DNA of 58,327 nucleotides, counting the filler, from Diploschistes diacapsis (Eukaryota), in assembly GCA_023645945.1 (NCBI GenBank). It is 5 parts of 5 records of this genome, joined end to end, with 100 filler letters (N's around TTAATTAATTAA, not from the genome) between each part and the next. Parts side by side here need not be neighbours in the genome. Positions count along the whole stretch, not along the records: positions 1 to 11,599 come from JALAIB010000817.1; 4 more parts are not named here. One strand, written 5' to 3'. This document shows positions 1 to 58,327 of this stretch, piece by piece (position 1 is the first letter of the stretch; each line of letters begins with the position of its first letter). The notes beneath the pieces are model-generated. The model was not told where the DNA came from. It did no database searches and saw only the letters and a list, made by a program, of their open reading frames with translations. A program made the position numbers and the translations under genes.

Positions 1-392
1 CCCTTCTCCCTCCCCTCTCCGGCAAAGGGATTCCTGAACCTCGTCCTCGCGAACTCGCTCCCATCCGCCCCCGCCGGCGTCCTCCCGTCCACCCTCAAGA
101 TCCTCACCTTCTCCCCCGCTCCCGCGCCACCAGCCTTGCCCTTCGGACTCGAGAATCCGCCCTCGTCCCTATCCTCCTGGCGCTGCGGCCACAGCACCCT
201 CTTCTTCCGCACCGCATGCACCATCAAGCCGAACACGATCCCCCACAGCACCAAGACCACGGCGCCCATGGCGCAGCCAAGCCACTGCAGCGGCTCGGCG
301 CCGAACGCCAGCCCCACGTTCAGCGTCGCCGTCACGAGCGCCGTGTTCGGAAACACGAAGCTGAACCACGTCATGCCGAACTCCAACCCACT

Positions 393-424
<32 letters not shown>

Positions 425-1999
425 GGTGGTGATGCCCCGTGAAGCGCACGCAGCTCCAGTGCGCGCCCACGCTCACGAAAAAGAACCAAAGGGCCAGGCC
501 CCACACCCACAGCGCGGCGCAGTTGCCCAGCAGCTGCACCACGCCGGCCATCAGCGCGCCCGTGCTGCCGCTGCCGCTGCCGCTGCCGCCACCGTCGTCG
601 TCCTGCGCCGGCCCGGCGCCTGGCCCCGTCCCCGCCGAGAGTATCGGCGCGGCGCCCGCGGCCAGCAGGACCAGCGCGTCGCACGTGAAGCCGCTGGGCC
701 CGACCGACACAAACATGGCGGGCCGGATGGGCTCGCGCGGCAGCTTGTGCGTCATGAGGCGGTAGATGAAGGCGGAGTAGATGGTCAGGGAGACGAGGAA
801 GCCGATGCCCTGGGCGGTGAAGCCCGCGAGGAGGATGGTTGTGAGGAGCCGCGGCGAGGTGGTGGCGGCGGGGAGCGCGGTGGACAGGTAGCCGGCGATG
901 GGCCCCACGAGGAGGAGCGGGTAGGCGGGGAAGACCCAGATGGGGGTCATTTGAGCGATGGTGAAGGTTTGGGTGGACCAGCTTTTTTGAAGGGGGGGAA
1001 TCAGTTTGTGGTAAGGGGGATAAAAGGGGTTGGAGGGGTTGGGTGAGGGGGTACTGACATCAGGAGGTAGACGGAGATGGAGGAGACGATGGCGACGGCC
1101 ACGTAGAGCCAGAAGAGGACGACGAGGGCTTGGTTGAGCCAGGGGCCTGTGTTGCCGAGGCCGTACTGTGCGACGTTGAGGATCACTGTGCCGAGGGAGA
1201 CGACGCCGCAGGGAACGAAGAGGGATTCGGTGGGATGGATCAGGGAGGCCTTCAGGGTCTCCGGGTATTTGATGAAGCGGATGGAGATCATGACGCAGTT
1301 GAAGACGAAGAGGAAGAGGTTAAAGATGAAGAATACGGCGCCGATGGCGTCGAGCCCTGGGAAGCGAAAGGGAACTGCGTAGTGTCAGCGTCTCCGTGCC
1401 CCGTTCTTGCGCCCTATGCACAAGCCCTTACTGGTATGCAGTAGGTTCGCAATGCCGCCGGTGGCCATAGTCATGGAAAAGAAGTTCCAAGTGAAATGCC
1501 TGACCCGCTCGTTCCAACCCAGCTTCTCTTCCAGTTTCACTCCCATGTGCGCGAGATGCACCTGGGTTCTGTCAAATGTCTCCCTTATCGATGTTCTCGG
1601 CCGTTCAAAGTCTATACGAAAGGGTGATGTAGCCATGTACGAGAAACCCATGTTTCCAACGTCCAAAGAACCCCATCGGCTTTGTCGTCGAGGAGGGTTT
1701 TTTGCGCCTGGTGTAGGTATGCCGGCATTGAGCCCTTCATGCTCATCCGGTGTCGTCATGGTCATCTCTGGGGGCACGGAGCTCTCTTTGCGACTATGAA
1801 ATCGCCGGTGAGCGAGACTCGGCCGACGCTCTCTGGTGGTGTTCCCGACATGGGGCCCAGGGCTAGGAAGTGTATAGTTTTCAGATATCGAGGGAGTGGA
1901 TGCTTGAGCGGCAGGTCGGATTTCGATTTCAAAAGGTTGTTCTGGTGATGCCGCTTGTAAGATTACTGTAGGTACGTTCACAATCACCTCGCCAGCCAT
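1..1999 (-). CDS. TDT/SLAC1-family C4-dicarboxylate (malic acid) transporter, Mae1-like; intron-containing; 3' end runs off the window
   Basis: RHFTWNFFSMTMATGGIA (ORF 1385-2026) and LIHPTESLF (ORF 1001-1291). The minus strand then reads MTPIWVFPAYPLLL, QGIGFLVS and RPAMFVSVGPSGFT. Start codon uncertain. Confidence 0.9.
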
Positions 2000-3040
2000 T
2001 GTCCAATTCTCCCTTGTTTCTCGCAACAGTCAAGGACACCTCTTAGATGCAGGGCACCATGCAGGAGCGCAATCGAAAAGACATCGAATTGAGAGGTCCT
2101 GTTCTCACGTAGATTAGGTTGGAGAGGAAACATTACGCTTAGTACGTGCCGCCGCACTGAACACAGGATCAATAATCTCAAGAACAATATCATCGGAACG
2201 TCGGATTCCTCTCTGCTCAACAAGAGATTGCTGTCGCAGAAACTTGGCGTCGTTGGTATCAATTCTCATTGGCCGTGGCGTTACCTGAGCCGCAACGACG
2301 GATTCAGATCTGCACACAACGTCCAACAAGAAGGAAGAGGGCATAAGTGCTTGTCAATACTATAAGGTTAAACCGCCAAATAAGTTATAGCGCTTACTCT
2401 ATCTTTGCAGGCAATTCTGTTTTCCCCAGCAAAAGATAGAGTAAACGCTAACATTTGCTTAAGAAACTGTCATGAATGTGGCGGCACACATCTACGTACC
2501 TGACTCACTACAGCTCTCCCACAATCCAGCGGATTATGGTTTCATAACTGGAATGCGAGGATATCGCAAAAGCATGATTCAAGCCACCCACAGAGGTCTC
2601 CTATGGCCGGGAGAACACGCAGCGCAGCACACAACTGCAAAAGTATCAGGATAGCAAATCGCAAGCGGAAATATGTCAAATATATTGCGAGTGAGTAGAG
2701 AACAAAGATGGAGTATACTCCAAAGCCTTGAGCGGCAATTTCTTCGGATGCAGGGAATAGCTGAAGAGGTTGGATAGAAGCCATCCGCTATGGATAACGT
2801 GCCTCCACAGAATTCGATATAGAACAAGGACAGGTCATCAAGCCGAGCGCATAGTGCAATGTATGCTTTTTGGGCCAGCTTACTATAACAGCCCGTGTCA
2901 GTGGTTTGATAGTTACCGAGCTCAAAACACTAACCTTCAGATCCGCCAACATCAGATATTGCCTTTATCAAGACTTCATCCGATAGCCAGAGTAGCACTT
3001 GTGCGAGATATCGTAGCTTCGATATACAGCACCACCAACT

Positions 3041-4042
3041 CTATCGCTGCAGAGTATCGACCCTATGTTTCCTCACCGGAGCCTTCCCCTTGCTCTGTCT
3101 CTTGCGCTGCTTCATCATGTGTGTATACATCACGTAGGATCCTATCAAGCGATTAGCACCGTCCTACGCTCCAGACACGTATTCCTTCTCATCCGTCCTC
3201 TACAATCCAAAAAACTCCCATCTTCAACCGCCCCGACCATGCCCACGAAAAGAGTAACGCAAACAGAATCCAAACCTACCAGGTACATAAAAACCTAGCA
3301 ACCCCCAGCATCCTACAACCTCCCACTCCCCCATCCCAGAATCCCTCGTCGCCAGCCATATATTCGCCATCTCGCTCGCAATCCCCACCGGATACAGCAC
3401 ATAGAAGGTATTGTACCGCAACCACGTAAGCACGCCCGGGTCAGCGCCGCGGATCGTCTGCACAAAGTAGCTGTACCGTATAACCTCGGTGGCGGACCAG
3501 GCCAGCAGCATGGAGGCGTAGAAGGGGGACGTCGTGTTGTGCGCGGGAAATGGGTGGACGATGGCGTGCACGAGGATGAGGCGGGAAGAGACTTGGATGG
3601 CTGTCGTCGAGATTGGGGAGCGCACCAGGCCTGGTGGGTCGGGTGTTTGAGCAAGTTTTCTAGGATAGAACTTGAAGGCGGGGTATGCGGGAATGCAATG
3701 CGCGGAGCAATCTGTCCCTCTGCGCCGAAGAGGAGTGTTTCACGTACCTAGAGCTGCATGCACGATTTCGAGCAACGCGCCTGTCTGCACCCATCGTGCG
3801 AAGTCCCCAACCCCACCGTAGACGTTCTGGTAGCCCACAAGGGGAATGAGAACGAGGACGCGGACAAGGACTGAGAACCACAGTATTGCCGATGCGAGGT
3901 TGTAGATCAACAGATATTGCTGTTGGCGCACCCGCGGAGAGGTGGAGGAGCTGGAGGCTGGAGTAAGGGTTTTCGAGGTGGTGCTTGTCGCGGAAGAAAG
4001 GGTGGGTTTTGAGGTCGGTGAGGTAGAGGTCGAGGAGATCAT
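3041..4042 (-). CDS. PHS1: very-long-chain 3-hydroxyacyl-CoA dehydratase (PTPLA family), 3 exons
   Basis: YLLIYN, VQTGALLEIVHAALG, QVSSR, LAWSATEVIRYSYF, LRYNTFYVLYPVG. The last exon GSYVMYTHMMKQRKR ends at TAG 3041-3043. Confidence 0.92.
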
Positions 4043-4591
4043 GATGGGATGCCTGAGAAATTAGAGGATAAGGGAAAATGGGGAACGCTATTCTGAGCTT
4101 TAGGAAGCTTGGGGAAACTCGGAGAGCTCGTTGAGAAATTTTCTGGGGACCTGGAGCTCACAACTCCCCACATTGGTCCAAGCACTCAAAAACACTCAAG
4201 GCATGGAACAGGAAGGACAAGCTCTCTAATCTGCGCCGTGCTCAGTTCGCGCTCTCCTTGGGCTCGCTGACCAAAAGTCAAAAGTGCTCGTCTTCGTTCA
4301 CCCACCACTGATATTTTGTGAACGCCCCAAGCGCATACACTCACGTTCTCGTTCTCTTCCGCACAGCCCAGACGGCCATGGATTACAAGAAGAGAAGGGT
4401 GGCCCGCCAGTTTCCCGCCCATATCAGCAGAAGACTGGACTCTCTCTACTACTCCATTCGAGATAACCGCTCCTGTTTCTGCATTTCTTGTCTGCTCTCT
4501 AACACTCTTTTGTGGATCCCATTGCTGCCTTTTCCTGTAGGTGCACAGTTTTACGAAACTCGAGCATCTTTGATCCTACGGTCACATAATA

Positions 4592-5377
4592 ATGGGCCCG
4601 CAAGATTCCAATAGAGGATCTACTGGCTCGAGCCGAAGCTAAAGGGTATAAACAAGGAGCTCATCGAGTGGAGGATGGCTCTAGAAATATTATAAACTAT
4701 CAACCTCAGACTCCGAGGGACCAAAATGTTGCCTTAAAACTATACGAGAAGTAGGTAGTATCATGCTTTACACCTATTCATGAGGTATACAGCTTACCTA
4801 GGCGACCAGATGGATAAACATCCTCGAACAGAACAAACAAGACGTGGGGGAGACACAACGTGGTAGTGACGCTCCGGCAGCACCAAGCCTTGAAAAGAGC
4901 TCTTCTCCTCCCGACATTGCCACTATCATGGATTTTATTCGTTTCCACGCCGCCCTTGTGAAAGGACTGCTTCACAAAACGGTCTGATTACCGCCGATTC
5001 GTCAAATACTTTTATAGAGTGGTTCTTCGCTGGGTTTGCTAGAGTTACCGGTAACCGAGTCGAGGAGAAAGTTAGAAAAGCAGCCTACCATGTGAGTACT
5101 CTTCGAAGCACAAAGTTATACTCGTACTGCTAAAGAAAACACTTCCAGTTTACAAGGACAGTTTTGGTTGACGAAGGCGTAGTATCTTGCAAGAGAAAGC
5201 CAAAGTATCTCTTGGGCAAGAAGGAGTTTATCCAATTCACCAAAATCGTTCTGGACCACCGATGATTCTATTTTCGTCCATCCACGTAATAAGGTTCGGG
5301 TTCCGTTTATAATCTCTGTCTTCTGCTGGACGGGAGCAAGGATAGGTGCAGTATCCGATGAGAGGAAATTCAAATAA
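4592..5377 (+). pseudogene. frameshifted, 3'-truncated tyrosine recombinase resembling DUF3435 Starship captain proteins
   Basis: Manual translation across frames and introns gives LLARAEAKGYKQGAHR, PDIATIMDFIRFHAA, TADSSNTFIEWFFAGFARVTG (about 4990-5052), EGVVSCKRKPK, FWTTDDSIFVHPRNKVRVPFIISVFCWTGARIGA (to 5350), then TAA 5375-5377. The downstream catalytic HxxR/Y half was not found. Confidence 0.72.
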
Positions 5378-6738
5378 CGCCAGCACTGGCAAAACAGCGT
5401 AACGTGGGAGTATGAGTCTTTTATTTATTCTACTTGGTTTACTGCATTCCGCGTAATGAAGCGTATCTATTAGATATTCCCATATCTGCCACCTTGTCTG
5501 TTATTAATAGGTTTCGTTACTGTGGACATATTTGCTTCGCTCTCTTGCAAGGGGAGGAGAAAGCTGCGCGCATATTTACTTTTACGACGGAAAGAGACTG
5601 GCGAACACGTTGTAATGACATTAATAGCGCGGCTTGATGGCTACACCTCCTCTCGACCTTTTCGCATATTATTCTAAAGCTTTCTGTTTATGATGTTTGT
5701 AGGTAGGTGCCCGCATTGCGGCCCGAATGTTGTTTTAATCATAGAGTCCCAGCGAGCACGGGCGCTGCTCACTTCAGTATATAGAGGTAATCCATTACAA
5801 GGCGGAGAGCAAGATTATATCTTAAACTCGATTTTATCTTTATTATCCTACGGGTCCCCAGAAAGACTGCTTTTCATTGGAATCGAATCATTATCGCGGT
5901 TTCTATCGCGCCCTAATAGGGCACAGCTGGAACATCTCCGTCGACCTTATCCTCCACAAGGCGTTGACACGAGAAGCAGTGGACGATGGCCAGTGATACA
6001 CTTTCCAGAATCCATGGTCTACCGCCTCGTCGTAAGAGGCTCGTGTGTCAAAAGAATTTTAATGACCTATGCGTCTTCAGAAATCTGTATGGCACGTTTC
6101 TCTTCATAGCTTACATTACGGATTGACGTTCTTTTCTGGTGTTGGCCTTTCTACAGATGACTTTCGTGATTTTGGCTTGTGAAGGGAGTCGTATCAAAGT
6201 CGGGCTGTTTCGTTTTCACGCCAACGGCAGATAACAACGTGAAGCTTGGAATAATAACTTTGTCTAAACCTCAAAGGGATTGTACAACAATAGAGGAAGG
6301 AGAAGGAAGTTATCGTTGAAACGTATACAGCGCTATGCCCCTTGCTTATTATCTCTCCAGAAACCCGTTCTGGATGTTTTGGGTACTTTACAAGCTTAGT
6401 CACACCTGTGTTTTACGCTGGGCAAACTCCCCGGCTCTGGGCACTTTTATGACTACGCAGAAATAACACTTGATGCTGCTGCGATTTCTTCGTCTGGAGT
6501 TACAAAGGGAATCCGGGATATCTCATGCTCTGGAATAGTCCGGCTCAGGTTTGTTGTCCAATGGGCTATCATTGCTGCGCCGCTTTAACATAGTTGCGTA
6601 GATGTAGTCTTCGCTACGTCTGACTCCGGACTATGGGATGTTGACGGATGGGATGCGACAATCTTTATATCTTCCTATACTCGGGGAAGCAGCTGTCGTG
6701 GTGCAACTCTACATTCTTTTGTCTTTCAGAGGCTGTCC

Positions 6739-6978
6739 ATGATGTAAACCCCAGTAGCGGCAATTTCCCGTCCCCTGTTACCTGCCTTTTGGGTCACTCC
6801 TTCTCCTCCCTCACCTTCCATTACTAGCGAGTCGGCATCGGCAATAGTCGAGGCTACCGCGGGGACCAGTGAGTCGCGGAAAACGAGGACTCCAGTCCCA
6901 GTCGCCTGCGCGCCGTGTCAGAAAAAGAAGATACCTGCAAGCGCTCTGTTTCGTTCCATGGGTTCTCATCAGGGCTAA
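6739..6978 (+). pseudogene. relic of a Zn(II)2Cys6 transcription factor N-terminus
   Basis: ATG ATG TAA, then in frame TPVAAISRPLLPA...RKTRTPVPVACAPCQKKKI. This is the first half of the CxxC-x6-C zinc cluster; the remainder is not recognisable. Confidence 0.55.
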
Positions 6979-7839
6979 GGATGCCCAGGCATTCAAGTAC
7001 TGAGAAGTCAAAGCCCACCATTGAACATTACACTCCTGCACTAGAGGTATTGGACGAAGGCGTTTCTTGCCATCGAAGCTCTGGATCGTGGATTTATAGA
7101 TCTAGATTGGGGTTCATCCAAGAAGTCCAAAAAAGTCGAAGATTTCTGCCGCACGGGCTGTCTTCCAAGACGAATGATCGTCGTTGACGGATTTCTGACT
7201 AGAACATATGCACATAAACAATTTGCGGATATGATGTTTAGTGGCTTAATAACAAGAGGAAGCAATTTTACTGTCTTATGGCCTGCAATGCTATCGCTTA
7301 CTCGCAGGATGATGTTGTGATTGCAGTATCAAAGATGTTGCCACGGAAGCCGCCGGAGAATAAGAGTCTGAAGGAAATCGGCGAACACAAAGGATCAGGG
7401 ATCACGGTGTGTAAGTAGGATAAAATGCGCTTTCACTTAGCTCCCTCCCCAAAGTTACAAGATAGGAAGGAAGGGACCCAGATTGCCTTTTACTTCTATC
7501 CTGAAACTTTTGATAGGATCAATTATGTCCCAAAGGTACACCTATCAGAAGCCGTTCCTGTTCAGAATCATCCCTGGTCAGAAATGTCTTCTCTGTATTC
7601 GTATTTGATCTTATTGCATCTGTAGCATTTTTATTAAGCAATTAGAATGGGTCTATTCATTTAGCGAATACAATTCGCAAAAAACAGAGGTAGACCCGAG
7701 TAACATCAATGCCGGAATTAAGATAGCGGAGACACTTCAACCTCATTTGCTTGCATTGCGCTGTCAATGATAGAGCACTGTCTCGATGTTCAAAAATATT
7801 CTGTGAAACCTTGAATGTGACAGAACAATAGCCCGATAA

Positions 7840-9205
7840 TCAGTTCTTCCATTTCCAGTGACGGCCCAACCATTTAATAAGATATACCAGTGCAAGAAGC
7901 ACTGGCACTTCGATCAATGGCCCAACAGTTGATGCAAGAGCCTGATCGCTATCGGCACCATATGTCGCCACCGCCACCGCGATCGCTAGCTCAAAATTAT
8001 TGCTCGCTGCCGTGAAGCTCTGTGTGGCGGAAAGCTTGTACCCGAATGCCAGGTGCTTTGTGACAAGTAATGTTATAAAGAAGATGATTGCAAAATATGT
8101 AACCAGGGGCGCCGCAACTCGAACCACGGAGACGACTTGATGGACGACTTGATGGCCTTGCGAAGCGAAGAGGATGAGGATTGTGTAGAGCAGTCCAATG
8201 AGTGACCAGGGCGCCGCCCATTTGAGGAATACGTCGTTATACCACGGATCGCCGATGAAAGCGCGGAGTGCGAATCTTGTAATGATGGCGGCAGCGAGTG
8301 GTATCCCAAGAAAAACAGCAACGCTTGTTGCGACGACAGAATAGGAGACGTCAATTGCGGCATCGGAGTGACTTATGACTTTTATGAAGAGGACGGCAAG
8401 GGGTGCGTAGAGGACGATTTGTAGGATAGAGTTGATGGCAACTAAAATGGCACAGTATTCGTTGTCGCCACCGGCTAGCCCTGTCCAAATCAGGACCTAG
8501 GATAGTGTTAGCGTACTGAGATACCAGACCGGAGCGAATTGAGTCTTACCATGGCGATGCAACGAGCCAAGCCAACCAATATTAGACCTTCCCGAAGTTC
8601 GCTCTTGTCTGGCAAGAATGCCCAGGAAAGGGCAAGCTGCCGCTGTAAGCGGACTGAAGGGGAATGGCCGGGGACGGTAAAACATACCATCAACAACGGA
8701 GCGACTATCCAATTCATGACAATGCTGAATCCAATCTGTACCCAGATTGCACGTTGCCGGAAGATGTGATGCAGACTTTCATACTTGACTTTGCATAGGA
8801 TCGGGTACATCATCACGAGCAGGCCGATCGCTACCGTGCTGTTAGCATGTAATGCCGATGCCAGAGAGATACAAACACATACCAATGGGCACTGATACCC
8901 TCACAAATTTTCCCTCGTTTAATGCAGGGCCGACCTTGGGGACGAAATTGCCGAGCAAGACACCAACTATCATAGCCAATAGAATCCATACGGCTAGGAA
9001 GCGGTCCAGCCACCCTAAGCTCTTATATACAGAAACTTTTTCTTTAGGTATCGGCCTGTCATTCTTCTCGGGATCGATTGTCATTGAGCGGCAATCGTTG
9101 TTGAGAGAGAAATTCCGATCGATGCGATCAAAATGTGGTGCAGACGGAGAGGAACTCTCTATCTCTTTCTTCAGGGACAATTTCGGGTTCTTTAATTGTA
9201 GACAT
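7840..9205 (-). CDS. ACR3: arsenite efflux permease (ACR3 family), 3 introns
   Basis: LGWLDRFLAVWILLAMIVG, IGLLVMMYPILCKVKYE, LREGLILVGLARCIAMV, AGGDNEYCAILVAINSILQ, QSFTAASNNFELAIAVAVATYG, TVGPLIEVPVLL. In-frame ATG at 9084; the ATG at 9205 is one base out of frame. Confidence 0.95.
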
Positions 9206-9555
9206 GAGTTAAATTGAAACAGTTATACTTAGGAGGCTGAAGTTTCGCGCGCGAGCTATTTATACCGCCGTGTCGCAACGATTGAGGAGTCTGCCGAGCT
9301 TAGTTGAGCCAATTATATCGTTTCTGTGACATACTTTCAATCTGTGACCTTCCACGTGTAGATGCTTATTCATAGGTAATTTCAAGTTTTGGTATTGGAA
9401 GCTAATACAACCTAGACTATGCTCTAATACTCAGGAACAAAGATTTACAGCCAGGAAAAAATTGATCACAACTCATGCAAGCCTCCGTGTGACAGTGTGA
9501 CACGTAGGACAAAGTATAAGGATATGCAGTAGACTATGAGAGTAGAGTATATATA

Positions 9556-9661
9556 CAGTCAGGTGCCAAAAGTAGTTAGGTACACCATAAGCGGCAGTAA
9601 AGAGACAGTCAACTCTTTACTGCCGCTTATGGTGTACCTCACTACTTTTGGCCTAGTACTG
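9556..9661. mobile_element. 106-bp foldback MITE (Tc1/mariner-derived), copy 1
   Basis: CAGT...ACTG ends flanked by TA, long near-perfect inverted arms and an 8-nt loop ACAGTCAA. Near-identical copies at 32645 and 33080. Confidence 0.92.
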
Positions 9662-9665
9662 TATA

Positions 9666-10418
9666 CTAATTCATATCCATGATATGAAATACTGTGGTAT
9701 TTTTGACCGTACATTGCCCTGCACCATCACAACCAAGCTCCACCCTAGCCTCTTCCGTATCCCTGTGCCACCGCATGTTGGCTATGATGTTCGCTGCAAC
9801 TTCGCACGATGTCTCGCACATGCTGTTTGGTAGGTTCAAATCATCTGTACTTGAGGCCTGCGCATGAGGGTCGGCCTGGACTGGGAGCTGAACAGACTCT
9901 ATAGAGTCATCCGTTTCCGCATTTGGCAAAGTATCTTTTGATCCAGAGCCTTCTACTATCAGAGACACATCCTGTCGTCCATCTGGCTCTGATGAAAGTA
10001 TTCGATGCGAAAAATGGAATACCGCTGGAGGCGAGTTGAACGCGCTATCCAATGGAATATCCTTTGCAGGCCGAACCAGACTTGGAGATACCACACCTCG
10101 CGTGCAGCTTCGAAGATGGTCTTCAATTTCTTGCCTTGTAACGCCTTTGCTGACAAGTAGACTGCGCAATCTCTCATTTTCCCACGCAATCTTGCGCGCA
10201 GCAAGCTGTAGCTCTAAACTAGCTTGTGCTCCATGTTGCTCGTAGTCTTGTATCCTCATCCTCATGTCCTCGATGAGTTCTTTCTGGCGGGCTCGTGAGC
10301 GGCGTTGATTCTCGCGGACTCTGACGGTCAAGGGGATGCTGCTCTTCCGATGACGTCGTTAGCCAAGTGGGTTGTTGGAAAGGCGCAAGAAATATCACAC
10401 ACTCACCTGCCGTGGCAT
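9666..10418 (-). CDS. fungal bZIP transcription factor with Cys-containing C-terminal motif; candidate regulator of the arsenic cluster
   Basis: Short exon MPRQ, GTGAGT intron, basic region RVRENQRRSRARQKELIEDM, zipper ENERLRSLL, C-terminus MCETSCEVAANIIANM...LGCDGAGQCTVKNTTVF. Confidence 0.85.
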
Positions 10419-10572
10419 GGTGAAATGGAGGTACAGAGTTGTGAAGATGGATGATCTAGATAAATGATCTAGACGGATGGACGAAGCAATGCTAGATAGT
10501 TGATTGATTACTTAATTGATACTTTTTCTAATTAGCTAGGAAATGCGGAATGCAGAAAGCAAAGACCTATGC

Positions 10573-10588
10573 GTGCGCACGTGCGCAC
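10573..10588. promoter_or_regulatory. perfect 16-bp palindrome GTGCGCACGTGCGCAC in the divergent bZIP/ACR2 promoter
   Basis: Seen directly, centred on CACGTG. Function is inferred only. Confidence 0.35.
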
Positions 10589-10808
10589 ATACGCGCTAGC
10601 CGTAATAAGCCTAGCGTACTACCCTAGGGCTGACAAAAGTTTACTTACGATGTAGCCAGCCAATCACAGCCGAGCGATGACTATCTTGTTACCTAACCTG
10701 GAATCATTCGTGCCATTCTTAAATGACTGCGATCGTGTGTCTCTTGTTCTGCATTCACATACTAACGATGTTTGAAAGATCATCAACCACTAATCGCATT
10801 CTGTGTTA

Positions 10809-11385
10809 ATGGCAGACGCAACAGAAGTCAAAGCCCCATGGTACGCTGCTTATCCAGTCGCGCGGACGCAGACTCCAGCCGCCATTGATCGAGCACAGCT
10901 TCTCGACTTAATCAAAGCTCCTCAAAATGGGAGCAAGAGCTATGTTCTTGTAGACTTGCGACGAATCGACCACGAGGTTTGACTTTTCCGGTCCCGGACT
11001 GGCTCTTACCTAGCTAACAAGAACTTGGACACAGGGTGGAACAATTCGCGGATCTATCAATCTACCGGCGCAGAGTCTGTTCCCTTCGATCCCAACATTG
11101 TACGCTTTATTCAAGGCCGCGGAAATCGAGCAGGTCATATGGTACTGCGGTATGATCACAGAATCTACGATGTCTTTCGTACATGGCTAATGGACTACAG
11201 GTTCCTCTAGAGGACGCGGAAACCGTGCGGCAGCATGGTTTGCGGATTATGTTGAGGATCAGGGGGACGATAGAATGCAAAGTCTGGTTCTGGCTGAGGG
11301 CATTAAGGGATGGGTTGGTGCGGGAGCTGGGTACGTCGCTATGATGGACGAGTACGAGAAGGACACTTGGGAGGAAAAAGAGTAA
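10809..11385 (+). CDS. ACR2: arsenate reductase, Acr2/Cdc25-like rhodanese fold, 2 introns (not in the ORF track)
   Basis: Spliced translation MADATEVKAPWYAAYP...VLVDLRRIDHE/GGTIRGSINLPAQSL...VIWYC/GSSRGRGNRAAAWFADY...GIKGW. It contains the CX5R active-site loop; TAA at 11383-11385. Confidence 0.9.
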
Positions 11386-11599
11386 GAATGTCAGCACAGC
11401 ATGTAGATATTCGTCATGGATTCTACTCTTCTAATAATTTCAAGCATCTGGATTGAGTCTCCGCAACGTAGCATTTCCTAGTATTAGAGAGGTTTAGCAA
11501 CCCTGTCAATGCGCTAGCTGCGTAAGTCCAGATATAGCTAGCGCTTCTTTTAGGGCCTTGGCAATAGACTAGTCCAAATTAAATAATATATTAAAATAC

Positions 11600-11699
11600 N
11601 NNNNNNNNNNNNNNNNNNNNNNNNNNNNNNNNNNNNNNNNNNNTTAATTAATTAANNNNNNNNNNNNNNNNNNNNNNNNNNNNNNNNNNNNNNNNNNNN
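11600..11699. other. artificial contig spacer
   Basis: N44-TTAATTAATTAA-N44 (stops in all six frames). Confidence 0.97.
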
Positions 11700-12501
11700 A
11701 AAAAGACTATGGCGACGTTTTTATATAATTTAAATTAATAGCCAGCTATTAATAGTAAGTTATCGCAATAGCGCTGTTATTAACAAATAATTGTCCGAGC
11801 AGATCTATCTTTAATAAATATCTGTCAACGGGTATCTGTCAGTCACGTGACCCCTATCACCGTGATTGGCTATATACAGAAAGCTAGGACGTGCCAAGTC
11901 TAATACTTGGATCGTAACAGATAGATCAAAATATATTAGGATTTTTTATTATTATATACGGGATTTAGTTAAACGAGGCCGTATTAATATTATTTATATA
12001 CTTATAAATAAGATAGTTACCGACGGATTAACGAAACCATTAAATTACGCTAAACATGATATATTTATTAAAAGATTTAGATTAATATAGAAGATATTTA
12101 ACTAAATTAGATAAACATATCGATAATTCCGCCCATGAAAGAGTATTAAATAGGCAAATAGAATACATAATTAGGAAGTTTAACTAAACCTCAGGTTCAG
12201 GTTCAGTTCAGCTGAATCTACTAGGGTTCCTATTAATCCTAATCGGGAGTAGTACAAGTCTATAGGACTTAGTGGATCCTATTGGTATAAGAGCTTGCAT
12301 ATAGACTATTCCTTCTAGTTAGATCTCTAGATATCTAGACTTCAATACATGCGTTGCCCAAAAAAAGCCTTCTTTCCAGAGATAGTCTAAGATTTATAAT
12401 TACTCTACTTTCTTCTCCTGCTTGCACTCCTCTTCTAAACGAGACCAAACCCACCTTGATCAATACCTCGTGTCTACCTTGTAGAGATAGAGATCATAAC
12501 A
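11700..12501 (+). mobile_element. RIP-degraded Ty1/Copia retrotransposon 3' end: RNase H relic plus LTR (about 12144-12501)
   Basis: RSKYIRIFYYYIRDLV...IVTDGLTKPL is a mutated Copia R.KHI.I.YH.IRD...ADGLTKPL motif. The LTR ends in CATAACA; related LTR parts lie at 24520-24655 and 33865-33960. Confidence 0.85.
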
Positions 12502-12505
12502 CAGG

Positions 12506-12769
12506 AATTCGAAACGCTTTTAAAATGTTTCTAAAATATAAGAAATAGGATTTACTTATTAGATTAATTTAGTCTATACCGAAGCGAATACAGGCTTATA
12601 TCGACGCGTAAGGATGGCAAACTAAATACTAAAATAATTTATTATTTAAGAGCTTTAAAATGATCTACTTTGCGCATTCATTGAAGCTTTATTAAGTGCG
12701 CAATGGCTTGATAAACTTGGTAGGTGGTATTTGTTTATTTGATACCTAACTACTTTTGGCACGTGACTG
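12506..12769 (+). mobile_element. 3' end of a Tc1-like DNA transposon with TIR (12743-12769), abutting the Copia LTR
   Basis: Aligns by eye with about 35433-35696; ends GGCACGTGACTG followed by TA. Confidence 0.85.
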
Positions 12770-13318
12770 TAGCTATTATTCGATCTATAGGGCTTTAAAT
12801 TAATTACTTTCAGAAATATTTTATTTTAAATATTTATTATTGTAGTTTTGCTATTGTATCACGTGTTCGGGTACTAGGGTCACGACGTTAGCCGAGACTT
12901 TCCCCGGACCTACCGGTGCAATCCCTGCACCCTTTATACTACTATGTTTCTTACAACCATAGGGTGCTCCTGAACGCACCATGCAGCTCAAGTCACTCTA
13001 GGCAAATGGGTTTGTGAGTACAAATGGTACGTCAAAAGGTACGAGAGCTCTCGAGGTTTGTCCTTGACTTGAATTATTGCATTGTCCCCTTGAATGATCA
13101 GGTTTGGTTTTGGTTTGTCTATTTCAGCTGTTGTTAGTGTCCGTGTACCTCCGTAGAGTGCTGGGTGTGTACCACCCCACCGGGGCGGGGCCACCAGGGA
13201 AAAGTGGCTCACTTGCCCGCGAGGATTCTACGTCCAGTCCAGCGTTACTCACGCAGGATAAACTGCCGAGACTTGCACTATTTCCGCCTGGGTTTCCTGT
13301 GCCCTTCACTCCTCCTGC

Positions 13319-14378
<1,060 letters not shown>

Positions 14379-14928
14379 TATGGCTCCACGAAGGGGTTTT
14401 CAGGAAAAAGGAGAAGGATAAACAGTTAATGGGTCGGTTTCATTCCGGCGTCGGGTGAATTTCAAGGTAGAGCTTGCTCGACCGAGTGCCTACAATCGCG
14501 AAGGGGTCGAGTTGCGTTCCTTGCAGAATCCGCCAAGCCAACACGGATTGGGTCTAGTTTCGCGACAGGCTCTAGTATTGTTTCAAGAGGCCCGGAAAAC
14601 TACTTGTATGAGGGGAAACAATAGAGGCTAAAGAAGGGCCCACGCTACTGATTTGTCAGAGTTCTTTCAGAGGGTTTTTTTTAGAAAAGTCACGGGAACC
14701 CAATACACAGTGGAACTTAATTCTCTCTTCATGTGTCAAAACTGCAGTCGGGGTTGAACTTGATGTCCCCTGGTACTTCAAGTGACTCCTACCATGCGCC
14801 TCGCTCCCCTCCATCGCCCTTGGATGCCAGAGCTCCGTCGTTGAGTAAATAAGTAGACCGTCGTAGAAATAGGAAGAGACCCTACTATGTAGCACAAAAA
14901 TCCATTGCGATCCTCCCTGTATACCCTT

Positions 14929-17204
14929 TCATCGATCATCCAGCATAACGACCGTCATCTCGCTGAGCCTCCTCGTGAGCGGACCGACTATTTCATCCAC
15001 GACCACAGCGTCTCTGTGTTTTGGGAGTTCCTGTTGCTTCCATCTCTGCCGAGAAGCCATTCCCGCCCCCGCCTTCGCTGGGTTTGGGCTCGGGCTTGCC
15101 GCACTGGGATGCTTTGCCCTTGCTAACCCACCCTTCCACGCTTTGCGGGTTTCGGAGATTATGTCGTAGCCCTCCGGGACTTTATCTTTATCCTCCCGCC
15201 TTGTCTCGTCCTTGTCTGATGACTTGGTGTGGGCGGCAGGAATCCTGGAGTCGTCAGGAGGCATGGAAGTGTCAGAAATTATGACACCGAGACCGGCGGC
15301 TCCCACAACGTCTCTGCTTTCGGGTTTTCCGATACTGCCGTCGCTGCCATGGCTCGCACGGCTTGCACGATCCTTTGCAGTAGCTGTAGCAGCAAATCTT
15401 TTTGGTCTTTCTCCGCCGTCACCGCTGGCTACCGAGTCCTTCCCAATCTTCAGCGGCAACGGGGAAAGACCCCCGGTGCCACTGGTAACCGATGACGTTC
15501 TCCCCTCCCCACCTTGCACCGACGGATCCAAGCACCTGCTCACACTCTGCTCCGGCCCTCTTCTTCCCCCCCCAACGCTGTTCTGTATCAGAAGCCTTGA
15601 GCTCCCCGCACTCGTCTGCGTGCTGCTCCTGTTATGACTAGGCCTGGCGCTGGCGGTACTGTCCCTAACACTGTCCGGCTCGCTCAAACTTCCTTCTCCG
15701 CCATTCAAGCTCGCAACCTCCTCGTCATAGCCAGCGTTGACGCTACCCATCTGGCCATTGCGACCGAGCGGAAAGCCAGTGGAGAAACCGATGCCAAAGC
15801 CAGCACCCAGTTCCTCGGCGTTGCGCCCACTTGCTTCGAAGAGCAAGGCAGATATGGCGTCGTGAAGCTGTGTTGAAATCGGAGCCCGAAGATGACGAAG
15901 GAGCTTCAGCGAAAGGTGTCTCGAGTCTGGCTGATCAGGTGAGGGGTTGGGATTAGATTTAGTGGGTTTGTGGGGACTGGGCGGCACAAGGGAGCGTCGT
16001 AGCTGGACTTGAATCTCGGGCGGAGAAGAGCAGGCGAGATGCTTGAGGAGTGTAAGAAGGGGGATGAGATTGGTATCGTAGTCTGCGTCCGGGTGTACGA
16101 CGAATGCGTTGTCGAGCGCCGTGAGGAGGCGAGCGACGGCGGGCCTGAGTTCGGACTTGCCAGGGAGAAGCCTCTTTGCATCATTGCTCATAGGAAAGTT
16201 GAGGATGGCATTGATTAGAAGATTCAAGGGGGGCTCAAGAGCTGAAGAGGTTGTGGCTGGGACATGGGCGACGATTTTGAAGATGGAGGGAAGAGATTTG
16301 TTGAATATGGGTGTGCGTTGGGGGGCAAAATGCGTGATATTGAATAGGAGCTTGAGGGTCTCCGAAAGGGCATAGTCGTCGCTCATATCGGGGGGCTTCT
16401 TCGGCGTTACTTTGCTATACCGTTTGGCATGACGGACAAGGTTCTGACGAAGTTGTTGATCAGATAGGTGAATTTACTCGTCCGCTCTTGCTTACCTCGT
16501 TTATATGCTCAGCCAAGTGGTGACGGTCTATCAGCTCTGGAAAGCTTTGGGTGGTGCCGTAGGAGGTCAGAAATAGGATCCGGGACATGAGGAATTCATC
16601 GTCTTTCTTGGGAGACTGTGCATTCTTTAGTAGGCACAGGCGGTACACAGCTCCCTGATCCAGTACCTTTAATCGCGCAACAGCTTTGGGGGAGTAACCT
16701 AGATCTACAAAAATCTGTCGCGTTGGGGCCACCGCTAACAGTGCGTTTGCGAGACACTGGAGGGCTGCTTTCGAAGTTGTTGGCGAGGTTGTATGAAAGC
16801 TGTGCCGAGTCAAGATTTCGATGCCCTTTTGGGACACTTTAGCCTTGGTCTGAAAGTAGGAAGCAGATGGCGGGAGTTCACGCACCTCGCGAGTGAAGAT
16901 AGGGTCGGCATTGGCGGGATTCCTACCGAATACCTTCAACTGCTCCATGGCGGCATTGCGCTCTGTTTGGGCATCAGCGTGGATCCAGAAGCCAGCCATG
17001 CTTGCTCATACCGTGAGGGAGGAAATTGACCTCCTTAAGATCTGCTCGGAGGTCCTGAACCAGTTTGGCCACGCGCCGCAGTTTTTCTAAGGACCACGGG
17101 GTCAGTTCCTGCTTCGAGTCCAACTAGGTATGAAGCCAATGTTGCTTACCCTCGCCCGATATCTCATCGTGAGTGACTATGGGTATGGACTCAAAAGGCG
17201 TCAT
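14929..17204 (-). CDS. RIC8: RIC8/synembryn-like G-alpha chaperone/GEF with atypical C-terminus
   Basis: EQLKVFGRNPANADPIFTREGIEIL, ALQCLANALL, DEFLMSRILFLTSY, ALSETLKLLFNITHF, LINAILN, ISALLFEAS. Confidence 0.8.
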
Positions 17205-19859
17205 GCGTGTGGAGTGCACGAGCAGGGTAGTCGTTTGAGCACCGGAGCAGCTACAATCGTGGGGGAGGCTGATCTTGGACCAAGTTGCTTGGTAAGGGGT
17301 GTCAGTTAAATTTGGTAAAAGATGCGAGATAGACGTTGGTATGGACTTCGATCCGGACTCTGATCGAATCCAGCTACCGTTATGGTGGAGCAGAGACTCC
17401 CATCATTTGCTACAATGCTCGAAAGGGCATGAGAGCTCTGGGTTGCGGCGCAGATTGAGCTTCTGGCCGCGGTCTCTATAGCTGGCTGTATGACTGATTA
17501 CCGTAGAATAGCGGAGTGAGTGGGTGGGGCCAGGCAGAGGCAAACACGGCTATCAAAACATGACACCTATTTCTGCAACATTGAGAAGATCACAAAGCTG
17601 GCAGAAGCTCGGAGGAAATTGTGATCAGCATACGTAGTAGGGGTTGGGTCAAAAGCTGGCTGTTCCTCGAGAGAGCGTGATAGGGGAAAAGCAAGGCTGT
17701 ATAGGATTCTCGCGTAATCACCCAAAACCCTACTTTTTTGAACACTGCTTTGTGGCCTTGGTAGCTAAAAACCCATTTTCGGTATACGATCGCTTGGCAG
17801 GTTCTGCACCAGACGACGAAAAGGGCGAAAAGGGAAAAGCACGAAAAGCACGAAAATGACGAAAACGGGCAGCAGGTGAGCACGGGGGAAGGCCGAGGAA
17901 AAGGCACGAAAAGGCAGAGGAATAATAATGCGCAGTGGGTTTCATTGGCAGTAGACACGCGAGGTATCAATTTATTGTTTCCCTTTGGGCAGTTCACCAA
18001 CCATCTGTCCATACCACAGAGGGGGGAAGTACTTTTGCTAGCTGCAGCTATGCACTCCATATCCATCCCATACCGAGGAGTTAGTTGCAGTTGATGTGAT
18101 AACAAGAGCCATAGTGGCGCCTCCTGCCATAGATAGCTGCCAGTGTTTTCCCCAGGTACCCAACTAATGCAAGCTAAGAGTAACGTGCCTCAATCGTGAT
18201 GCAGCTTTACTATTTCATTCAAAAAGGGTACGTTCCCCCTCATCCTATGCGACCCCCTATGCGACCCCACGAGCGGCGGCACATAGCCTGCCTGGTTGAC
18301 CTTTTCCAGACCCCATCCATCTCCTCCAGGATTTGTGCCGTAATCTCCGCAAGGCTTCTCAAAGACAGAGAACCTTGTGCAAAAAATTCTCTTAGGAATA
18401 ACATGATTGGAGTGCTTAGGCTGGGAAAGAGTTGTTGGCGCAAAAAGACCAGCAATGGGGGGGGGGGGGAACATTGAGGCATTTAGGTCTTCTTGGATCT
18501 CCTCAGGTCTCCCCAGGTCTCCCTCGTAGGAAGCAGAATAAGCGTACAGCCTTCAGCGATGTCCGACTGTTAGCGCATATCAGCTTTTTACCCCAAACCG
18601 TTCAAGCAAGACATGAGCCGTGCTAAACGTCGGATACCAACAGACAGGAATGGAATTAAAGATTCTCTGTACCATCATATGAGCTCTCGGGTACTTTTGT
18701 TTTTCGCGACCGACCATTATCCGCTCTCTCCATCCCCAATAATCGTCCTTGAGCTTTGACGGCACGGGAAAAGCTGCCCAATTGAAGCATCTGGCCAAGA
18801 TAATCGGGAGTCTCAGTAGCGGAGGCGGGTGTGATTTTGAACTGGCTGCGGTCTGGCTCCTGCAAAGCACGTTGCACGCGTGGGTTTAAGTGAGTGGTAT
18901 TGACGACTGTAGTGCAGCATCATCAACGTAATGCTCAGCCGAGCATCGTACCTGTACCTGTACCTGTGCCTGTGCACCGCTGTCCGCGGCCTTCCCGATA
19001 AGGTGTTACTATCGTACTGCGTCTCTCTCCGCGGGCAGACCGCAGCTATTCGTATGTGTACCGTGATGCAATGCAGTATCTATTCAATCCTTCGGCATTA
19101 CGCAGACAATGCAGGGAATAGCCGCATGAGGACCTCCAGTAGCGGGCAGCGAATAGAGTATCAAGTTCAGCACAGTGAGTAGCCCGAGACCCGCATGCGG
19201 ATAGATGTTAAGTACGCCGTGCTACAACACAAGTCTTCAGCTCTGCAGTTGTCATGTTGTTCTCCGCTCAGCTCTATCTTCCATGAAGCGGATTGTTGGT
19301 CCAGGCCGTGTGGAACAGAAGCGACATACTACTTGGTGCACTAGCGACAGCAAAGTTTATTTGTTCCCGAGGGGGCCAAGGTTGCTATTAGACGATAACA
19401 GACGCTCCATATAAAATTATTATTATCTATTATTAGAGGGTATCAAGAGTTCACTCGCCTTTCGCCCCCACCCTATCTATGCTGCTAATACTATTTCGTC
19501 TTAGCCTTGTCGCATCCCCTGTCTAGCCCCCTGTCTTCCACGCGATGTCGATATTCTCACACGTCATCCTCATCTCCTCCTCCTCTTTCTCTCTGTAATA
19601 AGTTGTTTTTTTTGGTGGTATTATTATCATTGTTATCATTGTTGTTATCGTTATATTATTTATCATTGCATATCGTTATATTACCATTATAGTAAAGCGT
19701 TGTATTATTATCGTTATTTTCAATATTATCCTTCATTAAGGGACCATTGCTCATTACTTAACTGACTTCAATGGCCAGCCGAAGTGTGACCTGCCACTAA
19801 GCTTTCGCACGCAGCCCCAGAGCCACGGCTGTGGAGCACAGCTCCTCTGCTGCTACAAC

Positions 19860-19930
19860 CTGAACCTGCACCTGGGCCTGGACTTGGGCTTGGACTTGGA
19901 CTTGGACTTGGACTTGGACTTGCACCTGCA
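19860..19930 (+). repeat. hexamer tandem repeat (CTTGGA/CCTGCA)n upstream of the sugar porter
   Basis: Seen directly. Confidence 0.85.
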
Positions 19931-20345
19931 CCGGGACTTCCCTTGAAGCCCTCTTCTCGCCTCTCCTCTCCTTGTTCTTTTGTGTCCCAAAGGCTATGCC
20001 TGCCCACCAACCCCTCATCGTCGCCATCTAGTTTCTATGCGCACACACATGTTTCTGCTATCGATCCCCCTTAACCCAGGGCTCTATGCGAAACGTCAGC
20101 AGCATCGAATCTCCTACAGCTTTGGTGGAGTAATAGCGTGTTTGCACTTCATAGAGTGGGAGAAGAGAGTCTGAATCCATTCCCCAACCTCCGCATCTCG
20201 CTTGAGGTCCGACCTCTGCAGAGGGTGTTGTATCCTTACGAGTGCGTGGAAAATTGCACAATATCTTTTCGACCCCAAAAGCCCCAAGAGACGTTCTGAG
20301 TCCATCGCACAAACTTGAACGGGCAGCATCTGCCTCGTCATCAAG

Positions 20346-22164
20346 ATGCACTGCGTTACAAATGTCTACGGTGTCTGCGCCTTTGCAGCAATAGGTGAGT
20401 TTTGCTTCTTCAGATTCTTCCCAGTGAGCATGGGCTGATCAGATTGGTTCCAAGGTGGCGGCCTCTTCGGCTTTGACATATCTTCCATGGCAGGTGTGCT
20501 TGGCACAAGCGCATATCAGAACTACTTTGGCAATCCTGTTTCATACACACAGGGATACATCACCGCAGCCATGCCTTGCGGCTCCATATTCGGCACCTTT
20601 TTGGCTTCTTACCTCGGCGACAAGTACTCGAGGAAGGTGGCTATCCAAGCTTCCTGCCTGTTCTGGAGCGCTGGCTCCATAATACAGGCCTTGTCGAATG
20701 GTATTCCAATGTTGGTCATGGGCAGAATCATCGCCGGGCTGGGTGTTGGACTGGCAAGCACGATAGTGCCCATATACCAGGCGGAGATCGCGCCGAAAGA
20801 GATTCGAGGAAGGGTCATCACTTTGCAGCAATGGGCCATCACGTGGGGGATCCTCATCTCCTACTTCATCCAGTACGGCTCGTCTTTCGTTGACGGAGGA
20901 CCGATCAATCCGATCCAGAGCACGCTGGCTTTCCGCATACCCTGGGCAATCCAGGTTTTGCCCGCCCTGATCCTGTTCTTCGGTCTCATCTTCTTTCCCC
21001 ACTCTCCGCGCTGGCTTGCGTCGCAGGATCGATGGGAGGAGGCAATCCAGGTACTGGCGGACCTGCACGCCGGTGGCGATGTCAAGCATCCTAAAGTACT
21101 GGCGCAGTACCGAGAGATCGAGGAGTCGCTGCGCTACGAGCAAGATACCGCCGCTGCCGGCTGGAACGCTTTGAGGCGACCCGAGCTGGCCCGGAGGGTC
21201 GTTCTCGGAATGTCGATTCAGATGTGGTCCTCTCTCAGCGGTATGAATGTTTTGATGTATTACATCGTTTGTGAGTAACTCGTTCGTGCTTCTGGAAGAA
21301 CAGTGTACTGATATTCTGGCAGACATCATGCAGAGCGCCAGAATCGGATCTCCACTGTTGACTGCCGCAATTCAGTACATCATCAACGTGGTCATGACCC
21401 TTCCAGCCATCTTCTATCTTGACAAATGGGGACGTCGACCGCTGATGCTACTCGGTTCGACTGGAATGGCCGCCCTCCTTTTCACCGCCGGCGGTCTCCA
21501 AGCATCCTATGGCCAGCCTGTCGACGATGCGGCAGAAACTTGGGCCATTGTCGGCCACCTGGATGCTTCGCGGGGCATAGTAGTATGCTCGTACCTCTTC
21601 GTCGGCGTGTTCGCCACAACCTGGGGTCCCATCAGCTGGACCTACCCCGCCGAGATCTTCCCGAACAAAGTCCGCGCCAAAGCCGTGTCGATGAGCACGG
21701 CGAGCAACTGGATCACCAACTCCATTCTCGCCTTCGCCGTCCCTCCTCTGCTGAGCACGATCAACTGGAAAACGTACATGGTTTTTGGAACCTTCAACGT
21801 GCTTGCTTTCATCCACATCTTCCTCACCGCTCCCGAAACGAAGAACTTTACGCTCGAGGAGATGGATGCTGTGTTCGCGGGCAGTGCCAAGCCCTGGAGA
21901 CAGGAGTCGCTGGGCTCGGCGCTGGGGAAGACGAGCAACCTTGACGAGCTCGAGAGGCAGATTGCCCACGGCGACATCAAGGTTGCTGTACCAGGGGATG
22001 CCGAGGTGGAGGACGATAAGCCGATAATGGTAGAGACAATTATTGAGCTGACGAACATGAGGAAACAGAGCCTGGTGAGCGCGAACTCGAGCGAGATGGA
22101 GGTGGCGGCGAAGACGAGGAACCTGGGGGTCGTGACGCCGGTCGGGTGGTACCATGCCAGGTGA
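20346..22164 (+). CDS. MFS sugar porter, high-affinity glucose transporter (HGT1-like), 2 introns
   Basis: GGGLFGFDISSM, YQAEIAPKEIRGR, QQWAITWGI, PHSPRWLA, SGMNVLMYYI, DKWGRRPL, WTYPAEIFP, APETKNFTLEEMD. Confidence 0.93.
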
Positions 22165-22727
22165 TGAGACGATGAGCCGCTGGATGGAGCCAATGCTTAT
22201 GAATCTTACGAATTTTACAAGCGAACGGCTCAAAGCGACGGAGCTATGGCGTTTCGCTGGGAAGAAGCGCCCTGTGGCTTAATCTAGTTTAGATACCCAT
22301 CTCGAGCTGAATCTGCAATGCATACTTTGCCTTGATCGCGAGAAGATCCAAGCGCCGTGCCAGAGAATGATGGCTTGTGATTCATCGCAGCCCAGCAGCC
22401 ACTCAACCTAGGAACGGCAGGCCGTTGTCTTTCAAGCTTCGATCTATCAAAGACGATGCACAAGAACACAGTATGACGTAATAGTACATACATGAACCCC
22501 ATACAATGTTAGAACATGTACGCACCCAGTTCTTCCATACCTCAGCAGCAACTTCCCCAATCCTCATACAAGAAAAAATCCTCACTTGCGCTCCCCCAAA
22601 TTCTTCTTCAGCCCCTCCACCAACAGCAGCAGCACCAGCAGCACCACCACCCCCACCACACTCCCCAAAACCAAAACCCTCCAACAGTCCCACCAAACCA
22701 CAAACCGCCCCTCCCCCCCAAAAAAAA

Positions 22728-23296
22728 ATGCTAATAATCGGCCTAACCGGCTCCATCGCAACCGGCAAGTCCACCGCGGCCGCGCTGCTCTCGTCGCCGC
22801 CCCACCGGCTGCCGCTCATCGACGCCGACGTCATCGCCCGCGCCGTCGTCGCGCCCGGCACGCGCGCCTACGGCCAGATCGTCGCGCACTTTGGGCCGCT
22901 GGCCCCGGACCTGCTGCTGCTGCCGCCGCCTCCTTCCGCCAGCCGCCCCGCGGCTTCGCCATCGTCGTCCTCGCCACCGTCGTCCTCGGCTCGGCCGCTC
23001 AACCGCGCGGCGCTGTCGCGCCTGGTCTTCGGCTCCTCGCCGCGCCAGGCGGCCAACAGGGAGAAGCTCAACGGCATCGTGCACCCGGCGGTGCGGCGCG
23101 CGCTGGCGCGCGACGTGCTGGCCGCCTACGCGCGCGGCCACTGGGCCGTCGTCGTCGACGTGCCGCTGCTGTTCGAGGCCGGCCTGGACCTGTTTGCCGG
23201 CGCGGTCATCGTGGTCGCGGTGCGCGACCGCGAGCTGCAGATTCGCCGCTTGATGCGCAGGGATGCCGAGCGGGAGGGGGTTGGCCTGGGGGGGAA
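22728..23296 (+). CDS. CAB5: dephospho-CoA kinase, partial (cut by contig end)
   Basis: MLIIGLTGSIATGKST P-loop, IDADVIAR, LNGIVHPAV, VVDVPLLFE. Confidence 0.92.
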
Positions 23297-23396
23297 NNNN
23301 NNNNNNNNNNNNNNNNNNNNNNNNNNNNNNNNNNNNNNNNTTAATTAATTAANNNNNNNNNNNNNNNNNNNNNNNNNNNNNNNNNNNNNNNNNNNN
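23297..23396. other. artificial contig spacer
   Basis: N44-TTAATTAATTAA-N44. Confidence 0.97.
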
Positions 23397-24655
23397 TGCC
23401 CTGCTCCCACCTAGATAGTTCCTTCTTCACCTTTTCGAATCTGAACCATTCAGCCTACAGATTGCAGCTACACGTGATCCTTCCAGATCAGGCTCAGCCC
23501 CTGGTTGTGTAGTATTCCTGTAGGGGCGTTCTAGAAATATTACAAACTTACTAACGATTAGTCTAAAAGGACACGAGCTTCATCCCTTAAAAACCAGTTT
23601 AACTAAACCGGCGGCATTATAGTCAGTTCTAATAATTCTAGATTAAATTCCGAAGACACGCTTTCTCAAATACTCGCGTATACCTCGAACGATTCCAAAT
23701 CTAATTCTTTTATTAAACACCTCGCTTGCGCGTCCGCACGACCTTCCGTCAGCTTAAGAACCTTTTAGTTACGGCGAATACGACGTTTACGTTAAAGACG
23801 ACGATCTTTAATTTCACGGAATTACTTTTTTAATTCTTTTTCTTACTTATTATCCTCGTTAATAAACTTTTCATCCTTCTCGATCTCGTCCCGCTTCGAA
23901 AAAATAATCCGTTCAACTACCTCCCATATAACAAAAACACAATCCTTCTTATTAAACTTAACATAACGAACGTATTTTACCGAAATAAAAAACATCCTAA
24001 TATAGTCGTAAAAGAATAAATAGTAATTATAAAATAATATATTTAAAAAATCTCGAAAACGAATAATAAAACCTAAACGTTTCTTTTATATCGAAGATAA
24101 AGAAGATATCGCTGTCTTACGATTTAAAATTTTCTTTTATTTAATACTTATATTAACCTTTTAATATTTATCGGGCCGATAAGATTGAAGGAAAAGGATA
24201 ATATTACGATTCAAGATATTAGACGGTAGTATTTAATATGTAACAGCTAGTCGGGCATTTCCCAATTATTTTTTATATATAGTTCAATTAGGCTGACGTG
24301 GGTTACGTGATGGGTAGAAGGTCGGGAAGATCGTTTTACTTAATTGCGAGTAGAAAAAAAGAACGGTAGTTTTATTTATTTATTTATTTATTTCATTAAG
24401 GGAGTTATTGGTTATATAAGAACGTCGTTATAGTTTTTATAAGTTTAGGGCGTGTTTATTTTTATAAATATTTTTAGTTATTACTCGGGATTAATTTATA
24501 TTTATTATTTTTATTTTTAGAGAGCCTTTTTTTTAGAAATAGTTTAAGATCTGTAATTGCTCTATCTTTTTTTCCTGCCATATTCCTCTTCTAACAGAGA
24601 CTAAACCTACCTTGACTCTACTCGTGTATACCTTGTATAGATAGAGATCATAACA
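23397..24655. mobile_element. AT-rich RIP-degraded TE nest ending in a Copia LTR 3' fragment (24520-24655)
   Basis: TpA-rich, CpA/TpG-poor, no ORFs. The end matches 12361-12501 (...ATAGAGATCATAACA). Confidence 0.7.
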
Positions 24656-25447
24656 CCATTCTCCATAATCATCGGTCATTATACTTGCTTACAGTTATTT
24701 TCCCTTGTTTTAATTGTTCATGATCAATTCTGATCCTTTCTGTGTTATGCTTTATCTGTCACTTTGAATGATTTGATCTGTCTTCCTAGTAGATTCAGCT
24801 GGTTCTAAACAATCTTCATGTACTTAATTTGTCGACTATTTGAGTTCATAATTATCACGTGCTTTCAACGACTTTATAATCATTTTCTTGGTTGCTTTCA
24901 TTATTGAGCTCATCAGTGACTTAAACTGGGATAATTTCTTCTAAAATCGCGCGATACTTAGATAACGATGCTAGGAGAATGATGGATAAATATCCCAGAA
25001 GAACTCTGTCAAGAATATCATTCTGTACGGGAATCGAAGAAGCTTGTGTTCAAGTGTAGCAAGATGGTACATGCCCACATGGAAGCTCGAGAGATGCTTC
25101 AGGTCAATTACGAACAAGCCTGGGAGACTTGAAGCTCTCCCGTGAACTTTCAGATTCATTCCATAAATTATATGAAACATCTCTCGAGCTTATATTGGTA
25201 TGAAATGGTGGAGGACTTGTTTACTGTGCAAATTGTTTTCTCTGAAGGTCACGTGCCATCGCGAGTTTATTGTGATGTATCCATGTGACCTGATGCTTTA
25301 TAGGAACTTCACGAAATCATTTGAACTGCATTTTTCTAATTGCAGTACGTCGGCAATGGAGGCGAGGCAGATAAAGCGCAATCCGATATTAGCATTGCGT
25401 CCTTGACTCCTTTTGGGTATTCTGTTACCTACTCCAAGATTGCGTGA

Positions 25448-26642
25448 TAGCCGAGAATGTACTTGGTCTATCAGACGAGCGTATTCTGTCTGCGCCTAAT
25501 CAGAATGTGAAAAATGAAAATGGTAATGCCTCTTCTTCACTGCCACTGAAGCTTCCTAGAGCACTCGACGACTTTAAATTGAAAGAAACCACCCAGCCAT
25601 GGGTTCGGAAGTTCCTAAACGTCGATATTGTTGACGACCTCCTGAACGCCGAGAAGGCCGATGAAAGGTTGCGTGACTTTGCCATTATAAATTTATATTA
25701 TCGCTGTTCAAGCTTAAATTTATCTTTTATCGTTTATTAGTTTTTTAACGCGGTGTCGTCTTTTTCCGCTCAAAATCCAAGCCGACCAACGAGCTGCAAA
25801 ACGCATTTTATTCAGCGCCTAGGGCAGCTCACCGATAAGCCATCAACCTCGACCCTACACGTTCAGCCTATTCTAAACAACACTTCAGAGTTTGGCGTCG
25901 CTGATGCTCAGATCAGCGTCCTTGACTCCGAAACTCGCAAGCAAATTCTCAAGCACGAGATCTCCACCAATAAAACGGGAAAACGCTACGACTCCGCGCT
26001 ACGGCACTCGGACATTCTGCTTCGAGCCCGTACCCGCAGACCATGTCTTTCTCCGTCTAACTAAACTTCCCTCCGCGGATGACAACACGCTCTGGGCTTC
26101 CGGCTACGAGCTTTAAAACCCTTCTCGCCAGTATCTTAAAAAGTTCCTCGAGGACCTGACCGCTATTTTTATACAAGACGGGTTTATTAAGGCGGCAGAT
26201 GCTAACCCAGAGAAGATCACAATTTACGAAAGATCTCGTCAAAGCCCGCAGAATGTCGGAACGGCGTTAAAAGCAATCCACCCTATTATCAAAACGAATC
26301 CAGTAACGGGATAAAAAAGTGTCTTTACGATTGGGCCGTTCCCTAGATCTATTCACGAACTGAATCAAAAAAACGCGAAAAGTTTTTAGCGAGGCTCAAA
26401 GAGATGGTAGAGCGGAACCATAACGTGCAGGTTAGGTTCAAATAAAGGAACGAGAACGATATTGGCGAGAATCTCTAGATTTTAAGACAAGGCCAGCGCG
26501 TTCCATTCAGCCACGTTCGACTATGAAGGGCTTGGAGAGCGCTTCGGGAGCCGCGCTGTCCGGCATCGGTGAGCCGCCATACCTGGATCCGAGTAGCGTG
26601 TCCAGGCCTGAAGCACTCCAACGGGGCAGCGCGGATGTAGTA
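25448..26642 (+). pseudogene. RIP-inactivated TauD/TfdA alpha-ketoglutarate-dependent (sulfonate) dioxygenase
   Basis: Fragments PLKL..ALDDF, LRDFAII, LHVQPILN, HSDI/FEPVPAD, NTLWASGYEL, HPIIKTNPVTG*KSVF, HNVQVRFK*, FHSATFDY, GEPPYLDP. Conserved Trp codons appear as TAA; frameshifts are present. Confidence 0.88.
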
Positions 26643-27410
26643 GAAGAGCAGCACAAGAACGGAGTCGATAAAGCGAGACAATCACGGCATGAGTGCCTTC
26701 AAGATCGGACAGGGAGGAAATACTGTGGAAAGCCGGCTGGGCCGCCTGACAAGGATTCGGAGGACGGTCTCGTTGAATTGCATTTATGTTCTGTTCGCTG
26801 TGTTTGGATATCAATTGAAGGCCAGTGTTTACAGTATATAAGGGGCGAGAATTGTTCACTCCACCAGCCTTGTATAATATCCAGACGCGCTCACATGTTC
26901 GCTGAAGCAGTTACACCTCATATTAAAAAAGGATCTCGAGTTCCATAAGCCAGGATCCATGTTTTTCGCATCGTTTCAGCTGTATATCGTTCCAATCCAT
27001 CGAGTAACGAATCGTTTCGGCTCTTCTCCGTGCGAGCCCTCCTTCGGTTTGCGAAGAATGGCCTTTTTCGAAATACAGTGGGCTGTTCATACCTTTTTCT
27101 GAACCCTTTGCATGATTATACCGAGTTGCGAAGCTTCAACTTGCAAGCCGTTTCTCCATATCGTTGCGAAGCTTGCCGAAAAGCCAAGCTCCTTCCACCG
27201 CTTTTTGCCCTCCGAAAAGCCTTTCAGGTTAAACACAACAAATCCGAGACGATTGAAACTCCAAAGCTCTTCAACGGCCATAAAGTGTCAAAAGCGGTAA
27301 TTGCCGTGCAAAAGTGTTATTGATATCGTCTGGTAGTTTTATTCCAATTTGAAGAGCATACGCAGCTCGAGCCGACACCCGTTGTATCTGCTCTTCATCT
27401 CCAGGGGCAT

Positions 27411-28608
27411 TCAACTGTTCTTGATCTTGGGCTTAACAACGATAAACATCGCCTCTAGCACAACGAAGGCCTGTGTTACCGAGCCGGTAAAAGCAACCAC
27501 AGAGCTATACTCAGTCGGCACATACGAATACAGCAGAGGCGCCATAAAGTAGGCAATCATGCTCCAAACGACAAATGTCCATGTCCACCATCGGGCCTGG
27601 TCATACTTTTCCCGGTCCAGTAGCAGACTGGCGAGAATAGGAATCAAGGCGACAAATTGCATAACACAGCTTTGCAGGAGAAACCAAAAGTCGGCGTCAG
27701 CTGTCCTGCCAGGTTCGTGGAGCGAATATTGCCAGCCTGTCACAGAGAAGGCAGTCGAGACAAAGGTCAGCACTAGTATGGATGCCAGGATGGTAGGATT
27801 CCATCGCTGGATCTAAGGCCGTTACCAAAGCGAAGCTGTGAGAGCTCAGATATAGATACTTACATTCCGTGGCAACATCTGAACCGGCTGAACATCGGCT
27901 TGGTCCGGATGGAGAGTCTCGGATTGGAAAGCTACCGTCTGTGCCTTTCTGGCGCGCCCGGAGTTCGGATTTGAAGTTGTTGATCTTGACCTCACTAATA
28001 CCGGCCTGCAACCCTTGTTTACTGAGGATCTCCCTCAAGGCTAATCTAGTGGATGTGAGTGGCTAGTCTCGTTTCTCCAGCGCTGGTTATGCTCTTACAT
28101 GCTGTCTTCCAATTCCAAGGCAAACCTCTCTCTCTCTCTCCCATATAGTGCAGCCTGGGAAGATGGTCAAGGGTCTCATCGGCAATCTGGAATCTTTCTA
28201 TCAGGGCGTTTAGTGCTTCCTCGCCCCCCAATTTGGCTATCGCCCGAGAAGCCGGCACAGCGCTTTTCCAGGCCCGCGTTCCTACGCTTTCGATCTCAGA
28301 TACCCAACACGCCCATTCATGGGTACGCGTGTCACGCGTGTCACAATCATGCTTGATTATTTCGTGAGAAACGGAAATCCAGCGCATTCTTATTGTAGGA
28401 AGGATCGAGATATTATTGAACTATACACTCAATATCGTATTTTGAAGACATGTACTTCATCCTTCAGTGACCGTACCCTCTCAAGATCGGCATCAGTCAC
28501 GCTTGCCTTCTTAGCCATGCCAAGAAAAAGCTCATCCATATCGTCCAGCTTATTGATAAAGACCTGCACGTGTCTCCGGGCCTCATCCGTGATCGCGATT
28601 GCGTCCAT
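27411..28608 (-). CDS. hypothetical multi-exon protein: soluble N-terminal region plus C-terminal bundle of about 4 TM helices
   Basis: Consecutive minus-strand ORF pieces with GT-AG borders, from MDAIAITDEARRHVQVF to DADFWFLLQSCVMQ...AFTGSVTQAFVVL. Confidence 0.55.
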
Positions 28609-28869
28609 TTGGGCTCCGATAGCCTCAGGTCCAAAGCCGGTAGCGGTAGTACGCCGGACAATATTCTACCAACCTCGTGACCGGGGACAGTCTGGAACGG
28701 GATGTTTTATATATAGACTGTATATACTTCAAGTCGCCTCGCTCAGAAGTTTTTCTGTATCATTGGGAACACTCGGGGTCGGGAAGGGCAAAAAAGCTCA
28801 ATAAATACACATTACGTCCCAAGAAGGGTAGGCAAAAATTTCTTTCAAAAAATGTTCTCACTACTGACG

Positions 28870-28971
28870 TTGTGGCTGAGTAAATGGAATGAGGCGGGGA
28901 GTGGCGGTGTTTTATACCATTGTGGCTGAGTAATGGGGATGAGGCGGGGGGAGTGGCAGTGTTTTATACCA
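28870..28971. repeat. imperfect tandem duplication of an about 50-bp unit
   Basis: TTGTGGCTGAGTAA...GAGGCGGGG...GTGTTTTATACCA occurs twice. Confidence 0.85.
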
Positions 28972-29464
28972 CGCTGGTGTCAATGGTCCCGTTGATGTTG
29001 ACTTCCCCATACGTTGGGTCATTCTGCTTTCGCAACTTTCTATATATGGCGTTGGGTCGGACCGGGCCAAATCCGCCGTCAACCAGACCGTAGCCCTTGG
29101 TAGCCACGATAACGCTAGCACGAAAGACATTCGAGTCGCTAGGGTAGGTGTCTCGCGGGATAACGAGTGATGCCACAATAAGCAGCCATCTGGGCATAAC
29201 TGTAAATTGAAATGGTGCACAGGCCATGCTGCTGCTGGGGCAACTCCATACAGATAGCCAAGACTTCGAGGATCATGTCGTTATTCGTCATTCGTCATTC
29301 ATTCGTCATTCATTCGTAAACAGGAAAGCAATCTGCCACGCCCCATTCCATACCCAAAGAAAAGACCGGATTCTCGCGTTCAAAACGCCCAGCATATCCC
29401 CCGGCCCCGTCAAGCCACGAGCGTCAAATATGGTGCAGACAAAAGAGACGAACCCCCAGCCGCC

Positions 29465-30361
29465 TCATTTCCTGCCCGCCACGACCAACAGCTCGACATA
29501 CAGGCCCCTCCCGTCGTCGTACTCCTCCCTGACGATGCGCTCCATCGCCGCCCTGACGGGCTCGAGGCGGCCGCCGTGCCTCATCCAATCGTTGAGCAGG
29601 CCCTCGGTGGAGGGGTTCCGGCCCTCGAACCACCAGCGCATGACGGCGGCCGTCTCCCTGACGGCACACGGCACGCGCACCGTGTCCGCCAGCAGGTCGC
29701 GGAAGCCGGCGCGGTGCAGCGCGGCGCGGATCTCGGCGAGGCTGTACCAGGCGTCGTCGTCGTGCAGCTTGGGCACGCGGTAGCCGGCGTCCAGCGCGCG
29801 GCACGCGGCGCGCCACGCCTCGAAGTGGTCCAGCCGCGCGCCCCAGCACGCCAGCCCCAGCACGCCGCCGGGCCGCAGCGCGCCCCGCCACTCCGCCACC
29901 AGCGCGTCCGGCCCCGGCAGGAACTGCACCATGAACGCGCTGAGCACGTGGCTGTAGCCTTGCGCCGGCAGCGCCCCCAGCGCGCTGGCGTCCGCCACCA
30001 CCGGCCTGATGCTCGGGAACCGCTCCGTGTCGATGGCGCTCAGCATGCCCGGCGAGATGTCCGACGCCGTGATGGCCAGCGAGGGGTGCCGCTTCGCGAG
30101 CTCGATGGCGAGGACGCCGGTGCCTGTGCCGACGTCTAGGACGCTGCTGCTAGTGTTGTTGTTGTTGTTGGTGGTGGTGTCGTCGCTGCTGTTATTGTTG
30201 TTGTCGGGCGCTGTTGGTGGCGAGAAGGGGTGGAGGGAGTTGGCAAGGTCTATGAGCCGGCAGCAGGCGGGGCGGGTCATCACGGCAATGGAGCGCTCGT
30301 AGCTTGAGGCGTATTCCGTCCATTGGGACTCACCGTATTCATCGCGCGGTTTCTTGGCCAT
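29465..30361 (-). CDS. class I SAM-dependent methyltransferase, intronless
   Basis: VLDVGTGTG motif I, ASDISPGML, VADASAL, LRPGGVL. Likely start MAKKPRD at 30361. Confidence 0.9.
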   Translation of the reverse strand: MAKKPRDEYGESQWTEYASSYERSIAVMTRPACCRLIDLANSLHPFSPPTAPDNNNNSSDDTTTNNNNNTSSSVLDVGTGTGVLAIELAKRHPSLAITASDISPGMLSAIDTERFPSIRPVVADASALGALPAQGYSHVLSAFMVQFLPGPDALVAEWRGALRPGGVLGLACWGARLDHFEAWRAACRALDAGYRVPKLHDDDAWYSLAEIRAALHRAGFRDLLADTVRVPCAVRETAAVMRWWFEGRNPSTEGLLNDWMRHGGRLEPVRAAMERIVREEYDDGRGLYVELLVVAGRK

Positions 30362-30632
30362 TCTGCTTATGAGGTTTCCGTGGTCGTTGGCCTTTTTGCT
30401 GGGTTTCGCTGTTTCTGTTGAAGTATGTGGTGGTGGGTGGCTTGAGCGGGCGTCGTTGAGGAGTAATAAGAACAGGTTCAAGATAAAGCGTGAATGGGCT
30501 AAAAGCAAATTGACGTCAGCTGGGAGTGGACCGTATTTTCTCCACGGTCTTATGTACATTCGAGTGCAAAGGGTCTTGGAAGAGTGGTTAATGATGTGTT
30601 TAAATCTAGCCTCGCCCCTGCGAGTCCGTTTA

Positions 30633-32114
30633 TCAAGACGTCTCTGACATTCTATTGCCTTGTTGCGTCTCGTATGTCTTCGTCACCACAATACCATCAC
30701 TCGGCAGGCGCTCTAATTCCACGTCCGAAACCGCAGCACCATAAGCTCTCGTACTGGGCACGATATTGGATTCAGAAGCTTGTGAATCCATCCGCTCTGC
30801 ATGGCGCCGCGGGGATCTGTTCGGGGATAATGATCCCAGGGAAATAATATCCCGCACGCTATTCACAATGCTCTGGACCCCCTCGCCCTTCAGCACCTTC
30901 CACAAAACCGGCAAGCAACAGGCTAAAAGCCCGAAGCTAGTCTCCAGCATGCTGTAGTATATGCCAGCAGTTGTCAAGGCTGCGGGATCGGTTAGAGAGT
31001 TTTGTGTCAGACGGTTATGTGGATCGTGCATCACTTACAGTCAATGTCGGCTGCTCCACCATACAGGACTGCAGCACAGTTAGAGCTACTGTGAGTCCGG
31101 TTTGGCATGCGATATTTACCGGAGTCGCCCCCTACGTAGTCCACCAGCCGCAGGACTGAAAAAATAAGTGTTCTGAATGCCGTCAAGATAATCTCGAGTG
31201 TTCTCGCGCGGGATGCTCACAATAACCCAAGGAGAAAGACACCCGTGACGGCAGCCTTCTTGCCTGGCGTCATTTGAAGTGCCCACACCTGGTGTTCCCA
31301 AGTCAGCCATTTCGATCTCAAATGCTGGCCAGCGTGAAGGACTTGCTCTTGCGATCGGCATCACGAGAATGATGAAATCGGCAATCACATCTGAAGAAGC
31401 GAAAGCGGTATTCAACATGGTCGTCTGCACACAGTGCTCTTTCTCATAAGTCTGGTTCCTGCCGTAGTATGCATAGAAGTCCGTTCCACAGACGAAGAGG
31501 TAAGCAAAGAAGAAGCCAATGCACCAGACAAGCATGATTAGAATCATGCTTAGGTTCAAAAGCCCCATCACTCCGTTCTTGGTTGTCAGCGTCACAAAGA
31601 CCCGTCGGTAAAAGAAGAGAAAGCTAAGCTTAACGAGGCCGAGTTCGAGGATTTGCATCAGATTAGTAGCGAAGAAGACCTTGTTGTGGTAAGTCGCTGA
31701 TACGTGACAGCTTGATCAATGTGCTAACTTCTCTTGTGGTTCTTTCTTGGTAGCTGCTCCCGTCGTCCGTCGCTGGGGGCGTTGGGTACGCAAGAGACTT
31801 CAAGACGACACCTATATGGAGGATCACCAGGAGACGGCTGTTACCATTCGCATGCTTCTCACCTGCAATTATTGACGCTCCCATGCCGATGTTCAAGACC
31901 TGGATGAGATTCCGGGGTCAGTGATGCCCGTTGCGGCGATGCACTGCGACTTGCTCACCAGCGCTGGAAGCGTACACCAATCATCGGCACCCAGATACAT
32001 GCCATACTTACGTCGCGTGTAGAAGCGTGCTACTACAACCATTGTACATAACACAGGTAGTATGGCGCCCGCGGCTATGACAGCTCCAGGTGGTGGTGAG
32101 ACTGCAAGAACCAT
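30633..32114 (-). CDS. PTH11-like (fungal rhodopsin-domain) integral membrane receptor, multi-exon
   Basis: ARFYTRR...GADDW, LVKLSFLFFYRRVF, SDVIADFIILVMPI, YYSMLETSFGLLACCLP. Confidence 0.88.
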
Positions 32115-32644
32115 TGTTGCGATGCGAAAGGCAAAAGAAGAGAGAGATTTACGAAAGCGGTCCTCAAAGGCTCGAGTGCAACAAGAGCAGCGCCAGAAAG
32201 CACCGTCAATCGTTTCATTATTGAACAGTTACCTGAGGATAACCTGTACGGGGGCAAGACCGTTGCTGCATGGAAAGTAGCTTGATCGCCTGAAAGAGTA
32301 CGACAGAGCGGCAGACATGATGTCAGGGGACGGAAGTAGAAGGAAGAAGCCGAATGGATGACTGGAAATCTGCCAGGCTCAGGGACAATGTCGTTCTCTG
32401 ATAGGCAGCATGGCTTTTCGAAAGTTCTTTTGGGATGCCACACCTGGAATAATATGCTCTATGCGGGCAATAGGCTCGTTCCCCGCTTTGACGCATGGAG
32501 ATCACAGCGGAATGGAGACTGGTGGCAAGTGCTGCTGTCAACTGTTTGGATTAGAAAGATCATGGGTAATGGTAGTAGTAGAAAGTTTAATCCATCTTTT
32601 GAACAGGTTGATATACCACACGTATATCGTATATCGTAATCATA

Positions 32645-32751
32645 CAGTCAGGTGCCAAAAGTAGTTAGGTACACCATAAGCGGCAGTAAAGAGACAAGTC
32701 AACTCTTTACTGCCGCTTATGGTGTACCTAACTACTTTTGGCCTAGTACTG
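32645..32751. mobile_element. foldback MITE copy 2
   Basis: TA-flanked, near-identical to 9556-9661. Confidence 0.92.
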
Positions 32752-33079
32752 TATATGTCACAATCATATATCGCTTAAAAGTTAAGCGGCGTGGACATAG
32801 CATGACATGACATGACATGACATAACGTGACATGACGTGGCAAATGATCAGTTCCAGCAGGTTGATTCCCCGCTTTCCAATATTTCTCCAGCCCAGTCTA
32901 TATGACGTAAGTGGCACAGAGCGTGGATCGATATACTTTTTGCCTTTTGTGAAGGTTCAAGTCCACATGGAAGGCAAATAGTATGACCAGAGCCTCTGCA
33001 ACAGATGGGCCCACATGTATGTATACTGTGGAAGCGAAGCGGGGAAGTTAGAGAGGTTCAGCAGCCTTGTATATACATA

Positions 33080-33185
33080 CAGTATTAGGCCAAAAGTAGT
33101 TAGGTACACCATAAGCGGCAGTAAAGAAACAGTCAACTCTTTACTGCCGCTTATGGTGTACCTAACTACTTTTGGCACCTGACTG
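33080..33185. mobile_element. foldback MITE copy 3 (end types swapped relative to copies 1 and 2)
   Basis: TA-flanked; starts CAGTATTAGGCC and ends GGCACCTGACTG. Confidence 0.92.
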
Positions 33186-33198
33186 TAACTAAGGCATT

Positions 33199-34988
33199 TA
33201 CAGGGGTGCTGAACCCCTGTGTTGATCTACGCACATCATATTGTGGTTTCACTACGGAGTTAAGCCCTAAGTCCGAAAAGACTTGGCAGAATACCTTTTA
33301 TTTATAAATCTGTAACTAAACAATTTAAAGACACCATACAATCGAATCACATATAATAATAACGAAAAGATAATTTATCTAAAAAGTTCTAGCCTCGGCT
33401 AGACTCTAAAGATCAAATTTTGAAAAAGATAAATCTTCTTTCGATCGAAACGATTCGATTCGCTTATACTATTCGAATTATTAAGATTTAAAACATAGAT
33501 CGCGTGATAAAAATCTCTTCACCACATTTTCTTACCGCTTAACCTCTCAAAAAAACCCCCACAAACTATTATAAAAATTATCGTTTTCGTCTATTAAGAA
33601 GCCAAAAAAACCTTTAAAATATACGTTATTCTCTTTCGAGTTCTTTAAAAATCTAACATTATCGATCAAACACTATTATAACCGAAAAAAACCAACCGAC
33701 CCTATTAAAAAAGAACAGAATCCCGATAATCAATCTAATATATTATAAACGCCGATAATACTAAAAAATTAACGTCTATATCTTCAAAATATAGATACTC
33801 GACAAAAAGAATAACAAATATTATTACAATAATAAACCGAAACCAATCAACTATTAATAAAACGTGTTGAGCAGACAGGCAGAAGGCATGGCTGGGAGTC
33901 TAACTAAGTTCTAGAGGGAGGTTCAGTTCAGCTAAACCTTCTGGAATCCCAACTAGACCGATTTAGAAATAATATAAATAATAAAACTTAACGTATCCCA
34001 TAAAGATAAAAATCTATAAAATAAAATAATCTCTTAAATAAACCTCTAAACTTTAATACATCCATTACGTTACTAAATAGGTTATAAGCCCGGGTTAGCA
34101 CCTGCTTTATTACGTTTAATCGTTTATTAAAACTACGTCTCCCGGCAATTATTACGATTACGAACGCGGGCACCGATTACGCTACCTAACGTAAATTAAA
34201 TCGAAAAGATCCAAAAACTTAAAATCTAAATCATAAAACCCTAAAATAAACTAATTTAAAGATAGAAGTTATATTACTTTAAAAGAACGCGAGACTTTAA
34301 TACGCTGACCTAAAATAGACCTAAATAACAAATAATTAGATCCAGATAACATCTATATAAATCAACGAAAAACAATCTTCTTCTCTTTCTCGCTAATATC
34401 GAAGTTTAATTAAACCACGTTAAACCTTTCGATTACCTTTATTTCTATTATAGAAAATCATTTTCTATATTATTTATTAATTACTTATTAACTACGAATT
34501 ATTCATTTAATAAATCTTCTTTATTTACGAAAAATAACAATAAAATAAACGATATCTTATCCAAAAAACGGCTTACTCCTATTTTAAAAAAAAAAATCAA
34601 CAGTAATAATTCGAACTCATACGTATATATCTTAAAAGTAAAGAGGTGGATTACGTTTTTAATAATCAGCCATTATCGCCTAACGTGTTTCACGGGGATT
34701 CCGGCTACCCCCAGATTCCGGCCACCTTAAATCACTATTTTCATCTTACATTAAATCTTTCTTAATAATGATTACCTCGCATGATAATAATTCGATTTTA
34801 ATAAAATTTAATATCAAAGACTGTTTATAGGCCTTAAAATTATAATTGAGACAGATCAGCCCAGGCGTGCCAAGCCACCAGGGTCACATGACGGGTACCA
34901 ACCGTGCCAAGGATGTTAGGGGGTGGCTGTGTAGGCGAGTAGGACCCGAACCCTGTAGGGCTGGCACCCACACACTATTTATTCCTGC
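33199..34988. mobile_element. RIP-degraded TE nest: possible pogo/Tigger DDE relic, Copia LTR 5' fragment (33865-33960), Fot1-like end near 34690, possible LTR start near 34847
   Basis: Extreme TpA enrichment. NADNTKKL near 33750 resembles NAxGxEKL. TGTTGAGCAGACAGG... is a less mutated version of the LTR start at 12144. ATTCCGGCYACC is repeated at 34698-34725. Confidence 0.55.
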
Positions 34989-35088
34989 NNNNNNNNNNNN
35001 NNNNNNNNNNNNNNNNNNNNNNNNNNNNNNNNTTAATTAATTAANNNNNNNNNNNNNNNNNNNNNNNNNNNNNNNNNNNNNNNNNNNN
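34989..35088. other. artificial contig spacer
   Basis: N44-TTAATTAATTAA-N44. Confidence 0.97.
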
Positions 35089-35696
35089 GCAGACGGGCGC
35101 GTTGTGTAATATTTCTTCGACGAATATTATATAAATAAACGAATAGCCACCGCCGAAGCATATTATCGACTTTTACGCGATATTATATTTTAAATTTACG
35201 AGCCTGGATAAGCTTTTTTATAAAATAATGCCTTTATATATATAATTAATAATATTAAAGTACTTTTAGAAGAATTAGGCGTTTAAACGTTCGATTATTT
35301 CCTTTATAACCCGGATCTGAACCTTATCGAGCATCTATAATCTACGCTTAAAGAGAAAGTTTTAAAGTTTTATCTAAAGCTTAAAACTATACGCGGAAGT
35401 AAAAAAAAGAAGATAAAAACTTTAAAAGTAGTAATTCGAAACGTTTTTAAAATGTTTTTGAAGGATAGGGAGTGGGATTTACTTATTAGATTAGTGCATT
35501 TTATACCGAAGCGAATAGAGGCTTATATCGACGCGCAAGGATGGTAAATTAAATATTAATATAATTTATTATTTAAGAACTTTAAAATGATTTATTTTGC
35601 GTATTCATTGAAGCTTTATTAAGTGCGCAATGGCTCAATAAAGTTGATAGGTGGTATTTGTTTATTTGATACCTAACTACTTTTGGCACGTGACTG
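35089..35696 (+). mobile_element. RIP-mutated Tc1 (DD34E) transposase 3' half plus right TIR (35670-35696)
   Basis: FL*NNAFIY (= FxQDNAPIH) at 35215-35241 and LYNPDLNLIEHL* (= PYSPDLNPIEHLW) at 35302-35340, in the same frame with 34 codons between D and E. C-terminus PKRIEAYIDAQGW..KY*. Confidence 0.9.
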
Positions 35697-36434
35697 TAGG
35701 TTCGGCTTTTGAGAAGTAGTACATGTTAGACGGTGGACTCGTAGGGCACTGGGCTGGTGATAGCACAATAAAATCATAAATGCACACAATCCGCTTACGA
35801 TCCTCGCGCATCTTGCACTTGTGCTTAATCTTATGAATAGAACTGTATGATATCCCTATAAAGGTCGTTTTCCAATTGTTTTAATGTTCAGTATTCTTCT
35901 CATCGTAATGTATTGAATGGGATCAAATCGAAAGAAGGTGCGAATAAAAATCTTCTGCCTGAGGGTTTCGACACCTAAATAATCATCCAATCAGATCATT
36001 TGCTGATATAAGCAGTACTAGCTTATTATTTGAAATTTACGGTTTCAATGATTGCCTTTCACAACATCTCTTCTTTCTCGTCAAAACAAATGAGTACCTT
36101 GGATTTTTCACCTTACCCTACCAATACTATAAAGTCCTATAGTAGATTCACGGAGCTGTCGGAAGATATGGAAAAAGGAGTAAGTTAATTTTACTTTTGG
36201 TTTTAATGTTTTATATTTACAGGGTTTGCCCTATGGCCATTCTTATTATTCAAATATCCCCACATATTGAGTTTATTATCAGGCCTATGTCAATCTGAAG
36301 CACCCTTAAATCCGTGATCACGTGACTTATCCGAACACAGGACAAACCTGGTGGAAATTCTTTCAACCTCGTACAAAGGTTAGAGTCTCGATACCTCTAA
36401 ACTTTGCACTCTTAATCATATCTATCTAATCGTC

Positions 36435-38130
36435 ATGGAAGAGCCAAATCGTCTCGACCTCAACAGAGCAGTCACAGGCCCTATAGTTTTGTTGACTTGA
36501 CCGTTGAGAGTGACGAGGGTGGTAACGACGATACGATCAAGAGCGCAGAGAGACCCTTTAAGGCCCAAAAGCTTTCTTATTCTAGTTCACCTTCGCGCAG
36601 AAGCTCCCGTGCACAATGTAGGTCCTAACTTTATTTGATTACAAGAGCTGAGGACGTTCCAATAGCACTCCTACACGGCTTTCTTCAGAAGGAGAGCGTC
36701 CATTCTTACCAAACGGGTACCGTAATTGAGGATGCAGTGCAGCGTTTGAGTCCAACAACTTCGGAGAGCTCTTCCGTTTCCTCCAACCAACCGTTATCCC
36801 ATGTACTTCAAAATCCAATTAAGCCATCATTGAAAAGTGGGAGCAGGCCACGTGGTCGCCCGCGAAGTAAGTCAGGGCCAAGTAAAACGAAGGAGTGACT
36901 AATGGGTGGTAGAGTACAAAATCTTGACAAACCCTTCAACGTTGAAACGAGACGACAATGTGCGGATAGAAGTTCCGTGGGCTATCCACAGTGCGTCCGG
37001 ATCCCCCAGCGAAATACTATGTTGACCGAATCTGACTGATGCAGAGAACCGGTCCTATTGGTGGAGGCGAAGTACGGGGCCAAGTTCTGCTATCCAGGAA
37101 CTAATCTAATGTTGCCATAGAACACCAGCATTCATCGTTCATCACACAGATCGAACGACTGCAACCTCCGGTGTATATTCGGAACGATATCAACGACTCG
37201 GAGCCTCCAACCAATTTCAAATTCATTGAGGAGAGTGTTTTCTGCGTCGGTACCATTCCCCCCGACCCCGAAGCGAGATATGGCTGCACTTGTAGGGCAG
37301 AAAATGGGCGGTCGGTTGGATGCGAGTATAGGTCTTGTTCATGCCTAGAAGATGTTGCGCAGAACGCCGACGGAACGCCGATCGGGTTTCCATATCATGC
37401 AGTCGGTGGAAAAAGGGGATGCCTGCGTAACGTATACCTGGACAAGCGAGAGCATATTTACGAGTGTAATCCGCTGTGTTCGTGTCCTCCGCATTGCAAG
37501 AATAAAGTAGTGCAACATGGTCGGCAGATACCGTTGGAGATATTCAAGACGCAGCACAGAGGATGGGGTGAGCTACTCGCAACTCATCTCCGTACTACTT
37601 TTCCTAACTCATCAGGTCTCCGTTCAACGGTTTCAATCAGGAAGGGGCAATTCATTGACACCTACCGAGGCGAGATCATCACCAATGATGAAGCAGACAG
37701 GCGCGAAGAAGCTGCACGAGCTGCATCTGAAACGGTACTGATGAAAGGGACGGAAATTTCGAAATCGTCTAAAGACTCATATTTTTTCAATTTGGACAAG
37801 TTCGTGGGAAGTTTAACGGAGGAAGAGATTTACGTGGTTGATGGACAATACAAGGGCGGGCCAACAAGATTCCTGAACCACAGCTGCAATCCAAACTTAC
37901 GCCAATTCACAGTGTCTTGCTATCGAGGCAACCCGAAGGTCTACGAACTGGCTTTCTTCGCAAGGGAAGACATTGAAGCTTTGACCGAGCTTACCTTCGA
38001 CTACCTTGATCTGAACGAGCCGGATGAAAGTCTCGACGAAAGCGGCATCGAGGACCTCGAACGGGACAAGGGGGTCAAGGTTACTCAATGTTACTGCGGA
38101 TCGGAGAACTGCAGAGGTTACCTATGGTAG
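36435..38130 (+). CDS. dim-5: histone H3K9 methyltransferase DIM-5/Clr4 (pre-SET, SET, post-SET) with N-terminal extension
   Basis: GCTC..C..C.C, IYECNPLCSC..CKNKVVQ, RGWG, TRFLNHSCNPN, ELTFDY, CYCGSENCRGYLW. Predicted introns 36618-36665, 36867-36912, 36991-37044, 37072-37120 and about 37568-37615 keep frame. One apparent missing T near 36490. Confidence 0.92.
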
Positions 38131-38494
38131 ACAGACACCTCTGCATTAGTCACGATGCTGAGCCTATGTCTCGCTCGTTCATGCATTTGGTTAACGAGAT
38201 ATGAATGTAGCATTGTGGATGGGAAGTACGTGGTTTGCCTAGCGTGGCATGGTGTCTGGTCAAATGAACATCATCAACTGTCGAGACACAAAGTGTACAC
38301 TTGTACAAAAGTGCGTTATCAACATTAATGTCATTCATTCCTCATTACGTCGCCACATCCTTCTCTCCCTCATAGGCATTCTGCACAAACCAGAACAGCC
38401 GGCTACGAACGATGGTATCGTGCAAAGGGTATTAAATTCAACATGTGTCCAAAGCACTCCCCGGAAGGCTCAAGCGTGTCCATCCACTGCAGCC

Positions 38495-38887
38495 TCAAGA
38501 CGTACTCTCGCTCTCCTCCAGGACCTGTGCCATTCCCCACCAACCCACGCTGTTCCTAGGTTCCAGCAGTCCAACCTTCTCCTCGCCGAACTGAGCCCTT
38601 TCCTCTTCGGCCTCGAGGATGCTGAAGTAGGACGGCCGCCTGCTGCTGCTTGTGGACGCGAGCGAGTCGTTGCGGGACTTCGAGCCGAAGCCGAGGGCCA
38701 GGATCTCGTTGAGGGACGAGGCGGCGGGCGTGGTGGAGGTGGTACTGTAAAAGGAGGATGTGGAGGTGGTGCTCGAGGCCGATGGCGAGCGAGAGGCCCG
38801 CGCCAATGAGCCCTGTGGACGGCTGGAGCGGAAGGGGTCGGTGAACATGTTGCGGGCGTTCATGAAGGTTGGAGACCGTGGAGGCAT
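38495..38887 (-). CDS. small Ser/Thr-rich hypothetical protein
   Basis: Clean ORF MPPRSPTF...LLEPRNSVGWWGMAQVL with coding-like GC content. Confidence 0.55.
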   Translation of the reverse strand: MPPRSPTFMNARNMFTDPFRSSRPQGSLARASRSPSASSTTSTSSFYSTTSTTPAASSLNEILALGFGSKSRNDSLASTSSSRRPSYFSILEAEEERAQFGEEKVGLLEPRNSVGWWGMAQVLEESESTS

Positions 38888-39838
38888 GGCGTTATCGTCC
38901 GAGGTGTTGTAAACCTTGTGACTCTGCACGAACGGTGTGGAGGCGACTGGGGACAGATGGATAGGTCAGGTTGTTCGGAGAGAAGAGAGGTGGAGGACGC
39001 TGGGAAGGTGACGAGATAAGTCGGTAGGTGTTTATGCCAGCGGTGACAGGGACCAGCCTGTGCTTTGTCCGAGCTCGGGACAGTGTGCTATGCACGAGGG
39101 GAAGCGGTGACAGGAAGCGAAGGAAATGGCGAGGAGTCTATCCTGCACTAGCAAAGCAATAAGAAGTCAACAAGCGATAGAGAAAGGTGCAGGACGAAGA
39201 TGGACGACGGCCTAGGGATTAATGCTGCTTCGTCTAGGTAAGAAGTAAAGGATGATAGGGCACAGGGGGAAGCAAGAGCAGCATTGATGATATATGTGGG
39301 ATCCTACCTTGGTGAGCACATCGCTCAAGGGAGTGCAACAACATGGTCGGGGGTTTCTCCATGCGTGTAGCAAAAATGACGGAAAGACAAGCGAAAAGGT
39401 AGCAGTTACTATGCAAATGGCCAACACTTGGCTCATCCAAGGGCTAGGTTGCCTTTGGGTTGGTACGCATAGACAAGAATGGGAACGTAACATGTATCTT
39501 CTTCTGTACAACTTCCAAGGGATCAGGAACTGATACTACACAGCTACTGCAGGAATTACTGTGGCCTCCCCAACTCTTACAGCGTCAGGATGATGTGTGC
39601 CTGGCGATCCCCGGGCGCGATAAACTCCCTCAATTTCACAGTACTGATCTGAATACGCACACCTTGGATTATGGCATATGTTTTCTTTGCTGGCAGCGAC
39701 TTTCAAGAGAGACACGGATCAAGGAAGTCGAACCCTCTGGGTGACAAGGCAACCTACCACCGCCCGAGAGCAATCGAGCACAACGGTGCAAGGTAGGATA
39801 TTTCTGTAGGTGGCTTGGCAGGTCTGTGAGTGGAGTCG

Positions 39839-39870
39839 GATTTGGATTTGGATTTGGATTTGGATTTGGA
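39839..39870. repeat. (GATTTG)n microsatellite
   Basis: Seen directly. Confidence 0.85.
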
Positions 39871-40734
39871 ATTAGAAAAAATATCTATACTACTGAATCC
39901 AATCCAATGAACATAACGTACAAGGTAAGCTTCTAGAAGCTTACTTTGGGATCGTTACTCCCGAATCCCATCAAGGATGATCAGGGGAATAATACCAACC
40001 GCACACAAGGGGCTCATCTCCGCGCATTCTTGAGAGCCATAGGGTTTCATTGGAAAGAAGGGAGCTAATCTATTGTTGCCAACTGTTTGTTTGATAACTC
40101 CAGAACATCAGCACAGCCTGCAACAAACAGATACTGCCTTGTCCTTCCTCCCATTTACGAATTTAGGATCCCCGCCCTTGTTCTTTCCGAAACCCAACTC
40201 CGCCATTGCTGCCCTTGCTCCACTGCTGGTATTTCTGTGGCCTACACACGCAACTAGCCATGTTTCCCAACTACTATCTGCAGTCCATCTACCTCATGCT
40301 GCAACGCCACCGAAAGAAACACGCTTTATTTAGAGGTCATACTGTTGTAGTACAGCAGCTATTCGGCTGCAGGCTCGGTTAATATGCTTACAAATTGCCG
40401 ACCTTGGCTCTGGTGTCAACTTGGTGAGATTCACCGCCATCTGTTAAGCAATCTTCCCTCATCTTATCAAACGGTGGACGCGTCCATCAGAGAGGTCCTT
40501 GCTTTAAAGCCGCTTTACTTGTTATCAACGTTATTTTATGCTTTTGAGTAATAATAACTCGACTTCGGTGTTTCTTTCTCACTCATGTTGCGAAGGACAA
40601 ACAATCCATCAGAGCTAAAAGATGAAAGGGTTACCATCTGACAATGAATATCTGGGAAGCTTGTACACAGGTTCGGTAGACTCATCTTCCACTGCCTTGC
40701 CTTGTGCATTTAGAACATCATTGTTTCCTGAGCC

Positions 40735-41513
40735 TCAGGAATCGGAACAGTCCCCCCAATCAGCCTGGCACTGGAATGCAGGTTATTAGAGGGAGCTCTG
40801 TGCCTGATAGTCGAACGCTTGCACTTACCCAATTTGCAGATCCGCAGAACTCGGTCCCGATACCTGTATAGACACATTGGTGCCATAACCAGGAGCAGAG
40901 CCGAGGAACTTACATACCACAGTAATTACTCCCGCTGCAACACAGCCCGGAAACGCATCTCGAATTCACTATAGGTCCACAGGTATCTCCGTCCAGCGCG
41001 GTGCCCGCGGTGCCGGTCGGATTTGGAGGCGAATCAAAATTCGTTCCGCAGCTTCCAAACTCTTGCTGACATCCGCTGCCGCAGTACAGGGCTTGATCTT
41101 GGATCTAGAGTCTTATCAAGCTCTTGGTAGTGGAAGACTGCGCTTGGGAAGCTTATCATAATCGAGCGACGTACGTTGTTCTTGGGACCTATCATGAGCG
41201 CAGTCAGCGAGGGTCACCATGGATGCGGGCATATCGAACCACAGTGACCCGCAGAGCTGCAGCAACGATAGTAGTATCTTGTCACTCCTGCTCCGGGACA
41301 AGTAGCATTGCCTGATGCCGCACCGCACGTATCGATGTCAGGGATTGAAGAGACGTATGGCTGTGGAAACATTGGTGATGTGGCTGTCGGCCTGGTTATG
41401 CTAGAAAATCCCATGGTGTCGTTGCCCCCGACAAGGTCTGAGCTTGCACTGCAGTGTCGAATCGCGAAAACAAATAGTCCATAGCCGACAAAGGTGAAAT
41501 AGATGCCAACCAT
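40735..41513 (-). CDS. putative secreted protein with two hevein-type chitin-binding (CBM18) domains and no catalytic domain; 4 introns
   Basis: Hydrophobic N-terminus. Domain 1: CGAASGNATC...CCSSAGHCG...YCGSGCQQEFGSC. Domain 2: DGDTCGPIVNSRCVSGLCCSGSNYCG..TEFCGSANWCQADWGDC. TGA at 40735-40737. Confidence 0.85.
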
Positions 41514-42233
41514 GGTGCTATTCGTTATGCCCTACTACGATCACGGCGTGAATCGTGAGGGCCAAACGAAACCTAGTCACAGAAGACCCCCACTGTCAAG
41601 ATTGTTATAACGGAAAAGCGTTACGCAAGATTCAAGATAGGGGACAGGCAGACAAATTTTGGGCTACCGGTACACGGATCATTACTTATAGACATAGAGC
41701 AAACCTTGTGTAACAGATTATCTAGAAGCCACCATATTTTGGGGTGGTACTTCGATCACTTTCAGCATTGCACAATGGCGCACAGCATAAGAATATGCGC
41801 AAGATAGCTGCACACAATGCTTTCAAGAATGCGATTAGATGGTGCTCTGACGGTTCTGGATATTGAAATCCCAGAGTCACGTCGCCCAGGGAAGGTGTGA
41901 GCAATCGATGCACAAGCTTATTGGCCGTCATGATATCGAATAGACATAGACACCCAATAGACTTTGTTCCTATACTTCGTCTGCTCCGTTCAGAATGCCT
42001 AAGATACAACAATCGGACCATTATCAATATTGTTTCCGTTATAAGTGCCGCTAACCGTGATAAATGTAGCCAGGGATTGAAGTCCGTGAGTTCTTAGGTA
42101 ATCTGAATGAGCGATATCGGAGATCCATAGATACTCTAGAGAAAGCTCGCCCCGAGAACTTGAACCGCGCAATTCATCGAAATTGAATGAGCCCTTGACT
42201 ACGACTTCTGGTTAGTTGCCTTATCACTTCAGA

Positions 42234-43640
42234 ATGGCAGCCTGCAGATATTCTGCTAGAGCTCTTCAAACAATTTCAAAGGCCAACAAGCGGCCAAATA
42301 ACTGCAATGGTCACGGACTGCTAAACTCCAATTTTGGAGCATCTCGAAGCTCGCGAACGCTGCGGCGCTCGCCATGCCGGCAGTACAGCATACAAACCTC
42401 GGAGGAATTCATAAAACAGCTACCCTCTCTAGATGCCTCACTTCTCTCCGTCACCAAAACCACAACACCCAAGCCATTGAGCCCGCCGGAGGAGCTAAAG
42501 TTTGGCCATACCTTTACAGGTTCGCCTTGACAAAGTGCGCACTTCAGTCGACTAACAACTTGCAGACCACATGCTCTCTATGGAATGGACAGCATCATCC
42601 GGTTGGCTCCCCCCTCGCATAACACCATACCAAAATCTATCGCTTGACCCCGCAACATGCGTCTTCCATTATGGTTTCGAATGTTTCGAAGGCATGAAAG
42701 CATACAGAGCCGCGGACGGTAGCATACGGCTGTTCCGGCCAGACAAGAACATGGCGCGTTTTAACCGCTCCGCGGTCCGAATAGCGCTGCCAACGTTCGA
42801 CTCGGACGAGCTCATCGTGCTGATCAAAAGGCTCGTCAGGCTGGAAGAGCGCTTCATTCCGCAGTAAGACTAGAGCATACACCTACCACGTTACCCTTTA
42901 CGGAAAAGGGACTAACGCCCTTGTCCAGCTCCCGCGGCTTCTCCCTCTATATCCGTCCCACGCTCATCGGCACCCAGCGCACTCTCGGCGTCGGTCCCCC
43001 GGGATCCGCCCTTCTCTACATCATCTGCTCTCCAGTGGGCCCCTATTACCCAACCGGCTTCAAAGCCGTCTCACTCGAGGCTACCACGACGGTCGTGCGC
43101 GCCTGGCCCGGCGGCGCCGGCGACAACAAGATCGGCGCCAACTATGTCCCCTGCATAGTGCCACAGGTACAGGCTGCGGCGCGGGGCTTCCACCAGAACC
43201 TGTGGGTGTTTGGCCAGGACGACTGCCCGACGGAGGCGGGGACGATGAATTTCTTCGCCGTGTTGCGCGACAGCGCGACGGGCAAGCCGGAGCTCGTCAC
43301 GCCCCCGCTCGACGGGACGATATTGCCAGGCGTGACGCGCGACTCGGTGCTCGAGCTGGCGAGGGAGAGGCTCGTGCCGGAGGGGTGGAAGGTCAGCGAG
43401 AGGCATGCGCCGATGCGGGAGCTGGCGGAGGCGGCAGATAGGGGGGATCTGCTGGAGGCGTTTGGTAGCGGCACAGCGGCCGTGGTGAGCCCGATCAGAA
43501 ACATTAGTTGGAGGGGGAGGAACGTGGATTGCGGGCTGAAGGAAGGGGAGGAGGCGGGCGAGACGGCGCTGAAGATGCAGAGGTGGATCCACGGGATCCA
43601 GTACGGGGACGAGAAGCATCCGTGGAGCGTGCTGGTTTGA
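42234..43640 (+). CDS. BAT1: branched-chain amino acid aminotransferase with probable mitochondrial presequence, 2 introns
   Basis: LKFGHTFTDHML, FHYGFECFEGMKAY, SLYIRPTLIGT, KIGANY, TEAGTMN, GTILPGVTRDS, FGSGTAAVVSP. Confidence 0.95.
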
Positions 43641-44182
43641 AGAGATGGAAACAGGATGGAGAGAAGCAAGAGGCACAATCCACAATCCACCTTTCGTGGT
43701 ATTGACTAGCTTTTCTTACAACAAAGGGGAGGCCTGTCTTACATTACTTGGTATTTTCATCAATCCACCTTGCTAAGCGTTTCTTTCTTATTGGGCGCCA
43801 ATACAATGCAGATTTGAATGGAGCGCCGCTTCTAATCACCATGAACAAGTCCTACTTGGTGATAGGGTTTGAGCGACCCCTGGATAACTTATTATAGAGT
43901 GCTCCAGCATAGAATCCGAGCTTTGGAAAAATAATGTGAGATCCCCAGTCTCGGAGCGAAAAGGCTCTGCTCGGCTATAAGTACATACTGGAAGTTCCAC
44001 ATCCTCGCCAGATTATCGTGATGTTACAGACGGTTGCAACCATTGTCCATGACATTCATATTGGGGGATGGCTTTGGCTCCGACATGTCATCAAGAAAGG
44101 TATCGATCAGCGCCAAGAGTACATTCCGCTCCCCCCTTTTGCTCCTTCTCACGATCCCGTCGCCATCCAAACGTTGACCCCT

Positions 44183-45898
44183 TTATGAATGTAGTCCCTT
44201 CCTGCCCCGCGCCTTCCTCTCGCCACCGCCACCGCTCCCCGTTCCACCCGCACTCCCACCAGCAGCGCCCTGACCAATCCCCTGCCTCCCAGCCAATCCA
44301 AGGCCCATCCCCTCGCCTTCTCCCTCTTCCATGCCCTTCTTTAGCCCAACCTCCAGCCCCCACTCCTCCAGATCGACCCAGTCCTCCCCGTCGCTCATCT
44401 CGCCCACGTGTCCTTCGGCCCTGCACCACCGCCAGACCGTCTTGCTCAGCCTCTGCGCCTTCAGCAGACCCTCGTAGAGCGCCGAGGCCCCGCGGGCGAC
44501 CTCTTCCTGCTTCTGTACGAGCGCGGACAGGATGCGCCGCGTTTCTTCGGCTTCGGGTTCGGGAAGGCCGAAGTTCCGATCTGGGAGAGCAGAGGTGGGG
44601 ACGGTATACAGGGGGTGGATGGGGAGCGTGGGTGATGAAGAAATCGGAGGCGATGTGGGGAGTTCGGCTTGGGGTTGCATGGCGGCGGCTTGGGTTTGGG
44701 CTTGGTGTCGGGTCAGCATGCGGGGTCGTCGGGCCGAGGCGTCCTGCATTTGGGCGTCGTCGGGTTCTGAAGGAGCGGAAGGGGGAGGTGCTTGATGGGG
44801 GCAGTTGCCGTCGGCAGTTTCATTGTTCGGCTGTCGTGTTGGATCTGATCTTTCAATGTCAGTAGCCGGAAGGTTGGCTTGTGTGGTCTCGTCATGCTCG
44901 GTTGCTGTGGCCGTATCGTTCTTTTGCTTCAGCATCTCGAGGACATCCCTATCTGAAGGTGCTGCATGCACATCGTGTGACCACATATTTCGGAGCACTC
45001 TGGCGTTATTAGTCGCATCCTGTACCGAGTTTCCGGCTTTTCTCCTTTCCCTAGAGTCTTCCACAGGCTCATTTGCTGGCTTAAGTGTGTTCAACCTCAT
45101 CTTCAATAGCGCTTCCTGTGAATCATCCGCCGTCACAGTCTCAGTCTCGGAGCCAAGGAGTGCGCCATTAGGCTTTTGCACTAATATGCGATCGACATGC
45201 TCTGGCATAATATCCGTTGAGAATAAGCTCACATCGCTTTCGCTGAAGATAGCACCGCAAGGTATCCAGGGCTGATCACCGCGGAATTTAGTCAGCAGGC
45301 TTTTCAGCTCGACAAGTGTTCTTCGTTCTTTGTGTAGTGTGCTGCAAGCTTGTTGAACCATGTTGGGTAGGATTTTCGATTTGTATGGTAGAGAAAGCGT
45401 CGGATGCTGTTCGAGCTCAGATGCGGCGGTCAAGGGCATTAGGAGGTCTGAGGCTTCGGTGTAAGAAGCTGGTCATCCTGATGGGGGTGGAGTCTTACCT
45501 TGGATAAGTACATGACTGTAAGGATTAAGCTCTGCAGCAGCTTCGTCTGCTTCTGGGTCTTCGTCTTCTGCATCCAGCTCATAGCCATCCTCGTCGTATC
45601 GCCTTGGGTTTATGTAGAGAATATAGCGCCTGTGACCTGCATGATCTATGCGCTGTCCATAGATTTAGAACAGCTAGCTCGGACCGAAGTCAACATGACT
45701 GACCTTCTTGTAAGGCCTTTGCCCGCCTAAACGGCCTTCACGGTAGGATCCAGCCTTTCTCTTAAGCTTGTTTCCCCGGTTTGTGCAAGACGATACCTCG
45801 GCATCAAAGCTCAACCTGTCATCCTCCTCTTCAACGGCTTTCCTAAGCTTAGCCGCTATGTCTTGTATTTGAGACTGGGCCGTCGTAGAGACGGGCAT
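44183..45898 (-). CDS. RXT2: Rpd3L histone deacetylase complex subunit Rxt2-like
   Basis: TNRGNKLKRKA, EDPEAD, PLTAASELEQHPTLSLPYKS, EETRRIL...QKQEEV, VWRWCRAEGHVGEMSDGEDW. Confidence 0.82.
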
Positions 45899-46297
45899 AG
45901 TGAAGGACTACTGTGACCACAGTGGATCTTGTCAAAAGAACCCAATAGGCCGTCGATATCCTGGATAATAGCTCAAACGAGTAGATCAAGTTGTTACGAA
46001 AGCACTGGAGAGAGAGTCAAAGCTGATCTGCAGGGCTCTCAAGCTGTAAGCTGGATCGGCGAGACGAGCGCAGGGGTGAGGGATAATGGAGAACACACAT
46101 TCTGATTGTGAATGATGAATAATCTTGAAATCGTGAAAAGGGCTGACTTTCGTTTGGCGCACCAAGCGGCATGACTGAGAGAGCATGATGAGGATTGTTC
46201 TTTCACTTGCAGTTCTTGTGAAGCGCGGAAGCTTCCGCTATAGCGTTATGTTATGTTATGTCAACTGGTATTTTATAATATATGTTATACGGGACCC

Positions 46298-46672
46298 GGC
46301 GGCATGGTCGGATAATAAAAATAATTATTGACAGACCTTTTTCATCGAAAGGTCATGGGTTCAATTCCTAATACTACCACCACCTGAATATTCTTTATTC
46401 CAGGCTTAGTATCCTGGTTTAATCTTAAGTGATTATAATTATTCTCGGCGCAACCACTCGATATCCATAATATATTTTTGACTTAGGTTAGCAGGTTCGA
46501 CAAAAATGCGGAATAATAGGATATGCGGGGTAATATTACTAGGATAATTATGATTATATAATGAAGATACTGTATCGCAATATTTAAAAGGTTATTAAGT
46601 ATTAATATTTATATGTAAGCTAGTTCCAGCCGGTATAATCAAATCATGTCAGAATACTAACCTAAATAGGTT
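46298..46672 (+). mobile_element. RIP-mutated tRNA-headed SINE-like relic (tRNA-like head 46298-46379)
   Basis: GGCGGCA...TACTACCA (transition-mutated acceptor stem), A-box-like TGGTCGGATAAT, B-box GGTTCAATTCC, then a TpA-rich body to the contig end. Confidence 0.55.
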
Positions 46673-46772
46673 NNNNNNNNNNNNNNNNNNNNNNNNNNNN
46701 NNNNNNNNNNNNNNNNTTAATTAATTAANNNNNNNNNNNNNNNNNNNNNNNNNNNNNNNNNNNNNNNNNNNN
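46673..46772. other. artificial contig spacer
   Basis: N44-TTAATTAATTAA-N44. Confidence 0.97.
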
Positions 46773-47623
46773 TCCCCTGCACGTCCCTCTTCCTCCCTCC
46801 AACCCGCACACATAGATCAACTTCCAGCCCCACTCTTTCCCGTCGCCCCTGCGCTGAAGGATCCCTCAACCTCCCAGCCCTCCCCATCGTCCTGTCGGAC
46901 TATCTGCTCAACCGATGGGACGCGGAGACAGAGGCCGAAATGGCGCGCCGCTTGCTCCCGGTCAAGGAGGAGGGGGAGGTCGTGTGCTTCGATGCTAGGT
47001 TGTCGGAGTTAAACGGAGTTGGAATCGAGGTGGATGTTGAGGTTGGGGTTGGAGGGAAGGTGGATGGAGATAGAGGCGGAGGTAGAGATGGAGAATTGAG
47101 TGTGATTGCCGAGGTGGAGGTCGGGGAGGAGGGAGTGAGAGTTGGGGATGAGGATGGGGGGGAGAGGATGAAGACGACGAAAACCCCGAAAACTACGAGT
47201 CCTGGTAAGCAGGGGAGAAGGAGGATGGGGGCAATGGTGGAGAAGGCAAAGGAAGAGGAGAGGGCAAAGGAGATGGAGAAGGCTAGCAGAGGAGAGAGGA
47301 ATCAGGGAAGGACTGCCGTCGTGGCGAAAGGGAAGGAGGAGTGGCTAAGGAGGGAGATGTTTAGGACGAGGGTGGGGGCGGTGTCGCCGAGGAAGTCGCC
47401 GGTGAAGTCTCCCGCGAAAGGAAGGGCTGAGGCGATGAGGTCGCCTACCAAGTCGCCGGTGAATGTGAGGGGTAGGTCGCCGATAAAGACATCAGGGAGG
47501 CTGGGGGAAAAGTCGCCGTTGAACGAAAAGAATGGAGGGGAGGAGGTGATGATTAGGATCTGTGCGTGGAATGGCGATATTGGGCGGGCTGGTGTGCCGC
47601 TGAATGTACTGCGGGGAGCATAA
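46773..47623 (+). CDS. 3' part of a hypothetical protein with repeated SP(K/R) motifs
   Basis: Purine-rich open frame with VSPRKSPVKSPAK, RSPTKSPV, RSPIK; 5' end lost at the contig edge. Confidence 0.45.
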
Positions 47624-48182
47624 GAAGCATAGAAGGAGAAAGGATGAAAAAAGTGTGAGATAAAGGAATGAGATTTTGTAGAGAAAAGAATCGAGGGAGA
47701 GTTGATGTATTGGCGGTGGTTGGAGGCGTTGCCGAATTTGAGCTTGGACTGAAAGGAATTCGTAGACAGCTCTTTACAAGCCTAAATTGATCTGAATTTT
47801 GATAAAACCAGTCACCTTCACTTCCCCATGCGCGATATAGAAAACTTCTGGTGCGAAATATCCAAGGAAAAGCCATCTGGGCCAAACCCTGTCTTCTCTT
47901 TAATGGGCCAATTTGCACGGAAGTAGCTTTTGGGCTCGAGGCTTGTCATGCTCGCGCGTCAATATTGCAATGTTTCCATTAACTGATGTGCACACGTACC
48001 GAGTCCAATTTCGTGCGCAGTTCAACCTCCTCTCCGCGACTTTTGGGAAGGGCCTAGAATACAATAAAAAGTCTCAAAGAAAACCTTGAGTGGTTCCGAT
48101 TTCCTGATATCCCTTACTCTTTGCTTCTGCTGTCTTGTAAGATTGCCGAACACGTATTGCCTCGCTTTGTCTGTTTAGTGTA

Positions 48183-50108
48183 TTACCAGGCATTGACCTC
48201 GAAGTTTTCCTGGTAGAATTAGTATATGTAATTAAATTAGGAAGAAAATGCTTTACCTCCGAGAAGTACGTCGTGACAACAGTTCTATCGGCAAATTTGC
48301 GACCGGCCAGCGCGGCTAGAGCTTTCTGCGCAGACTCCGAGTTATTGAATTTGACGAATATCTTGCCGACGCCGCTGGACTGCCTACTTCCCATCGTAGG
48401 ACGAGGAATCTTGATGCCCAGTACCGGTCCGTACTTTTCGCATTCTTCCTTGACGTCCTCCACAATTTCTGTAACGGGGTCAGTGACGAGGGTGGGACTG
48501 CAGAATTGCTATGACTGACCTTGATAATCCTCATCATTCATCAGCTCTTCAGGCGTGACCATGTTCAGTAACTGTAGCACACGACCTTCCTCAAGGTCGG
48601 TTGAGGTCGTTCCGGCAAGCATGGACATTGCGTTGACGCTCATCTCTAGGCCGGCTGCCTGCGCTACTCCAATACTAGCCCTTTGGACCTTGAGCTGCTG
48701 ATCGCCAAGCGCCATGCCATTGAGACCTTCGACGGCAATATCCGTATTGTTCTGGTCAACGTACTCGCAGAATGCGACACCTCTGGACTCCTCGGTACTC
48801 CTGTCTTTGACAAGTACAAAAGTCTTCAAGGCGCCAAAGGAAGAGAGTAGCTCCTTGACTTGATCATCGTCAAGCGATGTCAAGATGTTCGTTACGCTGA
48901 TCTTGTTTTGGGTGTCTGCTACAGCTGCAGAGACTTCGCCCTCAGCGGCGGCTTCGTCGTCTGCAGTTACAGCGGCGACAATGTAGTCCTTTGGTCGTCT
49001 GATAACGAGGCCGCTGGTCGGCCCGGTACCGTTCATGCCGTCGTCTCCCAGAGAAATGCCGTCCAGTGCTAGGGCCATTGTAGCTTCGGAAGGATTTTTG
49101 AATTCCAGCATGGCAAAGTCGCGGTTGGTTGAGAAGTGAGAGGACACACACGGGTCGTTGCTTTCGACCACATTTAGACCATTAAGCTGCAAGTTGAAAA
49201 ATTCGACAAGGGAGTCTTCGTTTGAGGTGGGGGGGATATTGTGGACAAAAAGACGTTTGGACTGTCGAGCATTGGTAGGCTTCAGGGCAGCGTTACTGGC
49301 AGCAGCTGCGCCAGGTTGGTTCATAAGCGACTGTAGTCGGCTCGGATCAACGGCCTGTTGTCGAGGAGCACCCGGTAGAGGGAACATGCCTTTCCTTGTT
49401 AGCTTCAAGTCCTCCGCCTCAAGATTAAGACAATACCTGAAAGCTTAGCCTGCTCCGCCGTTACATTCTCATACCCTGGAGGTTTAATATCCCACTGTGT
49501 CAGACGTCTCTTTCTCTCCGTGACGGGGACGACATCCGTCAGATCCGGAGTAGGCTCGCGCTTTTTGGCTGGCGGAGAGCGACTGCGTTTCCTTGCCTGA
49601 CCTTGCATAGCAAATTCGTCTCGGTCGTTCCTGTCCTCTCGGCCTCCACCTCCACCTCCCCCGCCGCCGCCTCCGCCACCCCTTTGACGATCGCCTCGAT
49701 CATAAGGATCTCTTCCTGGCCGTCTCCGGCGGTCGTCGTCGTCCCGCCGGGCATCACGCCGCATCATTCCGCCATCGCGATCTCCCCGATCTCTCTCCCA
49801 TCCTCGATCATCTCGCCTTGTGTCTCGGCCAGAGTACCTGTCTTCGCGCTCTCTCGCTCGGTAGTCTCGACTTGAAGAATAGGAATCGGCCTCGTGGCGT
49901 GCGCCGCGAGAGGAGTGGTGAGGTGACCGTGATCGTCGTCGATGACCGTCTCTCTCTCTGCGCTCGTCGCGAGATGACTGTTTAGTCATTATCAGTTTAG
50001 AAGCTCATCAATGCAAAAGGGCCTTACTCCATAATAATCCCTGGAGGATCCATGCCTGTCTCCTCGGCTCGCATCATCGTGTTTGCGGATACGATATGAG
50101 GAGTCCAT
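48183..50108 (-). CDS. U2AF2: splicing factor U2AF large subunit (RS region, 2 RRM, UHM), multi-exon
   Basis: RKRRLTQWDIKPPGYENVTAEQAK, RQSKRLFVHN, IRRPKDY, SRGVAFCEY, VLQLLNMVTPEEL, GRKFADRTVVTTY, ENFEVNAW*. Confidence 0.96.
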
Positions 50109-50447
50109 TATGACAGGACAAGGGTGGTAAGTGCGACGTCACGATTTCCTGGATGGTAGCCGTTCAGCAAAGAGATTGAGGCAGGAGTCTTTGACATAGA
50201 GGTTGTTGGGTCTCAAATAGAACGCAGGTGCGACGCGAAAAAGGCTCGCGAAAAGTTGGAGCTTTCCAAGTCTTTCTGAGCCTCCTGTGGCTGGGCGTGG
50301 CTGCCTTGTGGGGCTGAATATCAATTCCGGTTAACGTCTGGATTATATTTGGACGGAATTCCGAAAGTTCAATGAAAAAGCTACGCAGAAGCAGAGTGAG
50401 TTGCTACGGGTTTTGAGGCTGTAGATTCCACAGAAGGCTTCAGAGTC

Positions 50448-51659
50448 ATGGCTGAGCAGCAAAGGAAGGCTTTGCGATTCACAACCCAAAAAGACTTCAC
50501 ACAACGACTTGTTCTCTCAACCCTCACAGGCCGTGCCATCCAGATATCTGAAATACGTCCTGAGTCGACTTCAAATCCTGGTTTAGATCCCCACGAAATC
50601 TCATTTCTCCGGCTTCTGGAGGCTATCACAAATGGATCGGAGATTGACATATCTATGACCGGAACAACGCTGCGCTATCGGCCAGGCCTAATCACGGGTA
50701 GTGCTGCAGGCTCCGGCGCGGTTTCCGGGGTTATTAGACATGAATTGCCAGCAGGGTGCGAAAGGGGCGTCAGCTACTTTCTGATACCGTTATGTCTTCT
50801 TGCGCCTTTCTCGAAAGTACAAGTCAATGTGCTCTTTACTGGTCCAGGAGTTATCACTTCGGCAACCACTCGAGGAGATATGTCTGTGGACAGTGTCCGA
50901 ACAGCTATCTTGCCACTTTATGCTCACTTCGGGATTAATAATAACCTGGAGTTACGCATAATACGAAGATCTAACCCTGGACCAGACGGAAAAGGAGGTG
51001 CAGGCGAGGTCCAGCTCGTCTTTGGGCATCAAGTTCGCCTGCCAAAGACACTTCACCTCCTGAATGCTGGACGAATCAAAAGAATTAGAGGGGTGGCGTA
51101 TTGCACGGGGGTGTCTGCTTCAAATAACGCACGAATGATAGATTCGGCTCGAGGCATTCTCAACCCTCTGACGCCTGATACATACATATTTTCCGATGTC
51201 TCGTCTGCTCCATTCTTGCCGTCTACGGACCGAAGCCGGCCAAATGCCAAGAGCAAAATTGGGCTAGGGTTTGGACTATCTCTTGTAGCAGAATCTTCAA
51301 CAGGCTGCTTGTACTCTGCCGACGTTGTGTCTCCGCCATCAGGCGGTGCGATCCCCGAGGATTTAGGGCATCAATGTGCGTTCCAACTCCTTGACGTCGT
51401 TTCCCAGGGTGGCGTGGTACCATTTGCTGCTGCGCCTACGGTTCTGACACTGATGGCAATGGCCTCTGAGGACGTTGGTCGCATCCAGCTCGGAAAGTCT
51501 GTCCTAGGCTCGGCGGATATCATTGGGCTTGCTCGCGACTTGAACAAGTTTGGTGCAAGCCAATGGGGTATACGGGACATGCCTGATGGTCCTGGATCCA
51601 AGATCATTGCCAGTATTGTTGGAAAGGGCGTAGGAAACGTCGGAAGAAGGATGGCGTAG
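50448..51659 (+). CDS. RCL1: RNA 3'-terminal phosphate cyclase-like 18S rRNA processing protein
   Basis: RLVLSTLTGR, PGL..HEISFLRLLEAITNGS, YRPGLITG, LLAPFSK, GGAGEV, IKRIRGVAY, PEDLG. Confidence 0.95.
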   Translation: MAEQQRKALRFTTQKDFTQRLVLSTLTGRAIQISEIRPESTSNPGLDPHEISFLRLLEAITNGSEIDISMTGTTLRYRPGLITGSAAGSGAVSGVIRHELPAGCERGVSYFLIPLCLLAPFSKVQVNVLFTGPGVITSATTRGDMSVDSVRTAILPLYAHFGINNNLELRIIRRSNPGPDGKGGAGEVQLVFGHQVRLPKTLHLLNAGRIKRIRGVAYCTGVSASNNARMIDSARGILNPLTPDTYIFSDVSSAPFLPSTDRSRPNAKSKIGLGFGLSLVAESSTGCLYSADVVSPPSGGAIPEDLGHQCAFQLLDVVSQGGVVPFAAAPTVLTLMAMASEDVGRIQLGKSVLGSADIIGLARDLNKFGASQWGIRDMPDGPGSKIIASIVGKGVGNVGRRMA

Positions 51660-53469
51660 TCTTTGACTGCTTCTCTACGCCCATTATTGGCTGAGCTGAT
51701 CATAAATGACCAGATTCGCAGCACTGCAATCAATTGCAAAAGGAACCACGGTCAAGGAGGAAAGCCACGAATGGTAGCGACAATCAACGCTCATGGGGTA
51801 ATTTGGGGGCCTGGCGCGCTTACGCCGTGTAGTCTCTACCAAGCTTAAAGCCTGACCGGCTTGGATTGTTCTGGGGTTGCCGTGGGCTTATAGCTTTGTG
51901 CAATGCTACATAATACTAAGCGATGCACAATGTGTTCTTCACTCAGTGGGGCCGCTGCATTATCCGTAACTATACCCGTCCTGAGAGGCCATACCTTACA
52001 TATACAGCCTTCAGTGGCAAGGATGTTGGCGTGATGCCTTGCAAACAAGCAATTGCCAGGAAAACAGATTCTGCAAAAGCAGAAAAAGCTTTTTGCAATA
52101 GTTGCTTTGTATTGTTATGGCTTTCCTTCTAGTCTTTCTTCATCAGTGGCACTCTAATTTTATGGAGCAATGTTTAGGGCAGATTGCTAGAGCCAAGTAC
52201 TACGACAAACAATGCCCTGCTGGCAGCTGCAATCTATGGCCCAACAGCGAGTCAACGGCGGATCAAGGTATCTTGCCAGATTATCAACGGCACAATACAC
52301 AGGGTTTCGCAAGGCGCTTGTTGCCGTGCGGGCTGAGGCGGCTAGTCGCAGAGACAGAATCCAAAAGGACACTATTAAAACGACAACAGCCGTGGTAAAA
52401 CGACTTCTTAAGATCTGGATACATTGCAGTAGCGAAGGGCTTCCGTATGTCAAGGATTCACGTTATTACCGAAGGGCAAGTTGGTCAAGATTCAAGCTAT
52501 CAAGTTCTCCTAAGATATCACGTTGTGGTGAGATAGTCTGAACCGTCTATATTACGTTGGTTAGAGCGAATGAATGCCGAAAGTATTGCATGCGTACACT
52601 ACCAAGCACGGACGTGGAAGGTTCAAATTACTCGCCGCTTCCTCAGCGCTGCAGGAAAGGAACAGCGGAGTTTTGTGACAACTGCGGCCGCCGCGGTTGA
52701 TCAGTGACTCCCCAGTTCAAGCGCAATTGCAATTATGACCTTCAGTTGAGCGAGTTTACTTTACTCCCATTTTGCGTCAATCTTTAGCTTGCAATTGATT
52801 CCCCATACTGCATGAATGCCGTTTCGGAAATCGATATGGCTGTCGGCTTCGAGGTAACGCTGCACATAAGGCGAGAATCACTATCTTTGTCTTCTCTGGA
52901 TGTCATCATGCCAACCGGATCTCACTCGGGCTGACTCGGGTTGAGCCTTAGCTCTACAAGCATTATGCATATTCTTTCAACTATCACTGATGTACAAACT
53001 CCTCAGCAACGTATCTTTAGACCGGTTCGACTTTGCCTTGGGGGGCATTTCGATCATTTTGGCTTTCATAGCAAGCTATGAGAAGGTGAAGAGACAAATT
53101 CGCTCGTGAGCATAAAGCGGCATTTTGCGGTACATTGGATTTTGCACATGGAAGAGCTGCCAGTTAGGGATCTTTATTGCATAATGTCGAAACAAAGTCT
53201 ATTCACCGCCGTATTGGCCTGCTGCGGGTTTTCAATAGACCCATGGTGAGCGGGCTAAATACCGTCCATATAATACGAGCCAAAGATACTTCCAGGAGTT
53301 CACTAAGACATTCAAGAGATTCTGTCTCTCGCCCTTTATGGATCAACTGTCTCGTCGTTGAAAAACCCACTCAGGAACCACGGTTGCGTTATTGGATACC
53401 CGGTGACCATTCCGTTAGTGAATTCGACACATTTGGAAAGTTGTACTCCCATTCTTTTACAAAAGCATA

Positions 53470-54521
53470 CGGTTGTCCCAACGCTTCTGTATAATGTCTC
53501 AAACTTTTCTTCCACCTCATTTGGGAGCATGGGCCGTTGTTTTCACTCCTGCTACTTTGCATACGCCAGCCTTTGGTCACGCGTTCCTGTCCCATTCGAC
53601 GCCCCACATCTATGCTCGTGATATTGATGATGGTATTGTTACTATCATGGAGCATGAAGCGGAACCGAAAGCGACAGTGAATTGGGGCAAACTCATCCCG
53701 AAATTCTCGAGTGTAGCACAGGTTCTCATATCACTAGGCTCGACGCTTGAAGGAGCCATCAATAACCACCAAAAAACATGGAAGCTCATCGAATGGTCAA
53801 CAAGGAGCCGAATCCAATGACCACCTGGGCACTGTAGCCGTACCTATAGCCGCCACAGCACCTCCCCGTTCAAAGAGGGACGCAGAGCCTGAGGTTCAGC
53901 TGCTCGACATCCATCCTGATATCCTAGGATTATTGGCTGGCTCTAGCGGGGGCGGGAGTAGCGATAGCGCAAGCAACAAGGCTACTTTACATCTACCGCA
54001 TAACCAAGAAGGGGCCTCGAAGGCTGCCACCAGCCCGAAAAGGAAACGCAATGCTGGGACGCAGATGCCGGCAATTCGAGGTGCCGATGCGAATGCCATC
54101 TATCTCAAGGATCCCCCACGAGCTCCTAAGCTCATAAGTGGTCTTGTCTGGAAGCGATTCGTTCCTGTCGACCTTGACGACATTCTAGCGACCAGCAATG
54201 CAGAGGCGCATGTGCGCCCGGCGATCGAAACCTATAACTTCGATGGTATCTTCCCGTCCCTTCCGAAACCTGCTCCGGTATCTGCGAGACCGCACAAGGA
54301 CAAGCGGTTTGCTGAAGCCGACATTGGCAATATTCTTGCCGCAAGGGACGCAATCGCAGATGCATGGGCCCGACGCTGACGCCGAGGCAACCAACTTTAG
54401 CGAGCTCCTTCCAGATCTCGAGACTGTTCTCGGCAGATTCCCTGGCGGTGACGGAGGTGGCGGAGGCGGAGGAGGGGCTATGGGAGGATTCATGATCCGG
54501 ACAATCACAGCCAATGAATAA
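53470..54521 (+). pseudogene. possible frameshifted hypothetical gene
   Basis: Three overlapping coding-like + ORFs (53473-53820, 53747-54379, 54198-54521) that could join by single-base shifts; no recognisable domain. Confidence 0.3.
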
Positions 54522-55868
54522 CAAGGCAGCTGTTCCTGGCAGCGCATCTACACCAGCGGCGCATCCCAATATGAGACGGTCTCCAGAAGCCGACTTTGCG
54601 ATCGCGACCTTTATGGCCTCAAAGAGAGGCTTTTGCGGACGCGAGAGCCGATGCTGATGCTAACGCAGAGCCGGAACCGGAGCCTGAGGCAGATGCAAAC
54701 TTTGATCACGAGTACTTGAATGATTATTAGTTACATGAACATGGCGGTAGAGTAACCTCAGGAAATGCAGGTTGAAAGAACGAAGTCGGAGTTGCGGCGT
54801 TGATAGATCGGTTTGGCTTTTCGGAGATGGAGAATGTATGATAACATGGCGTCTTAACCGGGGCGTGTTGGAGCAAACGTGTACATTAGGATCTAATCTA
54901 GGCCTTCATATGGCGATATTAAGATTCGTTTATTGCACCAGCACACACATGTGATACTTTTTTAAAACAGCCTTGGCAGCTGCTACTTGCGCGAGTTGTA
55001 GGCGTGAGGCCTGTCGAATGGAATTGTCTCTTACATTCAAGTTTGCCTTTTTTTTTTCTTGCATTCCACTTGTTCCTGATTCCTGAGAGAGTGCCTGCAG
55101 CTATGGCCCAGCATGAAAGCATCAAGGGTTGAAAATTACCTCTTTCGGAAAGGGCAAGCCTGTGGGGGCCCTCGGCACGGTAGAACAGTCGACCACTCCG
55201 GGAATCGAGAGAGCAGTAGTCCATTCCTGGAAGCGGTTCGTGGAAGGATGGTGATAGAGATGGGAAGAGGCTGATAGGGAGCGAGCGCTAGGCGTTACAG
55301 ATGAGGAGAGCCGTGGGCTTGGGTTGGGCAAATGGAAAGGCGCCGGGAGTCCGGATGAGAGAGGGGGGTGAGGCCAACAGGAGGGGGCCAACAGGTAAGA
55401 GCGAATAACAGGACGTCCATGGAATAGCAAAAAGCTAGGTGAAGTGGTGGATCACATTACAGGCAGGAGGAGAAACTTGGGTGGACCGAACTGATGACAC
55501 AGGTATCATCACCTTTGGAAGTTAGCTAACGCTGTAGGCAACGTTGAGCATAAAAGTGAAGCCATTTGAGTTGCATGTCATTGCTAAATGTGATGATAGT
55601 TAAATAGGAGTAGGACTATGCTGGGAATGGTTCCGGCTGAACATTAGATTCTGATCAGTGTAGTAACGACAGCATTCAGTTGGGGTAAAGTGCATTCATC
55701 AGCATCGGAGGCACGGTGCAAATGGCTCCGCGTCATTGTCACGTTCTTGTCGCGATATTCTGAATTTATGCCCCCATTTGAGGGTTATCATATACCAAAA
55801 AAAATACTGTCCTAACGTATTGGTGGCGACTTAAGGTTTTGTACCCATCTAAGCTCTAATTAGCCGAC

Positions 55869-57689
55869 ATGGAGTCATTTCAGAATATATACTACGATCT
55901 TTCAAGATTTCCAGGGAGATTAAAGGTCGCAGACAGTGGCATGGGATGGAAGGGCAAGAATGCCGACGAGGGACTCACACTGGAGAGTGGAAGCATTAAT
56001 GGCGCTCAGTGGAGCAGAGGCGCAAGAGGGTACGAACTGAAGATTCAATCAAGATCGCAGGGCGTCATTCTATTAGATGGATTCCAAGAAGAGGTATGAG
56101 ACCGGGTGATCAGAAAGTTTGTCTTTGCTCACCTTCGCAGGATTTCGATCGCGTGGCCAAATGCTTGAAGGTCCTGCTAGGCGTCACACTGGAGAACAAA
56201 GAGCATGCGTTGAGAGGATGGAATTGGGGCAAAGCCGAGTTCAACCGCCAGGAGCTCGCCTTCAACGTCCAAAATCGACCGGCCTTTGAAATACCATACA
56301 CCGAAATACTAAATACAAACCTCGCTGGAAAATACGAAGTCGCTTTGACGCTTCACCTAGACGGCAAGGGTGAAGGCATCGGCACAGATGGCAAGCTCGG
56401 CGGCACAAAGGCGAAGGGTATGAAGGGCGGAGGCGCTTTGGATCAACTCGCCGAACTGAGATTCTACATCCCTGGCACAACGACAACAACGAAAAAAGAA
56501 AAGGAGGGCGGCGAAGACGGCGAGTTAGAGAGTGAAGACGAAATCACGGAAGAGCAGAATGCAGCGAGCAACTTCCATGACACCCTTTCGAAGATGGCAG
56601 ATATCGGTGATGTTGCGGGAGATACATATGCAGGCTTTCAAGATATCCTGCATCTCACACCAAGGTCAGTGCGCTTACTGGCGACGAGGAGTGTTCGCTG
56701 ATTACTACAGAGGCCGTTTCGATCTGGACATGTACGAGACCTCGTTCCGAATGCGCGGCAAGACCTACGACTACAAGATCATGTACGAATCGATACGCAA
56801 GTTCATGGTGCTGCCGAAGCCCGACGAGATACACACCCTTATCTGCCTTGGTCTGGACCCACCGCTGCGCCAAGGTCAAACGACATATCCGTTCTTGGTG
56901 ATGCAGTTCAAGCGGGATGAGGAGATGGAGCTGGAGCTTAATATGACCGAGTTCGTAGCCCCCATATTATTAGAGAGTGCGCTAACGATGCATAGCGAAT
57001 TTATCGAGGAGAAATTCAAGGACAAGCTCCAGAGACGCTACGAGGCACCTCTTTTCTCCATAGTAGCCCAAGTATTCAGGGGCCTTGCCGGCAAGAAAGT
57101 AACGTCTCCTGCCAAGGATTTCGAGAGCCATCACTCCGCAAAGGGTGTGAAGTGCAGCGTCAAAGCCAGCGAAGGCATCCTCTTCTGCCTAGAAAAGGCA
57201 TTTATGTTCATCCCTAAACCAGCGCAATTCATCCAGTACGACCAAGTTGCTGTCGTTGTCATGTCGCGCGTCGGAGGAGCCGTCTCGGCCAGCCGAACAT
57301 TCGACGTCACGATGGAGATGAAGCGCGGCGGCGACTTCCAATTTAGCAATATCAACCGAGAAGAACAAAAGCCCCTGGAGCGCTTCTTCGAGATCAAGGG
57401 CATCAAGATCCGCAACGAGATGATCGATGAAGGGCCCAGCCTGCTGCAGAAGGCGCTGAACGACGGCGACCTGTCGTCGGACGAGGACGTGGTCGAGGCG
57501 CGGGCGGACCGTGGCAGCGCTGACGAGGACGAAGAGAGCGTGGACGAGGACTTCAGGACGGAGTCGGAGTCGGACGTTGCGGAGGAGTACGATTCTGCGC
57601 ACGACACCTCGGGCTCGGAGGGGGAGGAGGGAGGCCCGCAGTCGGATCCGGAGGAGAGGCCAAAGAAGAAGACCAAGACTGGCAAGTAA
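55869..57689 (+). CDS. POB3: FACT complex subunit POB3/SSRP1, 3 introns
   Basis: GMGWK, QWSRGARGYEL, LRGWNWGK, AFEIPY, LTPRGRFDLDMY, GKTYDYKI, LDPPLRQGQT, FSNINREEQ, acidic tail. Confidence 0.97.
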
Positions 57690-58327
57690 AAGAGCTCGGC
57701 GAGGGTTGTTCTTGGCCCTGCCAGTTGTTGCACGATATTTATCAATGCAAAAACGGTCCTTCCACGAAGCAGGGGATTATTGGCCTGGATCAGGGCGGCG
57801 CTTGGCGCATTCGGTTTCCTCTGGCCCTGGTAGCGCGACGGCTGAATAATCTCACGAGGCCGTGGACAGGGGTGGATATGGGGGGGCGTGATGGGATTCT
57901 GATGGCACTTCCGGGGTAGCATAAACGCATGCAGCGTCGACGCCTGCAAAACGAACAGATGGGTCCTAGTCCATGATTCAGGGACATCCAAACCTACGTG
58001 ATAGTATTCTTTAGACGCGCTAGACTACCTCGTATTCTTGCTAATGAATGACCATCCTCAAGTCCACCCCTCAAAGAGGACGCCAGGCTAACCTATATCT
58101 GTACAGCCCGGGGGCAGGAACAAGCATCTAGCTACGTGAGCGCTAATACCAGCGATTCCCCCGTTTCTTCTACCTCCATTCCCTACGAAACCGATGAGGG
58201 GTTTTGCACTGAGGCTGACAGCGATAGAAGTGGCAGTTGTTTCTTGGTATCCCCTAAGTTACCTACAAGAAGAGAAGGGTGAAAGGTAAGCGCTAATAAC
58301 TTTCCTTGGGGGCACACCGGGTGGGGG

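Follow-up and report, generated by a model that had tools for sequence, protein, structure and literature searches.

A decayed Starship-type recombinase gene beside arsenic-resistance genes in Diploschistes diacapsis: the possible wreck of a Starship-like element

Does a broken recombinase gene that lies 2.5 kb from a set of arsenic-resistance genes mark the former presence of a mobile element that carried them, or are the two simply neighbours? We have addressed this question in a window of 58,327 nucleotides, filler included, made of five joined contigs of the Diploschistes diacapsis assembly GCA_023645945.1; the locus lies in the first of them (JALAIB010000817.1, positions 1 to 11,599 of the window). 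The source of the assembly is a lichen metagenome, and the contigs of the window are short.

The recombinase gene extends from 4592 to 5377 (+) and, as judged by its phmmer, tblastn and profile matches, is a pseudogene fragment of a DUF3435 (Starship-type) tyrosine recombinase, the identity that an earlier note on this DNA had proposed. Its 64-aa piece at 5183-5377 matched 70 proteins at E<=1e-3 in a phmmer search of 1.84 billion representatives (best E 1.7e-14), and PF11917 was found above the cut-off in five of the 15 matches that were scanned out of these 70 (P0013, P0018, P0054, P0044, and P0062; E 8e-13 to 5e-32). A profile built from six relatives aligned with the relic in five collinear pieces, at E 2.5e-22 to 6e-6, which together span positions 8-203 of the 575 in the profile, and residues 4-199 of P0013 (577 aa) map by tblastn onto 4599-5350. 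The stretches that match relatives are 4593-4751, 4802-4984, approximately 4987-5103, 5134-5262, and 5183-5374. The nearest full-length relatives belong to lichen-forming fungi (Lecanora helva and a cf. Caloplaca MAG), and the predicted fold of P0013 aligns over residues 12-396 with phage integrases, with a TM of 0.74-0.77 measured on the integrase. The comparison with PF11917 had a divided outcome: relatives of the relic carry this domain, whereas the four relic pieces themselves matched 0 Pfam families at E<=10 and did not reach the PF11917 threshold, because of their insufficient length and because most of their sequence precedes the Pfam domain. The Pfam match of P0013 begins at residue 157, and by that measure approximately the first 45 model positions are left in the relic. 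A word-indexed homology search with a 79-aa piece returned 18 candidates, none of them scoring.

What is retained is approximately the N-terminal third of the gene, comprising its start, the core-binding (DNA-binding) region, and the first catalytic Arg box, CWTGARIGA. The ATG at 4592 lies 550 bp from the start codon (4042-4040, -) of PHS1, a core flanking gene at 3224-4060 (-) that encodes a 3-hydroxyacyl-CoA dehydratase of the PTPLA family (PF04387, E 7e-35). The earlier note had described a cryptic gene pointing away from PHS1 at about this distance, and our study agrees with it in this respect; all four motifs that it quoted are present in translated frames, and the stop that it placed at the end of the gene is real (5375-5377), just past the first Arg box. 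The match starts at residue 4 of the relatives with an ATG just before it, and the native gene start is therefore preserved. The frame is broken directly behind the ATG and again around 4985 and 5260; the frame-hopping translation given before is thus correct as far as these breaks are concerned, but part of the hopping is likely to reflect two putative introns, at approximately 4752-4810 and 5097-5148. Beyond profile position 203 of 575 there was no match below E 0.4, the residues of P0013 past 199 had no counterpart by tblastn, and the missing C-terminal two thirds were found neither by tblastn at E<=10 nor by a profile search, with all filters off, of the six-frame pieces of 4200-7900. A complete catalytic domain is consequently absent: the HxxR box and the tyrosine nucleophile region are unmatched, and only the first Arg box (TGARIGA) remains. 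Given the loss of the catalytic part, the frame breaks, and the premature stop, the relic is unable to cut or join DNA, and anything that it used to mobilise is therefore now immobile.

Further along the same contig, we identified three genes with open spliced frames, each of them with introns. The ACR3 arsenite efflux permease (7840-9084, -) has a four-exon open model of 362 aa (exons 9084-8883, 8830-8688, 8636-8550, and 8496-7840; GT..AG introns of 51-53 nt) that matches SBF/PF01758 at E 3e-22 and 1e-15, aligns with bacterial ACR3 ORFs over residues 18-351 of 379, and is identical to a bacterial ACR3 at 172 of 373 residues. The ACR2/Arc2-type arsenate reductase (rhodanese/Cdc25 fold; 10809-11385, +) has a three-exon open model of 155 aa that contains a CX5R active-site motif and shares 83 of 157 residues with P0105. 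Its label is given because full-length relatives carry it (24 of 41 have PF00581, and several go by the name of arsenate reductase (Arc2) or arsenical-resistance protein 2), while the exons alone have no Pfam match at E<=10 and no match in PDB sequences. In yeast, ARR2 has a CX5R rhodanese/Cdc25-type active site. The presence of both genes, as previously annotated, is confirmed. The third gene (9666-10418, -; two-exon open model, 230 aa), previously called a bZIP gene, is indeed an open two-exon gene, and its product has a basic stretch (RVRENQRRSRARQKE) followed by a coiled coil and, at the C-terminus, a conserved Cys motif; the bZIP label, however, is weak, and we treat it as a bZIP-like candidate regulator. 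The ORF has no Pfam match at E<=10, none of its 18 relatives carries a Pfam domain (one reached bZIP_1 at E 0.056, below the cut-off), and the CREB bZIP basic region matched it only at E 0.9.

The arrangement resembles the yeast ARR1(YAP8)-ARR2-ARR3 cluster, in which a regulator, an arsenate reductase, and an ACR3 exporter are likewise clustered, and differs from it in that the regulator here is not a Pfam-recognised bZIP, the CREB alignment does not retain the Asn position typical of bZIP proteins, and the three genes have introns. By homology with that cluster, ACR2 would turn arsenate into arsenite, ACR3 would export the arsenite, and the bZIP-like protein may activate both of its neighbours, ACR3 and ACR2. 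The GC3 of the ACR genes (0.45-0.55) is low yet within the 0.46-0.81 range of the other genes in the window, and as a sign of foreign origin it was set aside as not discriminating.

Between the relic and ACR3 there is a spacer of 2.4 kb (5378-7839) in which Pfam, profile, and tblastn searches found no recognisable gene. None of the 42 spacer ORFs of at least 40 aa (5119-7839) had a meaningful Pfam match, PF00172 included, and none had a tblastn match in 80 other ACR3 loci; in addition, the spacer has no DUF3435 profile match and no second copy within the window. The decayed ORFs and the dead Zn2Cys6 gene that had been read into this region are therefore not upheld. A possible CX2CX6C half-motif can be read near 6905-6945 if the frame is shifted, without statistical support. 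Sliding-window indices delimit a stretch of RIP-like dinucleotide composition at 4500-6500 (TA/AT 0.93-1.06; (CA+TG)/(AC+GT) 0.97-1.07; composite index -0.14 to +0.09). The composite index exceeds zero only in the windows of 4501-6000 and falls to between -0.3 and -0.9 in the flanks, and the arsenic genes are free of RIP-like decay.

We propose, tentatively and at a little under an even chance, that the relic and the ACR3, bZIP-like, and ACR2 genes are the wreck of a Starship-like element, the three genes being probably its cargo. The relic would most likely mark the 5' end of the former element, inserted approximately 300-500 bp upstream of PHS1 and reading rightwards, with the trio 2.5 kb downstream as its probable cargo; the cargo link, taken by itself, we consider evenly balanced. 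The PF11917 homology, the collinear match, the open trio, and the orientation of the relic, whose 5' end faces PHS1 while it reads inward toward the arsenic genes, count in favour of this proposal, and so do the RIP-like indices, since decay limited to the recombinase region fits a multi-copy gene family that was mutated while single-copy cargo was spared. Against it count the 2.4 kb of unidentifiable DNA between the relic and ACR3, the lack of RIP-like decay in the arsenic genes themselves, the results from relatives and other loci presented below, and the features of a Starship that our searches of the contig did not recover. We found no convincing pair of bounding direct or inverted repeats in 1-11599, in agreement with the earlier note, and the right side would fall past 11599, where the contig stops; no element end was located. 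The auxiliary genes DUF3723, FRE, PLP, NLR, and MYB/SANT were not among the Pfam matches of the contig's ORFs, a search that could cover only the 6 kb present in the contig, and looking for a 5S or tRNA target site with Rfam and tRNA scans gave only below-threshold hairpin matches on the MITE described below. No contig of the relatives X2 or X3 spans the region in the form of a joined empty site. The core of the published Starship arsenic cargo-cluster is described as arsH, arsC, and arsB; of this core, the 11.6-kb contig has an ACR3/arsB type gene and an arsenate reductase, but no match to arsH (FMN-reductase), which may lie beyond 11599. The derelict Starship-like island of the earlier note is thus sustained with respect to the dead recombinase, its orientation, its position, and the fit with published precedents, but not with respect to a boundary, an empty site, or an auxiliary gene.

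The precedents are close in several respects. Starships are reported to carry arsenic clusters repeatedly, often with a bZIP as an accessory gene of the cluster (PMC12256816). In Hephaestus of Paecilomyces variotii, a truncated DUF3435 pseudogene, hhpI, is described at the junction of an arsenic sub-region with an ACR3/arsB-type exporter and an arsenate reductase (10.1101/2020.03.06.981548); Hephaestus, however, is complete and mobile, with more than 30 genes, TIRs, and a TTAC target, and its arsenic region comprises arsH, arsC, arsB, a Pho80-like cyclin, and arsM, whereas in our locus the ends were not found and only ACR3, the bZIP-like gene, and the rhodanese ACR2 are present. The Starship Ariane of Botrytis cinerea Vv3 is reported to have Acr3 and a rhodanese ARR2-like gene at its 5' extremity, between two captain genes (10.64898/2026.05.30.728154), but it is an intact, strain-polymorphic element of 93 kb for which crosses show arsenic resistance, while the present case consists of a dead recombinase and the genes alone. 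Degraded Starships, such as a Tangerine copy in Xanthoria calcicola and Horizon with ToxA, are similar as decayed elements with one or a few intact genes in which RIP has been implicated; what sets them apart from our locus is that they were described from long-read assemblies, aligned with intact copies as well as with empty sites. A bolder form of our proposal is that the relic and the trio are a compact arsenic shuttle, that is, a small Starship-type module with its captain directly upstream of ACR3/ACR2, the same module being nested in Hephaestus (at the hhpI edge) and present at the 5' end of Ariane, and carried into this lichen-associated lineage and fixed before the split from X2; we regard this form as unlikely.

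The alternative that best survives alongside the element reading, and which we consider plausible though doubtful, is that the arsenic trio is an old resident of this region and that a DUF3435 gene, or a small element carrying one, inserted between the trio and PHS1 and later degenerated, in which case the trio would never have been cargo. The RIP-like signal, restricted to some 2 kb around the relic, is compatible with such a history. A comparison by tblastn of 80 other ACR3 loci (52 of which look fungal, with 497 kb in total and 24 of these 52 reaching at least 10 kb), also favours it: ACR2 was near ACR3 in nine loci and a relative of the bZIP-like gene in six, ACR3+ACR2 and ACR3+bZIP-like pairs being common in fungal contigs, while a DUF3435 gene within 10 kb was found in 0 of 80, and none of 62 long ORFs from these loci carried PF11917. 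As a rule, then, the arsenic pair is an ordinary resident. It is also important to consider that roughly a fifth of predicted Starship recombinase genes (8,369 of 10,771 are kept after a length filter) are reported to be fragments (PMC11162782). On the other side, a chance adjacency within 2.5 kb and in the inward orientation is unlikely because lichen-associated fungal genomes have few such genes, 1,508 being reported in 554 genomes (PMC13486527), and captain-beside-arsenic layouts are documented in Ariane and Hephaestus.

The close relative X2 bears on the same alternative. Its PHS1 is approximately 98-99% identical, and its ACR3 last exon and ACR2 differ by approximately 2.7% mismatch against approximately 1.8% for core genes (summed from contig alignments); X2 thus shares both arsenic genes at core-like divergence, a pattern that suggests that they were inherited vertically together and in which nothing points to a recent transfer. 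Contigs of X2 and X3 bridge a single large skip, which lies within the arsenic cluster: in an X2 contig with a depth of 86.5, position 8476 is followed immediately by 10442 (the shorter side of the join has 104 letters), so that the main haplotype of X2 is missing a segment of 1965 bp (8477-10441) that contains exons 1-3 of ACR3, all those upstream of exon 4, as well as the MITE and the whole bZIP-like gene. The idea that selection has kept the detoxification genes is accordingly to be qualified, since the main haplotype of X2 has lost the 5' part of ACR3 and the bZIP-like gene. From approximately 4270 to 7350 there is no X2 contig at >=85% likeness and almost none of X3; lack of cover proves nothing, and for this reason the gap was not counted as an empty site. 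One X2 contig has extra letters of indefinite length at 4222/4223, followed by 45 further matching letters. Run X4, which belongs to the study that also produced the source run, gave short conserved snippets only.

We consider it quite improbable that the DUF3435 piece never functioned as a captain here and arrived passively, through segmental duplication, transposon capture, or rearrangement, in which case the position and orientation of the relic would be meaningless. The gene breaks off abruptly after its first third, many of the database sequences that match it best are likewise short fragments (72-138 aa), and the contig contains the MITE and another repeat, all of which agree with such an origin; the preserved native start argues against it, as does a 3.4-kb stretch that has no second copy in the window. 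An erroneous join of a core region to an unrelated mobile region, conceivable for short contigs of a lichen metagenome, is very improbable, since a second assembly of the source run (from the same reads and hence not fully independent) has, at even depth, 1015-9579 in one contig with 0 differences and 9613-11511 in another, so that the PHS1/relic/ACR3 junction is not a chimera.

Derelict Starships, arsenic cargo, Starships of lichen fungi, and truncated DUF3435 genes beside arsenic genes have all been published, and our results change no concept. If the cargo link is true, the locus would represent what is left of a Starship that carried arsenic genes in a lichen-derived fungus, and a data point for arsenic clusters that move together with their own recombinase. 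Starships of lichen fungi were first described only in 2026 (PMC13486527), in a paper whose main text has 0 occurrences of 'arsen'. If the shuttle form were true, arsenic modules would form a self-mobile unit that recurs in different fungal classes, also among lichen symbionts. The locus is worth resolving with long reads.

The remaining sequences of the window can be described briefly. Its other four contigs, whose adjacency to the first is not known, contain no Starship-linked families; they have ordinary genes, including Ric8, a sugar transporter, CoaE, SET, RTC, and SSRP1. The MITE previously noted in the first contig is genuine: a 53-nt terminal inverted repeat pair (9552-9665), 89% complementary and with 8 nt between its arms, sits between the ACR3 start and the bZIP-like stop, with further copies at 32642-32755 and 33072-33187. 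Its summed depth in three runs (6127, 9982, and 444) is 50-100 times that of its flanks (approximately 115, 90, and 4). The contig end, also noted before, is real as well: the contig stops at 11599, with the N spacer from 11600, inside a repeated stretch (11481-11599) whose depth in the three runs is 324, 488, and 137 against 76, 87, and 3 in the preceding bin. Many loose ends are found at 11482-11485 and at 11597, and this repeat is the likely reason for the assembly break.

Our study identified with certainty a recombinase relic at positions 4592-5377 (+) of the first contig, in a cryptic gene that starts at 4592, to the right of PHS1. All four motifs quoted in the earlier note are present in its translated frames, and the proposed DUF3435 homology of the region was confirmed by way of relatives that carry PF11917 and of a profile search. 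The four relic pieces alone gave no Pfam match at E<=10, and a word-indexed homology search with the 79-aa piece gave no match. An exhaustive phmmer search of 1.84 billion representatives with the 64-aa piece at 5183-5377 returned 70 proteins at E<=1e-3 and 15 at E<=1e-10, the best at E 1.7e-14 and 74% identity. Fifteen of these 70 matches were scanned against Pfam: five (P0013, P0018, P0054, P0044 and P0062) have PF11917 (DUF3435) above the cut-off, with E values from 8e-13 to 5e-32, while the other 10 include three under that cut-off, the remainder being short fragments or unrelated low-complexity proteins. A profile built from six relatives was searched against 4200-7900, where it matched five collinear pieces on the plus strand: 4593-4751 (profile positions 8-53), 4802-4984 (55-95), the frame 4894-5130 (96-136), 5134-5262 (129-162) and 5183-5374 (153-203). 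These pieces have E values from 2.5e-22 to 6e-6 and nothing else in the searched region fell below E 0.4; the match is therefore far beyond chance. The nearest full-length relatives come from Lecanora helva, a cf. Caloplaca MAG, Aspergillus tanneri and a Geoglossum MAG. By tblastn, P0013 (577 aa) maps with its residues 4-199 to 4599-5350. In its Atlas model, residues 12-396 align with bacterial phage integrases at a TM score of 0.47 when measured on the query and of 0.74-0.77 on the target.

The description of this gene as frame-hopping was correct only in part: the breaks after the ATG at 4592, near 4985 and near 5260 are real, whereas two of the hops, at about 4752-4810 and 5097-5148, look like ordinary short introns and have GT..AG ends. 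The relic ends directly after the box CWTGARIGA, with a stop codon at 5375-5377. By comparison with other tyrosine recombinases, we assign the first catalytic arginine to this box. The relatives continue into putative HxxR and tyrosine boxes, as read from their sequences (HSIRRG and QSY in P0013), and the relic lacks these. Thus, the collinear N-terminal pieces, the end after CWTGARIGA and the missing boxes make the relic approximately the N-terminal third of a Starship-type recombinase, with the DNA-binding part kept and the catalytic part almost wholly gone. RIP-type indices cross or approach the usual thresholds only in windows within 4501-7000 (TA/AT 0.93-1.06; (CA+TG)/(AC+GT) 0.97-1.07; composite index -0.14 to +0.09), the composite index of the core and arsenic parts being -0.3 to -0.9. 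In the spacer that follows (5378-7839), none of the 42 ORFs of at least 40 aa has a meaningful Pfam match, to Zn_clus or otherwise, none has a tblastn match in 80 ACR3 loci from metagenomes, and the spacer has no second copy within the window; therefore, the dead Zn2Cys6 gene that had been proposed in this region is unsupported.

To the left of the relic lie a SLAC1/TDT-type transporter gene (3-2029, -; PF03595, E 3e-47) and PHS1 (3224-4060, -; start codon 4042-4040; PTPLA, E 7e-35). A short ATG-containing open frame at 4379-4614, between these genes and the relic, matches no family (best Pfam hit at E 0.07) and could be an untranslated leader or former element-end sequence. To the right, the order is the 2.4-kb spacer, ACR3 (7840-9084, -), a MITE, a bZIP-like gene (9666-10418, -), ACR2 (10809-11385, +) and a repeated stretch at the contig end. 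The identities of ACR3 and ACR2 were borne out, and the bZIP label holds only as bZIP-like. ACR3 matches PF01758, bacterial ACR3 ORFs align to residues 18-351 of 379, and its open model has four exons (362 aa) separated by GT..AG introns of 51-53 nt. The last exon of ACR2 has 41 longer relatives, mostly of 120-200 aa, 24 of which carry PF00581 and several of which are annotated as arsenate reductase (Arc2) or arsenical-resistance protein 2; the open three-exon model (155 aa) contains a CX5R motif and, compared with its database relative P0105, has 83 identical residues out of 157. For the bZIP-like gene, two exons give an open model of 230 aa. Its only match to a CREB basic region is non-significant (E 0.9) and none of 18 relatives of its product has a Pfam domain; they have in common the basic stretch RxRENQRRSRxRRKE together with a coiled coil and a Cys motif at the C terminus. 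In this genome, ACR3, ACR2 and the bZIP-like gene all appear to be functional. In an alignment of ACR3-linked bZIP-like proteins, this family without a Pfam model shows an invariant C-terminal motif, SCE.AA.II..MR ... LGC ... C.V.N, with members from Usnea florida (Lecanoromycetes) and Lindgomyces (Dothideomycetes). We speculate, by analogy with Yap8, that these cysteines might bind arsenite.

The position and orientation of the relic, together with published precedents, make it plausible that the whole island, relic and arsenic trio, is of Starship origin, a joint reading that we hold tentatively, at somewhat less than even confidence. Arsenic clusters are described as recurrent in Penicillium and Aspergillus Starships, with a core of arsH, arsC and arsB/ARR3 and a bZIP among the accessory genes (PMC12256816). 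The Botrytis Starship Ariane, reported to give arsenic resistance, carries at its 5' end two captains that flank Acr3 and a rhodanese ARR2-like gene (preprint 10.64898/2026.05.30.728154). In Hephaestus, the truncated DUF3435 pseudogene hhpI is described as marking the boundary of the arsenic sub-region (preprint 10.1101/2020.03.06.981548). A further account recommends the term "derelict" for RIP-mutated inactive copies and states that 8,369 of 10,771 predicted recombinase genes passed its length filter (PMC11162782). Starships of lichen-forming fungi were described in 2026, including a degraded copy retaining one gene, with 1,508 recombinase genes counted across 554 lichen-associated genomes (PMC13486527). 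The island is not a new kind of system; it likely belongs to an already known type in an under-sampled host group.

A somewhat less probable reading is that the relic and the arsenic genes are independent neighbours. Searching metagenome contigs with the last ACR3 exon gave 80 loci, of which 52 (57-81% identity, 497 kb in total, 24 of at least 10 kb) were taken as fungal. By tblastn, ACR2 neighbours ACR3 in nine of the 80 loci and the bZIP-like gene in six, and DUF3435 and PHS1 in none. The fungal loci hold 83 ORFs of at least 260 aa; 62 were scanned against Pfam, leaving out the seven ACR3 ORFs and another 14 whose loci are near-duplicates, and PF11917 was found in none of the 62, the neighbours being ordinary genes. 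Therefore, ACR3 and its one or two partners are as a rule a resident cluster, and a relic next to them, as in the first contig, is unusual. DDE_3 transposase genes occur a few kb from ACR3 in two fungal loci (L025:2880-4022 and L031:1784-2836), the second of which additionally holds a bZIP-like gene. That the relic is a passively carried fragment is improbable, and an assembly artefact is very unlikely.

The lichen-metagenome run X1, the probable source, matches the window DNA almost completely (0.99 of sampled words). Two other runs, the close relative X2 and the rock metagenome X3, share the window DNA in part. Summed from contig alignments, X2 contigs (depth 60-110) show about 1.8% mismatches over 13-4078 and about 2.7% over 7876-8476, 10442-10545 and 10665-11490. 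One X2 contig joins 8476 straight to 10442, a clean 1965-bp deletion (8477-10441) that brings the last ACR3 exon up against the sequence upstream of ACR2; the main X2 haplotype is therefore without ACR3 exons 1-3, the MITE and the whole bZIP-like gene. Undeleted forms exist too, since an X2 contig of low depth (4.4) and one from X3 cover 10032-10569 and 10373-10943. This makes the arsenic cluster polymorphic among these relatives: a close relative also has the arsenic genes, diverged about as much as the core genes, and in part of that lineage they are undergoing decay. No contig of the relatives joins across 4270-7350, where absent cover carries no weight. Upstream of PHS1, one X2 contig has extra letters between 4222 and 4223, followed by 45 further matching letters.

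The MITE noticed earlier is real. This 114-bp inverted repeat (9552-9665) has two further full copies in the window (32642-32755 and 33072-33187; 91-98% identical), and two 29-nt terminal-repeat fragments lie in other contigs (12743-12771 and 35670-35698). In three runs, the summed depth at the repeat is 50-100x the depth beside it, and loose ends mark both of its edges. Sequences of this family are very abundant in X1-X3. The last 120 bases of the first contig are also repeated, which probably explains the assembly break there. The 58,327 bases comprise five nearly equal contigs of about 11.6 kb, adjacent ones not necessarily being genome neighbours, joined by N runs around the TTAATTAATTAA spacer at 11600-11699, 23297-23396, 34989-35088 and 46673-46772. 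AT-rich stretches in other contigs (24001-25000 and 33001-36000; GC 0.29-0.34), one with two MITE copies at its edge, are possibly RIP-affected repeats.
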